The notes under the pieces were generated by a model. The model did no database searches, had not been told where the DNA came from, and saw only the letters and a program-made list of their open reading frames with translations. A program made the translations under genes and the position numbers. From sequence record OL362041.1: a stretch of DNA of 64,000 bases, one strand, 5' to 3'. How positions within the stretch are numbered: the first letter of the stretch is position 1; every line of letters starts with the position of its first letter. This DNA comes from Escherichia phage vB_Eco_OMNI12. Shown here piece after piece: positions 1 through 64,000 of the stretch.

Positions 1-401
1 ATATACAAAATTCGCGAAAGCGATAAACCTCTGAACTTGCTTCCTTTATTACCAATAAAACTGCGCACAGAATCAGTAAATAAACGAAAACGTATATCAT
101 CATTAGAATAACGCGAAAATTCCTTTTTAATATTATCTGCGGAAATTTTAGCGTAAGCTGAAGTATTAGAAAGAACAATAACTGTTCCGCCATCATACAA
201 CCAATTAGCAGCAAAGTTAGTCACAGCAATTGATTTACCAGATTGACGCCCACCATCTAGTCGAAGTGTACAATACTGTTTAAGTAAGTCTTCAAATGGC
301 GGGATATATTCGTTTTTACAAATTTCTTCTACTCTAGCATCAGAATGGTGTGTAAAAGCATTCATCAGGGATAGATAAGGACCAGTTAAAAATGTTCTCA
401 T
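1..401 (-). CDS. P-loop NTPase-like hypothetical protein, N-terminal part only (gene runs past window start)
   Basis: Minus-strand ORF starting at ATG ~399-401 (MRTFLTGPYLSL...), Walker A-like GGRQSGKS; absent from ORF track because truncated by window edge. Confidence 0.4.
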   Translation of the reverse strand, partial: MRTFLTGPYLSLMNAFTHHSDARVEEICKNEYIPPFEDLLKQYCTLRLDGGRQSGKSIAVTNFAANWLYDGGTVIVLSNTSAYAKISADNIKKEFSRYSNDDIRFRLFTDSVRSFIGNKGSKFRGLSLSRILY

Positions 402-546
402 TTTGTTCTCTCTAGGTTTGGGCCATTCCATGGCGCATGAATTGTCCATTTCTGTATTTACCCATTACCGCACTTGGGCTCGACCTTATTACAGGTTGGC
501 GGGAATCCCTCACAGAATCATGAGGTCCAGGTTATTCCCATGTTAT

Positions 547-963
547 TTAAATGTAAATATTTTTGCCGTAATACTTATACCAGTGTGGCTTCATTAAAAT
601 TTTTTCATCGAGTCGTTGTTGACTCAACTTAATAGCTGATTTGCATGGATTATAATCATTTTTTCATTCTACTGGAATATCGCTGATGTCAGGAACTTCA
701 GTATCTTTTATACTGAACCCGCGTTTTAAGCATTCCGTTATAATGTCCGATTGACGCTTTCGCAAAAATTCTAACTTATCGTAAAAGAAAGTAACATGAC
801 CAGAACCTAAAATAAATTTAGAAGATATTTTAAAATCTTTAACGCGCTTACCGTTTGCCACATGCTTACGAACTATACCAAAAACACGCGGCAATTCACG
901 GTATTCTGCGATTAAATGTTGATCAGCAAGTTCAGATACTAAAGTCAAATTAATACGAGTCAT
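547..963 (-). pseudogene. denV: Endonuclease V (pyrimidine dimer DNA glycosylase) with in-frame TGA at codon 100; 138 codons total
   Basis: ORF track 99 aa [17 protein letters not shown]... matches T4 EndoV N-terminus; same frame continues after TGA (664-666) as KNDYNPCKSAIKLSQQRLDEKILMKPHWYKYYGKNIYI to TAA at 547-549, matching the EndoV C-terminus. Confidence 0.7.
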
Positions 964-1022
964 TTTATCCCTCCAAGTAACTGTGAATATACTATCACAA
1001 TTCTAGGAGAAAGTAAACAACT

Positions 1023-1553
<531 letters not shown>

Positions 1554-2009
1554 TTAAAAGAGGTTGTTCATTATTCGGTAAAGTGAAGGACCCATCACAT
1601 ATTGCCACTGAGTACGAGGAATAAGAGCAAAAGCATCCATCTCTGGAATCATAACGCCATCTTTATTTTCAAAATAAGACTCACAATAGCAATTTCTGAA
1701 CATCTCATGCTCTACTGGAATCGTATAATAAAATAACTGTAAGTCTTTATTACTAGAATATTTAAATACACCTAGGTCTTCTAGAAGGTCTGGATTATAA
1801 TTGCTAAAACCAGTCTCTTCTAAGCATTCTCTTCGTGCTGCATCTAGTGCGCTTAAATCAGAATTTTCTACGCGGCCCTTTGGAATATCCCAACGATGTG
1901 CCATCATTCCAGGCTTACGAGAACCAGTAACCCGACCCATAAATAAATCTTTATCTTCTGTCATAAAGATAATACCAGCTGATAATGTTTTCATTTTAAT
2001 TTCCTGCAT
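1554..2009 (-). CDS. nudE: Nudix hydrolase
   Basis: Nudix box GRVENSDLSALDAARRECLEETGF; likely true start at the internal Met MKTLSAG (ATG ending 1994) preceded by AGGAAA. Confidence 0.85.
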   Translation of the reverse strand: MQEIKMKTLSAGIIFMTEDKDLFMGRVTGSRKPGMMAHRWDIPKGRVENSDLSALDAARRECLEETGFSNYNPDLLEDLGVFKYSSNKDLQLFYYTIPVEHEMFRNCYCESYFENKDGVMIPEMDAFALIPRTQWQYVMGPSLYRIMNNLF

Positions 2010-2479
2010 TCAGTGATAAAGTTATTTAAATTTTGAGCATATTTCTTTTCATCAAAAATCTTTTGTTGTCTGCGTAACCGCCATGGCATTTCAATGAACA
2101 CACACCATATTCCGGATAATATTGCTGCAGTAAAAATATTAACAAATATAGTACAAAGAGCCCAATCTCCTATTCTGTCCATTGGATTTTTTCCAAAGAA
2201 GTAAAATACGAATGATGACGCAGGAAGACTAATGATATACCACAGAAGCATATTCTTATCCGTAAACCATTCAGCGTTCGTTAACTTAGCACGACCGTTT
2301 TGAATACATACGAACTTATCATCTGTTACAGTAAATGGCTTAGCTGCTTGATATCCCATTCTAAACTCCCTAATTAATCGTTTCTTTGTATCTTCAGAAC
2401 AGCCGCTCCAGTCAACTCTATCAACTGAAATGCCATCGTCCCCATCATCTAAATCATACCAGCGAGTTTTTAAAATCAT
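1991..2479 (-). CDS. Small membrane protein (e.x-region accessory gene), paralog family member 1
   Basis: 162 aa, hydrophobic segments; ATGA start/stop overlap with neighbours. Confidence 0.6.
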   Translation of the reverse strand: MILKTRWYDLDDGDDGISVDRVDWSGCSEDTKKRLIREFRMGYQAAKPFTVTDDKFVCIQNGRAKLTNAEWFTDKNMLLWYIISLPASSFVFYFFGKNPMDRIGDWALCTIFVNIFTAAILSGIWCVFIEMPWRLRRQQKIFDEKKYAQNLNNFITECRKLK

Positions 2480-2838
2480 TTAATTTTCCTACAATCACTC
2501 ACAAACTCTTCCATTGATTCTTTTTCAATATAAGACATGTAGTTATTATATTCTTTTAATTGTATTTTGTAATCCTTTTTTCTTTGCCAATTTATTTTAA
2601 AATTATCATAATGAAAATATAACATGGTACCAAAGAATGAAAATAATGAAATCGCTATAGTATAACAAAGCTCACTCCAAACTTCTGTTATATTTACTGT
2701 GCCGTCGATGTTTAAAATAAGACAGTCAATCATTAATCCAATAAGACTACCTGCAAGAGCTGCAAATGCTGATATGGCAAGAATTAATAGTGCCTCTGGA
2801 AACGAATATTTGACTTTATTTAGTTTTGGCTTTTGCAT
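2476..2838 (-). CDS. Small membrane protein, paralog family member 2
   Basis: 120 aa, two predicted TM helices, charged C-terminal tail. Confidence 0.6.
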   Translation of the reverse strand: MQKPKLNKVKYSFPEALLILAISAFAALAGSLIGLMIDCLILNIDGTVNITEVWSELCYTIAISLFSFFGTMLYFHYDNFKINWQRKKDYKIQLKEYNNYMSYIEKESMEEFVSDCRKIK

Positions 2839-3233
2839 CGTGATTCCTTAACAAATTTCATAATTTCATTAAATTCATACGCAGCAAGTTTAAGCTGATG
2901 TTCCTTTTTAATCTTTTTACACTGAGCTTTCCATTCGCGTACGCGTTTACGATAATGTCTTCCTTGATACCAGTATCCTACCCAATTTACAGGTACTAAT
3001 AAAAATGGAACTACTAATGGAAGAATTAATACTAACAGAAATACTGCGTCTGATTCAATATCAGTAGTAACATCTATAACTATTCCAATAATCATTAGGA
3101 TTATAAATGATACAGCTGTCACAGGACCTACTAATACATCAGTAGGAATTAGCTGGCGCTTTAATTCATACTTCAACGGTTTACTTGGAAGGTATAGTGA
3201 TGGTTTTGACATATTCTCTACATTCCTTAACAA
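2820..3233 (-). CDS. Small membrane protein, paralog family member 3
   Basis: 137 aa, two predicted TM helices, basic C-terminal tail. Confidence 0.6.
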   Translation of the reverse strand: MLRNVENMSKPSLYLPSKPLKYELKRQLIPTDVLVGPVTAVSFIILMIIGIVIDVTTDIESDAVFLLVLILPLVVPFLLVPVNWVGYWYQGRHYRKRVREWKAQCKKIKKEHQLKLAAYEFNEIMKFVKESRCKSQN

Positions 3234-3795
3234 ATTTTTCTAGTAATAAATCGCTTTCAAAATTGGGATTTTCTACGAATTTATCAAAAAGATCATCAAC
3301 AATAGTTAAGATATTCTTTTTACTAAGAATACGTTTATTTTCATGCTTCGTTTCAGAATCAACTATAAGAGTAAAGAAATATTTCTTGCCCTGAAATTTT
3401 ACAGTAGTATCAATATAAAATAAATTTGACTTTTGTAAATTACGTTTAAACCATGCGTCACTTAAACTATAAACACCGAGATAATCAAAATCGTCGTTTA
3501 AATAACAAACCGTCCATTCAGGAGAAATGAAATCAGTAAATTCAACATCAAAATCACACGTCAATGAATGAATTGATTCAATACTGTTAATGAGTATTCC
3601 AGGACGTATTAAAGACTTTTTACCTCTAGAAAATCTTCCGGAAAGGCTTTCATCAGTTTCATATGAAGACCCCCAATAGTAATTACGTCCTTCTGCCATG
3701 CGTTTAAGAGCATTTAGTAATTGGTCTGGAACATCAACCTGTCTTTGGAACTCTTCAAACATTGAATTGAAATCACTTTGCATTTTCATTTTCAT
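3181..3795 (-). CDS. Hypothetical protein
   Basis: 204 aa ORF; start among MKMKM ATGs preceded by GGAG. Confidence 0.6.
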   Translation of the reverse strand: MKMKMQSDFNSMFEEFQRQVDVPDQLLNALKRMAEGRNYYWGSSYETDESLSGRFSRGKKSLIRPGILINSIESIHSLTCDFDVEFTDFISPEWTVCYLNDDFDYLGVYSLSDAWFKRNLQKSNLFYIDTTVKFQGKKYFFTLIVDSETKHENKRILSKKNILTIVDDLFDKFVENPNFESDLLLEKFVKECREYVKTITIPSK

Positions 3796-3811
3796 TCCTA
3801 TTTACTCCAGT

Positions 3812-3833
3812 ATAAGGGGCCGAAGCCCCTTAT
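3812..3833 (-). terminator. Intergenic GC-rich stem-loop (GGGGC-UUCG-GCCCC); terminator or RNA-stability hairpin
   Basis: ataaggggccgaagccccttat immediately after stop of 3836..4429. Confidence 0.45.
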
Positions 3834-3835
3834 CA

Positions 3836-4429
3836 TTATTTCAGAGAATTAATGTATTCCTGAACATCGGCAGAGGTAGTTTCAACCCCAGAAATATTAC
3901 CGTTAAAGGTTTCAACTCGAGCAAGGGTATCTTCAATATCAACCTTAGTCAGTGCTGCAATTTCAACTACATCATCAGCAGTACTAATTCCAAGGGCATT
4001 TGCTGCACGAGTTTCACGGATATATTCCAATTTAACCGCAAGTTCTTGACGAGCATCATCTAACTCAACTACTTTCTTGGCGATTTCAATTCGCATTTCA
4101 GCATAACCGTCAGCCTTAGTAGTCAACTGCTCAGCTGTTCGACGATATAGTAAACCGAGTTTAGCATGCATTGTTACATCTTGGCCTTCGGAAAGAAGTT
4201 TACGAATTTCACGCTCTTTTGATTCGGCCTGTCGATTCTTTTCGATAACAAGTTCACGAATACGTTTTTCTTCGTTAATAGATTTAACAGAAGCAGTTTT
4301 TAGATCTTTAATTTTATCAAGTAGTTTTGCTGCTGCAGCAGTATACTGTTCTTCGACAGATAGATTTTTAGCCATAGCAGAACCAAGTTTAGTGCGAATA
4401 AACTCAACAATTTTCTTCAGTGTGTTCAT
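3836..4429 (-). CDS. Coiled-coil hypothetical protein
   Basis: 197 aa, heptad-rich charged sequence; RBS AAGGAAA upstream of ATG. Confidence 0.6.
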
Positions 4430-4489
4430 AGTATTTCCTTAGGTTAATTGAGATTTAAAATCCGTAGGAGTATAATACTCTATCGTCAA

Positions 4490-4530
4490 ATTATAGGCTC
4501 ATAATATCTCAATCATGAGCCTGCGTAAAC
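4490..4530 (-). promoter_or_regulatory. Early-type promoter candidate (-35 GTTTAC, -10 TATTAT/TATAAT) with internal inverted repeat
   Basis: Minus strand GTTTACGCAGGCTCATGATTGAGATATTATGAGCCTATAAT; inverted repeat AGGCTCAT/ATGAGCCT between the elements. Confidence 0.4.
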
Positions 4531-4794
4531 TTATTTCATATTATTGAAATATTCTTCTGCGATTTCGTCGTTATCATGGTAAACTTTAGAAGACAGTTTA
4601 ACATAACCTTCTGCTGTGAACATATTAATCACAACTTTTACAGTATACCACTGACCGTCTTCATTACCCATTACTGCGTAAGTTTCAAACATCGGATGAT
4701 CAGGACCGATAACTTTAATATCATTCACTGTACGACCGAAATCTTCTGAAACGCATTTCATAAAGAAGTTGAACAGTTCGCCGTAATTATCCAT
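4531..4794 (-). CDS. Hypothetical small protein (start moved to internal Met)
   Basis: ORF track 4531..4914; a promoter-like element lies inside the 5' extension and GGAG RBS precedes MDNYGELFNFF. Confidence 0.5.
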   Translation of the reverse strand: MDNYGELFNFFMKCVSEDFGRTVNDIKVIGPDHPMFETYAVMGNEDGQWYTVKVVINMFTAEGYVKLSSKVYHDNDEIAEEYFNNMK

Positions 4795-4837
4795 TTCATT
4801 CTCCAAGTTGTTTTCTGTATCAGTAGTTGATAGTTGT

Positions 4838-4880
4838 ATAGTACCATGGAAGAACAGAGATGTAAACAGTTTTGTGAAAA
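4838..4880 (-). promoter_or_regulatory. Early-type promoter candidate (-35 GTTTAC, 18-nt spacer, -10 TACTAT, upstream TTTCACAAAA)
   Basis: Minus strand TTTTTCACAAAACTGTTTACATCTCTGTTCTTCCATGGTACTATAC; same architecture as the repeats at 9.4-10.1 kb. Confidence 0.45.
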
Positions 4881-5023
4881 AATTTTTAGGGAATTCTAGG
4901 GCAGGGATGGGCAATTAAAGGATAGGATAATATATTATAAAGGGTATAAACTAAATGATGCCTAGAGAGGTCCAGAAAGGCCTAGATACCAAAAAGCCCT
5001 ATCATTTAGATAGGGATTTAAAA

Positions 5024-5587
5024 TTATTTACCTAGTTTACTTATTATAGCTTCTGCAGCAGCTTTTAGCTTAGATGCAGTGTTAATACGATTTTTAATTT
5101 CAGTATACGCATCGCCAAGAACATCAAGGCTATCAGAATAAACACTTACACTATTGCGTTCGCTATTTGAAATAGAACCTTTAGTTTTGCGGTCAAAATC
5201 GGTGTACACGTCTTGAAGATCGCGGGCTGCCTTCTTTGCATCATCCAATGCATCAAGAGCTTTATTCAAAGCATTAACGTATTTTTTAGTGTCGAACATA
5301 TTCTTAGAAATTTTAACAGGTGCGCGTTCAGGAGTAGCTAACACAGATTTAGGAACCTGAGCGCCAGATGCCAATTTCTTAGAAATTTTGAAAAATGCTT
5401 TATTGAATTTATTTTCTTGACTCATTGTAAAAGAACTATTATCGATGTTGTACATTTCAATAGCTTTAGCTTTCCACTTAAGAAAATCGCCGCGGTCTTT
5501 TGGGTCCAATTGGAAGAATACTTTAGTAAGATCTGCTTCAGATGGTAATTTTGCTGCTTCGGTTAAAAATTCGGCATAGGTTTTCAT
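5024..5587 (-). CDS. Internal-protein-like capsid-packaged protein (N-terminal CTS-like MKTYAEFLTE)
   Basis: 187 aa; N-terminus fits T4 internal-protein capsid targeting consensus; RBS AAGGA upstream. Confidence 0.6.
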   Translation of the reverse strand: MKTYAEFLTEAAKLPSEADLTKVFFQLDPKDRGDFLKWKAKAIEMYNIDNSSFTMSQENKFNKAFFKISKKLASGAQVPKSVLATPERAPVKISKNMFDTKKYVNALNKALDALDDAKKAARDLQDVYTDFDRKTKGSISNSERNSVSVYSDSLDVLGDAYTEIKNRINTASKLKAAAEAIISKLGK

Positions 5588-5675
5588 TTAAAATCCTTGA
5601 AATAATTTATCGGTTGGTTATTAATTATTTATTACTTTGTTACTATCCGTAACAGCGTTATCCGAGTGATTCAAA

Positions 5676-5704
5676 CTAAAAAGCCCCAACCTTTCGGTCG
5701 GGGC
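5676..5704 (-). terminator. Intrinsic terminator (GCCCCGACC-GAAA-GGUUGGGGC followed by UUUUU)
   Basis: Sequence aaaaagccccaacctttcggtcggggctaag; identical copy at 6235-6261. Confidence 0.7.
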
Positions 5705-5712
5705 TAAGAATG

Positions 5713-6186
5713 TCATTTGATTTGTTTAGCAGACCAAATGCGGTCTTTAATAATTTTTTGGATGTCTTCAACATACTCAAGAGAGTGAACATGTGGATTA
5801 TCTTTGAAACTATAAGCACGGGCTAACTTTTGGCCTTCGGTTTTGATTACTAAAAGCTCTTTAAGGATAGCTTCATATTTAGCGATAATTCCTTTAACGA
5901 TATTTTTTTCTTGTGCCGCTTTAGGATCTGCTTTAGGAGCAGGTTTACCCGAAGCCTTTGCAAAAGCAGCGCCAGTAGCAACTAAACTTTTCCAGGCCAT
6001 ACTAACTGCATTTCCCGTAAATCCTTCCGCTTTCATGTCGCGTGCAAACTGGAATCGCGATTCATCAGAAGCATCTTTATAGGAATATTTACCCGCGGCA
6101 ATGGCAGCTTTTGCAACAGCTTGAATTTCGGTGCTAGATGCTTCATTTAACACCGCTTCATTTAAAAATTGAGTATATGATTTCAT
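5713..6186 (-). CDS. Internal-protein-like capsid-packaged protein (N-terminal CTS-like MKSYTQFLNE)
   Basis: ORF track 5713..6363 runs through the terminator and tRNA-like region; true start taken at internal ATG with RBS AGGAAA. Confidence 0.6.
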   Translation of the reverse strand: MKSYTQFLNEAVLNEASSTEIQAVAKAAIAAGKYSYKDASDESRFQFARDMKAEGFTGNAVSMAWKSLVATGAAFAKASGKPAPKADPKAAQEKNIVKGIIAKYEAILKELLVIKTEGQKLARAYSFKDNPHVHSLEYVEDIQKIIKDRIWSAKQIK

Positions 6187-6234
6187 CTTATTTCCTGTTT
6201 TAATTTGTAGATTTAATATACTAATATTTATACC

Positions 6235-6261
6235 AAAAAGCCCCAACCTTTCGGTCGGGGC
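6235..6261 (-). terminator. Intrinsic terminator, second identical copy
   Basis: Identical hairpin plus U-run; ends the tRNA/stable-RNA transcription unit. Confidence 0.7.
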
Positions 6262-6265
6262 TAAG

Positions 6266-6578
6266 CCTTGCGGCAACCTTGTCGGGGTTCCACCTGCTAA
6301 GACAAGTGTTTGTACGAAACGCCGGGATTCGAACCCGGTTATTAAGTAGTTGACGCTACTCAATATTTTTAAAAGGCCATATCTCGACCATATCCGAACG
6401 TTCCGTCAAAAACGCTACTCGGCTTACGGCAAAGATATTTCCTCGAATCGATAATTCGGTGCGCCGTTTCTGCTGTGGTGTAAGAGGGCATCAACAAATC
6501 ATAAAGATTTATTAACGCAATTCCTTACCCAGGGAACATCAGTCCGACGACTTACCGGTAGCGACCCGGTTTCTTGTC
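6266..6578 (-). ncRNA. Candidate small stable RNA region (position of T4 species 1 / species 2 RNAs), includes tRNA-like element ~6314-6405
   Basis: Non-coding stretch between tRNA-Arg and terminator; T-arm-like CCGGGTTCGAATCCCGG with pairing acceptor-like ends CGGAACG / CGTTTCG. Confidence 0.4.
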
Positions 6579-6655
<77 letters not shown>

Positions 6656-6658
6656 TAA

Positions 6659-7324
6659 TTAAAATTTCATTTTTCGACCTTTAAACCATCCTTCTGGAAT
6701 TGGGTCAGTTTTCTTAATACGTTTAGAAACTTTTTCATCTAATGAATGAATCCACATCATACCAAATTGGGAATTCTTTTCACCTTGTTGGTGTTTATTT
6801 TTGGCGTGAGATTCTTTCATTTTATTAATAGTTTCAAGAGTATGGGTCTTACCCAAGAAAGATTTAATATTTAAAAATTTCTCTCTATACTTAGGATTAT
6901 CCCAAAGCTGTTTAAACCTTTCTGAACCCATTTTACGATATTTTTCTTTAAGGTCTGGGTCGTTCTCAAATCTGGTTTTAAAAGCAGCAGCCCCTTTTAA
7001 GGAAGCTTCTTTCTTTTTATCCAAATATTCTTTAGTGTTTAAATGGTCCCAACCACCTTCACCACCTAATTTCAAATTATAAACATCAGGGCGCTTTAAA
7101 AACTCTTCAGTCACAATATTCTTTTCTGACTCAAACATAGAGGTTTTATCGTCAAAGAACTCTAATATTTCTTTAGAGAAATTTTCTATACCATACTTGT
7201 CTTGGGCTCTTTTTAATAATTTACCAGAACCCATATATCCATCATCTAAATTTTCGGTAGAATGAGCGCCTATATAGATTTTATTATTAATTTTATTTGT
7301 TATTTTATAAGTGTAATGGAACAT
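6659..7324 (-). CDS. segB: GIY-YIG homing endonuclease (SegB-like) inside the tRNA cluster
   Basis: 221 aa; N-terminal YKITNKINNKIYIGAH...GYMGSG GIY-YIG motif; same position as T4 segB. Confidence 0.8.
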   Translation of the reverse strand: MFHYTYKITNKINNKIYIGAHSTENLDDGYMGSGKLLKRAQDKYGIENFSKEILEFFDDKTSMFESEKNIVTEEFLKRPDVYNLKLGGEGGWDHLNTKEYLDKKKEASLKGAAAFKTRFENDPDLKEKYRKMGSERFKQLWDNPKYREKFLNIKSFLGKTHTLETINKMKESHAKNKHQQGEKNSQFGMMWIHSLDEKVSKRIKKTDPIPEGWFKGRKMKF

Positions 7325-7365
7325 AAATATCTCCTATTTCTAAGAGTATTTATGTTCCCAAAATA

Positions 7366-7437
7366 TGGCCCTGGGTGGAATTGAACCACCATCTGGCGAT
7401 TATGAGTCGCTTGCTTGAACCTTCCAGCTACAGGGCC
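7366..7437 (-). tRNA. tRNA-Ile (anticodon CAU, presumably lysidine-modified)
   Basis: Acceptor GGCCCUG, anticodon loop CUCAUAA, T-loop GGUUCAAUUCC. Confidence 0.8.
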
Positions 7438-7443
7438 TTGATA

Positions 7444-7516
7444 TGCTGATTGACGGAATCGAACCGCCGACATCCTCATTACAAGTGAGGTGCTCTACCT
7501 ACTGAGCTAAATCAGC
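7444..7516 (-). tRNA. tRNA-Thr (anticodon UGU)
   Basis: Anticodon arm CCUCA-CUUGUAA-UGAGG, T-loop UUCGAUU. Confidence 0.85.
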
Positions 7517-7523
7517 GAAATTA

Positions 7524-7610
7524 CGGAGGCGATAGGATTTGAACCTATGAGTCACCGGAGCGACTGCCGGTTTTCAAGACCGGTGCATTAAACCACTCTG
7601 CCACGCCTCC
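7524..7610 (-). tRNA. tRNA-Ser (anticodon UGA), long variable arm
   Basis: 87 nt; acceptor GGAGGCG, anticodon loop CUUGAAA. Confidence 0.85.
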
Positions 7611-7612
7611 AG

Positions 7613-7686
7613 TCTCCGCGGCAGGATTTGAACCTGCGACATTCTGCTCCCAAAGCAGACGCTCTACCAAACTGAGCTACACGGAG
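7613..7686 (-). tRNA. tRNA-Pro (anticodon UGG)
   Basis: Anticodon arm UCUGC-UUUGGGA-GCAGA, T-loop GGUUCAAAUCC. Confidence 0.85.
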
Positions 7687-7698
7687 TAAATTAAATTT

Positions 7699-7770
<72 letters not shown>

Positions 7771-7776
7771 AAACTT

Positions 7777-7863
7777 TGGTACGAGAAGTGGGACTCGAAC
7801 CCACAAGGAAATCATTCCGCAGCATTTTAAGTGCTGTGCCTTTACCAATTTGACCATTCTCGC
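7777..7863 (-). tRNA. tRNA-Leu (anticodon UAA), CCA encoded
   Basis: 87 nt, long variable arm; anticodon arm CAGCA-CUUAAAA-UGCUG. Confidence 0.85.
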
Positions 7864-7864
7864 G

Positions 7865-7937
7865 CTGGGAATAAAGGACTCGAACCTTTGCATCTAGCAG
7901 TCAAAGTGCTATGCCTTACCAACTTGGCTAATTCCCA
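7865..7937 (-). tRNA. tRNA-Gln (anticodon UUG)
   Basis: Acceptor UGGGAAU, anticodon loop CUUUGAC; directly abuts tRNA-Leu. Confidence 0.85.
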
Positions 7938-8006
7938 ATTATTAACAAAGGCTCTCAGGAAAGAACCCTTGATGATAGAGGGTATTAATCAGTGCGATAT
8001 GAGTTA

Positions 8007-8031
8007 ATAATAACACATAATTCTTAAAGCA
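8007..8031 (-). promoter_or_regulatory. Candidate middle promoter (MotA-box-like TGCTTTA, 12 nt, -10 TATTAT) upstream of the tRNA cluster
   Basis: Minus strand ATTTGCTTTAAGAATTATGTGTTATTAT ~70 nt upstream of tRNA-Gln. Confidence 0.3.
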
Positions 8032-8539
8032 AATCAATCATTTTAACGGTTGGCAAAACAATTTCTTTTTCAATATAAGCAAATTCGACACGTTCAACTA
8101 CACGCAAGAAATCGTAATCATAGTATTCAGAAGCATAGCCAAGAATATCAATAAGTCCTTGAGATATCTCATCGCCTTTCACAAAGAACAGGTCGAATAC
8201 GCGGGCTTCGTCTTCTTCAGATTTATCACCAAGGTCTACTTCGATACCAAAGACCTTTTTAATAAATTCCGGTTGGAGTTGGTCTGAGAACAGTCCTTCA
8301 ACCAGATATTCGTAGATAATAAGCGAGCAACGACCGAATGGTGTATTACCGCAATAACGTTCGGCTTTGGTGCTAGAATGACGGCTCTTAAATTTCTTCA
8401 AGAGATATTTAAACTGTTGGAGCTCATGCTCTTCCACTTCAAACAATGTTTTGGTTTTATAGTTGTCACCATCACTTTCATAGGTAGTGACATCAATTAC
8501 GTAGCCCTTAGGAATTGTACTGCCTAAACGAATATTCAT
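8024..8539 (-). CDS. Hypothetical protein
   Basis: 171 aa ORF, first of a co-oriented translationally coupled set. Confidence 0.6.
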   Translation of the reverse strand: MNIRLGSTIPKGYVIDVTTYESDGDNYKTKTLFEVEEHELQQFKYLLKKFKSRHSSTKAERYCGNTPFGRCSLIIYEYLVEGLFSDQLQPEFIKKVFGIEVDLGDKSEEDEARVFDLFFVKGDEISQGLIDILGYASEYYDYDFLRVVERVEFAYIEKEIVLPTVKMIDLL

Positions 8540-8543
8540 TTAA

Positions 8544-8834
8544 TCACCATACCATATTAATGTAAGTATACTCAATACATTCAAGATTTAAAGGATTCTT
8601 GAAAATATCATATTCAAGAGGGCCTTTTTCTGTTTCAATAAAGAAATCAAAGTTAACTGTGTTAAATTTACGGTCTTCCTTCACTAATTTAACTTGAGAA
8701 GATGAACGGTCAATGTAAACCTTTTCAACTTCAAAACATGTTAAAATGCCATAATCATCAATCAAAGCTTTAGCCGCGTCTTGATCATATTTATATCCAT
8801 TTTCAATGGATGATACTTTCGCATAAAGAATCAT
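8544..8834 (-). CDS. Hypothetical protein
   Basis: 96 aa ORF. Confidence 0.55.
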   Translation of the reverse strand: MILYAKVSSIENGYKYDQDAAKALIDDYGILTCFEVEKVYIDRSSSQVKLVKEDRKFNTVNFDFFIETEKGPLEYDIFKNPLNLECIEYTYINMVW

Positions 8835-8836
8835 TA

Positions 8837-9235
8837 TCAGCCTTCATCAACAATAGTGTGAGTATTAGCATTTACGATTTGCCACCAATCAAAGCGATTA
8901 GAATCCATCGGTTTGTTTTCATTTTCTTTGATAATGTCACGGAGTTCATCTTCAGAGAATGCTTTAGCGATTAAATCGGTATACCCACCACGTGGATAAT
9001 AATTATCACCTGCAAACAAAAGGAAATTTACCTTCCCGGAAGGAACATACGCTTCCTTAGGATACTTGTTTCCTGCGTGGTCAACCACTTCAATATAACG
9101 GTAAGGAATATCGGTTCTTTCAACCCATTGCCATGCCGCCGCAGGGGAATCGAAAGCATCTACACCTAAACGATTATCTTCATCTTTAGACGGATTATTT
9201 TCGTAATCCGCATATACATAATATTCAACGTTCAT
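8837..9235 (-). CDS. Hypothetical protein
   Basis: 132 aa ORF. Confidence 0.55.
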   Translation of the reverse strand: MNVEYYVYADYENNPSKDEDNRLGVDAFDSPAAAWQWVERTDIPYRYIEVVDHAGNKYPKEAYVPSGKVNFLLFAGDNYYPRGGYTDLIAKAFSEDELRDIIKENENKPMDSNRFDWWQIVNANTHTIVDEG

Positions 9236-9420
9236 TATTCACCTTTAGAAATTTTATCCATAACAATAGCAATTAAACCAATTAAAAATGCTACTACAAG
9301 TGAAAAAACATTTTCTGCCGTAGTCAATAATCCGCATATAAATCCAACAAACATTGAAAAACTGAAAGCGGAAGCAGAAATTGCAATAGCAACATTTCGA
9401 ATTAATTCACAACGTTTCAT
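9235..9420 (-). CDS. Small hydrophobic (two-TM) hypothetical protein
   Basis: 61 aa ORF, overlaps the start of the downstream ORF. Confidence 0.45.
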   Translation of the reverse strand: MKRCELIRNVAIAISASAFSFSMFVGFICGLLTTAENVFSLVVAFLIGLIAIVMDKISKGE

Positions 9421-9478
9421 TTTATTCTCCTCAGTAGTAGATAGGGTAATAGTATCACTACCCTATCTAAAAGTAAAC
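9421..9478 (-). promoter_or_regulatory. PeSL-like cassette copy 1: early promoter (-35 GTTTAC 9473-9478, -10 TACTAT 9449-9454) with inverted repeat GATAGGGTA / TACCCTATC
   Basis: Three near-identical ~60 bp elements share GTTTAC-N18-TACTATTACC with a hairpin spanning the -10 region. Confidence 0.55.
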
Positions 9479-9712
9479 TTATTTTTTACGAAAAATTGAT
9501 TTATTTTCTGCTGCCCATTTTTCAATAACTGCAGCAGGACCAGTAACAACAATTTTATCACCGTAATCTTCTGCGGCGAGTTGACCGAAATTATCTAATG
9601 CATCACGAAGAACTCCATGAGGCATTTCACCCATTTTATCTTTCTTGCCAGTGTAAATAAACTCAACTTTTACATCAGCAGTTTCAGCAATAAATTCTTG
9701 GTAAGTTTTCAT
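9479..9712 (-). CDS. Internal-protein-like small protein (N-terminal CTS MKTYQEFIAE)
   Basis: ORF track 9479..9724 (MEIKMKTYQEFIAE); start placed at second ATG with GGAAAT RBS. Confidence 0.6.
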   Translation of the reverse strand: MKTYQEFIAETADVKVEFIYTGKKDKMGEMPHGVLRDALDNFGQLAAEDYGDKIVVTGPAAVIEKWAAENKSIFRKK

Positions 9713-9724
9713 TTTGATTTCCAT

Positions 9725-9788
9725 TTGGTTTTGTTTTGATAGGGTAATAGTATCACAACTAAAACCCTATGTAAACAACTTTGTGAAA
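9725..9788 (-). promoter_or_regulatory. PeSL-like cassette copy 2 (-35 9771-9776, -10 9747-9752)
   Basis: Minus strand TTTCACAAAGTTGTTTACATAGGGTTTTAGTTGTGATACTATTACCCTATC. Confidence 0.55.
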
Positions 9789-10046
9789 TTATTTTAAATC
9801 TTCTAATCGTTTCTTCATCTTAGAACCATTTTTAGCAATTTCTCCTGCATCGGAGCATAATGCTAAAAGTGCTTTAACTTTAGTTTGGTCTCCTTTAAAA
9901 GATGAAGGATCGACCGCAGCAGCAAGTTCTTTAATACGAGAGAAAAGACGCTCAGCTTCAGCTAAAGCCATTCCAAGCTTTACTTCCATACCGTGGGAAG
10001 ATTCAGTGATAGTAGTTTTTGTAGCAAACTCTTTGAAAGTTTTCAT
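9789..10046 (-). CDS. Internal-protein-like small protein (N-terminal CTS-like MKTFKEFATK)
   Basis: 85 aa; RBS AGGAAA upstream; 3' end codons DLK-stop lie inside the repeated element. Confidence 0.55.
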   Translation of the reverse strand: MKTFKEFATKTTITESSHGMEVKLGMALAEAERLFSRIKELAAAVDPSSFKGDQTKVKALLALCSDAGEIAKNGSKMKKRLEDLK

Positions 10047-10119
10047 TTTTATTTTCCTAATTAATTTTGATGAGGTAATAGTATCACTACCTCATCAGTA
10101 TGTAAACAACTTTGTGAAA
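10047..10119 (-). promoter_or_regulatory. PeSL-like cassette copy 3 (-35 10102-10107, -10 10078-10083)
   Basis: Minus strand TTTCACAAAGTTGTTTACATACTGATGAGGTAGTGATACTATTACCTCATCA. Confidence 0.55.
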
Positions 10120-10804
<685 letters not shown>

Positions 10805-10805
<1 letters not shown>

Positions 10806-11530
10806 TATAGTACCTTTAGTGTATTTTTAATTTTAGAAAAAAGTTCTTCAAGAGAACCATCGTTTGTAATTACTAAATCGCCATCACGAATTGGCAATCC
10901 AGCTTCTGTAATATGTGTATCATTGGATTTTTGACCAGGACGAACTACATGAATTACTGTAGCACCCATCGCCCTAGCCGCATCCATTTCATGATCTTGA
11001 CGGGTATCAGGAACGATATAATAATCATAACCTGAGTTAAATTTATCAAGATAATCTAAAGCAAATAATTTTACCCAGTACATGCGGTCGAAGTTATTAA
11101 CAATCAAATCCGTACCTAGGGCTTGCATCAGACGACGGACTGACCATTGATCTTCAATATTATTTATAACGTCAATAATCTTGTTAAATGCTACGGAATT
11201 AACTGATTCTTGTCCTTCGTCATCAAAAACAAACACACCTTTAATTGGGCTTTTACCATTAAGATAGCAAAATGCTTGTTCCATAATCGTGATTACTTCT
11301 AATTTAGTTAGATTTAAATTAGTCTCACGATCATAGTCAATTCCTTCAAACTCTTTACGAGTTAAGCAAGGATAGTCGGTATTTGCTGCAAATACTCCCC
11401 ATGCATAAGCCAATGCATCCTTAATAGGACCAGCAAGTTGGTATTTAACTGCAGAATAATTGCTCATGATAAAATCAGCAGTAGTATCTTTTCCACTACG
11501 CTTTACACCGCTTAAAAAGATTAGTTTCAT
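10805..11530 (-). CDS. 1: Deoxynucleoside monophosphate kinase gp1
   Basis: 241 aa MKLIFLSGVKRSGKDTTADFI..., P-loop. Confidence 0.93.
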
Positions 11531-11579
11531 ATGTTTCTCCTCAAATTTAGTTAAGATTATAACACATGAAACTGAAGCA

Positions 11580-12110
11580 TTAAACTTCCGCTATAATTTT
11601 TCCATCTTTTTCTACTTGAAAATACGTATAAGGAATCGTTGCTGTACATACTAAAGCCGGGTCTGAATCTTCTGTGTAGCTAAATTCTACTTCAGACAGG
11701 TCAGAAACCCAAGGCTTATAAAAATTTATTGACATCACGATTTCAGTTTTGCTATTATCTAAAATGTAAAGCGTAATGTATTCAGGACCTGTTTTTTGGG
11801 CAGTATTTTCACCTGTAAGATAGTTGCTAGTTCCTAGCATCCATTCATACATTCCTATCCATGACTTAAGTTCTTCATCAACTATAAATCTCACGATGAG
11901 TGGATCGTACTCAAATGTAGCACCTGGACGTTGTGCTCGGCCCAGTCCAAACGGCCCAGTCACGGTATCAGTAACAGGTATTCTAATTCCTGGAATAGGA
12001 ACTGACTGAGCATTTAAAGTAAAAGCAGATGTAGTATTACTATGTGGTATTGATACTACAAAGTTAGTTGTATTTGCTTGGTTAAAAATTTGTTGCAGTG
12101 CTTGCGACAT
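11580..12110 (-). CDS. 3: Tail completion / sheath stabilizer gp3
   Basis: ORF track 11580..12191; start placed at MSQALQQIFNQ (176 aa) with GAGGAA RBS. Confidence 0.85.
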   Translation of the reverse strand: MSQALQQIFNQANTTNFVVSIPHSNTTSAFTLNAQSVPIPGIRIPVTDTVTGPFGLGRAQRPGATFEYDPLIVRFIVDEELKSWIGMYEWMLGTSNYLTGENTAQKTGPEYITLYILDNSKTEIVMSINFYKPWVSDLSEVEFSYTEDSDPALVCTATIPYTYFQVEKDGKIIAEV

Positions 12111-12216
12111 ATATTCCTCATAATGCTTTATAACTGTTGGTGGTATAATGGGTCTAAGTCCCTTCCATTCAATTCCAATTAGAACAAACAATAGAAAAGA
12201 ATGGAAGATAATAGAA

Positions 12217-13041
12217 TTAAATATTTGACCAGACTTTGTTTGCAGAGAAACGTTTTCCTTTTGAAACGAACTGCTGAAGTGGCATTAACACAACGTTCGC
12301 CCAGTCTTTCGGGGCGATTTCAACAAGGCTACCCATAATATTACCAGGTATATATGCCTTAATCATTTGGTCTGCACCCCTAAATCCTTTCACTTGACTC
12401 CAATCAATTTTTAATTTCGTTTTATTAGTAATAGTAGGTGTATTTGAATATTGCTTTAAAAGCTCTTCTAGGAATTGCTGGCGAGCTTTAGGTGGAATAT
12501 AGTGCAAGTTCAATCCGTACATTAAATTATGCTTACCTAAACCAAGGTAAATTATCAAAGGAAATTTATCCCAGTAAGGAAGAGTTTCCTTGTGTTTAGC
12601 ATCATAAGCAAAAGCATATATTCGTCCCGGCTGCGGGCGAACAACTTTATGTCCTTTTACTTGCTTAATAGTTTCAGCAAACCACTTTCTGGTTTTATTA
12701 TTAATTGCTGCGCCTTCATTACGAATTTTATCACGTAATGTTTGCCTGAATGAATTTATCATAAGCAGTTGTCTTTCTTGCTTATTGAGTTTATTCATTG
12801 GTTTTGATTCAAGCTTTTGAATCTTTTCAGCCGTTTTAATTCCTGAAGCATATTTTGACATTGCTGAAGTAAACGTAGAGTATTTGATTCCTCTTTCTTC
12901 AGCAAATTGCTTTCCGGTCATTCCTTTTGCTTTGGCCTTTTTATATTCAAGACCTATCTGAATCCATTTCTTTTCGTTTAATGATTGCTTAACCTTTGGA
13001 ACTTGGGGAGTGCTTTCATTAATTATTTGAAAAATAGCCAT
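12217..13041 (-). CDS. 2: DNA end protector protein gp2
   Basis: 274 aa ORF in conserved 1-3-2-4 order. Confidence 0.85.
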
Positions 13042-13493
13042 TATGCCCCCTTAAAGCCAAGAGCTCGTAATCCATCTTCTGTTAAAATTCTAAATTTTAT
13101 TCCACGCTTTTCAGCTAAAGCTTGAGCTGCTTTCCATTTGTCAGTATTAACGGAATATGTATAAATTTCATTCATAAATCTTTTCTTCGCTGCAGTTGTT
13201 AGATGTGCTGGTTTAACTGGTGGTTGTGTTTCTTTTTTAGGTTTTATTTCAATAAAAAATTCTTGTCCAGAAGAATCTTTCATCCAAATATCCATGAAGT
13301 ATCTACGTTTTTTCCCTTCTGCATTACAAAAATAAGGAATTACTGCTGTTTCACTACCCCATGCAATAATTTCTGGATTTTTATCTAACCATTCAAAAAA
13401 GAATTTTTCCCAATTTGATCTATACGTAATTTTTTTAGGGTCACCTCTATACTTTGATATATTTTTAGGAACCCATTTTCCAGAATATGCCAT
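13041..13493 (-). CDS. 4: Head completion protein gp4
   Basis: 150 aa ORF overlapping gene 2 start. Confidence 0.85.
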
Positions 13494-13504
13494 TGGATTC
13501 TCCT

Positions 13505-13527
13505 TATAAATAGATAATATATTTATA
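13505..13527. promoter_or_regulatory. Divergent late promoters: TATAAATA on plus (13505-13512, for gene 53) and on minus (13520-13527, for gene 4)
   Basis: Exact TATAAATA on both strands in the 47-bp divergent intergenic region. Confidence 0.6.
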
Positions 13528-13540
13528 AACAGGAGGGCCC

Positions 13541-14131
13541 ATGCTCTTTACATTTTTTGATCCGATTGAATATGCGGCCAAAACGGTGAATAAAAACGCG
13601 CCGACTATTCCTATGACAGATATTTTTAGAAACTATAAAGACTATTTTAAACGCGCTCTTGCGGGATACCGCTTACGTACTTATTATATCAAAGGTTCAC
13701 CACGCCCGGAAGAATTAGCAAATACTATATATGGAAATCCACAGTTGTATTGGGTTTTATTGATGTGTAATGATAATTATGACCCGTATTATGGATGGAT
13801 TACTTCACAAGAAGCAGCTTATCAAGCATCTATACAAAAATACAAAAATGTAGGTGGAGACCAAATAGTATATCATGTGAATGAGAACGGTGAAAAATTT
13901 TATAATTTAATATCATACGATGATAATCCATATGTTTGGTATGATAAAGGTGATAAAGCTAGAAAATATCCTCAATATGAAGGAGCACTTGCTGCTGTTA
14001 ATACGTATGAAGATGCTGTTCTTGAAAATGAAAAACTTCGTCAAATAAAAATAATAGCAAAATCAGACATTAATTCATTTATGAACGACCTTATACGTAT
14101 AATGGAGAAATCTTATGGAAATGATAAGTAA
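13541..14131 (+). CDS. 53: Baseplate wedge protein gp53
   Basis: 196 aa ORF upstream of gene 5. Confidence 0.9.
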   Translation: MLFTFFDPIEYAAKTVNKNAPTIPMTDIFRNYKDYFKRALAGYRLRTYYIKGSPRPEELANTIYGNPQLYWVLLMCNDNYDPYYGWITSQEAAYQASIQKYKNVGGDQIVYHVNENGEKFYNLISYDDNPYVWYDKGDKARKYPQYEGALAAVNTYEDAVLENEKLRQIKIIAKSDINSFMNDLIRIMEKSYGNDK

Positions 14132-15842
14132 TAACCTTAATTGGTTTGTTGGTGTTGTTGAAGATAGAATGGACCCATTAAAATTAGGTCGTGTTCGTGT
14201 TCGTGTGGTTGGTCTGCATCCACCTCAAAGAGCACAAGGCGATGTAATGGGTATTCCAACTGAAAAATTACCATGGATGTCAGTTATTCAACCTATAACT
14301 TCTGCAGCAATGTCTGGAATTGGAGGTTCTGTTACTGGACCGGTAGAAGGAACTAGAGTTTATGGTCATTTTTTAGACAAATGGAAAACTAACGGAATTG
14401 TCCTTGGCACGTATGGTGGAATAGTTCGCGAAAAACCGAATAGACTTGAAGGATTTTCTGACCCAACTGGGCAATATCCTAGACGTTTAGGAAATGATAC
14501 TAATGTATTAAACCAAGGCGGAGAAGTAGGATATGATTCGTCTTCTAACATTATCCAAGATAGTAACTTAGACACTGCAATAAATCCCGATGATAGACCA
14601 CTATCAGAGATTCCAACCGATGATAATCCAAATTTGTCAATGGCTGACATGCTTCGCCGTGATGAAGGATTAAGACTAAAAGTTTATTGGGATACTGAAG
14701 GATATCCGACAATTGGTATTGGTCATCTTATCATGAAGCAGCCAGTTCGTGATATGGCTCAAATTAATAAAGTTTTATCAAAACAAGTTGGTCGTGAAAT
14801 TACTGGAAACCCAGGTTCTATTACGATGGAAGAGGCGACGACTTTATTTGAACGTGATTTGGCTGATATGCAACGGGACATTAAATCACATTCTAAAGTA
14901 GGACCAGTCTGGCAAGCTGTCAACCGTTCTCGTCAAATGGCGTTAGAAAATATGGCATTTCAAATGGGTGTTGGCGGTGTAGCTAAATTTAACACAATGT
15001 TAACTGCTATGTTAGCCGGAGATTGGGAAAAAGCATATAAAGCCGGTCGTGATTCATTGTGGTATCAACAAACAAAAGGCCGTGCATCCCGTGTTACCAT
15101 GATTATTCTTACGGGGAATTTGGAATCATATGGTGTTGAAGTGAAAACCCCAGCTAGGTCTCTATCAGCAATGGCTGCTACTGTAGCTAAATCTTCTGAC
15201 CCGGCTGACCCTCCTATTCCAAATGACTCGAGAATTTTATTCAAAGAACCAGTTTCTTCATATAAAGGTGAATATCCTTATGTGCATACAATGGAAACTG
15301 AAAGCGGACATATTCAGGAATTTGATGATACTCCTGGGCAAGAACGATACAGATTAGTTCATCCGACTGGAACTTATGAAGAAGTATCACCGTCAGGAAG
15401 AAGAACAAGAAAAACTGTCGATAATTTGTATGATATAACCAACGCTGATGGTAATTTTTTGGTAGCCGGTGATAAAAAGACTAACGTCGGTGGATCAGAA
15501 ATTTATTACAACATGGATAATCGTCTTCACCAAATAGATGGAAGCAATACAATATTTGTACGTGGCGATGAAACTAAGACAGTTGAAGGCAATGGAACTA
15601 TCCTAGTTAAAGGTAATGTTACTATTGTAGTTGAAGGTAATGCTGACATTACAGTTAAAGGAGATGCTACCACTTTAGTTGAAGGAAATCAAACTAACAC
15701 AGTAAATGGAAATCTTTCTTGGAAAGTTGCTGGGACAGTTGATTGGGACGTTGGTGGTGATTGGACAGAAAAAATGGCATCTATGAGTTCTATTTCATCT
15801 GGTCAATACACAATTGATGGATCGAGGATTGACATTGGCTAA
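14115..15842 (+). CDS. 5: Baseplate hub / central spike protein gp5 with lysozyme domain
   Basis: 575 aa; internal lysozyme domain MADMLRRDEGLRLKVYWDTEGYPTIGIGHLI paralogous to e; C-terminal VxGxxxxx beta-helix repeats. Confidence 0.95.
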   Translation: MEMISNNLNWFVGVVEDRMDPLKLGRVRVRVVGLHPPQRAQGDVMGIPTEKLPWMSVIQPITSAAMSGIGGSVTGPVEGTRVYGHFLDKWKTNGIVLGTYGGIVREKPNRLEGFSDPTGQYPRRLGNDTNVLNQGGEVGYDSSSNIIQDSNLDTAINPDDRPLSEIPTDDNPNLSMADMLRRDEGLRLKVYWDTEGYPTIGIGHLIMKQPVRDMAQINKVLSKQVGREITGNPGSITMEEATTLFERDLADMQRDIKSHSKVGPVWQAVNRSRQMALENMAFQMGVGGVAKFNTMLTAMLAGDWEKAYKAGRDSLWYQQTKGRASRVTMIILTGNLESYGVEVKTPARSLSAMAATVAKSSDPADPPIPNDSRILFKEPVSSYKGEYPYVHTMETESGHIQEFDDTPGQERYRLVHPTGTYEEVSPSGRRTRKTVDNLYDITNADGNFLVAGDKKTNVGGSEIYYNMDNRLHQIDGSNTIFVRGDETKTVEGNGTILVKGNVTIVVEGNADITVKGDATTLVEGNQTNTVNGNLSWKVAGTVDWDVGGDWTEKMASMSSISSGQYTIDGSRIDIG

Positions 15843-15852
15843 TATACTTCCA

Positions 15853-16371
15853 ATGAGCGCTGATTTAGGAGAATCCATGGAAGGTTCTTCTATCGACGTC
15901 ACCTTTACCGCTCAATTAGAAACAGGTGAAACGTTAGTATCTATAAATATAACTAGTTACGAAGAAACTCCTGGGGTTTTAGTAGAAGAAAATCGCTTAT
16001 ACGGAACATATGAATCTGTGTTTGGATTTGGAAATGACGCGTTGAAATATCGTTTAGGCGATGAATTTAAAACTGCTGCTTCATGGGAAGAACTTCCTAC
16101 TGATTCTGATACTCAGTTGTATTTATGGAAAGCTCCTCAAAACCTCCAGAAGACATTCACTTACGAAGTAACATTAATATATGACTACCAAGAACAAAGT
16201 GAATCTGGAGGTTCTGGCAGTAATTCTAGGTCATCTTCTGATACTACTGAACCGACGGATCCTCCTGCTCCAGTAAGAAAAACTCTCGTTAAAAATTATA
16301 CTAAAACTATAGTTGGAAATTGGAGTCGTTGGGCTAATAAATTAAGAAGCTATGTGTATGAGAGGTCATAG
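15853..16371 (+). CDS. 5.1: gp5.1-like hypothetical protein
   Basis: ORF track 15814..16371; start moved to Met outside the gene 5 overlap. Confidence 0.7.
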
Positions 16372-16665
16372 ATGTCAGGATTAAGTTATGATAAGTGTGT
16401 TACTGCTGGCCATGAAGCATGGCCTCCAACAGTTGTGAATGCAACACAAAGTAAAGTATTCACTGGAGGAATTGCTGTTCTCGTAGCAGGTGATCCAATT
16501 ACAGAACATACAGAAATTAAAAAGCCATATGAAACACATGGCGGAGTGACACAACCCAGAACTTCTAAGGTATATGTCACTGGAAAGAAAGCTGTTCAAA
16601 TGGCTGATCCAATATCATGCGGTGATACTGTGGCTCAGGCATCATCTAAAGTATTCATTAAATAG
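16372..16665 (+). CDS. 5.4: PAAR-repeat spike tip protein gp5.4
   Basis: 97 aa [30 protein letters not shown]... Confidence 0.9.
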
Positions 16666-16673
16666 GATTTAAA

Positions 16674-18656
16674 ATGGCAAATACCCCTGTAAATTATCAA
16701 TTAACAAGAACAGCAAATGCTATTCCCGAGATATTCGTCGGGGGTACGTTTGCTGAAATAAAACAAAACCTCATTGAATGGCTTAATGGCCAAAATGAAT
16801 TTTTGGATTATGATTTTGAAGGCTCAAGATTAAACGTTCTGTGTGACCTTTTGGCTTATAATACATTGTACATTCAGCAGTTTGGTAATGCTGCTGTGTA
16901 TGAAAGCTTTATGCGTACTGCTAACTTACGAAGTTCAGTTGTTCAAGCTGCACAAGATAACGGATATTTACCTACTTCAAAATCCGCTGCGCAGACCGAA
17001 ATTATGTTAACATGCACCGACGCATTGAATAGGAATTACATTACAATTCCTCGCGGAACTCGCTTTTTAGCATATGCAAAAGATACTTCTGTTAATCCAT
17101 ATAACTTCGTTTCTACCGAAGACGTTATTGCTATTCGTGATAAAAATAACCAATATTTTCCGCGTTTAAAATTGGCCCAGGGACGTATAGTAAGAACTGA
17201 AATCATTTATGATAAATTAACACCTATTATCATTTATGATAAAAATATTGATAGAAACCAGGTTAAATTATACGTTGATGGAGCAGAATGGATTAACTGG
17301 ACAAGAAAGTCAATGGTTCATGCTGGTTCTACATCGACAATTTACTACATGCGTGAAACTATTGATGGAAATACTGAATTCTATTTTGGTGAAGGTGAAA
17401 TTTCTGTTAATGCTTCTGAAGGAGCTTTGACTGCTAATTATATCGGAGGTCTTAAACCTACTCAGAACTCTACGATTGTTATTGAGTACATCAGTACTAA
17501 TGGTGCTGACGCGAACGGAGCAGTCGGATTTTCATACGCAGATACATTAACAAATATAACTGTCATCAATATTAATGAAAATCCAAACGATGACCCAGAT
17601 TTTGTTGGGGCAGATGGCGGCGGTGATCCAGAAGATATTGAGCGTATCCGCGAATTGGGTACTATTAAACGCGAAACCCAGCAACGCTGCGTAACTGCGA
17701 CTGACTATGATACATTCGTTTCAGAGAGATTTGGTTCTATTATTCAAGCAGTTCAGACTTTCACTGATTCTACTAAACCTGGTTATGCATTTATTGCTGC
17801 TAAACCTAAATCAGGTCTGTATTTAACTACTGTACAGCGTGAAGATATTAAAAATTATCTCAAAGACTATAATTTAGCTCCTATTACGCCATCAATTATT
17901 TCTCCTAATTACCTTTTTATTAAGACTAATTTAAAAGTCACATATGCTTTAAATAAACTACAAGAATCCGAGCAGTGGCTTGAAGGTCAAATAATTGATA
18001 AAATTGATCGCTATTATACCGAAGATGTAGAAATTTTTAACTCGTCTTTCGCTAAATCTAAGATGTTAACTTATGTAGATGATGCAGATCATTCTGTCAT
18101 TGGTTCATCAGCGACTATTCAAATGGTTCGTGAAGTACAAAACTTCTATAAAACACCTGAAGCAGGTATTAAATACAATAATCAAATAAAAGATCGTTCT
18201 ATGGAATCTAATACGTTTTCATTTAATTCTGGACGAAAGGTTGTAAATCCTGATACTGGTTTAGAAGAAGATGTATTATATGATGTTCGTATAGTATCAA
18301 CAGACCGAGATTCTAAAGGAATTGGTAAAGTTATTATTGGTCCATTTGCTTCTGGCGATGTTACAGAAAATGAAAACATTCAGCCATATACAGGCAATGA
18401 TTTTAATAAATTAGCAAATTCTGATGGACGCGACAAATACTATGTTATCGGTGAAATAAATTATCCGGCTGACATGATTTATTGGAATATCGCTAAAATT
18501 AATTTAACATCTGAAAAATTTGAGGTTCAGACTATTGAATTATATTCTGACCCAACCGATGATGTTATCTTTACCCGTGATGGTTCACTGATTGTATTTG
18601 AAAATGATTTACGTCCGCAATACTTAACTATCGATTTGGAGCCTATATCACAATGA
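16674..18656 (+). CDS. 6: Baseplate wedge protein gp6
   Basis: 660 aa. Confidence 0.93.
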   Translation: MANTPVNYQLTRTANAIPEIFVGGTFAEIKQNLIEWLNGQNEFLDYDFEGSRLNVLCDLLAYNTLYIQQFGNAAVYESFMRTANLRSSVVQAAQDNGYLPTSKSAAQTEIMLTCTDALNRNYITIPRGTRFLAYAKDTSVNPYNFVSTEDVIAIRDKNNQYFPRLKLAQGRIVRTEIIYDKLTPIIIYDKNIDRNQVKLYVDGAEWINWTRKSMVHAGSTSTIYYMRETIDGNTEFYFGEGEISVNASEGALTANYIGGLKPTQNSTIVIEYISTNGADANGAVGFSYADTLTNITVININENPNDDPDFVGADGGGDPEDIERIRELGTIKRETQQRCVTATDYDTFVSERFGSIIQAVQTFTDSTKPGYAFIAAKPKSGLYLTTVQREDIKNYLKDYNLAPITPSIISPNYLFIKTNLKVTYALNKLQESEQWLEGQIIDKIDRYYTEDVEIFNSSFAKSKMLTYVDDADHSVIGSSATIQMVREVQNFYKTPEAGIKYNNQIKDRSMESNTFSFNSGRKVVNPDTGLEEDVLYDVRIVSTDRDSKGIGKVIIGPFASGDVTENENIQPYTGNDFNKLANSDGRDKYYVIGEINYPADMIYWNIAKINLTSEKFEVQTIELYSDPTDDVIFTRDGSLIVFENDLRPQYLTIDLEPISQ

Positions 18657-21600
18657 CAGTAAAAGCACCTTCAGTCACTAGTCTCAGAATTTCCAAGTTA
18701 TCCGCAAATCAGGTGCAAGTACGCTGGGATGACGTTGGTGCTAATTTCTACTATTTTGTAGAAATCGCTGAGACAAAAACAGACTCGGGGGAAAATCTCC
18801 CGAGTGATCAATATCGTTGGATTAATTTAGGATATACAGCAAACAATAGTTTCTTTTTTGATGATGCTGATCCACTAACATCATACATCATTAGAGTAGC
18901 TACAGCTGCGCAAGATTTTGAGCAGTCTGATTGGATTTATACCGAAGAGTTTGAAACTTTTGCTACAAATGCTTATACATTTCAAAACATGATTGAAATG
19001 CAATTAGCCAATAAATTCATTCAGGAAAAATTTACTCTTAATAATTCTGATTATGTTAATTTTAACAATGACACTATAATGGCTGCATTGATGAATGAAT
19101 CATTTCAATTCAGCCCATCGTATGTTGATGTTTCATCAATAAGTAATTTTATTATTGGTGAAAATGAGTATCATGAAATACAAGGTTCTATTCAGCAAGT
19201 ATGTAAGGATATTAACCGAGTTTATTTGATGGAATCAGAAGGAATTCTATATCTTTTTGAGCGCTATCAACCTGTAGTTAAAGTATCCAATGATAAAGGA
19301 CAAACCTGGAAAGCTGTAAAGCTCTTCAATGACCGTGTAGGATATCCTTTATCTAAGACAGTATATTACCAATCTGCGAACACAACATACGTTCTAGGAT
19401 ACGACAAGATTTTCTACGGCCGTAAATCTACTGATGTTAGATGGTCAGCAGATGATGTCAGATTTAGTTCGCAGGATATAACATTTGCTAAACTTGGTGA
19501 CCAATTGCATCTAGGATTTGATGTAGAAATTTTTGCCACTTATGCGACTTTACCAGCGAATGTATACCGCATTGCAGAAGCTATTACTTGCACCGATGAT
19601 TACATTTACGTTGTCGCCAGAGATAAAGTTAGATACATAAAAACGAGTAATGCACCTATAGATTCTGATCCATTATCTCCAACATATTCGGAAAGACTTT
19701 TTGAACCTGATACAATGACTATAACTGGAAATCCTAAAGCAGTATGCTATAAAATGGATTCTATTGGTGATAAAGTTTTTGCTCTTATTATCGGTGAAGT
19801 TGAAACATTAAATGCTAATCCTAGAACGTCAAAAATAATTGATTCTGCTGATAAAGGAATATATGTTTTAAATCATGACACAAAAACGTGGAAAAGAGTT
19901 TTTGGCAACACTGAAGAAGAAAGAAGACGTATTCAACCTGGATACGCAAACATGTCAACTGACGGTAAATTAGTTTCTCTGTCTTCGAGTAATTTTAAAT
20001 TTTTAAATGATAACGTTGTTAATGACCCTGAAACTATGGTGAAATATCAGTTAATCGGTGCCGTTAAATATGAATTTCCTCGTGAATGGTTAGCTGATAA
20101 GCATTATCATATGATGGCATTTATAGCAGATGAAAAGTCTGATTGGGAAACTTTTACGCCTCAGCCAATGAAATACTATGCAGAACCGTTCTTTAACTGG
20201 TCTAAAAAGTCTAATACACGGTGCTGGATAAACAACTCTAATAGGGCTGTGGTAGTTTATGCTGATTTAAAATACACTAAAGTTATTGAAAATTTTCCAG
20301 AAACATCGCCAGATAGATTAGTTCATGAATACTGGGATGATGGTGATTGTACGATAGTAATGCCAAATGTTAAATTCACGGGATTTAAAAAATATGCGTC
20401 TGGGATGCTTTTTTATAAATCTTCTGGTGAAATAATTTCTTACTATGATTTTAACTATCGTGTGAGAGATACAGTAGAAATTATTTGGAAGCCGACTGGA
20501 GTATTTTTAAAAGCATTTTTACAAAACCAAGAGCATGAGACTCCTTGGTCACCAGAAGAAGAGCATGGATTAGCTGATCCTGATTTAAGACCATTAATTG
20601 GCACAATGATGCCTGATTCTTATTTGTTGCAGGATTCGAATTTTGAGGCATTTTGCGAAGCATATATTCAGTATCTTTCTGATGGATATGGAACTCAGTA
20701 TAACAATTTACGAAATTTAATTCGTAACCAATATCCACGAGAAGAGCATGCGTGGGAATATTTGTGGTCAGAGATATATAAAAGAAACATTTATTTAAAT
20801 GCTGATAAACGTGATGCTGTTGCGAGATTCTTTGAATCACGTAGCTATGATTTTTATTCTACTAAAGGAATTGAAGCATCATACAAGTTTCTTTTTAAAG
20901 TTCTTTATAATGAAGAAGTTGAAATTGAAATTGAATCTGGGGCCGGTACTGAATATGACATAATCGTTCAATCTGATTCTTTGACTGAAGATTTAGTAGG
21001 ACAAACGATTTATACAGCCACAGGAAGATGTAATGTTACTTATATAGAAAGAAGTTATTCTAATGGTAAATTGCAATGGACCGTAACTATTCATAATCTT
21101 TTGGGAAGATTAATTGCTGGTCAAGAAGTTAAAGCAGAAAGACTCCCTAGTTTTGAAGGCGAAATTATTCGTGGAGTTAAAGGAAAGGATTTGCTTCAAA
21201 ACAATATAGACTATATTAATAGAAGTAGATCATACTATGTAATGAAAATTAAATCCAATTTACCTTCTTCCCGCTGGAAATCTGACGTTATTCGTTTTGT
21301 TCATCCAGTAGGATTTGGATTTATAGCAATTACCCTTTTAACGATGTTTATTAATGTTGGTTTAACTCTTAAACACACAGAGACAATAATTAATAAATAT
21401 AAAAACTATAAATGGGATTCTGGATTGCCTACTGAATATGCTGATAGAGTAGCTAAATTAACTCCAACCGGTGAAATTGAGCATGATTCAGTAACAGGCG
21501 AAGCAATTTATGAGCCTGGCCCAATGGCTGGTGTAGAATATCCTCTTCCTGATGACTATAATGCTGAAAATAATAATTCAATATTTCAAGGTCAATTGCC

Positions 21601-21751
21601 GTCTGAACGACGTAAATTAATGAGTCCTTTATTTGATGCATCTGGAACAACATTTGCGCAATTTAGAGATTTAGTTAATAAACGTCTAAAAGATAATATA
21701 GGAAATCCAAGAGACCCTGAAAATCCAACACAGGTTAAAATAGATGAATGA
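18653..21751 (+). CDS. 7: Baseplate wedge protein gp7
   Basis: 1032 aa. Confidence 0.93.
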   Translation: MTVKAPSVTSLRISKLSANQVQVRWDDVGANFYYFVEIAETKTDSGENLPSDQYRWINLGYTANNSFFFDDADPLTSYIIRVATAAQDFEQSDWIYTEEFETFATNAYTFQNMIEMQLANKFIQEKFTLNNSDYVNFNNDTIMAALMNESFQFSPSYVDVSSISNFIIGENEYHEIQGSIQQVCKDINRVYLMESEGILYLFERYQPVVKVSNDKGQTWKAVKLFNDRVGYPLSKTVYYQSANTTYVLGYDKIFYGRKSTDVRWSADDVRFSSQDITFAKLGDQLHLGFDVEIFATYATLPANVYRIAEAITCTDDYIYVVARDKVRYIKTSNAPIDSDPLSPTYSERLFEPDTMTITGNPKAVCYKMDSIGDKVFALIIGEVETLNANPRTSKIIDSADKGIYVLNHDTKTWKRVFGNTEEERRRIQPGYANMSTDGKLVSLSSSNFKFLNDNVVNDPETMVKYQLIGAVKYEFPREWLADKHYHMMAFIADEKSDWETFTPQPMKYYAEPFFNWSKKSNTRCWINNSNRAVVVYADLKYTKVIENFPETSPDRLVHEYWDDGDCTIVMPNVKFTGFKKYASGMLFYKSSGEIISYYDFNYRVRDTVEIIWKPTGVFLKAFLQNQEHETPWSPEEEHGLADPDLRPLIGTMMPDSYLLQDSNFEAFCEAYIQYLSDGYGTQYNNLRNLIRNQYPREEHAWEYLWSEIYKRNIYLNADKRDAVARFFESRSYDFYSTKGIEASYKFLFKVLYNEEVEIEIESGAGTEYDIIVQSDSLTEDLVGQTIYTATGRCNVTYIERSYSNGKLQWTVTIHNLLGRLIAGQEVKAERLPSFEGEIIRGVKGKDLLQNNIDYINRSRSYYVMKIKSNLPSSRWKSDVIRFVHPVGFGFIAITLLTMFINVGLTLKHTETIINKYKNYKWDSGLPTEYADRVAKLTPTGEIEHDSVTGEAIYEPGPMAGVEYPLPDDYNAENNNSIFQGQLPSERRKLMSPLFDASGTTFAQFRDLVNKRLKDNIGNPRDPENPTQVKIDE

Positions 21752-22748
21752 TTCAAGTGTTATCTATCGTGCGATAGTTACTTCAAAATTTAGAACAGAA
21801 AAAATGTTGAATTTTTATAATTCAATTGGAAGTGGTCCGGATAAAAACACTATCTTTATCACATTTGGAAGATCAGAACCGTGGTCATCAAATGAAAATG
21901 AGGTGGGCTTTGCCCCACCTTATCCAACCGATTCTGTATTAGGCGTAACTGACATGTGGACGCATATGATGGGAACAGTAAAGGTTCTTCCATCAATGCT
22001 TGACGCAGTTATTCCTCGTCGAGATTGGGGAGATACTAGATATCCGGATCCATACACATTTAGAATTAACGATATTGTAGTGTGTAACTCAGCTCCTTAC
22101 AACGCTACTGAATCAGGCGCAGGCTGGTTAGTATATCGTTGTTTAGATGTTCCTGATACTGGAATGTGTTCAATCGCATCTTTAACTGATAAGGATGAAT
22201 GCCTTAAATTAGGCGGAAAATGGACACCTTCTGTTAGGTCAATGACTCCTCCTGAAGGTCGAGGAGATGCTGAAGGAACAATTGAACCTGGGGACGGGTA
22301 TGTATGGGAATATCTTTTTGAGATTCCACCCGATGTATCTATAAATAGATGCACGAATGAATATATTGTGGTTCCTTGGCCTGAGGAATTAAAAGAAGAC
22401 CCGACTAGATGGGGATATGAAGATAATCTCACTTGGCAACAAGATGATTTTGGATTAATTTACCGGGTTAAGGCAAATACTATCCGTTTTAAAGCATATT
22501 TAGATTCAGTTTATTTTCCTGATGCTGCATTGCCAGGAAATAAAGGATTTAGACAAATATCAATAATCACGAATCCTCTTGAAGCTAAAGCTCATCCAAA
22601 TGACCCAAACGTTAAAGCTGAAAAGGATTATTATGACCCAGAAGATTTAATGAGGCATTCGGGCGAAATGATTTATATGGAAAATAGGCCACCTATTATT
22701 ATGGCAATGGATCAAACAGAAGAAATCAATATTCTGTTTACATTTTAA
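21744..22748 (+). CDS. 8: Baseplate wedge protein gp8
   Basis: 334 aa. Confidence 0.93.
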   Translation: MNDSSVIYRAIVTSKFRTEKMLNFYNSIGSGPDKNTIFITFGRSEPWSSNENEVGFAPPYPTDSVLGVTDMWTHMMGTVKVLPSMLDAVIPRRDWGDTRYPDPYTFRINDIVVCNSAPYNATESGAGWLVYRCLDVPDTGMCSIASLTDKDECLKLGGKWTPSVRSMTPPEGRGDAEGTIEPGDGYVWEYLFEIPPDVSINRCTNEYIVVPWPEELKEDPTRWGYEDNLTWQQDDFGLIYRVKANTIRFKAYLDSVYFPDAALPGNKGFRQISIITNPLEAKAHPNDPNVKAEKDYYDPEDLMRHSGEMIYMENRPPIIMAMDQTEEINILFTF

Positions 22749-22753
22749 ATTAA

Positions 22754-22771
22754 GGGAGCCCATGGGCTCCC
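22754..22771 (+). terminator. Stem-loop GGGAGCC-CATG-GGCTCCC followed by TTTTT after gene 8
   Basis: Perfect 7-bp GC-rich stem plus T-run. Confidence 0.65.
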
Positions 22772-22779
22772 TTTTTCTT

Positions 22780-22787
22780 TATAAATA
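22780..22787 (+). promoter_or_regulatory. Late promoter TATAAATA upstream of gene 9
   Basis: Exact motif 25 nt upstream of ATG. Confidence 0.6.
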
Positions 22788-22811
22788 CTATAAACTCATA
22801 AGGAAACCGCT

Positions 22812-23678
22812 ATGTTCATTCAAGAACCAAAGAAATTGATTGATACCGGCGAAATTGGTAACGCTTCTACTGGTGATATCTTATTCGACGGTGGTAATAA
22901 AATTAATAGTGATTTTAACGCAATTTATAATGCGTTTGGCGATCAGCGTAAAATGGCAGTAGCAAATGGCACTGGAGCAGATGGTCAAATTATCCATGCT
23001 ACTGGGTATTATCAAAAACACTCTATTACAGAGTACGCAACTCCAGTGAAAGTTGGCACTAGACATGATATTGATACCTCTACTGTAGGTGTTAAAGTTA
23101 TTATTGAAAGAGGCGAACTCGGCGATTGTGTTGAATTCATTAACTCTAATGGATCAATATCAGTTACTAATCCTTTAACAATTCAAGCTATTGATTCAAT
23201 TAAAGGTGTTTCAGGTAATTTAGTAGTAACTAGCCCATATAGTAAAGTAACTTTACGCTGTATTTCATCTGATAATTCTACATCGGTTTGGAATTATTCT
23301 ATTGAAAGTATGTTTGGACAAAAGGAATCACCAGCTGAAGGTACATGGAATATTTCTACATCCGGATCAGTTGATATTCCACTATTTCATCGCACTGAAT
23401 ACAATATGGCTAAATTGTTAGTTACGTGCCAATCGGTAGATGGAAGAAAAATTAAAACGGCAGAAATAAATATTCTTGTAGATGCTGTTAATTCAGAAGT
23501 CATTTCTTCTGAATATGCTGTCATGCGGGTTGGAAATGAAACAGAAGAAGACGAAATCGCTAATATTGCATTTAGTATTAAAGAAAATTATGTAACGGCA
23601 ACTATAAGTTCTTCAACTGTCGGTATGAGAGCAGCAGTTAAAGTTATCGCTACGCAGAAAATCGGGGTGGCTCAATAA
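22812..23678 (+). CDS. 9: Baseplate wedge / long tail fiber socket gp9
   Basis: 288 aa. Confidence 0.93.
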   Translation: MFIQEPKKLIDTGEIGNASTGDILFDGGNKINSDFNAIYNAFGDQRKMAVANGTGADGQIIHATGYYQKHSITEYATPVKVGTRHDIDTSTVGVKVIIERGELGDCVEFINSNGSISVTNPLTIQAIDSIKGVSGNLVVTSPYSKVTLRCISSDNSTSVWNYSIESMFGQKESPAEGTWNISTSGSVDIPLFHRTEYNMAKLLVTCQSVDGRKIKTAEINILVDAVNSEVISSEYAVMRVGNETEEDEIANIAFSIKENYVTATISSSTVGMRAAVKVIATQKIGVAQ

Positions 23679-25483
23679 TGAAACAAAATATTAATATCGG
23701 TAATGTTGTAGATGATGGTACCGGTGACTACCTGCGTAAAGGTGGTATAAAAATAAATGAAAACTTTGATGAACTTTATTATGAACTTGGCGATGGAGAT
23801 GTTCCATATTCAGCCGGTGCCTGGAAAACTTATAATGCTTCATCCGGTCAAACATTAAAAGCTAAGTGGGGAAAATCATACGCTATTAATACCTCTTCTG
23901 GAAGAGTAACTTTACAACTTCCTAAAGGAACTGTTAATGATTATAATAAAGTAATTAGAGCTAGGGATGTATTTGCAACATGGAACATTAATCCAGTTAC
24001 TTTAGTAGCTGCTTCTGGGGATACAATTAAAGGGTCGTCATCGTCAGTTGAAATTAATATTCAATTTAGTGATTTAGAGCTCGTTTATTGCGCTCCAGGA
24101 CGTTGGGAGTATGTCAAAAACAAACAAATTGATAAAATTATTAGTTCAGATATTAGTAATGTAGCTCGCAAAGAATTTTTAGTAGAAGTTCAAGGACAAA
24201 CTGACTTTTTAGATGTTTTCCGCGGAACTAGCTATAATGTTAATAACATCCGAGTAAAACACCGTGGTAATGAATTATATTACGGCGATGTATTTAGTGA
24301 AAACAGTGACTTTGGCTCTCCCGGAGAAAATGAAGGAGAATTGATTCCTCTTGATGGATTTAATATTAGGTTAAGACAGCCTTGTAATATTGGTGACACT
24401 GTTCAAATTGAAACATTTATGGATGGTGTATCACAATGGAGAAGTTCATATACAAGACGCCAAATAAAAGTATTAGATTCAAAACTAACGTCAAAAACGT
24501 CTTTAGAAGGAAGTATTTACGTTACTGATTTATCAACAATGAAATCAATTCCATTTTCTGCATTTGGATTAATTCCTGGAGAACCTATTAATCCTAATTC
24601 TCTTGAAGTTCGTTTTAATGGAATTTTACAACAACAAGCTGGAACAGCAGGATATCCTCTGTTTTTGTGTGAAGGTGCTAACTCAGATACGCAAGCAGGA
24701 TGTATATCTCTTGGTGGTGAATGGAAAGAATCGAACACAGATTATTCTATAGAATATGAAGATGGAAAACCTGTCAGTCTTTTATTTGATAGAAAATTTG
24801 AATCAGGTGATATAATCGTTATAACATGGTTTAATAATGATTTAGGAACTCTTTTAGAAAAAGATGACATTATTGAATTAACTGATGACCGTTATGTTAG
24901 TAAAGGATCATCTACTGAAGTTACTGGGGATGTAGCCTTAACAGATTTTGATAAAATCGGTTGGCCAAATGTTGAAAAAGTTGATTCTTATACTAGAACG
25001 TATAATTCAATATCATCTATTTTCGACAGCATTTATCCTGTTGGTTCAATTTATGAAAATGCTATAAATCCAAATAATCCGGTGACTTATATGGGATTTG
25101 GTTCATGGAAATTATTTGGTAAAGGACAAGTTTTAGTAGGATGGAATGATGATGTTACGGATCCAAACTTTGCTTTAAACAATAATGATTTAGATTCTAG
25201 CGGAAATCCTTCACATACTGCCGGTGGAACAGTTGGAACAACATCGGTGACACTTGAGAACGCAAATCTTCCTGCGACTAAAACTGATGAAAAAGTTTTA
25301 ATTGAAGATGAAAACGGATCAGTTATTATTGGAGGTTGTCAATATGACCCAGACGAAACTGGTCCTATATATACAAAATATCGTGAAGACTACGCAACAA
25401 CAAACTCTTCACATACTCCTCCTACTAATATTAGTAATATTCAACCGTCTATTACTGTATACCGTTGGATAAGGATTGCATAA
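23678..25483 (+). CDS. 10: Baseplate wedge protein gp10
   Basis: 601 aa. Confidence 0.93.
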
Positions 25484-26142
25484 TGAGTTTACTTAATAAT
25501 AAAGCGGGAGTTATTTCCCGCTTAGCAGATTTTCTTGGTTTTAGAACTAAGAAAAATGATATTTCGGTTATGAATAATCAGCCAGTAGGCGCTGTAACAA
25601 TTTCACAAATAGCAAAAGGTTTTTATGACCCGAATGTAGAATCTGCTATCAATGATGTTAGAAATATGGCAGAGCAACCGGTTGGAGCTGTATTAGTTAA
25701 TATAAGCGGCGTATCTCCTACTGGCGTGCAACAAACCGACTATTGGTCATTTGAAGGAACTGTTACTGATACTTCAGTCAAATCAGGTGACCCAGTTATT
25801 GTTAACATGTTTGGTATTCCAGTTAAAGCTACTAATGGAATGACTTCAATTGAATTTACTAGTGCTGTTAGAACAGCTCTACAGGAAATGGTTGTAAAAT
25901 TTATTGCAATTGATTCATTTGAAGACCATCCTACTATAGGGAATAAAATACAAGTTAAGTATTTAGATAACCAAGAACATATCTTAGAGCAATACTCTGA
26001 TAAAGGAATTACTTTCAAACAAGAAATAATTTCTCCTTCTAAACCCGGGTATGGAACTTGGCAATTATTAGGTGCGCAAACTGTTACGCTAGATAGTCAT
26101 ACACAACCTACAGTATTTTATTATTTTGAGAGAATAGCATGA
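25483..26142 (+). CDS. 11: Baseplate wedge protein gp11 (short tail fiber attachment)
   Basis: ORF track 25465..26142 begins at TTG; ATG start at [14 protein letters not shown] gives 219 aa. Confidence 0.9.
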
Positions 26143-27689
26143 GTAACAATACATATCAGCACGTATCAAATGAATCAAAATATGTTAAATTCGATCCTAC
26201 TGGATCGAATTTTCCTGGCACTGTTACGACAGTACAGTCTGCATTATCAAAAATAAGTAATATCGGCGTAAATGGTATTCCTGATGCAACTATGGAAGTT
26301 AAAGGAATAGCAATGATTGCATCAGAGCAAGAGGTTTTAGATGGAACAAATAATTCTAAAATCGTTACACCAGCTACATTAGCAACAAGATTATTGTATC
26401 CAAATGCTACTGAAACTAAATATGGTTTAACGCGCTATTCAACAAATGAAGAAACATTAGAAGGCTCAGATAATAATTCATCAATAACGCCGCAAAAACT
26501 GAAATACCATACTGATGATGTGTTCCGAAATAGATATTCATCTGAGTCATCAAACGGGGTTATTAAAATATCATCTACGCCTGCGGCTTTGGCTGGTGTT
26601 GATGATACTACGGCGATGACTCCGCTAAAAACCCAAAAACTCGCAATAAAATTAATTTCACAAATAGCTCCTTCCGAAGATACTGCATCAGAATCTGTGA
26701 GAGGTGTGGTTCAATTATCAACTGTTGCGCAAACTCGTCAAGGAACTCTCCGCGAAGGATATGCAATTTCTCCGTATACCTTTATGAATTCTGTTGCAAC
26801 ACAAGAATATAAGGGTGTTATACGTTTAGGAACACAATCGGAAATTAACAGTAATTTAGGAGATGTTGCAGTAACAGGTGAAACACTAAATGGTCGAGGA
26901 GCTACTGGTTCTATGCGTGGAGTAGTTAAATTAACGACGCAAGCCGGTATTGCCCCTGAAGGTGATAGCTCTGGAGCATTAGCATGGAACGCAGATGTAA
27001 TTAATACTCGTGGTGGACAAACTATTAATGGTTCTTTAAATTTAGACCATCTTACAGCAAATGGAATTTGGTCACGCGGTGGAATGTGGAAAAATGGCGA
27101 TCAACCTGTTGCCACTGAAAGATATGCGTCCGAACGAGTTCCGGTTGGAACTATTATGATGTTTGCGGGTGATTCAGCACCTCCAGGTTGGATTATGTGT
27201 CATGGTGGAACCGTGTCAGGTGACCAATTTCCTGATTATAGAAACGTAGTTGGAACAAGATTTGGTGGCGATTGGAATAATCCTGGCGTTCCTGATATGC
27301 GGGGTCTTTTCGTCAGAGGAGCCGGCACAGGCGGTCATATTTTAAATCAACGTGGACAAGATGGCTATGGAAAGGATAGACTGGGCGTAGGATGTGACGG
27401 AATGCATGTTGGTGGTGTTCAGGCACAACAAATGTCATACCATAAACATGCTGGTGGTTGGGGTGAATATAACAGAAGTGAAGGCCCATTTGGCGCGTCA
27501 GTTTATCAAGGATATCTTGGAACTAGAAAATATTCCGACTGGGATAATGCTTCATACTTCACTAATGATGGATTTGAATTAGGTGGACCGAGAGATGCTC
27601 ATGGTACACTTAATCGTGAAGGATTAATTGGTTATGAAACTAGACCATGGAATATATCATTAAACTATATTATTAAAGTTCATTACTAA
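26139..27689 (+). CDS. 12: Short tail fiber gp12
   Basis: 516 aa. Confidence 0.93.
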
Positions 27690-27698
27690 GGATTACAA

Positions 27699-29156
27699 AT
27701 GATTGAATTAAAAGAGTTACCTTTTGTTGATAGCGTTCCTGACGAAGGTCAGGAACGTATTTCATGGATTAAAAATGGTGAAGAAATATTAGGAGCTAGT
27801 ACTAAGTATGGAAATGATGGATCAATGAATAGACCAATTGTTTCCGTGTTTAAAAACGTCGAAGTTCTTGATGAAAATGTGGGAATTCTTAAAACTGCCA
27901 TTGAAACATCACAGAAAGATATTAAAACAATTCAAGGAGTTTTAGATGTATCAGGAGATATAGAAGCACTATCGCAGATCAGTGTTAATAAAAATGACAT
28001 ATCGAATTTAAAGACACTTACCAGTGAACACACTGATATATTAACTGGAACTAATAATACAGTTGACAAAATTATTGCTGATATAGGTCCATTTAATGAT
28101 GAAGAAAACTCTGTTTATAGAACAATTAGAAATGATTTATTGTGGATTAAACAGGAATTAGGACAATATTCTGGCCAAGACATTAACGGTCTTCCTGTTG
28201 TTGGTAATGCTAGCACAGGAATGAAACACAGAATAATAACAAATAGTACATTATTATCTTCACAAGGCATTCGTTTAAGTGAATTAGAAAATAAATTTAC
28301 TGAATCTGACGTAGGATCATTAACTGTTGAAGTTGGTAAATTACGTGATGAACTTGGTAATAAACCAGTAGATTTTGGGCCAAATATTTATAATAGATTA
28401 AACACCATAGATGATAAACAAACTTTAATAATTTCTGATATAGCAGAAATTAAATCTTCTATTGGATACCCAGAAAATGTTTCTATAATAACAGAAATTA
28501 ATAATAACAAAAGTAGCATTGAAGCTATTAATAATGAATTAAATCAGAGTGAAGGTGTTAAACAGCGCTTAACGGCTATTGAAACTTCTATAGGTTCAGA
28601 TGATATTCCTTCTAGTATTAAAGGAAAAATTAAAAATCACACAACTTCTATTGAGTCTTTAAACGGAATTGTTGGTGAAAACACTTCGTCTGGTTTAAGA
28701 GCGAATGTTTCGTGGTTAAATCAAATTGTTGGAACTGACTCCAGCGGAGGACAACCGTCTCCTTCTGGATCTCTATTAAATAAAGTTTCAGTGCTTGAAG
28801 GAGAAGTTTCAGTTTTAAACAATAATGTTCAAAATATACAAGTTGAAATAGGAAATAATAGAACAGGAATTAAAGGTCAAGTTATTGAACTTACTTCACT
28901 TATAAATGGAAATAATCCTGACGGATCAACTGTTGAAGAACGAGGATTAACTAATTCTATAAAAACGAATGAAACTAACATTGCGGCAGTCACGCATGAA
29001 GTAAATACAGCTAAAGACAATATATCCTCTTTACAGAGCAGCGTTCAAGCTCTACAAGAAGCGGGTTATATTCCTGAAGCTCCAAAAGATGGCCAAGCTT
29101 ACGTTCGTAAAGACGGCGAATGGGTACTACTTTCTACCTTTTTATCACCAGCATAA
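27699..29156 (+). CDS. wac: Fibritin (whisker antigen control) with C-terminal foldon
   Basis: 485 aa coiled coil ending [27 protein letters not shown]. Confidence 0.95.
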
Positions 29157-29159
29157 CAT

Positions 29160-29175
29160 GGGGCCGCAAGGCCCC
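29160..29175 (+). terminator. Stem-loop GGGGCC-GCAA-GGCCCC after wac
   Basis: GC-rich hairpin between wac and gene 13. Confidence 0.5.
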
Positions 29176-29187
29176 AAAGGATTTTAA

Positions 29188-30889
<1,702 letters not shown>

Positions 30890-30930
30890 TAAATATTATA
30901 AACTAATTAAAGCCCAGATTAGGAGAAATC

Positions 30931-34071
<3,141 letters not shown>

Positions 34072-34099
34072 TATTAAAGCATATTAAAGAGGATTAAAA

Positions 34100-36079
34100 A
34101 TGACTTTATTATCTCCGGGCATTGAGCTCAAAGAAACTACGGTTCAAAGCACCGTGGTTAATAACTCTACTGGTACAGCAGCTTTGGCCGGTAAATTCCA
34201 GTGGGGTCCTGCTTTTCAGATTAAACAGGTTACAAACGAAGTAGATTTAGTTAATACTTTTGGTCAACCTACAGCTGAAACTGCTGACTATTTTATGTCT
34301 GCAATGAATTTCTTACAATATGGAAATGATTTGCGAGTTGTGCGCGCTGTCGATAGAGATACCGCTAAAAACTCATCTCCGATTGCTGGTAATATTGAAT
34401 ACACAATTTCTACCCCAGGTAGTAACTACGCGGTTGGAGATAAAATCACGGTCAAATATGTTTCAGAAGATGTTGAAACAGAAGGTAAAATTACCGAAGT
34501 AGATGCTGATGGAAAAATTAAGAAAATTAATATTCCTACTGCAAAAATTATTGCTAAAGCTAAAGAAGTTGGCGAATACCCAACATTAGGTTCTAACTGG
34601 ACCGCGGAAATTTCTTCATCTTCTTCCGGTTTAGCTGCAGTAATAACTCTTGGAAAAATTATTACTGATTCTGGTATTTTATTAGCTGAAATTGAAAATG
34701 CTGAAGCTGCTATGACAGCGGTTGACTTTCAAGCAAATCTCGAAAAATACGGAATTCCAGGAGTAGTAGCTCTTTATCCAGGCGAATTAGGCGATAAAAT
34801 TGAAATTGAAATCGTATCTAAAGCTGACTATGCAAAAGGAGCTTCTGCATTACTCCCAATTTATCCAGGTGGCGGAACACGTGCATCTACTGCCAAAGCA
34901 GTGTTTGGATATGGACCACAAACTGATTCACAATACGCTATTATAGTTCGTCGCAATGATGCTATTGTTCAAAGTATTGTTCTTTCAACAAAGCGTGGTG
35001 AAAAAGATATTTACGATAGTAACATCTACATTGATGACTTTTTCACAAAAGGCGGTTCAGAATATATTTTCGCAACTGCACAAAACTGGCCAGAAGGATT
35101 CTCTGGAATTTTAACTCTGTCTGGTGGATTATCATCAAATGCTGAAGTAACAGCAGGAGATTTAATGGAAGCCTGGGACTTCTTTGCTGACCGTGAATCT
35201 GTTGACGTTCAGTTGTTTATTGCGGGTTCTTGTGCCGGTGAATCTTTAGAAACAGCATCTACTGTCCAAAAACACGTCGTTTCAATTGGGGATGCTCGCC
35301 AGGATTGCTTAGTATTATGCTCACCACCGCGCGAAACTGTAGTTGGAATTCCTGTAACTCGCGCTGTTGATAACTTAGTCAATTGGAGAACCGCAACAGG
35401 TTCATACACTGATAATAACTTTAATATCAGTTCAACCTATGCAGCAATTGATGGTAACTACAAATATCAGTATGACAAATATAATGATGTCAATCGCTGG
35501 GTTCCATTAGCAGCTGATATTGCCGGTTTATGTGCAAGAACCGATAACGTTTCTCAGACTTGGATGTCTCCAGCTGGTTATAATCGCGGCCAGATTCTTA
35601 ACGTTATTAAACTTGCTATTGAAACTCGCCAAGCTCAGCGCGACCGTTTATACCAAGAAGCTATCAACCCAGTAACTGGTACAGGTGGTGATGGTTACGT
35701 ATTATATGGTGATAAAACAGCTACTTCTGTTCCTTCTCCATTTGATCGTATTAACGTTCGTCGTCTGTTTAATATGTTGAAAACGAATATCGGACGTAGT
35801 TCAAAATATCGTTTGTTCGAATTAAACAACGCGTTTACTCGTTCATCATTCCGCACAGAAACTGCCCAATACTTACAGGGAATTAAAGCTCTCGGTGGAA
35901 TTTATGAATATCGTGTAGTTTGCGATACAACAAATAACACTCCGTCAGTAATTGATAGAAATGAGTTTGTTGCAACATTCTACATCCAACCTGCACGCAG
36001 TATAAATTATATCCAACTTAACTTCGTTGCGACTGCTACTGGTGCAGATTTCGATGAGTTGACTGGTCTTGCAGGTTAA
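34100..36079 (+). CDS. 18: Tail sheath protein gp18
   Basis: 659 aa. Confidence 0.95.
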   Translation: MTLLSPGIELKETTVQSTVVNNSTGTAALAGKFQWGPAFQIKQVTNEVDLVNTFGQPTAETADYFMSAMNFLQYGNDLRVVRAVDRDTAKNSSPIAGNIEYTISTPGSNYAVGDKITVKYVSEDVETEGKITEVDADGKIKKINIPTAKIIAKAKEVGEYPTLGSNWTAEISSSSSGLAAVITLGKIITDSGILLAEIENAEAAMTAVDFQANLEKYGIPGVVALYPGELGDKIEIEIVSKADYAKGASALLPIYPGGGTRASTAKAVFGYGPQTDSQYAIIVRRNDAIVQSIVLSTKRGEKDIYDSNIYIDDFFTKGGSEYIFATAQNWPEGFSGILTLSGGLSSNAEVTAGDLMEAWDFFADRESVDVQLFIAGSCAGESLETASTVQKHVVSIGDARQDCLVLCSPPRETVVGIPVTRAVDNLVNWRTATGSYTDNNFNISSTYAAIDGNYKYQYDKYNDVNRWVPLAADIAGLCARTDNVSQTWMSPAGYNRGQILNVIKLAIETRQAQRDRLYQEAINPVTGTGGDGYVLYGDKTATSVPSPFDRINVRRLFNMLKTNIGRSSKYRLFELNNAFTRSSFRTETAQYLQGIKALGGIYEYRVVCDTTNNTPSVIDRNEFVATFYIQPARSINYIQLNFVATATGADFDELTGLAG

Positions 36080-36095
36080 TACGGTGCATTCTAAA

Positions 36096-36113
36096 GGCCT
36101 GTTTCGGCAGGCC
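36096..36113 (+). terminator. Stem-loop GGCCTG-TTTCGG-CAGGCC after gene 18
   Basis: GC-rich hairpin; no clear T-run. Confidence 0.4.
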
Positions 36114-36114
36114 A

Positions 36115-36181
36115 TATAAATACACTATATCCTTAATTCTTTAATTCTATATGCCCTAGGTTAAACATAGGGATATAAATA
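36115..36181 (+). promoter_or_regulatory. Two late promoter motifs TATAAATA (36115-36122 and 36174-36181) upstream of gene 19
   Basis: Exact motifs in the 18-19 intergenic region. Confidence 0.5.
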
Positions 36182-36195
36182 CTACAGAGGCTAAT

Positions 36196-36687
36196 ATGTT
36201 TGTAGATGATGTAACACGAGCGTTTGAATCTGGTGATTTTGCTCGACCTAACTTATTCCAAGTAGAAATTTCTTATCTTGGACAAAATTTTACATTCCAA
36301 TGTAAAGCCACTGCTTTACCAGCTGGTATTGTAGAAAAAATTCCAGTCGGATTTATGAACCGTAAAATTAACGTAGCAGGCGATCGTACATTCGATGACT
36401 GGACTGTTACAGTAATGAACGATGAAGCTCATGATGCTCGCCAGAAGTTTGTTGATTGGCAAAGCATTGCTGCTGGTCAAGGAAACGAAATTACTGGTGG
36501 AAAACCTGCAGAGTATAAAAAGAGCGCTATTGTTCGTCAATATGCTCGTGATGCTAAAACAGTAACAAAAGAAATTGAAATTAAAGGTCTGTGGCCTACT
36601 AACGTGGGTGAACTTCAATTAGATTGGGATTCAAACAATGAAATCCAAACCTTTGAAGTAACTCTTGCTCTCGATTATTGGGAATAA
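36196..36687 (+). CDS. 19: Tail tube protein gp19
   Basis: 163 aa. Confidence 0.95.
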   Translation: MFVDDVTRAFESGDFARPNLFQVEISYLGQNFTFQCKATALPAGIVEKIPVGFMNRKINVAGDRTFDDWTVTVMNDEAHDARQKFVDWQSIAAGQGNEITGGKPAEYKKSAIVRQYARDAKTVTKEIEIKGLWPTNVGELQLDWDSNNEIQTFEVTLALDYWE

Positions 36688-36694
36688 AATGAAT

Positions 36695-36708
36695 GGGGAG
36701 AAATCCCC
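36695..36708 (+). terminator. Stem-loop GGGGA-GAAA-TCCCC after gene 19
   Basis: Short GC hairpin with GNRA loop. Confidence 0.4.
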
Positions 36709-36719
36709 ATCCTGCTTAA

Positions 36720-38344
<1,625 letters not shown>

Positions 38345-38345
<1 letters not shown>

Positions 38346-38584
38346 TGGAAGGTTTAATTGAAGCTATTAAATCAAACGACCTCGTAGCCGCTCGTAAATT
38401 ATTTGCTGAAGCCATGGCTGCAAGAACGACTGATTTAATTAAAGAAGAAAAAATCGCTATCGCTCGTAATTTCTTAATCGAAGGTGAAGAACCTGATGAC
38501 GAGGATGATGACGAAGACGAAGATAGTGATGATAAAGACGACAAAAAAGACAAAGACTCTGACGAAGACGAGGATGATGAATAA
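38345..38584 (+). CDS. 67: Prohead core protein gp67 with poly-acidic C-terminal tail
   Basis: 79 aa ending [32 protein letters not shown]. Confidence 0.85.
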
Positions 38585-39009
38585 TGCTTCTGATCCCTGA
38601 AACTCATGAATTAGTTCTCGAGAATGTCGAAGCACTTATTCCTGAAGCACAGGGTCGCTTTGACGAATTGTCTTCTGCTTTAAATAAAGACGATATAAAT
38701 ACAATTGTCGAGAATATGCTTGATGATGAAACTGATTTAGCGGTTGCATTAGCTTCTATTAATGAAAATATGCCGTTAAATGAATTTATCGTTAAACATG
38801 TTTCTGCCCGTGGTGAAATTACTCGCACTAAAGATCGCAAAACCCGCGAACGTAATGCATTTCAAACTACCGGGTTGTCTAAAGCAAAACGTAGACAAAT
38901 TGCTCGTAAAGCTACCAAAACGAAGATTGCCAATCCAGCAGGTCAATCTCGTGCTCAGCGTAAGCGTAAAAAAGCTCTTAAACGCCGTAAAGCATTAGGA
39001 TTAAGCTAA
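38584..39009 (+). CDS. 68: Prohead core protein gp68
   Basis: 141 aa, basic C-terminus. Confidence 0.85.
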
Positions 39010-39647
39010 TGAATGAACCCCAATTACTAATTGAAACTTGGGGTCAACCTGGCGAAATTATTGATGGCGTACCAATGCTTGAATCTCATGATGGAAAAGA
39101 CTTAGGTTTAAAACCGGGTTTATACATCGAAGGAATATTCATGCAAGCGGAAGTCGTCAATAGAAATAAACGTCTTTATCCAAAACGTATATTAGAAAAA
39201 GCGGTAAAAGACTATATTAATGAGCAAGTTTTAACTAAACAAGCTCTCGGAGAATTAAATCATCCTCCACGCGCTAATGTTGACCCGATGCAAGCCGCTA
39301 TCATTATAGAAGATATGTGGTGGAAAGGAAATGACGTATACGGACGAGCTCGTGTTATTGAAGGTGACCACGGTCCTGGAGATAAATTAGCAGCTAATAT
39401 TCGTGCCGGATGGATTCCAGGAGTTTCTTCTCGTGGATTAGGTTCATTGACTGACACAAATAAAGGTTATCGTATCGTAAACGAAGGATTCAAATTAACT
39501 GTAGGTGTTGATGCAGTATGGGGTCCAAGTGCTCCAGATGCATGGGTAACTCCTAAGGAAATTACCGAATCACAGACGGCGGAAGCCGATACAAGTGCCG
39601 ATGACGCCTATATGGCTCTCGCAGAGGCCATGAAAAAAGCGTTATAA
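39009..39647 (+). CDS. 21: Prohead core protease gp21
   Basis: 212 aa. Confidence 0.93.
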   Translation: MNEPQLLIETWGQPGEIIDGVPMLESHDGKDLGLKPGLYIEGIFMQAEVVNRNKRLYPKRILEKAVKDYINEQVLTKQALGELNHPPRANVDPMQAAIIIEDMWWKGNDVYGRARVIEGDHGPGDKLAANIRAGWIPGVSSRGLGSLTDTNKGYRIVNEGFKLTVGVDAVWGPSAPDAWVTPKEITESQTAEADTSADDAYMALAEAMKKAL

Positions 39648-39650
39648 ATA
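39643..39650 (+). promoter_or_regulatory. Late promoter TATAAATA upstream of gene 22
   Basis: Exact motif overlapping gene 21 stop. Confidence 0.55.
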
Positions 39651-39677
39651 TTATTATCTAAACAACAGGACTACAAA

Positions 39678-40487
39678 ATGCTTAAAGAACAACTGATTGC
39701 CGAAGCGCAGAAAATTGATGCTTCCGTTGCTCTTGATAGTATTTTCGAATCAGTTAATATTTCTCCGGAAGCAAAAGAAACTTTCGGCACTGTATTCGAA
39801 GCTACCGTCAAGCAGCACGCCGTTAAATTAGCTGAATCTCATATCGCTAAAATTGCTGAAAAAGCAGAAGAAGAAGTAGAAAAAAATAAAGAAGAAGCAG
39901 AAGAAAAAGCTGAGAAGAAAATAGCTGAGCAAGCTTCTAAATTCCTTGACCATCTTGCAAAAGAATGGCTCGCTGAAAATAAATTAGCAGTTGATAAAGG
40001 CATCAAAGCCGAACTGTTTGAATCCATGCTTGGTGGATTAAAAGAGCTCTTTGTTGAACACAACGTTGTTGTTCCAGAAGAATCAGTTGATATTGTAGCT
40101 GAAATGGAAGAAGAGCTGCAAGAACATAAAGAAGAATCAGCTCGTCTGTTCGAAGAACTCAATAAGCGTGACGCATATATCAATTATGTGCAGCGTGAAG
40201 TGGCATTGAGCGAAAGTACTAAAGATCTGACTGAGTCTCAAAAAGAAAAAGTCTCTGCTCTGGTCGAAGGTATGGATTATTCAGATGCATTCTCAAGTAA
40301 ATTGAGTGCAATCGTAGAAATGGTGAAGAAATCTAATAAAGATGAAAGCACTATTACTGAGAGTATAAATACTCCTGATACTGAAGCAGCCGGACTGAAT
40401 TTCGTCACTGAAGCTGTAGAAGATAAAGCTGCACCTGGTGCAGAAGATATTGTAAGTGTATATGCGAAAGTCGCATCTCGTTTCTAA
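39678..40487 (+). CDS. 22: Prohead core scaffold protein gp22
   Basis: 269 aa, E/K-rich coiled coil. Confidence 0.93.
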   Translation: MLKEQLIAEAQKIDASVALDSIFESVNISPEAKETFGTVFEATVKQHAVKLAESHIAKIAEKAEEEVEKNKEEAEEKAEKKIAEQASKFLDHLAKEWLAENKLAVDKGIKAELFESMLGGLKELFVEHNVVVPEESVDIVAEMEEELQEHKEESARLFEELNKRDAYINYVQREVALSESTKDLTESQKEKVSALVEGMDYSDAFSSKLSAIVEMVKKSNKDESTITESINTPDTEAAGLNFVTEAVEDKAAPGAEDIVSVYAKVASRF

Positions 40488-40505
40488 TTTTAAAGGTTAA
40501 CACAA

Positions 40506-42071
40506 ATGACTATCAAAACTAAAGCTGAACTTTTGAACAAATGGAAGCCATTACTGGAAGGTGAAGGTTTACCGGAAATTGCTAATAGCAAACAAGCGAT
40601 TATCGCTAAAATCTTTGAAAACCAGGAAAAAGATTTCCAGACAGCTCCGGAATATAAAGACGAAAAAATTGCTCAGGCATTTGGTTCTTTCTTAACAGAA
40701 GCTGAAATCGGTGGTGACCACGGTTACAATGCTACCAACATCGCTGCAGGTCAGACTTCTGGCGCAGTAACTCAGATTGGCCCAGCTGTTATGGGTATGG
40801 TACGTCGTGCTATTCCTAACCTGATTGCTTTCGATATTTGTGGTGTTCAGCCGATGAACAGCCCAACCGGTCAGGTATTCGCACTCCGCGCGGTATATGG
40901 TAAAGACCCAATCGCTGCCGATGCTAAAGAAGCATTCCACCCAATGTATGGTCCAGATGCAATGTTCTCTGGTCAGGGTGCTGCTAAGAAATTCCCAGCT
41001 CTGGCTGCTAGCACACAAACCACAGTAGGTGATATCTATACTCACTTCTTCCAGGACACTGGTACTGTGTATCTGCAAGCTTCTGCTCAAGTAACAATCG
41101 ATGCTGGTGCGACTGATGCTGCTAAATTAGATGCTGAAATTAAGAAACAAATGGAAGCTGGTGCACTGGTAGAAATCGCTGAAGGTATGGCTACTTCTAT
41201 CGCTGAACTTCAGGAAGGTTTCAATGGTTCTACCGATAACCCATGGAATGAAATGGGCTTCCGTATCGATAAGCAAGTTATCGAAGCTAAATCTCGTCAG
41301 CTGAAAGCTGCTTACTCTATTGAATTAGCACAAGACCTCCGCGCTGTTCACGGTATGGATGCTGATGCTGAACTGTCTGGTATTCTGGCTACCGAAATCA
41401 TGCTGGAAATCAACCGTGAAGTTGTTGATTGGATTAACTACTCCGCACAGGTTGGTAAATCTGGTATGACCCTGACTCCGGGTTCTAAAGCTGGTGTATT
41501 TGACTTCCAGGATCCGATTGATATTCGTGGTGCTCGCTGGGCGGGTGAATCCTTTAAAGCTCTGTTGTTCCAGATTGACAAAGAAGCAGTTGAAATTGCT
41601 CGTCAGACCGGTCGTGGTGAAGGTAACTTCATTATCGCTTCCCGTAACGTAGTTAACGTTCTGGCTTCAGTTGATACCGGCATTTCTTATGCTGCACAGG
41701 GTCTGGCTACCGGCTTTAACACTGATACTACCAAGTCAGTATTTGCTGGTGTTCTGGGTGGTAAATACCGCGTATATATCGACCAGTATGCTAAACAAGA
41801 TTATTTCACTGTAGGTTATAAAGGTCCGAACGAAATGGATGCTGGTATTTACTATGCTCCATATGTAGCTCTGACTCCGCTGCGTGGTTCCGATCCGAAG
41901 AACTTCCAACCAGTAATGGGATTCAAAACTCGTTACGGTATCGGTATCAACCCATTTGCAGAATCCGCTGCTCAGGCTCCGGCTTCTCGCATCCAGAGCG
42001 GTATGCCTTCTATCCTGAACAGCCTTGGTAAAAACGCTTACTTCCGCCGTGTATATGTTAAAGGTATCTAA
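40506..42071 (+). CDS. 23: Major capsid protein gp23
   Basis: 521 aa. Confidence 0.97.
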   Translation: MTIKTKAELLNKWKPLLEGEGLPEIANSKQAIIAKIFENQEKDFQTAPEYKDEKIAQAFGSFLTEAEIGGDHGYNATNIAAGQTSGAVTQIGPAVMGMVRRAIPNLIAFDICGVQPMNSPTGQVFALRAVYGKDPIAADAKEAFHPMYGPDAMFSGQGAAKKFPALAASTQTTVGDIYTHFFQDTGTVYLQASAQVTIDAGATDAAKLDAEIKKQMEAGALVEIAEGMATSIAELQEGFNGSTDNPWNEMGFRIDKQVIEAKSRQLKAAYSIELAQDLRAVHGMDADAELSGILATEIMLEINREVVDWINYSAQVGKSGMTLTPGSKAGVFDFQDPIDIRGARWAGESFKALLFQIDKEAVEIARQTGRGEGNFIIASRNVVNVLASVDTGISYAAQGLATGFNTDTTKSVFAGVLGGKYRVYIDQYAKQDYFTVGYKGPNEMDAGIYYAPYVALTPLRGSDPKNFQPVMGFKTRYGIGINPFAESAAQAPASRIQSGMPSILNSLGKNAYFRRVYVKGI

Positions 42072-42086
42072 TCTTTGACGATTTAA

Positions 42087-42102
42087 GGGACCTTCGGGTC
42101 CC
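42087..42102 (+). terminator. Intrinsic terminator GGGACC-TTCG-GGTCCC plus T-run after gene 23
   Basis: GC hairpin followed by TTTAGTTGTTTTT. Confidence 0.7.
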
Positions 42103-42119
42103 TTTAGTTGTTTTTATGG

Positions 42120-42127
42120 TATAAATA
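42120..42127 (+). promoter_or_regulatory. Late promoter TATAAATA upstream of gene 24
   Basis: Exact motif 28 nt upstream of ATG. Confidence 0.6.
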
Positions 42128-42154
42128 AATCATATAAACCAAAAGGAAAGCGCA

Positions 42155-43438
42155 ATGGCTAAAATCAACGAACTTCTGCGCGAATCAACCACAACGAATA
42201 GCAACTCAATCGGTCGCCCAAATCTCGTTGCTTTGACTCGCGCTACCACTAAATTAATATATTCTGACATTGTAGCAACGCAAAGAACTAATCAACCTGT
42301 TGCTGCTTTTTATGGTATCAAATACCTTAACCCAGACAATGAATTTACATTTAAAACTGGTGCTACTTATGCTGGCGAAGCTGGATATGTAGACCGAGAA
42401 CAAATCACAGAATTAACAGAAGAGTCTAAATTAACTCTCAATAAGGGCGATTTATTCAAATATAATAATATCGTTTATAAAGTATTAGAAGATACACCAT
42501 TTGCTGATATTGAAGAAAGCGATTTAGAATTAGCTCTTCAGATTGCAATTGTTCTTTTAAAGGTTCGTCTATTTTCTGACGCAGCGTCAACAAGCAAATT
42601 TGAAAGCTCTGATAGTGAAATTGCGGATGCTAGATTCCAGATTAATAAATGGCAAACCGCAGTTAAATCTCGTAAACTTAAAACTGGTATCACAGTTGAA
42701 TTAGCACAAGATTTAGAAGCAAATGGATTCGATGCTCCTAATTTCTTGGAAGATTTGCTTGCAACTGAAATGGCAGATGAAATCAATAAAGATATTCTGC
42801 AGTCTTTGATTACAGTGTCAAAACGCTATAAAGTTACAGGAATTACTGATACTGGATTCATCGATTTGAGTTATGCATCTGCACCTGAAGCTGGTCGTTC
42901 ATTATACCGAATGGTATGTGAAATGGTTTCGCATATCCAAAAAGAATCAACTTATACAGCAACGTTCTGTGTTGCTTCAGCTCGTGCTGCTGCGATTCTT
43001 GCTGCATCAGGTTGGTTAAAACATAAACCAGAAGATGATAAATATCTTTCACAAAATGCCTATGGGTTCTTAGCTAATGGTTTACCGCTTTATTGCGATA
43101 CTAACAGCCCATTAGATTATGTAATCGTTGGCGTAGTAGAAAATATCGGTGAAAAAGAAATTGTTGGATCAATTTTCTATGCTCCGTATACAGAAGGTCT
43201 TGACTTAGATGACCCTGAACATGTAGGTGCATTTAAAGTTGTAGTTGATCCAGAAAGTTTGCAGCCATCTATCGGTTTATTAGTTAGATATGCTTTATCT
43301 GCAAATCCTTACACCGTAGCAAAAGATGAAAAAGAAGCAAGAGTAATTGATGGTGGAGACATGGATAAAATGGCGGGTCGTTCAGATTTGTCTGTTTTAT
43401 TAGGTGTTAAATTACCAAAAATTATCGTTGATGAATAA
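42155..43438 (+). CDS. 24: Capsid vertex protein gp24
   Basis: 427 aa, gp23 paralog. Confidence 0.93.
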   Translation: MAKINELLRESTTTNSNSIGRPNLVALTRATTKLIYSDIVATQRTNQPVAAFYGIKYLNPDNEFTFKTGATYAGEAGYVDREQITELTEESKLTLNKGDLFKYNNIVYKVLEDTPFADIEESDLELALQIAIVLLKVRLFSDAASTSKFESSDSEIADARFQINKWQTAVKSRKLKTGITVELAQDLEANGFDAPNFLEDLLATEMADEINKDILQSLITVSKRYKVTGITDTGFIDLSYASAPEAGRSLYRMVCEMVSHIQKESTYTATFCVASARAAAILAASGWLKHKPEDDKYLSQNAYGFLANGLPLYCDTNSPLDYVIVGVVENIGEKEIVGSIFYAPYTEGLDLDDPEHVGAFKVVVDPESLQPSIGLLVRYALSANPYTVAKDEKEARVIDGGDMDKMAGRSDLSVLLGVKLPKIIVDE

Positions 43439-43444
43439 AACAAA

Positions 43445-43460
43445 GGGACCAAAAGGTCCC
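43445..43460. terminator. Bidirectional stem-loop GGGACC-AAAA-GGTCCC between convergent genes 24 and rnlB
   Basis: Hairpin followed by TTTTT on plus strand. Confidence 0.65.
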
Positions 43461-43467
43461 TTTTTAT

Positions 43468-44472
43468 TTAACTTACCAATTCAATCCAAGCCGGACGAAG
43501 TACATCTTGTACCATTTTAACTAATTCCTTCTTAATCAAAGAAGGATTATCCGCTTGAGCTAAAGTAATACCTTCACGAGAAGTTTCTTCCAAAATATCT
43601 TGAACAGTTAGTCCCATCACCTTTCCAAAATCCTTCGGACCAATTTCACCAATTTTAGAAATAACGTTATTTACTCGGTTCAGTGTAACGTAACAAGCTA
43701 AAATTCCAACCAATTTGTTATCAGCTTCTGACAGTTCAACTTTAGCTTTAATAGGCTTATCAGACTTTTTCTTTTCACTAAATTTAGAGTTCTTGCATTT
43801 GATAGCTACGCGATTGCCATTAGGCATCCAAGAAGGATAACAAGGTTTCAATACATATCCTTCAGCGGTAAATACTTCGCCTTTTACTTCAGCATTCCAA
43901 ACGCATTTATTTGCATCAACTAATCCAGCATGGTCTACCGTAAAATTATAATCCTGGACGACAGAATCTAAATCATTTGGCAATTTAATAAGTTCTTCAA
44001 ATTTACCACGACCTAAAAGTGGAGCCATTTTAAATTTAAATGTATTACAGAATGATTCCATCATATAATCATCGACATAAGTCACATCACCACTTTCGGT
44101 AGTAACAATAATGTCAAATACATAAAAATCTTTATCACCATAATCGACATTCTTCTGAATGCCAGGTCCAGCGAATTCGCCAAAGACTTGATAAGATACA
44201 ACCGCTGAAGTTTCCATAATATCTTGTACTGCTTTAATAGAATCAGCGTAATTCTTCAAAATAATTTCATACCCAAAGAAATCTTCAGCAGGAAGAATAG
44301 GACCAGTGCGTTTAGCGCAAGTTACTTTATCACGCTCAATAATCAATGAGAAATTTGTGCCGTGAATCTTTTCACGAGCTACCCACTCCCCACCAGTCAA
44401 TCCCAAGCTATAAAGTTTTTCAATAAATTTAGAGTTGTAATGATTTTCAAGACTGCTATACTTTTTAAACAT
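43468..44472 (-). CDS. rnlB: RNA ligase 2
   Basis: 334 aa; nucleotidyltransferase motif KIHGTN. Confidence 0.93.
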
Positions 44473-44481
44473 AATTAATCC

Positions 44482-44760
44482 TCAAAATGTAATTTCTAAC
44501 CAATCACCATCACGCTGATCACTATTGACTTTAAAGCTAAATCCTTCTTTTCTCAGCCAATCACCAATTTCTTCAGTAATCAATTTATCGCGAGCAGTAC
44601 AATAATAACTAAAATATGTTTTACCTTGTTCAGCTGCTTTATTAGCAAGTTCCGAAAAATCTTTAATAAAACACTCTAGCTTAAACTGTTTACTTTTAAG
44701 TGCTTTTTCGCGTAATCGATTAGCAAAAGATTCATTTTCATAAAGATCATACTGTTCCAT
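44482..44760 (-). CDS. Hypothetical protein (T4 24.2 position)
   Basis: 92 aa ORF. Confidence 0.6.
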   Translation of the reverse strand: MEQYDLYENESFANRLREKALKSKQFKLECFIKDFSELANKAAEQGKTYFSYYCTARDKLITEEIGDWLRKEGFSFKVNSDQRDGDWLEITF

Positions 44761-44763
44761 TTT

Positions 44764-44961
44764 TCACCTTTTATTAATATGTCTTTTTCTATAGACAACT
44801 TTTTCTCGAGTTTCAAATTTATTCTTAGCAGTCATAGCTCGAGCCCATAATACAGCCACTTCTTTCGCCTGTAAGTTTAATTCACGAGCAATTTCAATGA
44901 ATGACTTTCCAGACTCATGAAGAGTAAACACCACAACCTCAGTTCTCATAATCAATCTCAT
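44764..44961 (-). CDS. Hypothetical small protein (T4 24.3 position)
   Basis: 65 aa ORF. Confidence 0.5.
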   Translation of the reverse strand: MRLIMRTEVVVFTLHESGKSFIEIARELNLQAKEVAVLWARAMTAKNKFETREKVVYRKRHINKR

Positions 44962-45028
44962 GTTATCGAGTTGATGCCATTATATACATCATTTTCTGAG
45001 TATGTTTTGTGTGCTTTCAAAATGAAGA

Positions 45029-45046
45029 AAGGGGCCGAAGCCCCTT
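45029..45046 (-). terminator. Stem-loop AAGGGGC-UUCG-GCCCCUU after hoc
   Basis: GC hairpin with UUCG loop followed by U-rich tract on minus strand. Confidence 0.55.
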
Positions 45047-45056
45047 ATGATTATGA

Positions 45057-46763
45057 TTATGGATAGGTATAGATGATACCAGTTTCTAAAGCAGTTTTAT
45101 GAATGATGTATCCATTGCGTGATTCTTGAACATCAACTTCTGGATAGTCTTTAATCATCTTCTGAAGAGTGTAACGATGCAGGTAGTATTTACTATCTGG
45201 GTCGTCAGTTTTCCAATCTTTACCTTCTTCGGTCATTTTTTGGATTTCATCCATAACCCACCAACCGCACCAGATATAAGCTGAAGTACGATGTGGAAGA
45301 GGATGAACATAAGGCAATTCACCTTCTGGTTCTGGAGCAACTTTATCAGTTACCTGAACTTGACCTTCTGCTGTAATAGTTTTGCTATCGTAATCAGTTG
45401 CAGTAACGACAGCAGTAACTTCAATAGTTTGACTTCCAACAGATGAGGTATCGACAGTATATACGTTAGTTGACCCTTCTACAGGAGAAGAATCTTTCTT
45501 CCATGAGTAAGTAATTTGTGCTTCTTCTGGAGCACCCGTAACATTAGCCGTAAATGTAGCCGAAGCATCTTGCTGAACGTTAATAGAAGGAGGAGTCAAT
45601 GTAACCTGTGGATTCATTGTTTTCTTATTAACAGTCAATGATACTTCATTAGAAGTAACTTCCTTTTCATTGTAATTTTCTGCAGTTACTTGCGCTACAC
45701 ACTTAACTGTTTTAGCTCCAACTGTGGTAGGAGTATAGTTAAATGTAGTAGTAGTTTCTCCATCGACCAGAGAACCGTCAACATACCACTGATACGTAGC
45801 AGACGCTCCTGGTGGCTGTGAATCCAAGGCAGCAGTAAATTGAACTGGGGTTCCAATTACTCCGGCAGCAGGATTAGCAGGAGTTACGGCTAACGTAGTT
45901 GTCTGTGTCTTCTTATTAACTGTTAATGATACTTCATTAGAAGTAACGCTTAGTGCATCATAATCTGTTGCTGTTACTTGCGCTACGCATTTAATTCTTT
46001 TTACTCCACTTGTAGTTGGAGTATAGCTAAATGTAGCAGAAGTCGCTTCACCAATTTGAGAATCATCTACATACCACTGATACGTAGCAGATGCCCCATC
46101 AGGTTGAGAAGCTAAGGCAGCAGTAAATTCAACGGCTGTTCCAATCACTCCAGCTGGAGGACTATCAGGAGTTACTGCCAAGGTAGTCGTCTGCGTCTTT
46201 TTATTAACAGTCAATGATACTTCATTAGAAGTAACGCTTAGTGCATCATAATCTGCCGCAGTTACTTGAGCTACACACTTGATTTTTTTAACTCCGCTTG
46301 TGTCAGGAGTGTAATTGAATGTAGCGTCAGTTGCTTCGTCTACAGGAGAACCGTCAACGTGCCATTGATACGTAGCGTTTGCACCTGATGGCTGTGAAGC
46401 TAAGGCAGCGGTAAATTCAATTGGAGTTCCAATCACTCCAGCATCAGGGCTACCAGGAGTTACTGCCAAAGTAGTTGTTTGTGTCTTATTTTGAACTGTG
46501 ATAGTTGTACTAATTTCAGCTGTTTCAGGTTCAGATTCTGCAACTTGATTGGTTGCAACTACTTTAATAGTCTTTTGACCGGCAGGTCCTTTTAGTACAT
46601 AACTAAAAGTTGCTGACGTTTCTTCCTGTGGAGCGTCGTCTACAGTCCAAGCATATGTAATAGGTCCATCTCCAGTTTGACCACTGGGTGTAGCAGTAAA
46701 CTGCTTAGTTTCATCAATAACCCCTGTCGGTGTTTTAGGAGTTATATCAACTGTAAAAGTCAT
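45057..46763 (-). CDS. hoc: Head outer capsid protein Hoc, expanded form with five Ig-like domains plus capsid-binding domain
   Basis: 568 aa; T4 Hoc-like N-terminus and C-terminal ELPYVHPLPHR...GWWVMDEIQKMTEEGKDW; three tandem 96-aa repeats. Confidence 0.9.
   Translation of the reverse strand: MTFTVDITPKTPTGVIDETKQFTATPSGQTGDGPITYAWTVDDAPQEETSATFSYVLKGPAGQKTIKVVATNQVAESEPETAEISTTITVQNKTQTTTLAVTPGSPDAGVIGTPIEFTAALASQPSGANATYQWHVDGSPVDEATDATFNYTPDTSGVKKIKCVAQVTAADYDALSVTSNEVSLTVNKKTQTTTLAVTPDSPPAGVIGTAVEFTAALASQPDGASATYQWYVDDSQIGEATSATFSYTPTTSGVKRIKCVAQVTATDYDALSVTSNEVSLTVNKKTQTTTLAVTPANPAAGVIGTPVQFTAALDSQPPGASATYQWYVDGSLVDGETTTTFNYTPTTVGAKTVKCVAQVTAENYNEKEVTSNEVSLTVNKKTMNPQVTLTPPSINVQQDASATFTANVTGAPEEAQITYSWKKDSSPVEGSTNVYTVDTSSVGSQTIEVTAVVTATDYDSKTITAEGQVQVTDKVAPEPEGELPYVHPLPHRTSAYIWCGWWVMDEIQKMTEEGKDWKTDDPDSKYYLHRYTLQKMIKDYPEVDVQESRNGYIIHKTALETGIIYTYP
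45627..46490. repeat. Three tandem direct repeats of ~288 bp inside hoc, each encoding one Ig-like domain
   Basis: Repeat units ~46490-46203, 46202-45915, 45914-45627; recurring ttattaacagtcaatgatacttcattagaagtaac. Confidence 0.8.
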
Positions 46764-46772
46764 AAGTTATCC

Positions 46773-47453
46773 TTATTTTAATGTTACGAAAGAAGAGTTG
46801 CGTGTTTCACGAATTAGAACTGATCCGTCACGGTTAATGTAATAAATTAAGCTAAATAAAGTTTGGTGTGCTGACGCATGTTCAAAACTAGTTGGGTGAG
46901 ATTTCCAATCAGGAGTTTCAGCAATCCATTGATAAATCCACCAAGGAACAGTACAGAATCCTGGATTTTTTCCAATCAACTGAAGATTCGGGCTAAAGTT
47001 TTCCGGAAGAGTAAATACAGACTGCTTTTCAGATTCAATAATCTCAGCTACAGCCTGTTCAAATTTTTCTTCAACAAATGGAGTATCTTCAATCAAAACA
47101 TCGGTATTTTCAGGAATTTTATCTGTTTCTACTACTTCAATTTTAATGTCAGATTTAACCGGAGAATCAATCAAAAGTGCTGCTTCTGGATTGACTTCTT
47201 CATCGTCATATTTTAACCCCTCTGCAGCATCAGCAGCATCAATTAAGTCTTTAATAGATAACCCATCAGTCTCCGGCATAGGTTCACTAGCGAGCTTCTG
47301 GAGAGCTTCTTCAATATCATTAACGATATTATCAAAAGATTTATTCTTTTTGACCTTTATACCAAACTGTTCAGCATATTCAGCTAATTTAGCTTTAGCT
47401 TCTTTATTATCATCAAGAGCCTTCAGCTCTGCAATATAATCTTTATCTATCAT
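46773..47453 (-). CDS. inh: Inhibitor of prohead protease Inh
   Basis: 226 aa ORF between hoc and uvsW. Confidence 0.75.
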   Translation of the reverse strand: MIDKDYIAELKALDDNKEAKAKLAEYAEQFGIKVKKNKSFDNIVNDIEEALQKLASEPMPETDGLSIKDLIDAADAAEGLKYDDEEVNPEAALLIDSPVKSDIKIEVVETDKIPENTDVLIEDTPFVEEKFEQAVAEIIESEKQSVFTLPENFSPNLQLIGKNPGFCTVPWWIYQWIAETPDWKSHPTSFEHASAHQTLFSLIYYINRDGSVLIRETRNSSFVTLK

Positions 47454-47466
47454 AATATTTCCTCAG

Positions 47467-47474
47467 TATAAATA
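47467..47474 (+). promoter_or_regulatory. Late promoter motif TATAAATA upstream of uvsW
   Basis: Exact motif 30 nt upstream of ATG. Confidence 0.45.
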
Positions 47475-47503
47475 TAGATATATTTATTACATGGTATTTA
47501 GAC

Positions 47504-49015
47504 ATGACTGACATTAAAGTACATTTTTATGATTTTAGTCACGTGAGAATTGATTGCGAAGAAAGTACATTTCATGAACTCCGTGATTTCTTTAGCTTTG
47601 AAGCTGATGGGTATCGTTTTAATCCGAAGTACAAATATGGCCACTGGGATGGACGAATTCGTCTTTTAGATTATAATCGCCTTCTTCCATTCGGTTTAGT
47701 CGGGCAAATTAAAAAGTTCTGCGATAACTTTGGCTATAAAGCCTGGATTGACCCACAGATTAACGAAAAAGAAGAATTATCAAGAAAAGATTTTGATGAA
47801 TGGCTTTCTAAATTAGAAATCTATTCAGGAAATAAAAGAATTGAACCGCATTGGTATCAAAAAGATGCAGTGTTCGAAGGATTAGTTAATCGTCGTAGAA
47901 TTCTTAATCTTCCAACATCCGCTGGTAAATCGTTAATTCAAGCTTTGCTTGCGCGATATTATTTGGAAAATTATGAAGGTAAAATTCTTATCATTGTTCC
48001 AACAACTGCTCTAACAACTCAGATGGCTGATGACTTCGTTGACTATCGTTTATTCAGTCATGCAATGATAAAGAAAATTGGTGGCGGAGCATCAAAAGAT
48101 GATAAATATAAAAATGATGCACCGGTCGTTGTTGGTACATGGCAAACTGTAGTAAAACAACCGAAAGAATGGTTCTCACAGTTTGGAATGATGATGAATG
48201 ATGAATGCCATCTTGCTACAGGAAAAAGTATTTCATCTATCATATCAGGTTTAAATAACTGCATGTTCAAATTTGGTCTATCTGGTTCATTACGTGATGG
48301 CAAAGCCAATATCATGCAGTATGTTGGAATGTTTGGTGAAATATTTAAGCCAGTAACGACTTCTAAATTAATGGAAGATGGACAAGTAACTGAGTTAAAA
48401 ATTAATAGTATTTTTCTTCGCTATCCCGATGAGTTCACTACTAAATTAAAGGGAAAAACTTACCAAGAAGAAATAAAAATTATTACTGGGCTTAGTAAAA
48501 GAAATAAATGGATCGCTAAATTAGCTATTAAGCTTGCACAAAAAGATGAAAACGCTTTTGTCATGTTTAAACACGTATCGCACGGTAAAGCTATTTTCGA
48601 TTTAATTAAAAATGAATACGATAAAGTTTATTACGTATCAGGGGAAGTTGATACCGAAACCCGCAATATAATGAAAACCTTAGCTGAAAACGGTAAAGGA
48701 ATAATTATAGTAGCTAGTTATGGTGTATTTTCTACTGGTATTTCAGTTAAAAATCTGCATCACGTTGTTTTAGCACACGGTGTTAAATCTAAAATTATTG
48801 TATTGCAAACAATAGGTCGCGTATTACGTAAACATGGTTCTAAAACAATCGCAACAGTCTGGGACCTCATAGATGACTGTGGTGTCAAGCCAAAATCTGC
48901 TAATACTAAAAAGAAATATGTTCACTTGAACTATCTTTTAAAACACGGCATTGATCGTATTCAGCGCTACGCAGATGAAAAATTTAATTACGTAATGAAA
49001 ACAGTTAATTTATAA
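47504..49015 (+). CDS. uvsW: UvsW DNA/RNA helicase (SF2)
   Basis: 503 aa MTDIKVHFYDFSHVRIDCEES...; Walker A PTSAGKS, DECH box. Confidence 0.95.
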   Translation: MTDIKVHFYDFSHVRIDCEESTFHELRDFFSFEADGYRFNPKYKYGHWDGRIRLLDYNRLLPFGLVGQIKKFCDNFGYKAWIDPQINEKEELSRKDFDEWLSKLEIYSGNKRIEPHWYQKDAVFEGLVNRRRILNLPTSAGKSLIQALLARYYLENYEGKILIIVPTTALTTQMADDFVDYRLFSHAMIKKIGGGASKDDKYKNDAPVVVGTWQTVVKQPKEWFSQFGMMMNDECHLATGKSISSIISGLNNCMFKFGLSGSLRDGKANIMQYVGMFGEIFKPVTTSKLMEDGQVTELKINSIFLRYPDEFTTKLKGKTYQEEIKIITGLSKRNKWIAKLAIKLAQKDENAFVMFKHVSHGKAIFDLIKNEYDKVYYVSGEVDTETRNIMKTLAENGKGIIIVASYGVFSTGISVKNLHHVVLAHGVKSKIIVLQTIGRVLRKHGSKTIATVWDLIDDCGVKPKSANTKKKYVHLNYLLKHGIDRIQRYADEKFNYVMKTVNL

Positions 49016-49027
49016 GGGCTTCGGCCC
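49016..49027 (+). terminator. Stem-loop GGGC-TTCG-GCCC after uvsW
   Basis: Short GC hairpin with UUCG loop. Confidence 0.4.
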
Positions 49028-49040
49028 TTTGGAGAAAAAG

Positions 49041-49271
49041 ATGTTACTAGAATTTAAACAATTTCTTTATGAAGCTTCTATTGATGAATTTATGGGTAAA
49101 ATTGCCTCTTGTCAAACATTAGAAGGTTTAGAAGAACTTGAAGCTTATTATAAGAAAAGAGTTAAAGAAACTGAATTAAAAGATACTGATGACATCTCAG
49201 TCAGAGATGCTTTGGCAGGAAAAAGAGCTGAATTAGAAGATTCAGACGATGAAGTAGAAGAAAGCTTTTAA
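49041..49271 (+). CDS. uvsW.1: UvsW.1 small protein
   Basis: ORF track 49029..49271; start at MLLEFKQFLYEAS gives 76 aa. Confidence 0.8.
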   Translation: MLLEFKQFLYEASIDEFMGKIASCQTLEGLEELEAYYKKRVKETELKDTDDISVRDALAGKRAELEDSDDEVEESF

Positions 49272-49326
49272 ATTAAAAAAGGCCCAACCAAAAAGGAAGG
49301 GCCAAAACTATAGACTAAAGGTCACA

Positions 49327-49494
49327 CTATAGCAAAAGTTGCGTTTCATTTAATTGTTCTTCCGAACTTTCTGAAACTGGTAGTTCTTTAATGTAATTAT
49401 AGCAAGGCCCAGGATGTACAGGACCTTTGTCTGTTTCAACAACCAATGCAGAATCGATTGGAGTTTTACAGACAACACAAATCTTATCTGACAT
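49327..49494 (-). CDS. Small Cys-containing protein, 55 aa, not in ORF track
   Basis: Hand translation: MSDKICVVCKTPIDSALVVETDKGPVHPGPCYNY...; RBS GAGGAGA upstream of ATG 49492-49494. Confidence 0.5.
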   Translation of the reverse strand: MSDKICVVCKTPIDSALVVETDKGPVHPGPCYNYIKELPVSESSEEQLNETQLLL

Positions 49495-49522
49495 GATTGT
49501 CTCCTCTGAATTATATATCTAT

Positions 49523-49747
49523 TTATACAACTCTCATATGCATATCAATGCCCATATCTTTAGAATAAAAATATTCATCAAGATATCCGGCAAATTTTCC
49601 TTTAATATAAAGAACATCTTCACCGCACGGGTGGTCGGCCAGGATACGAATATCCTGACGCTTAAGATTATGCTTTTTCATTAAGAATTGAATTTCCGTT
49701 TCAAATTCTTCTTCATAATTAAAAGCATCATCAATGTTATATCTCAT
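49523..49747 (-). CDS. Hypothetical small protein overlapping uvsY stop
   Basis: 74 aa ORF. Confidence 0.6.
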   Translation of the reverse strand: MRYNIDDAFNYEEEFETEIQFLMKKHNLKRQDIRILADHPCGEDVLYIKGKFAGYLDEYFYSKDMGIDMHMRVV

Positions 49748-50160
49748 TATTTTCCAGCCTCAAATGCTCGCATGTCTTGAATATGCTTAATAGCAAATCC
49801 ACGTGATTTAATAGCATCAAGAGCTCCGCTACAGAAATCTAATAAAATCCCCCAATACTGTAACGAGGTATCAACCTTTAAAACATCCTTATCAGCTGAT
49901 AGAACTGTCTTCATTTCTGATTTCTCGTAACGATCCATACTAAATTCATCACCATCTCCTCGTCCCGAGTAGTAGTCTAATTTAGCTTTAAGAGCAACTT
50001 TTTTCTGTGCATCAATTCTAAGCATTTCCTTTTTAATACTTGAATGCTTATTAAGCCATTTACTATATAACATCACATTATTAGCTGCTTCATACTGTAA
50101 TTTAGTCGAATCTATAAACACATCTTTCTTCAATTCTTCTTGAAGATCTTCTAATCTCAT
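49747..50160 (-). CDS. uvsY: Recombination mediator UvsY
   Basis: 137 aa MRLEDLQEELKKDVFIDSTKLQYEAANN... Confidence 0.95.
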   Translation of the reverse strand: MRLEDLQEELKKDVFIDSTKLQYEAANNVMLYSKWLNKHSSIKKEMLRIDAQKKVALKAKLDYYSGRGDGDEFSMDRYEKSEMKTVLSADKDVLKVDTSLQYWGILLDFCSGALDAIKSRGFAIKHIQDMRAFEAGK

Positions 50161-50200
50161 ATTGTTCTCTATTCAATTGTTATTGGATGGACTTAGATTC

Positions 50201-50226
50201 ATTATACCACGTTTATACGTGAAGCA
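50201..50226 (-). promoter_or_regulatory. Middle promoter for uvsY: MotA box TGCTTCA (50220-50226), 13-nt spacer, extended -10 TGGTATAAT (50201-50209)
   Basis: Minus strand TGCTTCACGTATAAACGTGGTATAAT matches the MotA-dependent middle promoter architecture. Confidence 0.6.
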
Positions 50227-50625
50227 TTATACTCTATTACTGGAAGCCAGTTGTAGTTTTATCTGCTCAATATCATCAGGGTTATCGATGACTGAAAAGC
50301 GTATTTCTACTATCAAAGTATAATCATCATAAACCGGTATTACATTAACTGCTAATTTATCAATACGTGGCTCATAGTTTCTTACTGCGCTTTCGATATT
50401 ACGCTCAACCGTGTCAGCAGTAAGAGGAGTCATATTCTCAAAAAGTTGGTCAGATAAATCGCATCCAAATTCAGGGTCAAACGGTCTTGAACCTTTTCTT
50501 GTTGTAATAATTCCTAAAAGACTATTTTTAATTGACCTTAATCCAAGTGATCTTGAAACGTCTTTGTTCCAATCCATTTTCATCTCTGGGTCAATATCAG
50601 AATAAAGCTTATTAATATTTGCCAT
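50227..50625 (-). CDS. 25: Baseplate wedge protein gp25
   Basis: 132 aa [42 protein letters not shown]... Confidence 0.95.
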   Translation of the reverse strand: MANINKLYSDIDPEMKMDWNKDVSRSLGLRSIKNSLLGIITTRKGSRPFDPEFGCDLSDQLFENMTPLTADTVERNIESAVRNYEPRIDKLAVNVIPVYDDYTLIVEIRFSVIDNPDDIEQIKLQLASSNRV

Positions 50626-51251
50626 TACAATAGCTCAAAGAATTCTTTGAGTCCTCTTATTACATGAGCGTGAGTTTTTCCACACTCTGGACATTTAATT
50701 GGAACAGCCAAATAAACAGTAGGCTTTAAAAGCATATCTTTTATAGCTACAATATCTGACTCTGTGATGATAGAATATAAATCTTCTAGTTCCTTTTCAT
50801 TTAAGTCTTCAACTGGAATGCTTTCCCCGTTAGCATGAATCGTTTCTATACATGATACTATCATGTGGGCTATATTTTTATCATCAAAAATTTTAGGGTA
50901 TCGGAATTTAATTTTAATGTCACCCAGTGTATACCAAAGGTCTTCTGGTGCATCTATTTGTGTATGTAATAGATTTATATGGGTTGGTATTTCAGTTCCG
51001 CAGGTGCACTTCCAGGAGTTTTCGTGATTAACTTCTCCAAGAGAATGCGCCCATAAATGAATCAACAATAGTTCTGATTCTTGGCGATTTAAATCTTTTG
51101 CATTTGTGCAGTCTTTGATTAGCTTTTTAACAATTACTTCTACAGAACCATTATTTTTGGCAGTAATAAGTTCTAGATATTCTTTAAGAGTAAATGCGCG
51201 ACAGTTGATTATTTTAGAACCAACTCTCACATCAAATTTGTATTCATACAT
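50625..51251 (-). CDS. 26: Baseplate hub protein gp26
   Basis: 208 aa. Confidence 0.9.
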
Positions 51252-51272
51252 ATTTAGCTCCTTTATTTATCA

Positions 51273-51284
51273 TATTTATAAATA
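51273..51284. promoter_or_regulatory. Overlapping divergent late promoters: TATAAATA on minus (51273-51280, for 26/25) and plus (51277-51284, for 51)
   Basis: catatttataaatag carries the motif on both strands. Confidence 0.5.
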
Positions 51285-51301
51285 GAATAAAAGGAGCATC
51301 T

Positions 51302-52051
51302 ATGGCAAACATTATTCGTTGTAAATTACCAGATGGTGTTCATCGTTTTAAACCATTTACGGTAGAAGATTATCGAGATTTTTTGTTAGTTCGAAACGAT
51401 ATAGAACATCGGTCACCACAAGAACAAAAAGAAATAATTACTGATTTAATTGATGATTATTTTGGAGACTATCCGAAGACTTGGCAACCATTTATATTTT
51501 TGCAGGTATTTGTAGGTTCAATAGGTAAAACTAAAGTACCAGTCACATTTGTATGTCCAAAATGTAAAAAAGAAAAGACAGTTCCATTTGAAATATATCA
51601 AAAAGAATTAAAGGAACCTATTTTTGATGTAGCTAATGTTAAAATTAAATTAAATTTTCCTTCTGAGTTTTATGAAAATAAAGCAAAGATGATTACTGAA
51701 AATATTCATTCTGTTCAAGTAGATGAAATGTGGTATGATTGGAAGGAAATTAGTGAATCGAGTCAAATAGAACTTGTTGACGCCATCGAGATAGAAACAT
51801 TAGAAAAAATTCTCGATGCAATGAATCCTATTAATTTAACATTGCACATGTCGTGTTGTGATAAGTACATTAAAAAATACACTGATATAGTAGATGTGTT
51901 TAAGCTATTAGTTAATCCAGATGAGATATTTACTTTTTATCAAATTAATCACACGCTTGTAAAAAGTAATTATAGCTTAAATTCAATAATGAAAATGATT
52001 CCTGCCGAGCGCGGATTCGTATTAAAACTGATTGAGAAGGATAAACAATAA
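51302..52051 (+). CDS. 51: Baseplate hub assembly protein gp51
   Basis: 249 aa. Confidence 0.9.
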
Positions 52052-53223
52052 TGAGTATGTTGCAACGCCCCGGATATCCAAATCTCAGCGTTAAATTATT
52101 TGAGAGTTATGACGCTTGGAGTAATAATAGATTTGTTGAATTAGCTGCTACTATTACCACATTAACTATGCGGGATTCTCTTTATGGTCGAAATGAAGGA
52201 ATGCTACAATTTTATGATTCTAAAAATATCCATACAAAAATGGATGGAAATGAAATAATTCAGATTTCTGTAGCTAATGCAAACGATATTAATAATGTTA
52301 AAACAAGAATTTATGGATGTAAGCATTTTTCTGTATCTGTAGATTCAAAAGGTGATAACATCATTGCTATTGAATTGGGAACTATTCATTCTATAGAAAA
52401 TCTTAAATTTGGTAGACCATTTTTCCCTGATGCAGGTGAATCTATAAAAGAAATGCTTGGTGTCATTTATCAAGACCGCACATTATTAACTCCAGCAATA
52501 AATGCTATAAATGCTTATGTTCCTGATATTCCATGGACTAGCACATTTGAAAACTATTTGTCATATGTAAGAGAAGTTGCTCTAGCGGTAGGAAGCGATA
52601 AGTTCGTATTTGTATGGCAAGACATCATGGGAGTTAACATGATGGACTATGATATGATGATAAATCAAGAACCATATCCAATGATTGTAGGTGAGCCAAC
52701 TTTAATAGGTCAATTCGTCCAAGAATTGAAATATCCATTAGCATATGATTTTGTTTGGTTGACTAAATCAAACCCGCATAAACGTGATCCAATGAAAAAT
52801 GCTACTATCTATGCTCATTCATTTTTAGATTCTTCATTACCAATGATTACTACAGGAAAGGGTGAAAACTCTATTGTAGTGTCAAGGTCAGGTGCTTATT
52901 CTGAAATGACTTATAGAAATGGATATGAAGAAGCTATTCGTCTTCAGACTATGGCGCAATATGACGGCTATGCTAAATGTTCTACTGTCGGTAATTTTAA
53001 CTTGACTCCTGGCGTTAAAATTATTTTTAATGATAGTAAAAACCAATTTAAAACAGAATTTTACGTTGATGAAGTTATTCACGAATTATCAAATAATAAT
53101 TCCGTAACTCATCTATATATGTTCACTAATGCAACGAAACTGGAAACAATCGACCCAGTTAAGGTTAAAAATGAATTTAAAACTGATACTACCACTGAAG
53201 AAAGTAGTTCTTCCGATAAGTAA
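52051..53223 (+). CDS. 27: Baseplate hub protein gp27
   Basis: 390 aa. Confidence 0.93.
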
Positions 53224-53704
53224 TAAAGAAGTTTCTATTCCTAAGATGGGTCTTAAACATTATAACATTTTAAAAGATGTTAAAGGTCCTGATGAAAATT
53301 TAAAGCTTCTTATTGATTCTATTTGTCCAAATTTATCACCGGCAGAAGTTGATTTCGTTTCTATTCATTTATTGGAATTTAATGGAAAGATTAAATCTCG
53401 TAAAGAAATAGATGGCTATACTTATGACATTAATGATGTTTATGTATGCCAAAGATTAGAATTTCAATACCAAGGAAATACATTTTATTTTAGACCTCCT
53501 GGAAAATTTGAACAATTTTTAACGGTGAGCGATATGTTATCTAAATGCTTGCTTAAGGTCAACGATGAAGTTAAAGAAATTAATTTTCTTGAGATGCCAG
53601 CATTCGTTTTAAAATGGGCAAATGATATTTTTACAACTTTAGCAATTCCTGGCCCTAATGGTCCAATAACTGGAATTGGCAATATTATTGGATTATTTGA
53701 ATGA
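53171..53704 (+). CDS. 28: Baseplate hub protein gp28
   Basis: ORF track 53129..53704; start at [11 protein letters not shown] gives 177 aa, overlapping gene 27 end. Confidence 0.85.
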
Positions 53705-55473
53705 AAAAGCCACAAGAAATGCAAACGATGCGTAGAAAAGTTATTTCAGATAATAAACCAACACAGGAAGCGGCTAAATCCGCTTCCAATACTTTATCTG
53801 GACTTAATGACATTTCTACAAAATTGGATGATGCTCAAGCTGCTTCTGAATTAATAGCTCAAACCGTTGAAGAAAAATCGAATGAAATAATTGGAGCAAT
53901 TGACAATGTAGAAAGCGCAGTGAGTGATACTACTGCTGGTTCTGAGTTAATTGCTGAAACTGTCGAAATTGGCAATAATATTAATAAAGAAATCGGTGAA
54001 TCGCTCGGAAGTAAATTAGATAAATTAACGAGTTTACTCGAGCAAAAAATCCAGACAGCCGGAATTCAACAAACAGGAACTAGTTTAGCTACGGTTGAAA
54101 GCGCTATTCCTGTTAAAGTTGTTGAGGACGATACAGCTGAATCCGTGGGTCCTTTATTACCAGCTCCTGAAGCAGTTAATAATGATCCTGACGCTGATTT
54201 TTTCCCTGCCCCTCAACCAGTTGAACCTAAGCGAGAGTCACCGGAAGAAAAACAGAAAAAAGAAGCATTTAATTTAAAATTATCTCAAGCTTTAGATAAA
54301 TTAACAAAGACTGTTGATTTTGGATTTAAAAAATCCATTTCAATTACTGATAAAATATCAAGCATGCTATTTAAGTATACTGTCAGTGCTGCTATTGAAG
54401 CTGCTAAAATGGTTGCATTAATAATGGCTGTTGTTATTGGAATAGACCTACTGATGGTTCATTTTAAATATTGGTCAGATAAATTTTCAAAAGCCTGGGA
54501 TTTGTTTAGCACTGATTTTAAAACTTTTTCAAGCGAAACCGGAACTTGGGGTCCTTTATTACAGAGCATCTTTGAATCTATTGATGAAATTAAAAAGTTC
54601 TGGGAAGCGGGAGATTGGGGCGGTTTGACGGTAGCTATTGTAGAAGGGCTTGGAAAGGTTCTTTATAATTTAGGAGAACTTATTCAGCTTGGAATGGCTA
54701 AATTATCAGCAGCAATTCTTCGAGTTATTCCTGGTATGAAAGATACTGCTGACGAAGTAGAAGGAAGAGCACTGGAAAATTTCCAAAATTCTACTGGAGC
54801 ATCTCTCAATAAAGAAGACCAGGAAAAAGTTGCGAATTATCAAGATAAACGAATGAATGGAGACCTTGGTCCGATAGCAGAAGGACTAGACAAAATTGCG
54901 AACTGGAAAACTCGTGCATCTAACTGGATTCGTGGTGTTGATAATAAAGAAGCATTGACAACTGATGAAGAACGCGCAGCAGAAGAAGAAAAATTAAAGC
55001 AGCTTTCACCAGAAGAAAGAAAAAATGCTTTAATGAAGGCTAATGAAGCCCGTGCCGCGATGATTCGTTTTGAAAAATATGCTGATTCAGCTGATATGAG
55101 TAAAGACTCAACGGTTAAATCAGTTGAAGCTGCCTATGAAGACCTTAAAAAACGAATGGATGACCCGGATTTAAATAATTCACCGGCAGTTAAAAAAGAA
55201 CTTGCTGCTAGATTTTCTAAAATTGATGCTACTTATCAAGAGCTCAAGAAAAATCAGCCTAATGCCAAACCTCAAACTTCTGCTAAATCGCCAGAAGCAA
55301 AACAAGTCCAGGTAATAGAAAAGAACAAAGCACAGCAAGCTCCTATTCAACAAGCATCTCCTTCAATCAATAATACTAATAATGTTATTAAGAAAAATAC
55401 TGTCGTTCATAATATGACACCCGTAACGAGCACGACTGCTCCTGGTGTATTTGATGCGACTGGAGTTAATTAA
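53701..55473 (+). CDS. 29: Tail tube tape measure / baseplate hub protein gp29
   Basis: 590 aa. Confidence 0.93.
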   Translation: MKKPQEMQTMRRKVISDNKPTQEAAKSASNTLSGLNDISTKLDDAQAASELIAQTVEEKSNEIIGAIDNVESAVSDTTAGSELIAETVEIGNNINKEIGESLGSKLDKLTSLLEQKIQTAGIQQTGTSLATVESAIPVKVVEDDTAESVGPLLPAPEAVNNDPDADFFPAPQPVEPKRESPEEKQKKEAFNLKLSQALDKLTKTVDFGFKKSISITDKISSMLFKYTVSAAIEAAKMVALIMAVVIGIDLLMVHFKYWSDKFSKAWDLFSTDFKTFSSETGTWGPLLQSIFESIDEIKKFWEAGDWGGLTVAIVEGLGKVLYNLGELIQLGMAKLSAAILRVIPGMKDTADEVEGRALENFQNSTGASLNKEDQEKVANYQDKRMNGDLGPIAEGLDKIANWKTRASNWIRGVDNKEALTTDEERAAEEEKLKQLSPEERKNALMKANEARAAMIRFEKYADSADMSKDSTVKSVEAAYEDLKKRMDDPDLNNSPAVKKELAARFSKIDATYQELKKNQPNAKPQTSAKSPEAKQVQVIEKNKAQQAPIQQASPSINNTNNVIKKNTVVHNMTPVTSTTAPGVFDATGVN

Positions 55474-55481
55474 GGAATAAT

Positions 55482-56576
55482 ATGGCAATTGTTAAAGAAA
55501 TAACTGCTGATTTAATTAAAAAGTCCGGTGAGAAAATTTCAGCCGGACAGAGTACTAAATCAGAAGTAGCAACTAAAACATACACTGCCCAGTTTCCAAC
55601 TGGGCGTGCTAGTGGTAATGACACTACAGGGGACTTCCAGGTAACAGATCTATATAAGAATGGATTATTATTTACTGCATACAATATGTCATCTAGGGAT
55701 TCTGGAAGTCTTAGAACGATGAGATCTAACTACTCTTCTTCATCTTCGAGTATTTTACGTACAGCCAGAAACACTATCAGTAATACAGTATCAAAACTAT
55801 CAAATGGACTAATATCAGATAATAATTCAGGAACAATAAGTAAAGTTCCTGTTGCAAATATTCTTTTACCTAGATCTAAATCTGACGTCGATACGTCATC
55901 ACATAGATTTAATGATGTTCAAGATAGTCTTATTACAAAAGGTGGAGGTACTGCTACTGGTGTGCTAAGCAATATGGCTTCAACCGCAGTATTTGGAGCG
56001 CTGGAAAGTATAACACAAGGTATAATGGCTGATAATAATGAACAGATTTATACGACAGCCAGAAGCATGTACGGCGGTGCTGAAAATAGAACTAAAGTGT
56101 TCACTTGGGATTTGACTCCGCGCTCAACAGAAGATTTAATGGCTATTATTAATATCTATCAGTATTTTAACTATTTTTCTTACGGTGAAACTGGTAAATC
56201 TCAATATGCTGCTGAAATAAAAGGATATCTAGATGAGTGGTACCGTTCTACTTTTATTGAGCCGTTAACTCCAGAAGATGCAGTTAAAAATAAGACGTTA
56301 TTTGAGAAAATGACATCGAGTTTAACTAACGTTCTTGTAGTTTCAAACCCGACAATTTGGATGGTGAAAAACTTTGGTGCAACATCTAAGTTTGATGGAA
56401 AAACGGAAATATTCGGTCCATGTCAAATCCAGAGTATCAGATTTGATAAAACACCTAATGGTAACTTTAACGGATTAGCTATTGCTCCAAATCTCCCTAG
56501 TACATTTACTCTCGAGATTACTATGAGAGAAATTATCACGTTAAACCGTGCTTCTTTATATGCGGGGACTTTTTAA
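55482..56576 (+). CDS. 48: Baseplate-tail tube junction protein gp48
   Basis: 364 aa. Confidence 0.92.
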   Translation: MAIVKEITADLIKKSGEKISAGQSTKSEVATKTYTAQFPTGRASGNDTTGDFQVTDLYKNGLLFTAYNMSSRDSGSLRTMRSNYSSSSSSILRTARNTISNTVSKLSNGLISDNNSGTISKVPVANILLPRSKSDVDTSSHRFNDVQDSLITKGGGTATGVLSNMASTAVFGALESITQGIMADNNEQIYTTARSMYGGAENRTKVFTWDLTPRSTEDLMAIINIYQYFNYFSYGETGKSQYAAEIKGYLDEWYRSTFIEPLTPEDAVKNKTLFEKMTSSLTNVLVVSNPTIWMVKNFGATSKFDGKTEIFGPCQIQSIRFDKTPNGNFNGLAIAPNLPSTFTLEITMREIITLNRASLYAGTF

Positions 56577-57541
56577 TGTATTCTTTAGAGGAATTTAATA
56601 ATCAAGCAATAAACGCAGATTTCCAACGTAATAATATGTTCAGCTGTGTTTTTGCTACAACTCCATCAACTAAAAGCTCTTCGTTGATAAGTTCAATTAG
56701 CAACTTTTCTTATAATAACTTGGGCCTAAATTCAGATTGGTTAGGATTAACTCAAGGCGATATTAATCAGGGAATTACTACGCTAATTACAGCTGGCACA
56801 CAAAAACTGATAAGAAAATCAGGGGTTAGTAAATATCTTATTGGTGCCATGAGTCAACGTACAGTTCAAAGTTTATTAGGCTCATTTACAGTTGGTACAT
56901 ATTTAATTGACTTCTTTAACATGGCATATAACTCATCTGGATTGATGATATACTCTGTAAAAATGCCAGAGAATAGATTATCCTATGAAACTGACTGGAA
57001 CTATAATTCTCCTAATATTCGTATAACTGGGAGAGAATTAGACCCTTTGGTTATTTCATTCAGAATGGATTCAGAAGCTTGTAACTATCGTGCAATGCAA
57101 GACTGGGTTAACGCTGTTCAAGACCCAGTAACTGGATTGCGTGCTTTGCCGCAAGATGTCGAGGCTGATATTCAGGTTAATCTTCATTCTCGCAATGGAT
57201 TACCACATACTGCGGTGATGTTCACTGGATGCATTCCAGTGTCCGTAAGCGCTCCTGAGTTATCATATGATGGAGATAACCAAATAACTACATTTGATGT
57301 TACTTTTGCGTATAGAGTCATGCAGGCTGGAGCAGTTGATAGACAAGCTGCGCTTGAATGGCTTGAATCTGCTGCTATAAATGGTATTCAAAGCGTTCTC
57401 GGAAATAGTGGAGGTGTCACTGGACTATCTAATTCGCTTTCACGACTTAGTAGATTAGGGGGAACTGCAGGAAGCATTTCAAATATTAACACTATGACAG
57501 GAATTGTCAATTCGCAAAGTAAAATATTAGGAGCAATATAA
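56576..57541 (+). CDS. 54: Baseplate-tail tube initiator gp54
   Basis: 321 aa. Confidence 0.92.
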   Translation: MYSLEEFNNQAINADFQRNNMFSCVFATTPSTKSSSLISSISNFSYNNLGLNSDWLGLTQGDINQGITTLITAGTQKLIRKSGVSKYLIGAMSQRTVQSLLGSFTVGTYLIDFFNMAYNSSGLMIYSVKMPENRLSYETDWNYNSPNIRITGRELDPLVISFRMDSEACNYRAMQDWVNAVQDPVTGLRALPQDVEADIQVNLHSRNGLPHTAVMFTGCIPVSVSAPELSYDGDNQITTFDVTFAYRVMQAGAVDRQAALEWLESAAINGIQSVLGNSGGVTGLSNSLSRLSRLGGTAGSISNINTMTGIVNSQSKILGAI

Positions 57542-57546
57542 CAATG

Positions 57547-57563
57547 GGGACCTTTCGGTCCCC
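57547..57563. terminator. Stem-loop GGGGACC-TTTC-GGTCCCC between convergent gene 54 and the 96-aa ORF
   Basis: 7-bp GC stem followed by ATATTTTTATTT. Confidence 0.6.
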
Positions 57564-57569
57564 ATATTT

Positions 57570-57860
57570 TTATTTACGGAATGAAATGAAAGCAGCAACT
57601 GAAGCAACTAAACTGTCTTCAATATAAACTTCAATTTTTACCGGAGCTTCTGACTCAAATTTACCTGTTACTACACCCTGAAAAATACTTTCAGTCTGTT
57701 CTGGCTTTGAAAAATTTTCAGAAGGAAAAATTCCGAACTTTTTATCTGTTCCAAAAATTTTGATAAATTCATCGTAAACTGCTTCATTAAAAGCATTATC
57801 AGCAGGAATAACGCCTTCAACTACAAGTTCTTGACCTAAAAAGCGCAAAGAAGATTTCAT
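57570..57860 (-). CDS. Hypothetical protein downstream of the Alt paralogs
   Basis: 96 aa ORF. Confidence 0.6.
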   Translation of the reverse strand: MKSSLRFLGQELVVEGVIPADNAFNEAVYDEFIKIFGTDKKFGIFPSENFSKPEQTESIFQGVVTGKFESEAPVKIEVYIEDSLVASVAAFISFRK

Positions 57861-57920
57861 TTTGTGTTCCTCATGTTATGTCAGTAAGACTACTATAACA
57901 CAACACGAGGGACTTGTAAA

Positions 57921-59978
57921 CTACATCTTGAACTTTTTAGACATTCCGTTGATGTTAACCAAAGAAGCTAAGATTTGAGAAACTTCGTTTTCCTCTTCTT
58001 TTGATTCTTCTACAAGGAATTGATTAAATCCAGCCATTGGACGAACTTCACCAGTTTCCATTAGATGGTCGCCATCATATACTGATTCTTCTAATTGTTC
58101 AGAAGGAGGAACGATTGTACCTTCGATTAGATACTTGTTATAAGCAGTTTCTTTCATAAAGTAAGTACTTACTTTATTAATCTTCAGTAAAATTCCACGT
58201 GGTAGAATAACTTCAGCTTCTGACGGAAATCCTGATAAATGACCCGGAACGATAACTTTGATTCGCTCAGCTCCTTTAATTACCATACCCACGCTAGTTT
58301 CAGCATCTTCATTAGCATATGTAGAATGACTACCCATATGCATCAAATCTTCTGCATCAACGGAACCTTCTCCTTCACCAGAAAATACTGCGCCGGAATC
58401 ATCTAGAGCCATATAGTTTTTACCATGCTCACCGAAGATATTTGGTTTAAGCGATGTGGATACGAAGTTCTTGAAATAGAACATTTTATTTTCAATGTTA
58501 TGACGCAAAGTTTTAAAGGTAACTTCTTGTCCACGGTAAAGTGTAGTTCCTGGAGGAAGAACTGAACCTTTAGCGAATGCAGAATCAAGCGTCTCAATAT
58601 GTTTAATAGCTCGTTCCATATATTCTTCACGGGTAGAATCTGGTTTACCCAAAAGGAACGAGTTCATTTCAACATATGAATCTGCACAATAATCTTCAAT
58701 TACATCAGATTCAGCTTGAGTTAATCCTTTTGGAGTTACTTCAGTGCTTGCGTATTCATATGCCTGAGCAGCAGATTCATTAATCAATTTATAAATGCCA
58801 TTCATGACAAATTGAATAATAGCTGTCTTTTCATCTGGCGTAGCTTTAGAACCTTTAACCAAATCATTGATAATTTTCTTAATAACATCAAAGCTATTAG
58901 AAATATTAATATCAGCAAGATCGCTTAAAATTTTATCAGTCTTATAATCAAAGAATTCTTTATTCTTTAAATATTCTTGAGAACCTTGATATGTTATATC
59001 GCTCTGTAACTTGATAGATGGATCACGTAAACGTGCATGGGCTAATGCAATATGATTTCGGAAGCTTTCGAGTTCATAATCACTAGATTTAAAACGAGAA
59101 GCGCTTCTCATACCGCCTATAGCTCCTTTGCTGAAGTTTGAACCAATTTGAATAACGCCAGAGTTCATTGGTCCTTCTGCTTTATACACCGGAACTTTAG
59201 ATTCAAACTCTTGATATTTCTTAGCAGCGAAGCTATCACCCTGAAGTGAAGCATCAACAGTAGAATATTGAGCTTGTGCTGCTAATCGACGACTAATTTT
59301 AGTTTTCTGAATAACAGCTTGGTCCGTGCGCTTATCATTTTCTAAAGCAATAGAAGCAGCAACAGCAACAGCTTTAGGAACAGCATTACCTGTTTTAACA
59401 TCTACATAAACATCACCAACCTTTGATTCAACTTTTGTGAATAACTCAGTTGAAATAGGAGGTACACCTGGAATGTCTTCTAAATTGGCATTTTTACGAT
59501 AAACCATAATATATGCGTACTTTTTATCATAATCCCAGATTTCCTTTAAAAGAACATATCGACCTGCTCCTTTAGTACGTACTAAACGGTCAGCAATAAC
59601 TTGCATTTGACGAGCAGCGCCATTTGTTTTACTCTTTAGTACGCGGAATAAGCATGCATCAATTTTATACTGTTTCATTGTTTGAAGAGCAGTATCAAAA
59701 ACAGCGTTAATGACGCCAATTGGATTTCCACCCAAGTTTCTAAGTTTAACCAGTGATAATTTCTCGTTGACACCTATCATTACGATATGCATCATTTTAT
59801 CGCCTGGCTTAACGTTTTTATTCGTATCACCACCAGAGGTGTATGTACAAAATCTAAATCCAGGAAGCACGCTTTCTTCGCCGGCTTGAATAGCAAAAAT
59901 TTGTGGTATTTTATGCTTAGGATTTAAGTTAACAACCGGCGCCGAAGCGCCGTCAAATAATTCTGTAATAAGTTCCAT
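57921..59978 (-). CDS. Alt-family mono-ADP-ribosyltransferase, second tandem paralog
   Basis: 685 aa MELITELFDGASAPVVNLNPKHKIPQIF...; R-S-ExE motifs (TLYRGQ, FVSTSL, EAEVILPRG); N-terminal ~210 aa similar to the adjacent Alt. Confidence 0.85.
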   Translation of the reverse strand: MELITELFDGASAPVVNLNPKHKIPQIFAIQAGEESVLPGFRFCTYTSGGDTNKNVKPGDKMMHIVMIGVNEKLSLVKLRNLGGNPIGVINAVFDTALQTMKQYKIDACLFRVLKSKTNGAARQMQVIADRLVRTKGAGRYVLLKEIWDYDKKYAYIMVYRKNANLEDIPGVPPISTELFTKVESKVGDVYVDVKTGNAVPKAVAVAASIALENDKRTDQAVIQKTKISRRLAAQAQYSTVDASLQGDSFAAKKYQEFESKVPVYKAEGPMNSGVIQIGSNFSKGAIGGMRSASRFKSSDYELESFRNHIALAHARLRDPSIKLQSDITYQGSQEYLKNKEFFDYKTDKILSDLADINISNSFDVIKKIINDLVKGSKATPDEKTAIIQFVMNGIYKLINESAAQAYEYASTEVTPKGLTQAESDVIEDYCADSYVEMNSFLLGKPDSTREEYMERAIKHIETLDSAFAKGSVLPPGTTLYRGQEVTFKTLRHNIENKMFYFKNFVSTSLKPNIFGEHGKNYMALDDSGAVFSGEGEGSVDAEDLMHMGSHSTYANEDAETSVGMVIKGAERIKVIVPGHLSGFPSEAEVILPRGILLKINKVSTYFMKETAYNKYLIEGTIVPPSEQLEESVYDGDHLMETGEVRPMAGFNQFLVEESKEEENEVSQILASLVNINGMSKKFKM

Positions 59979-59981
59979 GAT

Positions 59982-62036
59982 TTATCCTTGAACGAACTTG
60001 TAAGGCATGTTTGCAATATCTATACAAGACGCAATAATTCCAAGAGATGATTCTACTTTCTGTTTAACATTTGATGAAACAAATGATGCAAAATCAACTC
60101 TGTCTTCTATTTCAATATCACCTGTCATTGTAACTACTTCGCCGGTTTCCATTAGACGGTCACCGTCATAAATTACCGATTCGGTGAGTTCTTCTGTGGT
60201 CATAACTTCAGCTTGAATAAGCTTGTTGTTAGTTTTAACTGTTCCATCATTGTAAGATGCATCGGTTATTTTATTAACTTTGACCATTAATCCACGTGGC
60301 AAAATGACTTCCATTTCATTTGAAGGTGCTAAACTTCCACCTGGTAAAACAACATTGACTTTATCAGCCCCAGTAATAACCCATCCAATTCCAACTAAAT
60401 TATCGCTAGAATTTACTAGTCCTTCATCAGTTTTATCAATAGAAACACTTAAACGCTTTTCGTCTGGTAAAACACCCACAGATGAATCAGTCATCCAGGT
60501 ACCAAAAATATTTGGATATAATGATGTTGACACAAAATTTCTAAAATAAAAAACTCGATTTTTTACCAGTGCTTCATATATTGAAGGTAACATTCGTTGT
60601 GAACGATACAAAGTAATACCTTTTGGTAATCGTTCACCATTTTTAAAGGCAGAATCTAAATTATCAATAGCTTTTTCTATATCAGATGCTGTCAAAATAC
60701 TTGTACGCTCATCTGGATTATATAATCCCAAAAGAGCGTTATTTATGTCTACATATCCTGAACTTACGTATTCACGAATTCCGCGTTTTTGTGCCGGTGT
60801 GTATTTAGATGAATCTTTATTTTCGACTATAGGATGTAGTGACCATCCAGCGGTAAGAGCATATCCACGCAATTCTCTTCGAATAATCTTTGTTTTTATT
60901 GCATTCCAAGAATTTTGTACTAACTCATTCGCAGCATCTTGATTTAAATGCGAATGCTTGTTAATGTTTCTTTCTAACCAAGCACCTTTATATTTTTCTA
61001 AAGTATCATCAACTATAGAAGCAATAGTTTCTAAAGTTTTTATTGAAGTAATAGATTCTTTTCGTAATCTTTCTAAAGCTTTATTTTTTATTTCTGCATT
61101 AACATCAGATTCTTTATCTTCAGGAATTATAGAAGCTTCTCTGAATGCCATTCCAGCTGTAACACTACTAAGAGCATTCTCTAATGCAAATCCTGAAGTA
61201 GAAATAACAGTTAATTCATTAGCGTCAGAAATTAAAGGAGCGTCAGCAGGTTTATTTAATTCTGCTGCTGAAGCCTCAAATTTTTGAAACATCGGCGTTT
61301 CAAATCTAGAAGATTCCAATGATTGACTTTGCGCAATTGCTCTACGGGAAATTTTAACTTTAACGATTACAGCTTGGTCAGAACGTTTATCATTTTCTTG
61401 TGCAATAGATGCTGCAATTGCCTCATTTTTGGTTACTTGAACTCCGGTATCTTTATTGATATAAACATCACCGACCTTCGATTCAACTTTAGTAAAGAGC
61501 TCGGTACTAATTTCCGGAACTCCTGGAATGTCTTCTAGTGATACATTTTTGCGATGTATAAGAATATATGCATACTTTTTATCATAATCCCAGAGTTCCT
61601 TAAGAAGGACGTATCTGCCACCTGAACGACTACGGATAAGTCTATCAGCAATAACTTGAATTTGTCGAGCTTGACCAGCGGTTTTAGACTTAAGAATACG
61701 AAGCATACAAGCATCAATTTTATACTGACGCATTGTTTGCATTGCAACAGTAAAAACTGAATTGATATAATTAATTGGGCTTGGACCAAGACCTTTTAAT
61801 TTAGCAATTGAACCTTTAGCAGTTAATGTAAAAGGAACAATATGCATCATTTTATCGCCCATCTTTAAATCGCGATTAGTATCACCTCCAGATGTATAGG
61901 TACATAAACGAAAACCTGGTTGTTCAATTGCATCATCAACATGAACTGAAAAAATTTGTGGTATTTTCTTCTTTGGATTTAAGTTTGTAATCGGAAGAGT
62001 AGTATCTTCGTCAAATAATTCTGTAATAAGTTCCAT
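59982..62036 (-). CDS. alt: Alt ADP-ribosyltransferase (capsid-packaged)
   Basis: ORF track 59982..62039 (MMELITELFDEDTTLPITNL...); start at second Met; R-S-ExE motifs (TLYRSQ, FVSTSL, EMEVILPRG). Confidence 0.9.
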   Translation of the reverse strand: MELITELFDEDTTLPITNLNPKKKIPQIFSVHVDDAIEQPGFRLCTYTSGGDTNRDLKMGDKMMHIVPFTLTAKGSIAKLKGLGPSPINYINSVFTVAMQTMRQYKIDACMLRILKSKTAGQARQIQVIADRLIRSRSGGRYVLLKELWDYDKKYAYILIHRKNVSLEDIPGVPEISTELFTKVESKVGDVYINKDTGVQVTKNEAIAASIAQENDKRSDQAVIVKVKISRRAIAQSQSLESSRFETPMFQKFEASAAELNKPADAPLISDANELTVISTSGFALENALSSVTAGMAFREASIIPEDKESDVNAEIKNKALERLRKESITSIKTLETIASIVDDTLEKYKGAWLERNINKHSHLNQDAANELVQNSWNAIKTKIIRRELRGYALTAGWSLHPIVENKDSSKYTPAQKRGIREYVSSGYVDINNALLGLYNPDERTSILTASDIEKAIDNLDSAFKNGERLPKGITLYRSQRMLPSIYEALVKNRVFYFRNFVSTSLYPNIFGTWMTDSSVGVLPDEKRLSVSIDKTDEGLVNSSDNLVGIGWVITGADKVNVVLPGGSLAPSNEMEVILPRGLMVKVNKITDASYNDGTVKTNNKLIQAEVMTTEELTESVIYDGDRLMETGEVVTMTGDIEIEDRVDFASFVSSNVKQKVESSLGIIASCIDIANMPYKFVQG

Positions 62037-62059
62037 CATAGCCTCTCTAGTGTTTATTC

Positions 62060-62067
62060 TATTTATA
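62060..62067 (-). promoter_or_regulatory. Late promoter TATAAATA upstream of alt
   Basis: Minus-strand motif 24 nt upstream of alt ATG. Confidence 0.55.
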
Positions 62068-62073
62068 AAATTA

Positions 62074-62091
62074 AAGGCCCGAAGGCCTTTA
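62074..62091 (-). terminator. Stem-loop AAAGGCC-UUCG-GGCCUUU overlapping stop of the 62-aa ORF
   Basis: GC hairpin with UUCG loop. Confidence 0.5.
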
Positions 62092-62277
62092 GTAATCTAG
62101 TGGTAAGAGAGTACGATATATTTCAAACTTTGGTCCTTTTTCATAGGCATCAAATGTTTCTGTAAATTTATTATAAGCGTATGCATCTACAAATTCGAGA
62201 ATGACTTGTGATACAGAAGTAGAAACATCTCCACCTTCTTTTTGAGCAATGACAATTGTTTCTAAGTAAGCTTTCAT
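62089..62277 (-). CDS. Hypothetical small protein between ligase and alt
   Basis: 62 aa ORF overlapping ligase start. Confidence 0.55.
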   Translation of the reverse strand: MKAYLETIVIAQKEGGDVSTSVSQVILEFVDAYAYNKFTETFDAYEKGPKFEIYRTLLPLDY

Positions 62278-63737
62278 AAACCAGTTACCTCATGAAAATC
62301 ACCAAATACATCCTCGAATGTATTAGCTTTAGTTTTATCTTCACGTAAACGAATCGCAATCGGAAGAAATAATTTAACGTAATCAGTGCGGCCATCAGAT
62401 TTTAACCAACCGTTGCATTCGCACTCTAGAATTTTTCCAATATAATAATTTTGGTTTTCCATAATGCGAGTACGGTCAAGTTCATGCGATTTTACACCGG
62501 CTTTATCTTTTAAGCCTGAACCAGCATTTACCTTAATTTTTCCACACTCTGATTCAAGAATAAATCCACCCGCTTTAGTAGGGTCTTTACGGTGAGGATA
62601 AATTCCTACAATTTTTAAATCAACATCAATTACTTCTTTAAATTTATAGAGATTTTTTGAACGAGCATTTTCCCACAATCCATCGGTATTTTTGAGAATA
62701 ATACCTTCAAGACCTTGGTCAATATACTTTTTATAAATTACCTTAGCTTCATCTAGGTTATTTACTACCTGGTTTTCAATTAAAATTACTTTATCATAAC
62801 CTGATGTCATTTGTTCTAGTTTAGAAAAACGTACATCATATTTCAAACGAAATGCAGGAAGACCGTATATTTCTACCAACGGGACATAATCCCAGACCTG
62901 AAACTTCATGCATTGAGCTTCTTTTTCAGAAATGGTTCCCTTTAAAGATTTATTGGCGATGCCATTAGATGCAGTACGTGATTCAGCTACTTCGGCGAAT
63001 TCTTTAGCTTTACTAATTTCAGGATAAGCATCAAAAAGAAAATCTAGGCCTTCTGGCTCCTTTTCAACTTGCTCATGGTATACCAATTCGCCATCAATTA
63101 ACACACCTTCTGGATGAATCTGGCGGGCTTCAGCAGTCATTTTGATTAACTCTTCCTTAAGAAGATCTAATCCTAGATATTCATTACCAGCTCGTGATAA
63201 AAGACGAACATCATCTAATTCATCACCTCTGACTTCAGCAAAACACCGAGCTCCATCAGCTTTTAACTGGGCAAAGGCTGGAAATTTGATATTCTTACTA
63301 ATGCCTTTTTCATCATAAGAACTTGCAAGCATTTGAGGTTGTTCAGGAATTAAACCTGGCCAAACTTTGTTTGCAATAGATACTGAAGCACCGCATTCAA
63401 GGTCTCGCATCATCACCCGACGCAAAACTTCAACATCATCTTTTTTACCGTCAGTAATATATCCAGTTAATTCCTCAATTGCCGCATTTCCAGTCAATTT
63501 CCGAGTAGCTAACGTGAATTCAATGAAGTCAAGCATATCGGTAAGAGTCAACATTCCAAAACTCTGGGTAGCAATACCCGGTTTAGGCCATTTCTTGATA
63601 TAATACTGTAACCCACGAGAATAAGTCAGACGATATACTCGTTTAAGCAATTCATTATCTTTATTCTTTTCAAGAATTGCTTGCTTCTGCTTAGTTGAAC
63701 CAATAGATGCTATTTCGCTCAGAATTTTAAGAATCAT
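62274..63737 (-). CDS. 30: ATP-dependent DNA ligase gp30
   Basis: 487 aa MILKILSEIASIGSTKQKQAILEKNKDNELLKRVYRLTY... Confidence 0.96.
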   Translation of the reverse strand: MILKILSEIASIGSTKQKQAILEKNKDNELLKRVYRLTYSRGLQYYIKKWPKPGIATQSFGMLTLTDMLDFIEFTLATRKLTGNAAIEELTGYITDGKKDDVEVLRRVMMRDLECGASVSIANKVWPGLIPEQPQMLASSYDEKGISKNIKFPAFAQLKADGARCFAEVRGDELDDVRLLSRAGNEYLGLDLLKEELIKMTAEARQIHPEGVLIDGELVYHEQVEKEPEGLDFLFDAYPEISKAKEFAEVAESRTASNGIANKSLKGTISEKEAQCMKFQVWDYVPLVEIYGLPAFRLKYDVRFSKLEQMTSGYDKVILIENQVVNNLDEAKVIYKKYIDQGLEGIILKNTDGLWENARSKNLYKFKEVIDVDLKIVGIYPHRKDPTKAGGFILESECGKIKVNAGSGLKDKAGVKSHELDRTRIMENQNYYIGKILECECNGWLKSDGRTDYVKLFLPIAIRLREDKTKANTFEDVFGDFHEVTGL

Positions 63738-64000
63738 TGTTCATCCTTTAGAGTTTGGTTTACAGCTCTATTATAAATCAATTCATCATTAAGCTCAGTC
63801 AAAGACCTGTGGTACGTGGTTCTAACTTTATTTCCTTGCATCCAGTGCTTGACGTAAATGAAACCTTGCTCTACACATTTTTTAAAAATTCGTTCGTCTT
63901 TTTGAGCTCGGAATTCTGGATTGCATCTAAAAAATTGATTTACGTGACCGTAATCACGTGTAGTATTACCTTCATTTTCATAAATAGTATGAACAACAAA
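63734..64000 (-). CDS. Hypothetical protein, C-terminal part only (gene starts beyond window end)
   Basis: Open minus-strand frame ...KKCVEQGFIYVKHWMQGNKVRTTYHRSLTELNDELIYNRAVNQTLKDEQ ending in TGA overlapping ligase ATG. Confidence 0.45.
   Translation of the reverse strand, partial: FVVHTIYENEGNTTRDYGHVNQFFRCNPEFRAQKDERIFKKCVEQGFIYVKHWMQGNKVRTTYHRSLTELNDELIYNRAVNQTLKDEQ

Follow-up and report, generated by a model that had tools for sequence, protein, structure and literature searches.

What lies between the last tRNA gene of a T4-like phage and the terminator of its tRNA operon? The question is raised by the 64-kb window analysed here, 64,000 nucleotides of Escherichia phage vB_Eco_OMNI12 (OL362041.1). 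Its minus strand carries eight tRNA genes (Gln, Leu, Gly, Pro, Ser, Thr, a CAU tRNA and, after a gap, Arg-UCU), as detected by ARAGORN and Rfam. The final true tRNA in the operon is tRNA-Arg (anticodon UCU; 6579-6655, minus strand; called by ARAGORN, with an Rfam tRNA score of 69 bits). Downstream of it, a terminator scan placed the intrinsic terminator of the tRNA/stable-RNA operon at 6233-6262 on the same strand, with a stem-loop at 6239-6262 that consists of a 10-bp stem closed by a GAAA loop and is followed by a U-run. An earlier note, made from the sequence alone, had put the interval between tRNA-Arg and the terminator at ~310 nt and described it as lacking a credible ORF, containing a tRNA-like element and corresponding in position to two stable RNAs of phage T4. 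The interval length holds (about 316 nt), whereas the ~70-nt insert that the note had assigned to the tRNA-like element is 60 nt.

The source phage is a Tequatrovirus, that is, a T4-like phage. A megablast search with positions 6180-6670 matched 773 phage records, nearly all of them from Tequatrovirus, with vB_EcoM_SYGD1 (98.4% identity) and RB32/RB33 (97.4%) at the top. Upstream of the interval, a 221-aa ORF at 6659-7324 (minus strand) occupies the site where the matching records annotate the segB homing endonuclease. The T4 operon was reportedly mapped by Broida and Abelson in 1985, and the sequence of species I RNA and its in-vitro cleavage by RNase III are said to go back to Paddock, Abelson and colleagues in the 1970s. 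The presumed transcript of the operon is one precursor of ~1.75 kb, which ends past the species I RNA (PMC2330249).

We aligned the interval to the reference annotations of T4 (NC_000866; rnaC = T4s001, rnaD = T4s002) and RB33 (rnaD = RB33_s002). Judged by these alignments, the interval consists of orthologues of T4 rnaD (species 2 RNA) and rnaC (species 1 RNA), both of them already known elements. In T4, rnaD (119 nt) is annotated one base past tRNA-Arg and rnaC (139 nt) six bases further, and RB33, RB3 and others annotate the pair at aligned positions. The window shows the same arrangement: the gene order on the minus strand is tRNA-Arg, rnaD, rnaC, trailer and terminator. The ~120-nt rnaD (6458-6577) begins 1-2 nt past the tRNA-Arg CCA; it is separated by the spacer GAAUUA (6452-6457) from the 139-nt, tRNA-like rnaC (6313-6451), and a conserved 50-nt 3' trailer (6263-6312) leads from rnaC to the terminator. 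The rnaD ends were projected from the T4 annotation and are good to +/- 1-2 nt, the RB33 annotation giving 6457-6577; the rnaC ends, placed by alignment to T4 and RB33, carry the same margin.

Over its full length, rnaC shares 138 of 139 positions with its T4 counterpart; for rnaD, the identity is ~92% to T4s002 and ~97% to RB33_s002. The proposal that the T4 species 1 and species 2 RNAs lie at this position is thus borne out, the two elements following tRNA-Arg in the order seen in T4 and having the same orientation to the tRNA cluster and segB. Substitutions relative to T4 are few: the window rnaD ends in CCG rather than CCA and has changes in its apical stem. The locus as a whole has a very different tRNA-Arg allele and an extra ORF past the terminator, as in RB32/RB33. 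A covariance model of rnaC built from 12 non-Tequatrovirus homologues returned a single match in the 64-kb window, which covers the element in full (6312-6451, minus strand; 135.4 bits, E = 2e-31). Since this model comes from other genera, the rnaC element is no chance feature. Taken jointly, the identity of the two RNAs, their architecture and a tRNA-type processing route have a probability of about 90% in our estimate, in which we infer the transcript ends, the modifications, the CCA status and the RNase P cleavage.

Neither RNA belongs to a catalogued family: Rfam 15, searched both at the gathering threshold and at E <= 10, yielded no family for rnaC or rnaD, only noise and T-arm fragments. 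Nor is there a conventional tRNA in positions 6266-6578, a check that the earlier note had named. ARAGORN made no call and no Rfam tRNA match was obtained there, and the consensus fold described below has no anticodon arm; the best alignment, to tRNA-Sec over 6314-6406, owed its score to the T arm and reached 17 bits, where the gathering threshold is 47 (E = 1.4). As for published work, T4 rnaC and rnaD have been classed as late RNAs, the late expression of rnaC being reported as validated by a Northern blot with an RNAC probe (PMC9697503, 2022). The literature that we found on rnaC/rnaD function holds only statements that it is unknown (PMC3014915, 2010), the primary papers of the 1970s-80s not being retrievable.

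Might the interval instead encode a small protein? In a mechanical sense ORFs do exist on its minus strand: a 42-aa ORF with a TTG start at 6369-6497, and a TTG-started extension of the downstream gene (5713..6363). Moreover, features labelled 'hypothetical protein' overlie rnaC/rnaD in many GenBank records. However, the 42-aa ORF has lost its start codon in several close relatives and is interrupted by an internal stop in T4, which agrees with the view that the interval holds no credible ORF. The extension starts at a TTG within rnaC and then crosses the trailer, the terminator and a copy of the late-promoter motif TATAAATA at 6225-6232. The true gene is 5713-6186 (minus strand), with its ATG at 6186 as in its homologue RB33_134 and a product that starts MKSYTQF, and the longer call had rightly been dismissed as an artefact. 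Substitutions in the interval track stem pairing and show no codon periodicity. We therefore give almost no credence to a protein made either from the 42-aa ORF or by N-terminal extension to 6363.

The fold of rnaC was derived with RNAalifold from 17 sequences that represent at least nine genera (Tequatrovirus, Gaprivervirus, Kagamiyamavirus, Moonvirus, Karamvirus, Kanagawavirus, Gelderlandvirus, Marfavirus and others). The consensus is a four-way junction with compensatory changes in 24 of its 39 pairs, and it is assembled from a terminal stem, an irregular arm of ~60 nt closed by AGG/CCU, an A-rich linker, a hairpin of 9-10 bp and a T arm. The irregular arm (6379-6438, minus strand, as are all rnaC and rnaD elements) is closed by AGG (6441-6443) with CCU (6374-6376) and ends in the apical loop UUGACG (6404-6409); 14 of the 15 pairs in its helices 3-6 show compensatory changes. 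The hairpin beside the T arm (6340-6365; helix 8) has the conserved loop CGUCAA (6350-6355) and compensatory changes in 7 of 9 pairs. The T arm itself, CCGGG/UUCGAAU/CCCGG, was found as previously described, at 6322-6338 and abutting CGUUUCG (6315-6321); pairing in its helix 9 is kept to 98.8% and includes one compensatory pair. The single-sequence minimum free energy (MFE) of the window rnaC is -50.2 kcal/mol (z = -4.6), and the corresponding structure is the same as the consensus.

The terminal stem resembles a tRNA acceptor stem. Its 5' strand, CGAUUCG (6444-6450), pairs with the 3' strand CGUUUCG (6315-6321) through five Watson-Crick pairs around a tandem U.U mismatch, and the 3' strand is followed by U (6314) and ACA, as read from the sequence and the homologue alignment. 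Across the homologues the consensus is 5' CGRUUCG with 3' CGUUYCG, in which the tandem U.U is invariant. All 17 sequences retain the five Watson-Crick pairs, the third of which is A-U in the three T4-type sequences and G-C in the remaining 14; this is the only covarying pair of the stem and corresponds to one or two evolutionary events. Pair probabilities for the stem in the window rnaC range from 0.79 to 0.97. Past the 3' strand, most lineages have U and then ACA, while the homologues of Klebsiella phages (Marfavirus-type) have U-CCA. As an acceptor/T-arm minihelix, then, rnaC has both a T arm and a terminal stem, and both are conserved, but the stem includes the tandem U.U, and T4-type RNAs have U-ACA at the 3' end. 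We conclude that rnaC is most plausibly read as a covariation-supported tRNA mimic, with an acceptor-like stem that abuts a T arm and with the ~60-nt irregular arm and the 9-10 bp hairpin apparently taking the place of the D and anticodon arms. In Kanagawavirus of the eclm type, the stem of the T arm is kept and the T loop is changed from UUCGAAU to UGCAUGC, which indicates that the canonical T-loop sequence is not universally required.

The two best-conserved loops of rnaC point to a further contact. UUGACG (6404-6409) is exactly complementary to CGUCAA (6350-6355), and the corresponding Marfavirus-type loops are UUGGCG and CGCCAA, a double change from A-U to G-C that keeps the pairing. This loop-loop helix (helix 7) is 100% paired. 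When it is included, standard pairs fill 97.3% of the cells of the rnaC alignment (n = 17), a value reached by none of 500 shuffles, and slid controls gave 38-48%. We propose that the two loops may form a kissing contact, and we put this forward as a proposal only because the double change is seen in a single lineage.

A different acceptor stem had been suggested for the tRNA-like element, formed by CGGAACG with CGUUUCG. Under that reading, the 3' two-thirds of rnaC would be a degenerate, class-II-like tRNA with an internal acceptor stem, and the first 45 nt would be a leader. On paper the pairing is possible, because CGGAACG (6399-6405), which sits inside the long irregular arm, can form seven pairs with CGUUUCG, extendable to eight, in the T4-type sequence. 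Annotation programs have also seen something of the kind: ARAGORN calls a 96-nt 'tRNA-Phe' on the 3' part of rnaC in phage Pet-CM3-4 (647-742 of the analysed segment), GenBank lists a 95-nt 'tRNA-Met' in PG7 (354-448 of the segment) and SonariX (201-295 of the segment), and the weak 17-bit alignment to tRNA-Sec covers the same part. However, this helix is kept to only 79.8% over the 17 homologues, shows no compensatory change and has its third pair broken in 12 of 17. The CGGAACG sequence is absent from half of the genera, where the same columns form a covarying hairpin instead. When the internal pairing is forced on the window sequence, the free energy is -36.9 rather than -50.2 kcal/mol, a cost of 13.3 kcal/mol, and its pair probability is ~0. 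In addition, the 'anticodons' that were called vary among the phages. An internal acceptor is accordingly very unlikely, and the conserved partner of CGUUUCG, as predicted from the alignment, is the 5' end of rnaC, CGAUUCG. The tRNA-like element as such stands; the mimic is the whole 139-nt RNA rather than its 3' two-thirds. The internal pairing is what fools tRNA finders into mis-calling rnaC in some genomes, and the 'tRNA-Met' of PG7 and SonariX and the 'tRNA-Phe' of Pet-CM3-4 are probably misannotated rnaC.

How does this architecture compare with those of known RNAs? As in tRNA (RF00005, clan CL00001), the T arm of rnaC abuts a terminal stem of seven positions, a discriminator-like U follows and the gene lies in tRNA arrays. 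Unlike tRNA, rnaC has neither a D arm nor an anticodon arm or 7-nt anticodon loop, has the tandem U.U and is 139 nt long. An acceptor-plus-T-arm module on a large non-tRNA body is likewise found in the tRNA-like domain of tmRNA and in the bacterial and phage Y RNAs of the YrlA type. In contrast to tmRNA, rnaC has no tag ORF or series of pseudoknots, its body being a pair of arms with complementary loops; ARAGORN called no tmRNA, and Rfam gave only a 10-bit tmRNA_permuted fragment on the T loop. No Rfam match to YrlA or another Y RNA was obtained even at E <= 10, and T4 is not known to have a Ro60/Rsr gene. Y RNAs of this kind are recognised by a GNCGAAN0-1G motif in the stem that binds Ro and by a Ro60/Rsr gene in the vicinity, and YrlA has been shown to be cleaved by RNase P, to receive CCA and to carry modifications of the tRNA type (PMC4201824).

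The second RNA has another shape. rnaD is predicted to form a conserved rod, made of a small 5' hairpin and a long hairpin that takes in the 3' end at its base; its MFE is -40.6 kcal/mol in the window sequence (z = -3.4). From the 5' end, the layout is a 7-nt tail, a 5-bp hairpin and a long irregular hairpin that carries a variable apical hairpin. The RNAalifold consensus of the 5' hairpin (6554-6570) is ACCGG, the invariant loop GUCGCUA and CCGGU, with the closing A-U changed to G-C in 3 of 15 homologues. In the long hairpin (6459-6551; from the fold prediction and homologues), the basal pairing of GUCGUCG (6545-6551) with CGGCG(C)AC (6459-6466) is invariant. The first ~45 nt and the last ~25 nt of rnaD are almost unchanged among homologues, the middle occurs in at least three unrelated versions (T4, T2 and SHP1 types), and the same architecture is nonetheless predicted in 15 of 15; the apical part (~6479-6530) varies in sequence and always forms a hairpin. 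Because the conserved stems are invariant, they give no covariation signal.

On inspection, no tRNA-like feature was seen in rnaD. We considered the 5' hairpin as a possible T arm, since its dimensions (5 bp, 7-nt loop) fit, and rejected it: the T-loop sequence is absent and the hairpin lies on the wrong side of the basal stem. The same hairpin read antisense, with a T-rich stretch after it, accounts for a terminator-like match on the plus strand at 6554-6570, which is no independent terminator.

A published adaptation experiment bears on the rod. All lines of phage BW-1 that were adapted to host ECOR34 convergently acquired a SNP in rnaD (PMC12685909). We mapped this SNP to nucleotide 76 of the 115-nt rnaD (record position 164264), where it is A>G on the RNA strand. 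It changes CUAUG to CUGUG, which is the T2 sequence, so that the apical hairpin CACAG/CUGUG regains a C-G pair; in the prediction, the MFE falls from -25.9 to -31.0 kcal/mol and the RNA is again folded like a rod. If the deposited genome is that of the ancestor, the SNP repairs a stem, and an intact rnaD rod would matter on at least one natural host.

We further examined where the two RNAs occur. Beyond Tequatrovirus, blastn in 'distant' mode detected rnaC homologues in Kagamiyamavirus EcS1, Moonvirus KM16 and NM4.3, Karamvirus Pet-CM3-4, PG7 and KaAlpha, Kanagawavirus IME523 and Kosakonia phage 305, Edwardsiella phage PEi20, Gelderlandvirus Melville, Gaprivervirus VR7, Marfavirus-type Klebsiella phages and Erwinia phage COW86c. 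In most of these other genera rnaC lies inside the tRNA array, typically as His-Ser-Trp-[rnaC]-Gly-Pro-Phe; it is found between tRNA-Trp and tRNA-Gly, or straight past tRNA-Phe or tRNA-Met. It starts there 4-7 nt past the CCA of the preceding tRNA, and spacers of 4-5 nt at this place are of the same kind as the rnaD/rnaC gap of the window. Within Tequatrovirus, rnaC is essentially identical in hundreds of genomes, whereas the adjoining tRNA-Arg and ORFs vary. Homologues of rnaD were found in Tequatrovirus, Mosigvirus, Gaprivervirus and Dhakavirus. In Dhakavirus (SHP1, dhaeg, MX01), rnaD is joined directly to the trailer (GAACACUUGCCUAGCAG...) and rnaC is precisely missing, with the same tRNA-Arg upstream and the terminator context kept, which indicates that rnaD and rnaC are separable modules.

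Outside phages, a pattern made of the 5' motif, the T arm and the 3' strand gave zero matches in 185,579 bacterial and archaeal genomes (GTDB), and a blastn search of all complete E. coli genomes gave no match. A scan of metagenomes with this pattern returned only contigs carrying a T4-type or Marfavirus-type rnaC, most of them ~167-171 kb in length. The IMG/VR and metagenome scans together led only to Tevenvirinae-like phages, apart from ~20 IMG/VR matches in GC-rich coding DNA that are due to chance. Both RNAs look phage-specific.

As to how the RNAs would be made, rnaD and rnaC are the final genes of the tRNA operon, ahead of the conserved trailer and the terminator, and host tRNA-maturation enzymes (RNase P, 3' exonucleases and possibly the CCA-adding enzyme) would cut both out of the polycistronic precursor. 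Such a release is suggested by the position of rnaC in tRNA arrays, 4-7 nt past a CCA, and by the U-CCA that some homologues encode. What they do once released is a more tentative matter. It is possible that rnaC and rnaD act as protein-binding mimics or decoys in a tRNA-centred conflict between phage and host, needed only in some hosts, and neither decode codons nor regulate by antisense. More specifically, and more doubtfully, the acceptor/T-arm module of rnaC would enter tRNA maturation or surveillance while its loop-locked body binds or titrates a specific host or phage protein, such as an enzyme that handles tRNAs or a defence nuclease that targets them. rnaD would determine host range in its own right, as a second factor besides rnaC, and would need an intact rod on certain natural E. 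coli hosts, as the SNP of the BW-1 lines on ECOR34 suggests.

T4 deletion mutants without the rnaC/rnaD region are reportedly viable on laboratory strains, so any function of the two RNAs would be conditional. Such viability, together with the lack of rnaC in some Tevenvirinae (Dhakavirus), could be taken to mean that both are functionless relics or tRNA pseudogenes in decay. We find this hardly credible, as compensatory substitutions preserve every rnaC helix across genera and rnaC stays near-identical in hundreds of Tequatrovirus genomes while its neighbours vary. The adaptive SNP in rnaD also speaks against decay (PMC12685909).

Alternatively, rnaC and rnaD could be trans-acting sRNAs whose conserved loops base-pair with phage or host mRNAs. 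This would fit with loops and linkers that are invariant beyond what pairing needs (GUCGCUA, UUGACG, CGUCAA, AAAAU), and both RNAs have been loosely called 'regulatory' (PMC9697503, PMC12685909). Yet the two best-conserved rnaC loops are mutually complementary and co-vary, so that their conservation is explained internally; blastn detected nothing similar or complementary in E. coli genomes, and there is no characterised trans-acting sRNA in T4 (PMC3014915). We regard this as unlikely, and are equally sceptical of a purely cis-acting role, in which the two elements would act within the tRNA operon on its processing or stability, as RNase P/RNase E punctuation or as a block to 3' exonucleases, with no role for the free RNAs. 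It is true that rnaC and rnaD are always within or appended to tRNA arrays and that, in the T4-type operon, they stand at the 3' end right before the terminator. To serve as a spacer, however, rnaC would have no need of a fold of 139 nt in which more than 20 pairs covary and which is near-invariant in Tequatrovirus, and rnaC and rnaD both accumulate as stable, discrete RNAs (PMC9697503). Dhakavirus, moreover, keeps rnaD and is precisely without rnaC past the same upstream tRNA-Arg.

The element itself is textbook T4 biology, and its occurrence in another T4-like genome is routine. rnaC and rnaD are nevertheless among the oldest known phage non-coding RNAs, described in the 1970s, and ~50 years later are still without a function or an Rfam family. 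What the present analysis adds is a corrected and covariation-tested architecture for rnaC, a conserved rod for rnaD, both amounting to a testable fold, and a tie between a published adaptive SNP and the repair of an rnaD stem. The corrected fold and the link to the SNP turn 'function unknown' into specific questions of mutation and host range, and the reading of these RNAs as mimics and host-range determinants, if true, would give two RNAs known since the 1970s their function.

Several observations concern the neighbouring sequences. The tRNA-Arg(UCU) gene (6579-6655) is a very different allele from T4 tRNA-Arg, with few columns conserved in a three-way alignment, and matches that of RB32/RB33; rnaD and rnaC, next to this divergent gene, are 92-99% identical. 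The D loop of this tRNA (AAUUGUAUA) is without the usual GG, and its T loop, UUAGAAU, has A at the usual place of C56, which suggests that a tertiary pair has been swapped.

The operon terminator is present in duplicate, at 5669-5708 and 6226-6265, the two 40-nt copies being 93% identical. Downstream of each is a small ORF of PHROG 2280, and these two paralogues (5713-6186 and 5024-5587, both minus strand) have similar N-termini, MKSYTQFLNEA and MKTYAEFLTEA. In T4 there is a 284-bp gap between rnaC and e.8 without an annotated gene, and the locus of the window looks like the tandem insertion of an ORF-plus-terminator cassette. The T4 late-promoter motif TATAAATA occurs in 24 copies in the whole window against 9.9 expected, a count reached by none of 100 shuffles, and its copy at 6225-6232 (minus strand) lies directly past the operon terminator, upstream of the ORF at 5713-6186.

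Follow-up and report, generated by a model that had tools for sequence, protein, structure and literature searches.

The four open reading frames described here lie on the minus strand of a 64,000-nucleotide stretch of the Escherichia phage vB_Eco_OMNI12 genome (OL362041.1), which we refer to as the window. In their 5' to 3' order, they encode proteins of 61 aa (orf61, 9235..9420), 132 aa (orf132, 8837..9235), 96 aa (orf96, 8544..8834) and 171 aa (orf171, 8024..8539), and a tRNA-Gln gene starts 86 nt downstream of orf171. A preliminary description of the window had listed four co-oriented ORFs of these lengths, and they are present as stated. The tight packing reported there also stands, and the junctions, given as overlaps or 3-5 nt gaps, are in fact slightly tighter. 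The stop codon of orf61 and the start codon of orf132 overlap by 1 nt (TAATG), and the next two junctions have gaps of 2 nt and 4 nt, respectively. A Shine-Dalgarno-like purine run is found ahead of each start, within the preceding gene. This spacing suggests that the four ORFs are co-transcribed and translationally coupled in the window phage. All informative pairwise comparisons of the four ORFs gave a dN/dS of 0.00-0.32, which indicates purifying selection, and each ORF product matches a PHROG family over its entire length (E 6e-35 to 1e-63). Because of these two results and the early expression class of T4 Trna.2 and Trna.3 (see below), the four ORFs are real genes rather than chance frames. 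They are early phage genes, three of which are already annotated in T4, so that the original observation is sound but ordinary. The fourth, orf171, is by its sequence a member of a widespread uncharacterised phage family that has no T4 counterpart.

It is evident that orf61, orf132 and orf96 correspond to T4 trna.4, trna.3 and trna.2 (T4p135, T4p134 and T4p133; UniProt P13322, P13323 and P13324). The orf61 product is 100% identical over 61 aa to T4 Trna.4, and also to bas37_0259 of the BASEL phage Bas37 (KarlGJung, MZ501089). It matches PHROG 1692 (E 6e-35, residues 1-61 of 61), and its dN/dS against T4 is 0 at a dS of 0.19. As had been proposed, it is predicted to be a small two-TM membrane protein, with hydrophobic segments at about residues 9-32 and 37-55 and a GRAVY of 1.22. 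Trna.4 relatives were found in 790 phage records, 428 of them at least 99% identical; proteins at least 95% identical occur in 505 records, compared with 503 records with Tequatrovirus-level gp1. The orf132 product, encoded by an allele of trna.3, shares 64% identity with T4 Trna.3, 99.2% with bas37_0258 and 95.5% with JS98, and matches PHROG 1411 (E 1e-55, residues 4-132). The acidic protein encoded by orf96 is 94.5% identical to T4 Trna.2 and 96.6% to bas37_0257; it matches PHROG 2023 over its full length (E 2e-48), its gene occupies the position after trna.3, its homologues are tagged PF27001 in precomputed Pfam annotation, and its dN/dS is 0.07-0.20. Relatives of Trna.3 and Trna.2 are present in 763 and 803 phage records, respectively, and the host spectrum is alike for the records of all three proteins. 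The layout with trna.4 first after the promoter and directly upstream of trna.3 is common to T4, JS98 and Bas37. The 'trna.1/trna.2' ORFs of T2L (PMC2330249) are namesakes only, being different genes inside the tRNA cluster, and a relationship between Trna.2 and Trna.3 themselves was rejected (hhalign probability 0.2%).

These results do not agree with the earlier view of the four ORFs as a set of unknown genes in a hyperplastic interval, since three of them are annotated T4 genes with relatives in 763-803 records. The preliminary description had itself set homology to T4 housekeeping ORFs and invariant presence among relatives against its reading. Both were largely found for these three ORFs, except that they are not housekeeping genes, as transposon sequencing classifies them as non-essential. 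Plastic behaviour is confined to orf171 and the internal-protein cassettes.

Upstream of orf61 is a PeSL-type cassette (9421..9478, minus strand) with a putative -35 element GTTTAC, an 18-nt spacer and a putative -10 element TACTAT, followed by the orf61 Shine-Dalgarno sequence GAGGAG and ATG. An inverted repeat (GATAGGGTA/TACCCTATC) runs across the -10 element and would form a 9-bp stem over it (RNA fold dG -19.5 kcal/mol). PeSL (promoter-early stem-loop) cassettes have been described for phages of the T4 type (Arbiol et al. 2010, PMC2839356; Comeau et al. 2014, PMC4122927), and the sequence features upstream of orf61 have the PeSL layout of a putative promoter/attenuator. The cassette occurs in three copies, the two others being upstream of two internal-protein genes, and both the sequence and the alignment of the three copies bear out the PeSL-like promoter that had been proposed. 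In our promoter scan, the sister copies were listed at 9/12 matches to the sigma-70 consensus with an extended TG; the copy before orf61 is absent from the list because it has 8/12 matches and falls under the scan threshold.

Trna.3 can be divided into a variable N-domain (residues 1-65) and a conserved C-domain (residues 69-132), and the AF2 model of orf132 shows two small alpha/beta domains (pLDDT 85.7). The N-domain identity ranges from 25 to 100%, whereas that of the C-domain (~62 aa) ranges from 72 to 91%. All Trna.3 homologues carry the precomputed Pfam tag PF26894, and the C-domain motif FLLFAG-x2-YYPxGG ... DWWQIV is invariant at its motif columns in a 20-sequence alignment. Among the best 150 of 552 representative phage clusters, nearly all were matched through the C-domain alone, and in most related clusters this domain is a stand-alone protein of 56-100 aa. 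Its fusions (HTH, GemA, PilM and others) are singletons, with no recurrent partner. The window Trna.3 is 95.5% identical to the allele of the Dhakavirus JS98, yet the flanking trna.2 and trna.4 are 52% and 70% identical to those of JS98. Because of the unequal conservation of the two domains and the JS98-like allele between divergent flanks, we consider the N-domain as a candidate specificity module. It behaves like one that is exchanged among several genera, and it may set target specificity while the conserved C-domain would serve as the common scaffold. Both this exchangeable N-domain and the C-domain, as a very widespread stand-alone phage domain, offer handles for experiments.

The orf171 product matches PHROG 2290 (E 1e-63, residues 1-170 against profile positions 1-164 of 165), as do all 50 diverse relatives that we collected. 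The family has the motif GY-x-[IL]-x-[VI]-T-[ST]-W-E-N-D-[GA]-D-x-Y-x-T ... GN ... [FY]-x-R-V. In the 50-sequence PHROG 2290 alignment, E21, D23 and R146 are invariant, and all three are present in orf171. At two almost fixed positions of the WENDGD motif, W20 and N22, the window copy carries Y and S instead. With its sharply conserved acidic motif, this large family provides a third experimental handle. Relatives of orf171 are found in 546 phage records, including 141 from Klebsiella and 33 from Aeromonas, a host spectrum unlike that of trna.4-trna.3-trna.2. About half of the Tequatroviruses and many other large phages carry the gene, but no homologue exists in T4 or Bas37. Its dN/dS is 0.00-0.32. 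The predicted structure is poor (pLDDT 60.9), and PDB profile searches with deeper orf171 alignments gave no match. A similarity of the orf171 N-terminus to Trna.2 (blastp, 35% identity over 31 aa; hhalign probability 1%) and a relationship between PHROG 2290 and Trna.3 (hhalign probability 0.2%) were both rejected.

The 3' end of orf171 coincides with a putative middle promoter of the MotA type that would serve the tRNA genes (8007..8034, minus strand), identified by pattern match and consisting of the MotA box ATTTGCTTTA (8034-8025), a 12-nt spacer and the -10 element TATTAT (8012-8007). T4 middle promoters have the consensus MotA box (a/t)(a/t)(a/t)TGCTT(t/c)A, followed after 11-13 nt by a -10 element TAnnnT, and the pattern at 8034-8007 agrees with it. 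In T4, a middle promoter has been reported immediately before the tRNA cluster (PMC2330249, citing Broida and Abelson). The MotA box overlaps the last codons and the stop of orf171, and an identical box is retained in T4 and Bas37, where just ATG-CTT-TAA is left of orf171. Such a clean junction, which leaves the MotA box intact, together with the presence/absence polymorphism of the gene, could be explained by a selfish or mobile insertion without benefit to the phage, like a free-standing homing endonuclease. In fact, the junction region of Bas37 holds an HNH homing endonuclease, segB lies inside the tRNA cluster, and the phylogeny of the orf171 allele is decoupled from its neighbours, as it is 100% identical to that of NHEP36, whose Trna.3 is 45% identical. 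However, a Pfam search of orf171 and 49 relatives revealed no GIY-YIG, HNH or LAGLIDADG domain, the acidic pI of 4.7 sets the protein apart from DNA-binding nucleases, and the gene evolves under purifying selection and occurs widely in distant phage groups. We therefore regard a selfish insertion as extremely improbable.

The location of orf171 also raises the question of whether it, or perhaps the whole cassette, serves the adjoining phage tRNA genes by processing or stabilising the tRNAs or by shielding them from host anticodon nucleases. In Tequatrovirus, Dhakavirus, Jiaodavirus, Tegunavirus and 350-kb Klebsiella jumbo phages, homologues border tRNA arrays of the same orientation or lie within them, and the linkage to tRNAs is strong among T4-like and jumbo phages. 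Among the 75 IMG/VR loci of PHROG 2290, 21 have a co-oriented tRNA within 1 kb, at 29-48 nt in several distant contigs, whereas 42 lack any tRNA within 6 kb. When T4-like and jumbo genomes are set aside, a tRNA is found within 1 kb at 6 of 54 PHROG 2290 loci versus 3 of 64 loci of the Trna.3 C-domain, used as the control, so that the two families do not differ clearly; within 300 nt, the figures are 4 of 54 versus 0 of 64. Among the genes next to PHROG 2290 in distant phages are three for RNA ligases and one for a tRNA nucleotidyltransferase, but no family recurs among the 133 neighbours of 34 distant loci. Furthermore, the tRNA set is unchanged in T4 and Bas37, which lack orf171, and the searches found no nucleic-acid-binding or RNA-enzyme signature in this acidic protein. 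A tRNA-related role of orf171 is thus not supported beyond T4-like synteny, and we consider it quite improbable for orf171 or the cassette. The more specific idea that PHROG 2290 is a dedicated companion of phage tRNA arrays, protecting or maturing phage tRNAs against host tRNA-targeting defences, is in our view very improbable; if true, it would account for the siting at tRNA arrays in several T4-like genera, 350-kb jumbo phages and some unrelated contigs.

In T4, trna.2 and trna.3 belong to the class 'early-RNA_early-Protein' and the RNA of trna.4 is early (PMC9697503 supplements). Transposon insertions were recovered at 23/25, 39/40 and 16/17 TA sites of the three T4 genes, and at 25/25, 28/31 and 16/16 TA sites of their Bas37 orthologues, so that these genes are non-essential in both phages (bioRxiv 10.1101/2025.11.20.689424 supplements). 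Since the window and Bas37 proteins are 96.6-100% identical, the Bas37 results apply almost directly to the window. In three K-12-versus-clinical-isolate comparisons of the same preprint, the Bas37 orthologues show log2FC near 0 (adjusted p = 1), and they are not among the hits that its main text names (bioRxiv 10.1101/2025.11.20.689424). This null result in the three single-infection fitness comparisons is what would be expected if trna.4-trna.3-trna.2 formed a membrane module for superinfection exclusion or envelope remodelling, with Trna.4 as the anchor and Trna.3 and Trna.2 as partners, acting on incoming phages or the host envelope and not on intracellular defences. The almost invariant two-TM Trna.4, the TAATG overlap between trna.4 and trna.3, the co-occurrence of the three genes in order across genera and their early expression in T4 are consistent with such a module. 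However, searches of Pfam, PHROGs and PDB revealed no resemblance to Imm, Sp or any other known exclusion protein, and neither Trna.3 nor Trna.2 is predicted to have membrane or secretion features. We consider an exclusion module unlikely.

Searches for function agree with the earlier statement that the four ORFs carry no recognisable motif: Pfam, NCBIfam, PADLOC and PDB sequence searches were all empty, and the BFVD fold search returned uncharacterised phage proteins only. None of the four shows significant sequence or fold similarity to known defence-related or solved families, and we found no functional study on these genes or families in the literature. Trna.2, Trna.3 and Trna.4 are conserved T4 proteins that have proved dispensable under all conditions studied to date, and their identification here brings no new biology. 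As to the suggestion that the interval accumulates anti-defence genes, the island does contain proven counter-defence genes. Just upstream of the cassette are 57B, which is the counter-defence gene Acb1 (PMC9117128), and a 77-aa internal protein gene whose product shares 100% identity with the McrBC inhibitor Bas37_0260. However, the trna.2, trna.3 and trna.4 orthologues gave no counter-defence signal in the three transposon-screen comparisons considered above. Both upstream internal-protein genes encode the capsid-targeting leader of T-even internal proteins (MKTYQEF and MKTFKEF), whereas no leader of this kind (MKTYQEFIAE-like) is found at the N-terminus of any of the four ORFs.

Taken together, we lean towards the view that the cassette is probably an early polycistronic accessory set of small acidic binders and a two-TM protein, of use under certain conditions for host takeover or counter-defence, a reading with which the proven counter-defence genes just upstream agree. 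It would comprise two evolutionarily independent modules, because the host spectrum of orf171 differs and T4 and Bas37 have a clean junction without it. One module would be the conserved trna.4-trna.3-trna.2, encoding the 61-aa two-TM protein and two small acidic soluble proteins, and the other the optional PHROG 2290 gene, inserted between trna.2 and the tRNA middle promoter. Host RNA polymerase would initiate at the PeSL early promoter straight after infection, and the four ORFs would be translated serially from a single mRNA. Most likely, their products are binders without enzymatic activity, a reading that we favour over enzymes because the three soluble proteins have a pI of 4.4-4.7, the Pfam, NCBIfam, PADLOC and PDB searches were empty, and the Trna.3 C-domain can stand alone. 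They may bind host or membrane factors in takeover, or counter a host barrier missing from E. coli K-12, and would be dispensable in the laboratory. Several observations count against this explanation. The Bas37 orthologues had no effect in the three transposon-screen comparisons, the absence of enzyme signatures is only negative evidence, the invariant E21, D23 and R146 of the poorly modelled orf171 could have a catalytic role, and the strong conservation of Trna.4 and Trna.2 is atypical of arms-race genes.

The cassette can be compared with several known systems. T4 has the same gene order and strand, the same site between ipI-type cassettes and tRNA-Gln, tight junctions and an early promoter upstream, whereas the window differs by the strongly divergent Trna.3 N-domain and the extra 171-aa gene after trna.2. 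In Bas37, not only are bas37_0257, bas37_0258 and bas37_0259 96.6%, 99.2% and 100% identical to their window counterparts, but the upstream genes 57B and those of the 85-aa and 77-aa internal proteins are also 100% identical; unlike the window, Bas37 is without orf171 and has the HNH homing endonuclease where the window has tRNA-Gln. As in known PeSLs, the element before orf61 combines a sigma-70-like early promoter with a stem-loop over the -10 element, followed by a Shine-Dalgarno sequence and the start of the next gene, and copies of it recur where exchangeable genes meet their neighbours. Its hairpin differs from theirs in having neither a poly-G/poly-C tract nor a T-run (no terminator-like site was found), and it precedes only the first of the four ORFs, the other three being joined without a PeSL. 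Finally, the four ORFs resemble IPI, Bas37_0260 and Acb1/57B neither in sequence nor in fold and have no capsid-targeting leader, but they share with these proteins the same island, small size, non-essentiality in the laboratory and polymorphism between relatives.

On the minus strand of this Tequatrovirus (T4-like) segment, from high to low coordinates, lie gene 1 (dNMP kinase), 57A, 57B, two internal-protein cassettes, four ORFs and a tRNA array (Gln, Leu, Gly, Pro, Ser, Thr and a CAU-anticodon tRNA), followed by segB and tRNA-Arg. The four ORFs, named here by their length in amino acids, are orf61 (9235-9420), orf132 (8837-9235), orf96 (8544-8834) and orf171 (8024-8539), all on the minus strand and exactly where the preliminary description had placed them. 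Of the tight packing it described, a TAATG overlap and a 4-nt gap hold, but the other gap is 2 nt rather than 3-5 nt. A Shine-Dalgarno-like purine-rich run lies within the preceding gene ahead of each start, and we infer that the ORFs form a translationally coupled operon in this phage. ARAGORN calls the tRNA at 7366-7437 (minus) Met (anticodon CAT); the T4 record has tRNA-Ile at the same array position. Downstream of tRNA-Arg, a long ORF (5713-6186, minus) has an internal start, MKSYTQFLNEA, similar to the leader by which T-even internal proteins are targeted to the capsid, and may be another internal-protein cassette.

The interval between tRNA-Gln and ipI corresponds to trna.2, trna.3 and trna.4 (RB32 annotation and T4 record). 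Identity to T4 is 100% for orf61 (Trna.4), 94.5% for orf96 (Trna.2) and 64% for orf132 (Trna.3); orf171 lacks a T4 counterpart. In PMC2330249, the names "trna.1" and "trna.2" are given to a pair of ORFs within the T2L tRNA cluster rather than to the T4 trna.2 family, a trap for annotation transfer. The closest experimentally studied relative is the BASEL phage Bas37 (KarlGJung, MZ501089): 57B (10120-10578, minus), the two internal proteins and orf61 match bas37_0262, bas37_0261 and bas37_0260, and bas37_0259, respectively, at 100% identity; orf132 shares 99.2% identity with bas37_0258 and orf96 shares 96.6% with bas37_0257. At the orf171 site, T4 reads TAA-AT-ATG-CTT-TAA, in which a start codon runs straight into the final sense codon and stop of orf171. 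The sequence beyond this point matches that of the window, and Bas37 shares the junction. The bases kept at this orf171-less junction are part of a predicted MotA-type middle promoter (8034-8007, minus; ATTTGCTTTA, 12 nt, TATTAT) that overlaps the end of orf171, and a T4 middle promoter has been described immediately upstream of the tRNA cluster (PMC2330249). In place of tRNA-Gln, Bas37 has an HNH-type putative homing endonuclease gene (205 aa; locus L085, 3877-4494), directly downstream of the MotA-box junction where the window has orf171. This junction appears to be an insertion hot spot.

We searched 50,697 phage records by tblastn, with gp1 as a core-gene yardstick (1637 records matched, 503 at ≥90% identity, approximately the Tequatrovirus count). 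Trna.4 matched 790 records (505 at ≥95% identity), Trna.3 matched 763 and Trna.2 matched 803; judged against gp1, this triad is essentially universal in Tequatrovirus. It is also found in Mosigvirus, Dhakavirus and others, in constant gene order. In contrast, orf171 matched 546 records (253 at ≥60% identity) and is carried by about half of Tequatroviruses, with relatives of 26-42% identity in T4-like phages of Klebsiella, Aeromonas, Yersinia and Citrobacter and in 350-kb jumbo phages. The four ORFs therefore fall into two modules that are independent of each other, the conserved triad and orf171 as an optional addition. They are not a hyperplastic set; plasticity is confined to orf171 and the internal-protein cassettes. 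Gene-by-gene identities across relatives form a mosaic. Trna.3 of the window (8837-9235) shares 95.5% identity with its counterpart in the Dhakavirus JS98 (locus L004, 1812-2213; 90% at the DNA level), whereas identity to JS98 is only 52% for the neighbouring trna.2, 70% for trna.4 and ~51% for gp1, which points to the exchange of a single-gene allele between genera. Similarly, orf171 is 100% identical to the copy in phage NHEP36, and for Trna.3 the window and NHEP36 share only 45% identity.

All four ORFs are genuine genes, subject to purifying selection. Their dN/dS values range from 0.00 to 0.32 (pairwise against T4, phage 107, NHEP36, JS98 and two IMG/VR contigs; for orf61 against T4, dN = 0 and dS = 0.19), and every one of them has a full-length match to a single PHROG family (E = 6e-35 to 1e-63). 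T4 trna.2 and trna.3 are classed as "early-RNA_early-Protein", so their proteins have been detected by mass spectrometry, and trna.4, a small membrane protein without a protein class, has early RNA (PMC9697503 supplements); early expression is thus established in T4. The sequence ahead of orf61 contains GTTTAC-N18-TACTAT, and a 9-bp inverted repeat spans the -10 element (fold dG -19.5 kcal/mol). Copies of this cassette precede both internal-protein genes, and in one copy both stem arms have changed with pairing kept (GATGAGGTA/TACCTCATC). The earlier description of a PeSL-like promoter is confirmed, and the layout is the published promoter-early stem-loop architecture (PMC2839356, PMC4122927).

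As had been noted, the ORFs carry no recognisable motif: Pfam, NCBIfam and PADLOC gave no significant match to any of the four, and PDB sequence and profile searches gave none. Homologues carry the precomputed tags PF26894 (Trna.3) and PF27001 (Trna.2), models that postdate the Pfam copy searched and of which we found no mention in the literature. The three soluble proteins are acidic (pI 4.4-4.7). A Trna.3 profile search of 1.84 billion representatives returned 552 clusters; among the best 150, nearly all match the conserved C-domain only, mostly as stand-alone proteins of 56-100 aa. BFVD again yielded the stand-alone C-domain, including in Staphylococcus phages, all uncharacterised, and its fusion partners are singletons.

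The family of orf171, PHROG 2290, has the motif GY-x-[IL]-x-[VI]-T-[ST]-WEND[GA]D-x-Y-x-T, a central GN and a C-terminal [FY]-x-RV, with E21, D23 and R146 invariant among 50 diverse aligned members (130-185 aa). At residues 20-22 (8470-8482, minus), orf171 reads TTYESDGDNY against TTWENDGDNY in the family; it retains E21 and D23, and the nearly invariant W20 and N22 are replaced by Y and S. Its structure model is poor (pLDDT 60.9; shallow first alignment) and the fold matches are not meaningful. In several genera, as well as in jumbo phages, homologues adjoin or are embedded in tRNA arrays of the same orientation, and a tRNA lies within 1 kb in 21 of 75 IMG/VR loci and within 6 kb in 33, always on the same strand. 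This proximity is mostly carried by T4-like and related large genomes because of shared synteny. Among more distant loci, a tRNA lies within 1 kb in 6 of 54, versus 3 of 64 for stand-alone Trna.3 C-domain proteins as control, and within 300 nt in 4 of 54 versus 0 of 64. Neighbours in distant phages are mixed early and nucleotide-metabolism genes, among them three RNA ligases and one tRNA nucleotidyltransferase, with no recurrent partner found. A tRNA-related function of orf171 is a weak lead.

HIDEN-SEQ transposon sequencing (bioRxiv 10.1101/2025.11.20.689424) showed that the T4 triad and its Bas37 orthologues are non-essential on E. coli K-12, with insertions at 23/25, 39/40 and 16/17 TA sites in trna.2, trna.3 and trna.4, and at 25/25, 28/31 and 16/16 in bas37_0257, bas37_0258 and bas37_0259. 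In the three Bas37 K-12-versus-clinical-isolate comparisons examined, including CFE303, bas37_0257-0259 show log2 fold changes of -0.25 to +0.06 (adjusted P = 1), and the main text of that paper does not name them as conditionally essential. The 77-aa internal protein (9479-9712, minus), which starts with MKTYQEF at 9712 rather than at the upstream ATG at 9724, is found in 245 phage records ("ip6" in some annotations); its identical counterpart Bas37_0260 was shown by HIDEN-SEQ and knockout to inhibit the type IV restriction system McrBC (bioRxiv 10.1101/2025.11.20.689424). T4 57B is Acb1, the anti-CBASS nuclease (PMC9117128), so the distance between the four ORFs and a gene with a proven counter-defence role is ~700 nt. 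Together, these two genes bear out the suggestion of a counter-defence island. The stretch from 57B to the tRNA genes of Yersinia phage TG1 (Tegunavirus) contains a T4 30.3-like gene (locus L009, 795-1247); T4 30.3 is AdfN, an anti-DarTG factor (bioRxiv 10.1101/2025.11.20.689424), further evidence that the interval gathers counter-defence genes.

These results are best explained by an early polycistronic accessory cassette transcribed from the PeSL promoter. It would comprise the conserved triad, in which a membrane protein is accompanied by two soluble acidic ones, and an optional PHROG 2290 gene inserted directly ahead of the tRNA middle promoter. As to mode of action, we infer that the products most likely work by binding, either to targets in the host or its membrane while the phage takes over the cell or against barriers missing from laboratory strains. 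Specificity would be set by the variable N-domain of Trna.3. Nothing in the analysis makes the four-ORF cassette unusually surprising. It is already known as sequence, and the ORFs are not a new set but long-annotated T4 genes together with a catalogued PHROG family.

Follow-up and report, generated by a model that had tools for sequence, protein, structure and literature searches.

In T4-like phages, which are in wide use in therapy cocktails, Hoc is proposed to mediate adherence to mucus; it also serves as the principal display scaffold of vaccines and vectors built on T4. T4 Hoc consists of three Ig-like domains together with a capsid-binding domain and forms a fibre of roughly 180 Å, and its homologues carry 1-10 Ig-like domains (PMC10385173, from which fibre length, copies per capsid and acidity are taken here). 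Structural and binding work has been done nearly entirely on the T4 protein, which has one D2 domain; about 40% of the sampled relatives have two D2 domains, and some have three or four. Hoc is described as non-essential in a note of GenBank record AY101183, and this record, from RB30, also states that an 'intragenic repeat led to appearance of additional immunoglobulin-like domain'. Our literature search yielded this RB30 note and the statement on 1-10 Ig-like domains (PMC10385173), and no description of three- or four-copy D2 arrays; papers on DSF2 and on T4 virion evolution had no bearing on the subject.

The DNA analyzed here, referred to as the window, is a stretch of 64,000 nucleotides from Escherichia phage vB_Eco_OMNI12 (OL362041.1). 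The ORF listing of the window contained hoc at 45057-46763 on the minus strand (568 codons and a stop codon at 45057-45059), an assignment supported by T4 Hoc, Pfam and gene order. A Shine-Dalgarno-like TAAGGA, read off the sequence at 46770-46775 (minus strand), is located 6 nt upstream of the hoc ATG and overlaps the inh stop codon. The protein matched T4 Hoc (PDB 5vf3_Z) with an E value of 2e-208, and Pfam matches to PKD, Ig_3, I-set and PKD_4 were obtained. The genes rnlB, 24.2, 24.3, hoc, inh and uvsW are arranged as in T4, and the position of hoc between inh and 24.3/rnlB, near uvsW, is common to the window, T4, YUEEL01 and ESCO58. The protein has the C-terminal capsid-binding homology, the string of Ig-like domains and the conserved locus of the Hoc family. 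The gene is an intact hoc of a Tequatrovirus (T4-like coliphage), and the name Hoc given to the 568-aa protein by the first-pass annotation was correct. An Rfam scan of 43000-49500 gave no match, and no ORF of at least 60 aa was found on the opposite strand inside hoc.

Tandem Repeats Finder reported a repeat at 45618-46487 with a period of 288, 3.0 copies, 79% matches and a score of 1040, and a second repeat search gave three copies at an exact spacing of 288 nt that were 78% identical. In the protein, three units of 96 aa each occupy aa 94-189, 190-285 and 286-381, corresponding to 45621-46484 of the window, and every unit starts with TQTTTLAVTP and ends with SNEVSLTVNKK. Chance falls far short of explaining three in-frame units of 288 nt that are 78% identical. 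The first-pass annotation had placed three repeats of about 96 residues (about 288 bp) at 45627-46490; this is the array of the exact 96-aa units with a 6-nt shift, the phase of a tandem repeat being arbitrary. Window residues 1-189 aligned with T4 residues 1-189, and 369-568 aligned with 177-376 (5vf3_Z; 408 bits and few substitutions for the latter segment). T4 Hoc contained one unit at 184.5 bits against the repeat HMM, and T4 D1 and D3 gave merely 32-34 bits. The alignment and the HMM confirmed that T4 Hoc has 376 aa and one module and that the window protein is two modules longer, the difference (568 - 376 = 192 aa) being equal to 2 x 96 aa.

The overall architecture is D1-(D2)x3-D3-D4, that is, five Ig-like domains and the capsid-binding domain, six domains in all. 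D1 (aa 1-93; 46485-46763, minus strand) is a beta-sandwich in the AlphaFold2 model (pLDDT 82-94) and gave a weak 34 bits to the repeat HMM. D3 (aa 382-475; 45339-45620, minus strand) is a single-copy Ig-like domain that aligns to T4 D3, matches Pfam Ig_3 and I-set at aa 385-469 and is also a beta-sandwich in the model. The array follows a T4-like N-terminal domain, as proposed initially, but it does not directly precede the capsid-binding domain, since D3 is located between them. The amplified module is D2, with D3 beyond it, and therefore the window Hoc contains five Ig-like domains rather than three. AlphaFold2 predicted five beta-sandwich domains over aa 1-475 (pLDDT 80-93), and D4 was poorly modelled (pLDDT <50). 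In a Foldseek search the whole model matched strings of Ig domains with low TM-scores, because the inter-domain angles are arbitrary, and this result is useful solely for corroborating a multi-Ig string.

D4 (aa 476-568; 45060-45338, minus strand) is near-identical to residues 284-376 of T4 Hoc. The residues of T4 Hoc that contact gp23 are Y293, H295, R300, W309, W310, D313 and E355-G359 (PMC10385173). All were kept in the window protein as Y485, H487, R492, W501, W502, D505 and ESRNG 547-551. The window Hoc is thus predicted to bind the centre of gp23 hexamers still, via an unchanged D4, with one monomer on every hexamer of the expanded capsid.

Short-read assembly can go wrong at tandem repeats of about 290 nt, and a single D2 could have been wrongly expanded, or reads of mixed phages stitched, into three units. 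However, the units differ from each other by 21-23%, so they are neither collapsible nor expandable copies, and the reading frame is intact over 568 codons. Colinear genes of 1707-1713 nt are present in 12 independently deposited phages from different laboratories. The identical protein is encoded on three other contigs of about 168 kb, one of which shows 2 differences from the window over 4707 nt, and two- and four-copy alleles with orthologous units exist. We consider an assembly artefact so improbable as to be negligible; the initial statement that the repeats are not an assembly duplication was borne out by the unit divergence and the independent assemblies.

The identical protein was already in NCBI (UGC97620.1 / WP_214667515.1). 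The window Hoc is not new but a sequenced allele of a common one-to-four-copy polymorphism, and the array does not hold as a novelty, as many two-, three- and four-copy alleles are public as well. In an even sample of full GenBank hoc genes, 29 of 51 had one copy, 20 had two and two had three; a three-copy hoc was found in 12 GenBank phages and a four-copy (664-aa) hoc in five. Protein length tracked copy number exactly (376 aa for one copy, 472 for two, 568 or 570 for three and 664 for four), and the unit boundaries and phase in the two- and four-copy alleles are those of the window. A maximum of three copies, obtained from a length census of 90%-identity cluster representatives, was ruled out, because the P0003 cluster also contained 664-aa proteins, which the census had missed.

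We compared the window units with those of the four-copy Hoc of vB_EcoM_FJ1, whose units were designated A, B1, B2 and C. Module 1 (lineage A, aa 94-189; 46197-46484, minus strand), module 2 (lineage B2, aa 190-285; 45909-46196, minus strand) and module 3 (lineage C, aa 286-381; 45621-45908, minus strand) showed 97, 95 and 99% nt identity to FJ1 modules 1, 3 (B2) and 4 (C), respectively, versus 76-84% to non-corresponding units. The fullest known array, A-B1-B2-C, includes all the units of the window allele, A-B2-C. This allele may have arisen by loss of B1 from a four-unit array or by unit gain.

Within the window Hoc, pairwise identity of the units was 78.8, 78.5 and 77.4% at the nucleotide level and 83, 74 and 73% at the amino acid level, and in-register identical tracts between units measured 43, 35 and 23 nt, of which those of 43 and 35 nt lie close to the 3' end of the unit and would be the likeliest crossover hot spots. 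The dS between units was 0.60-0.95 with dN/dS of 0.12-0.27, and dS for D1, D3 and D4 was at most 0.32 between all phages compared. Each unit has orthologues with 95-99% nt identity in other phages, and modules 100% identical to window A, and to window C, were found in one-copy and two-copy Hocs. Judged by these values, the units are paralogues that diverged long ago and are subject to purifying selection. The first-pass annotation had also stated that the repeats differ at exposed positions. Differing positions amounted to 17 of 40 in predicted loops and 13 of 56 in strands, an enrichment that points in this direction but is not significant (Fisher p = 0.07).

A recent, lineage-specific triplication in situ of a T4-type D2 followed by rapid diversification would explain why all units are equal in length and phase and have identical ends. 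The unit dS, however, is two to four times the flanking-domain dS across the genus, and the low dN/dS speaks against rapid adaptive divergence. Moreover, other phages, and also one-copy alleles, have counterparts with 95-100% identity in the same position, and the units cluster by position. On the basis of dS and positional orthology we rejected this origin, which we regard as highly improbable. The term triplication, if read as fresh copying of the T4 module, is therefore not appropriate for what is a diverged subset of a four-unit array.

ESCO58, the nearest genome (98.2% over 24 kb), has a one-copy hoc, and for most three-copy Hocs the closest relatives by D1+D3+D4 are one- or two-copy Hocs. 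For the window, D1+D3+D4 of JK08 and P0062 were 99.3% identical, versus 97.9% for the best three-copy relative. JK08 (A-C) corresponds to the window without B; A and C are each 99% and D3 is 100% identical at the nucleotide level. Many modules are mosaics of A, B and C. In the second module of JK08, module nt 3 and 9 are of B type and the sequence thereafter is C; in the window B2 module, nt 3 is specific to B1 and a patch around nt 244-249 is of A type. These scars rest on few informative sites, two in JK08 and one in the head of window B2. Mosaic modules and differing copy number on near-identical backbones therefore indicate unequal homologous recombination.

We very probably see in the six-domain Hoc an intact allele of a recombination-driven D2 copy-number polymorphism that involves old paralogous units. 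The number of exact 288-nt D2 units (1, 2, 3 or 4) is polymorphic throughout Tequatrovirus, and out-of-register homologous recombination together with gene conversion between units would change both copy number and module content. The exchange could take place within one genome or between co-infecting phages.

When modules were typed with three clusters, no order inversion was observed in 42 multi-copy Hocs. With four references, the first module of 11 two-copy Hocs was near-equidistant, with 82-86% identity to A and 84-89% to B2. A strict A<B<C positional grammar was accordingly downgraded to the absence of a clear inversion, with types blurred by mosaicism in these 11 ambiguous first modules.

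The direction of change can be read in two ways. The array may have been built upward, unequal recombination during co-infection having brought together single-copy D2 alleles of ancient divergence (A, B1, B2 and C); in that case the window allele would be an expansion, for example A-C plus B2, and not a collapse of A-B1-B2-C. Each of the four lineages is also seen as the only D2 unit of some Hocs (55 for B1, 15 for A, 7 for C and 7 for B2), in agreement with such a build-up. T4-like phages that are more distant, such as RB49, going by the title of Fokine 2011 and by PMC10385173, have three Ig domains and hence one D2, and one copy is therefore probably the deeper ancestral state. Out-of-register joining, however, needs homology between the D2 end and the D1 end, and this homology is poor at the junctions. 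The constant type order in the three-cluster scheme fits a single array origin better than repeated assembly, and JK08 resembles a unit deletion with a switch from B to C. We consider an upward build possible but doubtful. It bears solely on the direction of change and does not conflict with the architecture described for the recombining polymorphism.

Equally tentatively, the D2 region may be an ancient four-unit array, A-B1-B2-C, older than the diversity of the genus. The one-D2 Hoc of T4 would then be a collapsed mosaic derivative, and the gain, loss and shuffling of units through unequal recombination would provide fast niche tuning of fibre length, valency and glycan specificity. If this is true, the 155 adhesin fibres of the capsid would be adjusted to different mucosal or environmental niches.

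In PNJ-9 Hoc, the D2 residues S183, L184 and T185 have been reported as needed for binding to MUC2 fucose (PMC11853027). The window Hoc has three such SLT motifs, all on the minus strand: S183-L184-T185 in module A (46209-46217), aa 279-281 in module B2 (45921-45929) and aa 375-377 in module C (45633-45641), to which we assign a putative function from the same report. SLT was among the invariant residues in all 177 modules examined. The motif is in the last beta-strand, and the loss of binding on mutation might reflect misfolding instead of direct contact. The net charge of the window Hoc was -31 versus -14 for T4 Hoc. The window fibre would be about two Ig domains (roughly 80-90 Å) longer than that of T4. 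It would display three D2 surfaces instead of one, including the motif tied to MUC2-fucose binding, and carry about double the net negative charge. With these changes, weak adherence to glycans or mucus could gain in valency and reach, and particles could repel each other more strongly. The earlier suggestion that extra domains alter reach or binding is plausible. The mucin-glycan binding data come from alleles other than that of the window, namely PNJ-9 (PMC11853027) and T4 Hoc, and we give this functional part about an even chance of being correct in kind.

The extra D2 domains could instead be tolerated spacers on a decoration protein, so that copy number would be functionally neutral and the polymorphism a product of recombination and drift. 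The non-essential nature of Hoc agrees with this, as do the one-, two-, three- and four-copy alleles found side by side on near-identical backbones, and site-specific positive selection was not shown. Every unit, however, is in frame and under purifying selection, which one would not expect of dispensable spacers where headful packaging limits genome size. The invariance of SLT is likewise at odds with neutrality, and long Hoc genes have been argued to be kept at a cost to the genome (PMC10385173). Neutrality is on balance unlikely.

As a discovery the array is modest, given that its sequences had been deposited publicly and that AY101183 already annotates a repeat in the two-copy form. Should unit number alter fibre reach or avidity for glycans, it would offer an easily read genotype marker of retention at mucosa, and a change in reach or avidity would also give a design rule for longer display fibres.

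Tandem in-frame repeats of Ig-like or similar domains also vary in number by unequal recombination in bacterial surface proteins such as streptococcal alpha C/Rib and staphylococcal SasG/Aap, altering the length and valency of surface fibres. These proteins are unrelated to Hoc and belong to cellular surfaces, and their repeats are usually near-identical and fast-changing, in contrast to the roughly 22% divergence among Hoc units. Hoc of Serratia phage Muldoon (1174 aa, 10 Ig-like domains; PMC10385173) shares with the window the C-terminal capsid anchor and a variable string of Ig-like domains. Long Hocs of this type are distant in sequence and have another domain set, and they are not known to derive from an array of near-identical units that is polymorphic within one genus. 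PNJ-9 Hoc (PMC11853027) is a natural change of domain number, and its D2 motif NEVSLT is also present in all three window units; however, the change is a loss of D3 and not a gain, and nucleotide identity to T4 hoc is only about 65%.

T4 Hoc (376 aa; chains of PDB 5VF3/8T1X; NP_049793) is encoded at the same locus, with colinear D1, D3 and D4 and the same D2 fold and ends. D4 had the fewest amino acid changes (pN of 0.009, versus 0.106 for D1 and 0.087 for D3). The single D2 of T4 is B1-like and mosaic (85-88% nt identity to B1/B2), whereas the window has A, B2 and C and is 192 aa longer. In the 472-aa Hoc of the RB30/RB27 type, the in-frame 288-nt D2 unit is likewise repeated between D1 and D3, with two units as opposed to three. 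The 664-aa Hocs of vB_EcoM_FJ1, slur03/08/14 and Sfk20 have the same array and the same positional unit lineages as the window, and differ from it in carrying B1 as a fourth unit between A and B2.

The hoc ORF has 568 codons and is located on the minus strand at 45057-46763 in the ORF listing. Tandem Repeats Finder detected a single array at 45618-46487 (period 288, 3.0 copies, 79% matches, score 1040), and a repeat search gave three copies with 78% identity at a spacing of exactly 288 nt. Unit 1 (aa 94-189, 46197-46484), unit 2 (aa 190-285, 45909-46196), and unit 3 (aa 286-381, 45621-45908), all on the minus strand, are exactly 96 residues long, starting with TQTTTLAVTP and ending with SNEVSLTVNKK. 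Pairwise identities of the units were 83/74/73% for protein and 78.8/78.5/77.4% for DNA. The first-pass annotation placed a triplicated Ig-like domain at 45627-46490; this is the same array with coordinates offset by 6 nt, and every value it gave (a protein of 568 aa, units of 96 aa or 288 bp, and a gain of 192 residues) was confirmed. Thirty of the 96 positions vary among the window units, mostly between polar or small residues or as conservative I/V swaps. The varying positions comprised 17 of 40 in predicted loops and 13 of 56 in strands, a loop excess that is not significant (p = 0.07).

The window protein matched T4 Hoc (PDB 5vf3_Z, 376 aa) with an E value of 2e-208; residues 1-189 aligned with T4 1-189, and residues 369-568 with T4 177-376. 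Pfam detected PKD, Ig_3, and I-set domains. In T4 Hoc, the Ig-like domains D1-D3 are followed by a capsid-binding domain at the C-terminus (PMC10385173), here called D4. A repeat profile made from the three window units was run against T4 Hoc and showed one strong match, to D2 (aa 94-189; 184.5 bits), whereas D1 and D3 matched weakly (32-34 bits). Because only D2 is strongly matched, the window Hoc is read as D1-(D2)x3-D3-D4 and thus contains five Ig-like domains. The earlier identification as a Hoc with three tandem units, against one D2 in T4, was supported, and D3, which it had left out, is restored. In the AlphaFold2 model, five separate beta-sandwich domains span aa 1-475 (pLDDT 80-93) and the three units share a common strand pattern; the shallow alignment left the C-terminal domain poorly modelled. 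Foldseek matches to the model were chains of strung Ig domains.

An assembly copy-number error was ruled out, because the units diverge at 21-23% of bases; this divergence and colinear genes in other phages bear out the initial view that the repeats are not an assembly duplication. Colinear hoc genes of 1707-1713 nt are present in 12 named GenBank phages (YUEEL01, ECML-123-2, TOPO13, KMB26, EC101, ESh16/26/34/36, UGKSEcP1/2, and T4_ev151). The identical protein in NCBI (UGC97620.1 / WP_214667515.1) is encoded on three contigs of ~168 kb, one of which (L009; GCA_013182975.1, SNOJ01000006.1, 167,973 nt) is an essentially identical phage genome, differing from the window at 2 of 4707 nt around hoc. 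This phage genome sits within assemblies labelled Escherichia coli, which explains the WP_ accession with E. coli taxonomy. Between-unit dS was 0.60-0.95 (dN/dS 0.12-0.27), compared with at most 0.32 for D1, D3, and D4 among the window, T4, YUEEL01, JK08, and ESCO58, which rules out recent duplication. The units are old paralogues under purifying selection.

In a length census of 120 homologue clusters and references, unit number tracked protein length exactly: one unit in 376 aa, two in 472 aa, and three in 568/570 aa. Among 51 complete GenBank hoc matches sampled at even spacing, 29 were one-copy, 20 two-copy, and two three-copy. In T2, T6, and ACG-C40, two 'Hoc' features lie beneath one hoc-length match, suggesting that these genes are split or frameshifted. 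Exact-sequence look-up inside a 90%-identity cluster revealed 664-aa Hocs with four units each, in FJ1 (vB_EcoM_FJ1), slur03, slur08, slur14, and Sfk20. The 90%-identity cluster of Hoc protein P0003 mixes proteins of 472, 511, 568, 570, and 664 aa; cluster-representative censuses conceal copy-number variants among repeat proteins. The 511-aa Hoc of phage vB_Eco_EL (P0132) starts inside D1 (MLQQIKLPIEVVATN...), so this gene is truncated or miscalled. Tequatrovirus-type hoc genes also occur in records of Staphylococcus phage SAJK-IND (MG010123.1; 80% protein identity to the four-copy FJ1 Hoc) and of Pseudomonas phages PsgM02F and vB_PSGBLB0006 (with OR584013.1 and PV654520.1; ~88% nucleotide identity to the window hoc); the host labels of these three phages look doubtful, or the samples mixed.

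The order of the four-unit array was A-B1-B2-C. Since the window units share 97, 95, and 99% DNA identity with FJ1 A, B2, and C, versus 76-84% with non-corresponding units, the window allele is assigned as A-B2-C, a subset of this array. T4 and ESCO58 each have a single D2, which resembles B1 and is mosaic.

Copy number and genomic backbone are uncoupled. The window is ~98% identical to several Tequatrovirus genomes over 24 kb, and the nearest, ESCO58 (98.2%), has a one-copy hoc. In D1+D3+D4, the closest Hocs were those of JK08 (two-copy) and P0062 (a one-copy protein), both at 99.3%, compared with 97.9% for the best three-copy relative; most other three-copy Hocs were likewise closest to Hocs of differing copy number. 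JK08 (A-C) corresponds to the window allele minus B (DNA identity: A 99%, C 99%, D3 100%). Its second unit is B-type at nt 3 and 9 of the unit but C thereafter, a pattern that an unequal B x C crossover with loss of one unit would produce. The window B2 unit has a B1-specific base at nt 3 and an A-type patch near nt 244-249, and A/B, A/C, or B/C mosaics are numerous among one-copy units; few informative sites lie behind these recombination scars. The units share in-register identical stretches (43, 35, and 23 nt), which offer substrates for recombination. Three-cluster typing of 42 multi-copy Hocs found no inverted order of unit types. A strict positional grammar is not claimed, because four-reference typing placed the first unit of 11 two-copy Hocs about equidistant from A and B2. 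The window allele may have lost B1 from the array or may have gained a unit. Three Ig domains are present in more distant T4-like phages, RB49 among them (PMC10385173); one D2 is therefore probably the deeper ancestral state, and an early origin of the array within Tequatrovirus is likely.

The hoc neighbours are in T4 order (rnlB, 24.2, 24.3 (DUF2774), hoc, inh, and uvsW). The 24.3-like ORF (44764-44961, minus strand, 65 aa, DUF2774 by Pfam) is separated from 24.2 by 3 nt, whereas in T4 and ESCO58 24.3 differs in length and overlaps 24.2 by 14 nt; this layout, similar to that of YUEEL01, suggests a further allele swap adjoining hoc. The homing-endonuclease gene segE, located between inh and uvsW in T4, ESCO58, JK08, and FJ1, is absent at 47454-47503; inh ends at 47453 and uvsW starts at 47504, leaving a 50-nt gap like that of YUEEL01. 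The whole window contains 24 copies of TATAAATA, the late-promoter motif of T4 (9.85 expected); one of them, at 47467-47474 (plus strand), is 30 nt upstream of uvsW. The minus strand from hoc/inh to 49520 contained no such motif, and no inh-hoc promoter was found there.

D4 is nearly identical to T4 D4 and keeps the published gp23-contact residues (PMC10385173); thus, capsid attachment should be unchanged. Hoc would then be seated on gp23 hexamers as in T4, reaching two Ig domains further out. The T4 capsid carries ~155 Hoc fibres of roughly 180 A each (PMC10385173), and at ~45 A per domain in this four-domain fibre, the extension would be roughly 80-90 A. The D2 of phage PNJ-9 bound MUC2 by itself, with fucose as the ligand, and this binding needed the NEVSLT residues S183, L184, and T185 (PMC11853027), although misfolding could also cause the effect of the SLT mutation. 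As the motif is present in every window unit (SLT at aa 183-185, 279-281, and 375-377), the fibre could present three MUC2-type sites; the motif was invariant in 177 of 177 units examined. The net charge of the window Hoc is -31 (pI 4.44) versus -14 for T4 Hoc, a difference relevant to the proposal that Hoc aids dispersion in a charge-dependent way (PMC10385173).

Our literature search found no paper on three- or four-copy hoc genes or the 1-4 series, and the names given to these public genes are all generic ('Hoc-like head decoration' and 'PKD domain protein', for example). The population picture may interest phage specialists: multi-copy alleles are common, the units fall into four positional lineages, and there is mosaicism, T4 D2 being one mosaic state among many. 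The window hoc itself is an already-sequenced further example of a known phenomenon, of low novelty and unsurprising in kind: published Hoc homologues have 1 to 10 Ig-like domains (PMC10385173), a Hoc without D3 has been published (PMC11853027), and the RB30 hoc record (AY101183) annotates a repeat_region as 'intragenic repeat led to appearance of additional immunoglobulin-like domain'.

Follow-up and report, generated by a model that had tools for sequence, protein, structure and literature searches.

The DNA analysed here, referred to below as the window, is a stretch of 64,000 nt from Escherichia phage vB_Eco_OMNI12 (sequence record OL362041.1), a member of the genus Tequatrovirus. In the 2 kb around the promoter of uvsY (PuvsY), it is 100% identical to the phages vB_EcoM_G29, G4500 and G4507, and about 500 records match it at 95% identity or more. 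The genes found at the locus are the following:

47504 to 49015, plus strand: uvsW, helicase (Pfam UvsW_N, 3.9e-43, plus helicase domains), convergent with uvsY and ~0.7 kb downstream of it
49747 to 50160, minus strand: uvsY, recombination mediator of 137 aa (Pfam UvsY, 4.5e-52), the gene served by PuvsY
50227 to 50625, minus strand: gene 25, baseplate wedge subunit (Pfam GPW_gp25, 1.4e-18), with its stop codon contained in the MotA box
50625 to 51251, minus strand: gene 26, T4 baseplate protein family (Pfam, 8.8e-64)

The uvsW gene of the window is a 503-aa ORF that is followed by a separate 80-aa ORF (49029-49271, plus strand); in the T4 RefSeq record, uvsW is a single longer gene (112677-114440), annotated with a note on sequence discrepancies. 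Two further features in the neighbourhood were considered and set aside. A hairpin, ACTGGAAGCCAGT (50239-50251), was reported by the scan as terminator-like on the plus strand, but is regarded as incidental, because it lies inside the coding sequence of gene 25, no plus-strand gene lies upstream of it, and no T-run accompanies it on the minus strand. Within uvsY, at about 50018-50027 on the minus strand (codons ~45-48), there is a MotA-box-like AAATGCTTAG, which is annotated as a 'mot box' in the T4 GenBank record M77695; no -10 element was found at 11-13 nt from it, and for this reason it was not counted as a promoter.

Gene 25 and uvsY are separated by a gap of 66 nt. Where this gap begins, the minus strand reads GTA TAA up to the stop of gene 25 and then TGCTTCA CGTATAAACG TGG TATAAT GAATCT AAGTCCATCC. 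The promoter and the region downstream of it can be divided into the following elements:

50220 to 50229, minus strand: MotA box TAATGCTTCA, at -35 to -26, matching the consensus and identical to that of T4
50207 to 50219, minus strand: 13-nt spacer CGTATAAACGTGG, ending in TGG (50209-50207), which forms a TGn extended -10
50201 to 50206, minus strand: sigma-70 -10 hexamer TATAAT (-12 to -7), invariant across eight Tevenvirinae genera
50194, minus strand: predicted transcription start (+1, an A), placed by orthology with T4 position 115371
50100 to 50193, minus strand: leader (34 nt, to 50161) and first ~60 nt of uvsY, A+T-rich, corresponding to the downstream unwinding element (DUE) of T4 oriF; boundaries approximate

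The PuvsY motif proper occupies positions 50201-50226 of the minus strand and consists, read 5' to 3', of TGCTTCA (50226-50220), CGTATAAACGTGG (50219-50207) and TATAAT (50206-50201). The preliminary description had assigned the same interval, which is indeed the exact span from TGCTTCA to TATAAT, to a middle promoter of uvsY, leaving the strand unstated. The distance of 13 nt that it gave is correct if it is measured to the TATAAT hexamer, whereas the distance to TGGTATAAT is only 10 nt. The overlap with the gene 25 stop codon that it claimed needs a similar adjustment: the interval 50201-50226 merely abuts the TAA (50229-50227), while the full 10-bp box TAATGCTTCA does include it, the stop codon providing the first three bases of the box.

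When compared with the MotA-box consensus, (a/t)(a/t)(a/t)TGCTTtA, TAATGCTTCA shows as its sole departure a C at the weakly conserved 't', a position at which the earlier form of the consensus (t/c) permits a C (PMC2988021). The 13 nt between the box and TATAAT agree with the published spacing of 12 +/- 1, and a spacing of 13 puts the MotA box at -35 to -26 (PMC2988021). The -10 hexamer is preceded by TGG, and a TGn in front of the -10 is present in roughly half of middle promoters (PMC2988021). As is expected for a middle promoter, no functional -35 element accompanies the hexamer, its place being taken by the MotA box: at spacers of 16-18, the best candidates match TTGACA in 1-2 positions out of six. 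An early promoter of the -35/-10 type was ruled out at this site for lack of a -35, and the site is unlisted in the generic sigma-70 -35/-10 scan of the window. A late promoter was ruled out as well, because the late-promoter TATAAATA is absent from both strands between 49700 and 50700.

The spacer and the final two bases of the MotA box form an inverted repeat, CACGT-ATAA-ACGTG (50208-50221, minus strand). Its counterpart in T4 is CACGTT-AA-AACGTG, and both substitutions that distinguish the window from T4 fall in the centre of the repeat. The repeat is not present in the other genera that were compared, and no function was therefore attached to it.

In an A+T-rich genome such as this, a match to short promoter elements could arise by chance and have no function, and in the generic sigma-70 scan promoter-like hexamers were in fact no more frequent than in shuffled sequences. 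The strict pattern TGCTTNA-N11-13-TATAAT behaves differently. It has three matches on the two strands of the 64 kb, against an expectation of 0.22 +/- 0.46 from 100 dinucleotide shuffles, none of which reached three; this is an enrichment of more than 13-fold. One of the other matches, TAATGCTTCA-11-TATAAT, is found at 11554-11582 on the minus strand, 19 nt upstream of the start codon of gene 1 (dNMP kinase). This match (11556-11579) corresponds to P1, a middle promoter of the T4 catalogue with its start at 75393, and so provides a second internal positive control. The preliminary description had proposed that middle-mode regulation is conserved here and that PuvsY may serve as an internal control for other calls; as the strict search recovers two known T4 middle promoters, PuvsY and P1, middle-mode regulation appears to be intact in this phage.

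The relationship with T4 was examined in its reference sequence (NC_000866), which aligns with the window at 96% identity over 253 columns and shares gene 25 and uvsY as flanks. PuvsY is one of the 58 middle promoters identified in T4, with its start at 115371 (Hinton, 2010; PMC2988021, Table 1). This position is an A, seven bases past the last T of the -10, and it aligns to position 50194 of the window. The mapping was checked by extracting the bases from -40 to +25 for 37 catalogued T4 promoters, in most of which the -10 hexamer was found at -12 to -7. The start about 7 nt downstream of the -10, on which the preliminary description had staked its reading, is thus what is found in T4. In the T4 record M77695, the same bases are annotated as 'mot box' and 'TATA_box', and in the record of phage Lutter a promoter is annotated over the same 28 nt. 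The architecture of a MotA/AsiA-dependent uvsY promoter, which had been recognized in the window from its letters, is therefore that of T4 PuvsY, with identical elements. Judging from this agreement in sequence, the element is the orthologue of T4 PuvsY.

The genes motA and asiA fall outside the 64-kb window, and their presence was consequently deduced from genomes that are identical at the locus. Phage G4507, which shows this identity over 2 kb, carries genes for a MotA-like activator and for an anti-sigma factor of the AsiA type; to judge from it, both MotA and AsiA are very likely encoded by the phage from which the window derives. MotA homologues are found in 1142 phage records.

The promoter can be followed through eight genera of the Tevenvirinae (Tequatro-, Mosig-, Gelderland-, Karam-, Teguna-, Jiaoda-, Dhaka- and Roskildevirus). 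All of them show an invariant TATAAT and, 12-13 nt upstream, a box with a GCT core, with an identity of the flanking coding sequences of only about 65-72%. In Klebsiella Jiaodaviruses, gene 25 is extended by four codons, which brings its TAA stop into the -10 TATAAT and leaves the MotA box enclosed by coding sequence. The promoter has thus been kept across at least eight genera, even where the stop codon of gene 25 has moved into the -10. Conservation among genera at about 70% flanking identity and orthology to an experimentally mapped T4 promoter together exclude a functionless chance match, to which we give no weight at all.

A different arrangement was found in Slopekvirus Matisse, where the gene before uvsY is gene 24 instead of gene 25; the gap in front of uvsY has 309 nt, is very A+T-rich and contains several copies of a repeated unit resembling TAGATCAAATAA.

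The genus Krischvirus provides a natural comparison without MotA. RB49, the type Krischvirus, has been described as lacking both motA and middle-promoter consensus sequences (Nolan et al., 2006). In Krischvirus KFS-EC, no homologue of MotA or AsiA was found (best tblastn E >= 3, against 4e-39 for UvsY as a control), and its 165 kb contain no strict middle-promoter motif, as compared with three in the 64-kb window. At the gene 25/uvsY junction of KFS-EC, the sequence TTGCAA-17-TGaTATGAT is found, that is, a host-type -35 with an extended -10. A relative devoid of MotA has thus exchanged the MotA box for a -35.

This comparison also bears on the question of whether the element could be mainly a TGn/-10 promoter, used by sigma-70 polymerase in its unmodified or AsiA-bound form independently of MotA, with TGCTTCA being incidental. 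Such a promoter is conceivable, because TGn/-10 promoters do not depend on contact with the -35 and are immune to AsiA, PrIIB2 being one case; moreover, TGG-TATAAT is a perfect extended -10, and the MotA-less Krischvirus keeps a TGn/-10 at the equivalent site. However, the MotA box of the window matches its consensus and stands at the canonical distance, and the eight MotA-bearing genera keep a box with a GCT core, which the genus without MotA has lost, gaining a -35 in its stead. In addition, the catalogue lists T4 PuvsY as MotA-dependent, and in vitro purified MotA has been shown to bind its -30 region and to activate the promoter (Schmidt and Kreuzer, 1992, as cited in the review by Hinton, 2010). 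Both T4 origins, oriF and oriG, are likewise described as driven by MotA-dependent transcription (PMC2988021). We therefore consider a mainly MotA-independent promoter to be extremely improbable. Some MotA-independent activity is nevertheless possible in view of the TGn element, which the preliminary description had passed over.

A second role of the locus emerges from the annotation of T4. The T4 RefSeq record carries at 115321 a rep_origin described as 'oriF (oriuvsY) ... primer RNA is same as transcript for gene uvsY'. This position is 50 nt downstream of the PuvsY start and maps to about 50154 in the window. The minimal T4 origin, of ~100 bp, is composed of a middle promoter and an A+T-rich DUE; the oriF transcript forms a persistent R-loop and, probably after processing by RNase H, primes leading-strand synthesis (PMC3016281). 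The origin is shut off by the end of middle transcription and by the late helicase UvsW, which unwinds R-loops (PMC3016281).

The window shows a middle promoter within the ~100 bp that would correspond to a minimal origin of the T4 oriF type, in a position and with a sequence orthologous to those of oriF. From about -30 to +170 of PuvsY, the A+T content is 70-72%, and the nearest-neighbour duplex stability in 40-bp windows ranks between the 82nd and the 90th percentile of the least stable windows, which agrees with a DUE but is moderate for this A+T-rich genome. Given that the downstream region is only moderately A+T-rich by the standard of the genome, the DUE is not diagnosable by sequence alone. 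A local minimum of the cumulative GC skew near 50-52 kb coincides with the divergence of transcription there. It fits what the review remarks on oriF, but is not independent evidence for an origin, as it only reflects gene orientation. The possibility of a structured RNA in the uvsY leader was also considered and rejected: the leader of the window is unstructured (z = +0.86 relative to shuffles), and the leaders of the window, T4, one Mosigvirus and one Jiaodavirus fold no better than shuffled sequences (z from +0.36 to +1.58).

The leader is also the place where the window and T4 differ most visibly, having 34 nt in the window and 44 nt in T4. The 10 nt of difference are due to CCAATAACAA, of which the leader of the window (50161-50193) has one copy, whereas T4 has a lineage-specific tandem pair. 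One might consequently suppose that in this phage PuvsY is a functional middle promoter that has lost its origin role, for instance through the 10-nt-shorter leader and unwinding region, as the origin activity was defined in T4, where the second copy of CCAATAACAA is present, and as the region downstream is only moderately unstable. However, only T4 and strains nearly identical to it (T4T, RB55 and RB59) have the tandem duplication, accounting for 14 of the 481 matching GenBank phage records, and among IMG/VR contigs there were none with the duplication and five with the short form. For this reason, the short leader is the common allele, and the duplication a peculiarity of the laboratory T4 lineage, so that the natural oriF is shorter than the one studied in T4. 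Furthermore, R-loop formation requires no specific DUE sequence, and heterologous unwinding elements can substitute for it (PMC3016281), while the remainder of the ~100-bp origin is identical to that of T4. As the short form is common and the DUE is not sequence-specific, a loss of the origin role seems quite unlikely.

The element is, with a high degree of confidence, a MotA/AsiA-dependent middle promoter, PuvsY, that is simultaneously the promoter half of oriF/ori(uvsY). This reading is based on sequence, position, statistics, orthology and conservation, and on the co-occurrence with motA and asiA. The start site, the MotA dependence and the origin and R-loop activity we infer by transfer from T4, whose established mechanism is applied to the window phage because of the near-identity of the sequences. 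The interpretation given in the preliminary description is accordingly supported, yet incomplete, in that it omitted the role in oriF/ori(uvsY).

According to the T4 model, a few minutes after infection AsiA would remodel region 4 of the host sigma-70, so that a -35 could no longer be read. MotA would bind both TAATGCTTCA (-35 to -26) and the sigma-70 C-terminus, and TGG-TATAAT would be read by regions 2 and 3 of sigma-70. Transcription would start at the A in position 50194 and yield the uvsY mRNA with its 34-nt leader. Some of the transcripts would presumably remain paired with the A+T-rich template immediately downstream and so form a persistent R-loop, whose RNA, processed probably by the phage RNase H, would prime leading-strand synthesis leftward, that is, in the direction of uvsY; the displaced strand could then admit the gp41/61 primosome. 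The origin would be silenced as middle transcription stops and the late helicase UvsW, encoded ~0.7 kb away, unwinds the R-loops.

PuvsY of the window is already known, and there is nothing biologically new about PuvsY itself, although other middle-promoter calls in the window can be judged against it as a positive control. The only part of the analysis that could lead to something new concerns two conserved, uncatalogued, antisense promoters that resemble it.

These belong to a small sub-family of middle promoters that share with PuvsY TGGTATAATGnnTCTAAGTCC. The block that defines the sub-family, TGGTATAATG-nn-TCTAAGTCC-n-T(T)CCA, reaches into the first ~12 transcribed bases. In Tequatroviruses there are three strict copies of the block, namely at PuvsY/oriF, in the gap between genes 3 and 2, and in the gap between srd and modA. 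The gene 3-gene 2 copy lies on the plus strand at 12121-12170 of the window (about 75965-76010 in T4) and has the form TAATGCTTTA-13-TGGTATAAT, a perfect consensus. Its motif (12124-12149, plus strand) is identical in T4 (75968-75993, plus strand) and is situated in the 106-nt gap between gene 3 (about 11580-12110, minus strand) and gene 2 (12217-13041, minus strand), pointing against both of these late genes. The block from -15 to +12 of this copy, TGGTATAATGggTCTAAGTCCcTTCCA, is a close match to PuvsY: the two forms TGGTATAATG-gg-TCTAAGTCC-c-TTCCA and TGGTATAATG-aa-TCTAAGTCC-a-TCCA give a local alignment score of 42, against a maximum of 32 for shuffled sequences. Within the 64 kb, CTAAGTCC is found only at PuvsY and in the gene 3-gene 2 gap. 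The third copy, which was seen in complete T4-like (Tequatrovirus) contigs and lies outside the window, is represented in T4 (NC_000866) by AAATGCTTTA-12-TGGTATAATGAATCTAAGTCCTTCCA on the plus strand at 11860-11907, with the block at 11885-11902, and is directed antisense into modA.

Neither the gene 3-gene 2 nor the srd-modA copy appears in the catalogue of 58 promoters (Hinton, 2010). Both recur in RB69 (Mosigvirus) with site and orientation unchanged, and there they carry an RB69-type variant of the block that also matches the RB69-type uvsY promoters. A related case was observed in Dhakavirus-like IMG/VR contigs, which contain TGCTTTA-13-TATAATGGGTCTAGGTCCTTCC (576-597 in one contig, 5265-5286 in another) ~4 kb downstream of uvsY and on the same strand; this promoter carries the block after its -10, and the uvsY promoter of the genus itself has a weaker version.

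Two stronger interpretations of the block were considered and abandoned. The first is that the block specifically marks the promoters of replication origins. Of the 37 mapped T4 middle promoters examined, PuvsY alone has the strict block; that of PnrdC.7 contains one mismatch, at the oriG promoter P34i the block is loose and shifted, and at P56/69, the promoter of oriA, it is missing. With only a loose block at P34i, none at P56/69 and a motif defined post hoc, this interpretation is unsupported. The second, that the gene 3-gene 2 copy is a duplicate of the whole of oriF including the DUE, was rejected since the similarity fades after about +15; when only the downstream parts of this copy and of oriF were aligned, the score was marginal, being reached by six of 1000 mononucleotide shuffles.

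It may still be speculated, at rather long odds, that the PuvsY sub-family includes antisense members that could be unrecognized promoters of R-loop primers or of dedicated antisense RNAs. The antisense copies are proposed as primer promoters because the primer promoter of oriG is also antisense to a late gene; if this were true, the shared initial transcribed sequence would be relevant to the role as primer or antisense RNA. No literature on the two antisense copies, or on an 'anti-late RNA', was found, and in the T4 RNA-seq literature examined we found no mention of uvsY.

Among the known systems, T4 PuvsY is the closest to the promoter of the window. The two share their position at the stop of gene 25 and the 5' end of uvsY, the MotA box TAATGCTTCA, the TGG, the TATAAT, the 13-nt spacing and the first 16 transcribed bases; besides the leader length, they are distinguished by two substitutions in the spacer, where the window has TATAAA and T4 has TTAAAA. 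As regards T4 oriF, the sequence is orthologous over the entire ~100-bp minimal origin, and the gene of the R-loop helicase UvsW is adjacent, the difference being that the candidate unwinding region of the window is 10 nt shorter, but otherwise identical to the T4 DUE.

The uvsY promoter of Krischvirus (RB49-like phages) shares with that of the window the site between gene 25 and uvsY, and keeps the TGn and the -10; it differs in that TTGCAA at 17 bp replaces the MotA box, in a phage without MotA and AsiA. The promoter P34i (start 153011) of the other T4 origin, oriG/ori(34), differs in its setting, lying inside late gene 34, antisense to it and outside the window, and its similarity to PuvsY downstream amounts to little beyond a loose and shifted GAGTTCC. 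P34i has, however, the same TGCTTCA-13-TATAAT layout as PuvsY, and is likewise a MotA-dependent promoter of an R-loop primer.

Follow-up and report, generated by a model that had tools for sequence, protein, structure and literature searches.

Comparison with phage T4 identifies the alt locus of Escherichia phage vB_Eco_OMNI12 as the ancestral two-gene form, of which the T4 locus is a deletion derivative. The window analysed was a stretch of 64,000 nucleotides (record OL362041.1). Its downstream gene, here called alt2, is by alignment a full-length Alt-family ADP-ribosyltransferase (ART) with the R-S-ExE signature intact, and judging from sequence its product is probably another arginine ART that is packaged in the head and injected, with targets differing in range from those of Alt. 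The tandem pair is real but ordinary, and the observation itself adds nothing new. Both genes are annotated in RefSeq as Alt-like ARTs, annotations of the pair exist in hundreds of genomes, duplication of alt was noted in 2006, and a 2026 paper associates two diverged Alt paralogues with more targets (PMC13600099). A search of the literature for experiments on the second Alt returned genomic mentions only.

The ORF listing of the window contained exactly the two 685-aa minus-strand ORFs, 3 bp apart, that had been described in an earlier note on this DNA. The gap between them reads TAA-ATC-ATG. Gene order, from gene 30 and alt.1 to alt.-3 and gene 54, was the same in the window, T4, T2 and OE5505, and Alt2 fits the Alt-family position. 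GC content was 0.32-0.39 across alt and alt2, with flanks alike, and no sign of foreign origin was found. Features of the locus are listed in Table 1.

Table 1. Features of the alt locus, in window coordinates.
Feature	Position	Strand	Basis
alt.1, 62 aa, Pfam Phage_blade; upstream neighbour, flanked by DNA ligase gene 30 and alt	62089..62277	-	PF24647, E 1.9e-29; T4 annotation
GC-rich hairpin and T run, terminator-like, between alt.1 and alt late promoter	62072..62091	-	scan; terminator annotated at the corresponding site of phage OE5505
T4-type late promoter TATAAATA, just upstream of alt	62060..62067	-	motif search; same context in T4
alt, T4-type allele (head-packaged RNA polymerase ADP-ribosyltransferase)	59982..62039	-	98% identity to T4 Alt NP_049811; PF03496; PHROG 802
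alt gp21 cleavage motifs	ITE 62019-62027; LTE 60180-60188	-	
alt catalytic residues (ORF numbering)	R479 60603-60605; S504-T-S506 60522-60530; E575-x-E577 within 60309-60326	-	
SD-like AAGGA within last alt codons, 6 nt before alt2 start	59985..59989	-	read from sequence
alt2, intact alt paralogue, 685 aa	57921..59978	-	
alt2 predicted gp21 cleavage motifs	ITE 4-6 59961-59969; LEE 629-631 58086-58094	-	
Left copy of 9-bp direct repeat CTAAA(G/A)AGT, alt2 nt 340-348, deletion endpoint	59631..59639	-	alignment against T4, five alt2 alleles
alt2 Pfam ART domain	~58119-58733	-	
alt2 catalytic residues	R482 58533-58535; S507-T-S509 58452-58460; F584-P-S-E587-A-E589 58212-58229	-	
Right copy of 9-bp direct repeat CTAAAAAGT, alt2 nt 2039-2047, other deletion endpoint	57932..57940	-	alignment against T4, five alt2 alleles
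Early-type sigma-70 promoter (G)TTTACA-17-TATAGT with upstream TG, directly past alt2 stop	57892..57920	-	scan
alt.-3, 96 aa, DUF5498; neighbour, non-ART	57570..57860	-	PF17602, E 1.4e-64; T4 annotation
Hairpin between alt.-3 and gene 54, terminator score on both strands	57544..57565	.	scan; annotated terminator in phage OE5505

Alt targets Arg265 of RNA polymerase alpha together with other proteins. The upstream protein of the window shared 98% identity with T4 Alt, in line with its recognition in the earlier note, and is by this comparison its orthologue. It scored 120.9 bits against PF03496 (ADPrib_exo_Tox, cut-off 23.4) and matched PHROG 802 over its full length. The same opening, MELITELFD, had been ascribed to both proteins; MELITE is present in both, but the upstream ORF as listed begins MMELITE. 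This ATGATG is shared by T4, whose annotation takes the second ATG as the start; the true start of alt is probably the second ATG at 62036, which gives a protein of 684 aa by the T4 convention. A mature mass of 68.16 kDa was calculated for Alt, in agreement with the published 68.2 kDa of mature T4 Alt (PMC5694885).

For Alt2, the PF03496 score was 71.9 bits (same cut-off), PHROG 802 covered residues 1-685 (E 2e-256), and BLASTP aligned T4 Alt over the whole length at 41% identity (E 1e-161). With 41% identity against 98% for the upstream copy, Alt2 is not the orthologue of T4 Alt itself, and the orthologues of Alt2 cluster tightly on their own. R/S-T-S/ExE was invariant in an alignment of Alt, Alt2 and T2 Alt. 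Among 22 diverse family members the Arg, two Ser and both Glu were invariant and the middle Thr nearly so. The Arg, first Ser and both Glu of Alt and Alt2 also aligned with ModA and ModB, and YR and ExE with CDTa, so that the catalytic signature proposed for both copies was borne out. The second Glu of the Alt2 motif (E589) occupies the position at which alanine substitution (E577A) renders T4 Alt catalytically dead (PMC11404850).

The ART domains of Alt and Alt2 are assigned to the C3/VIP2 type, arginine-specific, with R-S-ExE. Within the R-S-E clade, arginine specificity is suggested by ExE, as opposed to QxE. An ART fold was found in the predicted structure of Alt2, a model of moderate confidence (pTM 0.60) built on a shallow alignment of 22 sequences. 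No match to Alt2 was returned by phmmer from the PDB sequences. A profile of five Alt sequences retrieved only CDTa, iota and Vis from the PDB, at E 7e-5 and weaker, and no solved Alt structure; no NCBIfam family matched Alt or Alt2. ModA, ModB and the bacterial enzymes C3, VIP2, iota Ia, CDTa and Vis (R-S-E clade, PF03496) have the catalytic R, S and ExE and the ART fold in common with Alt and Alt2, but have neither the N-terminal and middle modules of Alt nor its gp21 propeptides. ModA and ModB, each of ~200 aa, are small early proteins and are not packaged.

Alt and Alt2 aligned with each other by BLASTP at 41% identity over their full length (E 2e-158). Both are built of four parts: a conserved N-terminal module that opens with the MELITE propeptide, a helical middle region that has diverged, the ART domain and a C-terminal propeptide. 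Amino-acid identity was 68% in residues 1-238, 21% in the middle (239-410), 39% in the ART domain (411-619) and 42% in the C-terminal tail. The conserved N-terminal block, put at ~210 residues in the earlier note, is therefore real but extends to ~238, and the divergence reported for the central and C-terminal regions was confirmed. Immediately before and within ExE, Alt2 reads FPS-EAE and Alt PSN-EME; we take the residues just before ExE to be the substrate-recognition (ARTT) loop of C3-like ARTs. The divergence of the middle region and of this loop makes different host targets for the two proteins plausible. Alt2 resembles T4 Alt in length, layout, R-S-ExE, both gp21 motifs and locus, and differs from it in overall identity, the middle, the ART domain and the residues around ExE.

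In T4, as stated in the earlier note, only alt.-1 and alt.-2 (NP_049810, NP_049809) are found in place of the intact paralogue, according to the T4 annotation and DNA alignment. They correspond to the 5' 348 nt of alt2 (347 nt in T4) at ~95% DNA identity, and the T4 record describes them as duplicating the initial part of alt. DNA alignment of the window with T4 showed that the second copy is broken by a 1-nt frameshift and by a deletion of 1699 bp between the CTAAAAAGT repeats; beyond the T4 junction only the last 11 nt of alt2 are left, stop codon included. An insertion peculiar to the phage of the window was ruled out by this alignment and by the repeats in five alleles.

The DNA missing from T4 was present in 401 phage genome records, T2 and T6 among them (380 at 95% or greater DNA identity), and the T4-type remnant in 91 (T4 and 90 others). 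About four in five sequenced Tequatroviruses keep the second Alt and about a fifth have lost it by the 1699-bp deletion. The two-copy state had been implied to be unusual, which is not the case, since it is the majority state in Tequatrovirus. A full second copy in T4 itself had been named as the finding that would make the pair conserved rather than unusual; such a copy is absent from T4, but conserved in most of its relatives. The second 'Alt-like RNA polymerase ADP-ribosyltransferase' of T2 (YP_010073850), OE5505 (YP_010072485) and T6, and g200 of fD1, are the same gene as alt2. Across these and ~400 other Tequatrovirus records, protein identity was 97-100%, with the same position and 3-nt spacing. 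Alt2 protein of at least 99% identity was found in 223 records, and its 90% identity cluster held 772 member sequences. The reading frame was intact in all five alleles checked, and dN/dS, as a whole-gene average, was 0.02-0.06 at dS up to 0.27. Because T4 and about a fifth of its sequenced relatives have lost it, Alt2 would be conditionally useful and not essential; with T4 and 90 other records doing without it, whatever function it has can be spared on common hosts.

The upstream gene is itself variable. The T4-type Alt allele was matched over at least 80% of the query in 174 of 518 records; most of the others showed 80-90% identity and, where listed, 35-41% query coverage, as did T2. T2-type Alt (YP_010073851, 697 aa) occupies the upstream position and is 72% identical overall to T4-type Alt. 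The two types are nearly identical in the N-terminal 238 residues (dN 0.004) and at the C-terminal end (dN 0.045), but the middle region (dN 0.65) and most of the ART domain (dN 0.31) form a different cassette. Full-length Alt tandems with 3-bp gaps were also found at the same locus in Dhakavirus QL01 (three genes) and Aeromonas phage 44RR (ORF187c; PMC1524935). These arrays differ from that of the window in copy number, and their identity to its genes is 37-67%. Copy c of QL01 was 51% identical to Alt2 and 37% to Alt, and groups with Alt2, whereas copy a groups with T2-type Alt. Between Alt and Alt2 dS exceeded 1.2 and was saturated. A recent duplication was ruled out by this divergence and by the Dhakavirus orthologues of both copies; the Alt and Alt2 lineages have existed side by side from a time preceding the Tequatrovirus/Dhakavirus split, and strong purifying selection has acted on each.

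On the minus strand between 55000 and 64000, TATAAATA was the sole late promoter motif, standing in front of alt only, and the same search returned no late promoter for alt2 itself. Since the genes lie 3 nt apart, their co-transcription is probable, and expression of alt2, for lack of a separate late promoter, relies on transcripts that read through from alt. The sigma-70 promoter past the alt2 stop is kept in T4 with a single substitution and would allow alt.-3 to be transcribed separately from the late alt/alt2 message. In T4 Alt, gp21 cleaves at ITE-6 and LTE-619 (PMC5694885), and ITE 4-6 and LEE 629-631 of Alt2 align with these sites, a match at the level of the motif. In the predicted model both motifs lie at the edges of disordered segments (1-11 and 628-663). 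The retention of both motifs and the position of alt2 behind the alt late promoter make packaging of Alt2 in the head likely.

We propose that in this phage, taken as a Tequatrovirus, a single late transcript from TATAAATA (62067-62060) would carry alt followed by alt2. Alt2, like Alt, would enter the prohead core and be trimmed by gp21 after ITE-6 and LEE-631 to a protein of ~69 kDa, which would remain in the head and be injected along with the DNA. With NAD+, the injected enzyme would mono-ADP-ribosylate arginines of host proteins ahead of all phage gene expression, and its target set would be at least partly distinct from that of Alt.

The alternative that survives best is that Alt2 is redundant, modifying Arg265 of RNA polymerase alpha and the same side targets as Alt, and is kept for dosage or backup only. 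Architecture, catalytic motif and locus are the same in the two proteins, no T4 defect is known from the absence of Alt2, and 91 records have lost it. T4 Alt is a promiscuous enzyme, so that target overlap could be large. Strong purifying selection on both lineages since before the genus split is, however, unexpected for a pure duplicate, and the divergence of the middle, the ART domain and the presumed ARTT loop also argues against redundancy, which we consider unlikely. Action in the producing cell, where Alt2 made late would modify host or phage proteins, for instance as a defence against an abortive-infection or toxin system, with no delivery by the virion, is consistent with a promoter signal that is late only. 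The neighbour alt.-3 is linked to defence as well, as its mutants with a C-terminal extension allow T4 to escape the CmdTAC system (PMC11618068). The MELITE propeptide and C-terminal LxE site, kept as in packaged Alt, would be useless to a cytoplasmic enzyme, and this explanation seems quite unlikely to us.

A mainly structural role, in which Alt2 is retained as part of the prohead core and its enzymatic activity is secondary or lost, would agree with the N-terminal module being the best conserved part, both between the paralogues and between T4-type and T2-type Alt, and with the description of Alt as a core protein in its own right (PMC11404850). It is very improbable given the invariant catalytic residues of the 22 family members and the strong purifying selection, averaged along the whole gene; moreover, Alt is unnecessary for head assembly (PMC9958956) and many viable phages have lost Alt2 by deletion. 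That alt2 is an annotation artefact or a pseudogene heading to the T4 state, in which the locus has decayed to small ORFs, has a negligible chance of being correct and is refuted by its intact frames, low dN/dS and wide distribution.

Returning to Alt2 as a second injected ART, the wider reading that injection of two distinct arginine ARTs is the rule among natural T-even phages, one of them having been lost by T4, and that the alt locus is a modular effector array, is put forward tentatively, at somewhat less than an even chance. The locus might comprise one to three injected effectors in tandem. In each, constant packaging and propeptide modules would flank exchangeable cassettes for target recognition and catalysis (T4-type Alt, T2-type Alt and Alt2 are those seen), which would be reassorted by recombination as in polymorphic toxins. 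Alt2 possibly hits targets that Alt does not, perhaps host defence or toxin-antitoxin proteins, and by analogy with ModB it might use NAD-capped RNA. Reference T4 is the deletion variant and lacks a strongly conserved second Alt that bears the sequence marks of a packaged, active enzyme. On the wider reading, one of the earliest enzymatic steps of infection would have gone unnoticed in decades of work on T4. The targets of Alt2 would complete the picture of host reprogramming by T-even phages in the first seconds of infection, and could explain differences in host range or defence evasion between T4 and its relatives.

Two adjacent minus-strand ORFs of 685 codons, 3 nt apart, had been reported in the earlier note, and the window ORFs and the junction sequence (TAA-ATC-ATG) confirm them. 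The upstream ORF opens with ATGATG, as does T4 alt, which is annotated from the second ATG. The length of 685 aa given for the upstream copy thus stands for the ORF, but the protein has 684 aa by the T4 convention. Its product (Alt) is 98% identical to T4 Alt, in line with the earlier note, and the downstream product (Alt2) 41% identical. Pairwise alignment of Alt and Alt2 gave 41% identity across the full length (E 2e-158), made up of 68% over residues 1-238, 21% over residues 239-410, 39% in the catalytic domain and 42% in the C-terminal tail, in agreement with the described pattern of similar N-termini and diverged middle and C-terminal parts. Gene order is that of T4 (gp48, gp54, alt.-3 [DUF5498], the two ORFs, alt.1 [Phage_blade] and DNA ligase gp30), and GC content is uniform around the pair.

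Positions of the features discussed; catalytic residues follow window-ORF numbering
Feature	Position	Strand	Remark
alt (Alt)	59982..62039	-	685-codon ORF
alt2 (Alt2)	57921..59978	-	685-codon ORF
Alt catalytic residues	R479, S504-T-S506, E575-x-E577
Alt2 catalytic residues	R482, S507-T-S509, E587-x-E589
Late-promoter motif TATAAATA	62067-62060	-	T4 late-promoter motif search
Terminator-like hairpin	62091-62072	-	upstream of late promoter
Early-type promoter of alt.-3	57920-57892	-	directly after alt2 stop codon
alt.-3	57570-57860	-	wild-type length, 96 aa
Lysozyme gene e	1023-1517	-
Two ORFs of the 5015-6230 region	5024-5587, 5713-6363	-	T4 capsid-targeting-like N-termini
Eight tRNA genes	6579-7937	-
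segB-like ORF	6659-7324
Two small ORFs at the ipI locus	9479-9724, 9789-10046	-

Alt2 is somewhat more probably than otherwise a second arginine mono-ADP-ribosyltransferase that would be made late, packaged in the head, trimmed by the prohead protease gp21 and injected, with a target range departing from that of Alt. Different targets are suggested because the middle region is only 21% identical and the residues directly before the ExE of the catalytic motif (R-S-ExE) differ, being F-P-S in Alt2, P-S-N in T4 Alt and I-A-T in T2 Alt. In C3-like ADP-ribosyltransferases (ARTs) this stretch is the substrate-recognition (ARTT) loop; C3 and CDTa have an aromatic residue there, like Alt2. Simple redundancy of Alt2 with Alt is considered unlikely; the two proteins share the catalytic motif, and they differ in both of the regions just named.

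Known targets of Alt are Arg265 of RNA polymerase alpha and other proteins (PMC2988021). T4 Alt is cut by the prohead protease at ITE-6 and LTE-619, producing a 68.2 kDa protein (PMC5694885); the same two cuts in the window Alt give a calculated 68.16 kDa. Aligned with these positions, Alt2 carries ITE at residues 4-6 and LEE at residues 629-631, which predict 625 residues and 69.1 kDa for the mature protein, and in the Alt2 model both sites border disordered segments (1-11 and 628-663). The cleavage and packaging signals of Alt2 are sequence-level indications only. TATAAATA, which lies between the terminator-like hairpin and the alt start, is the only T4 late-promoter motif on the minus strand within 55000-64000, and Alt2 has none of its own there. 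With this sole late promoter before alt and AAGGA 6 nt 5' of the alt2 ATG, alt and alt2 look like one late transcript. Action of Alt2 in the producing cell, not after injection, would accord with late synthesis; set beside the putative gp21 sites it is judged slightly less likely again than redundancy. The gene alt.-3 has its own early-type promoter, so its expression is predicted to be separate from the late alt/alt2 transcript, and the hairpin 3' of it received a terminator score on either strand. Mutants with C-terminal extensions of alt.-3 allow T4 to escape the CmdTAC defence system (PMC11618068).

Alt and Alt2 both match Pfam PF03496 well over threshold and PHROG 802 ("Alt-like RNA polymerase ADP-ribosyltransferase") end to end. 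The Arg, Ser-Thr-Ser and Glu-x-Glu residues are invariant among T4-type Alt, T2-type Alt (the two allele kinds of the upstream gene) and Alt2. In a set of 22 family members, the most distant at 42% identity, the Arg, both Ser and both Glu are invariant and the middle Thr nearly so; ModA and ModB align at the Arg, the first Ser and both Glu, and CDTa at YR and ExE. The proposal that both copies keep R-S-ExE is upheld by these alignments. E577A substitution yields a catalytically dead Alt (PMC11404850). An AlphaFold2 model of Alt2 (mean pLDDT 72, pTM 0.60) has three domains: alpha/beta at the N-terminus, helical and confidently predicted in the middle, and at the C-terminus one that matches known arginine ARTs (Foldseek, Vis, E 3e-7); a sequence search found no solved Alt structure. 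With these residues invariant, a mainly structural role for Alt2, as a putative head protein, is improbable. Pfam PF26846 is precomputed together with PF03496 on every full-length Alt2 homologue (P0001-P0120) and was not returned by the local Pfam scan; it presumably covers an Alt-specific N-terminal or middle module.

The window and T4 were compared by DNA alignment. T4 keeps the first 348 nt of alt2 (347 in T4) at ~95% identity, and a 1-base deletion in an A run splits the frame into the small ORFs alt.-1 and alt.-2. It then resumes at the last 11 nt of alt2 (TCAAAATGTAG, stop codon included). The 1699 bp absent from T4 are flanked by a 9-bp direct repeat, CTAAAAAGT, at alt2 nt 340 and nt 2039; its two copies are identical in the T2 and O157kw alleles and show one mismatch in the window. 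Since the gap is bounded by direct repeats, T4 is a deletion derivative, exceptional through a simple repeat-mediated deletion; the GenBank note for T4 already refers to alt.-1/alt.-2 as an old duplicate of the start of alt. The statement in the earlier note that T4 has only small ORFs where the window has an intact paralogue was therefore correct, and this deletion and frameshift account for it.

The earlier note also implied that the arrangement is unusual, which the survey contradicts. DNA absent from T4 (57930-59620, counted at at least 80% coverage) occurs in 401 phage records, among them T2, T6, AR1, PST and Shfl2, and reaches at least 95% identity in 380, whereas the T4 deletion junction was contiguous in 91 (T4 isolates, RB55, RB59 and wild isolates such as VEc20, SG1 and slur03). 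By tblastn, an Alt2 orthologue was present at at least 80% protein identity in 402 records (at least 99% in 223); the best match in 819 other matching records was less than 60% identical, representing more distant Alt-family genes only. At 90% identity, the Alt2 protein cluster comprises 772 sequences. RefSeq names both genes "Alt-like RNA polymerase ADP-ribosyltransferase" in OE5505, T2 and others, and g200 of the two-copy phage fD1 is Alt2. Having two copies is thus both the ancestral condition of the alt locus and the one found in the majority.

Alt2 orthologues differ chiefly at synonymous sites (dN/dS 0.02-0.06, dS up to 0.27), and decay of alt2 towards a pseudogene is effectively refuted. 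Between Alt and Alt2, dS is saturated (>1.2). At this locus Dhakavirus QL01 (KT176190 121465-127725) carries a tandem array of three full-length Alt-like genes (694, 681 and 707 aa), with 3 bp between neighbours. The last of them clusters with Alt2 (51% identity versus 37% to Alt, with a shared KFKM end) and the first with T2-type Alt (67%), so the duplication predates these genera. Two forms of the upstream gene exist: the T4-type middle and catalytic region occurs in only 174 of 518 records, and most others are 80-90% identical to the window alt over, where listed, 35-41% of the query, like T2. Comparison of window 59982-62039 with T2 (NC_054931 119807-121900) showed near-identical ends (dN 0.004 and 0.045) and a very different interior (dN 0.65 and 0.31). 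T4-type Alt occurs with Alt2 deleted (T4) or intact (window), and T2-type Alt with Alt2 intact (T2) or deleted (SP1); the existence of all four combinations indicates recombination inside the locus, which behaves as if exchangeable cassettes sat between constant end modules.

Elsewhere, the window lacks the internal-protein genes ipII and ipIII of T4 (~967-974), and the denV side joins almost directly to e. A 1.2-kb stretch (5015-6230) has no match in T4 63-82 kb, the stretch compared; the N-termini of its ORFs (MKTYAEFLTE/AAK; internal start MKSYTQFLNE/AVL) make their products candidates for alternative internal proteins that would be injected. At the locus of ipI in T4, the window instead has two small ORFs whose N-termini, MEIKMKTYQEFIAE/T and MKTFKEFATKTTITE/S, also resemble the capsid-targeting sequence, so the packaged set appears to differ from that of T4 beyond the extra Alt. 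At ~16370, ~560 bp of T4 lying between 5.1 and 5.4 has no counterpart (most of segC, a homing endonuclease, and all of 5.3). The tRNA genes equal those of T4 in number, with tRNA-Arg separated from the rest by the segB-like ORF; ARAGORN calls tRNA-Met (CAT) where T4 has tRNA-Ile annotated; this is presumably the common case of a CAT anticodon that reads as Ile once modified.

According to Nolan et al. (2006), T4 alt.-1/alt.-2, RB49ORF183c and 44RRORF188c are paralogues produced by duplication of alt, and 44RRORF187c duplicates the gene over its full length (PMC1524935). A 2026 paper on phages 6phi13 and SHFML-11 noted "two paralogous Alt-like proteins" of 43.29% identity and proposed functional divergence and a wider target range (PMC13600099). 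The tandem pair is real and correctly identified, and is not unusual; it had been annotated and discussed in print before. The literature searched contained no experiment on a second Alt protein. Most T-even phages carry Alt2, an enzyme that is strongly conserved and probably injected.
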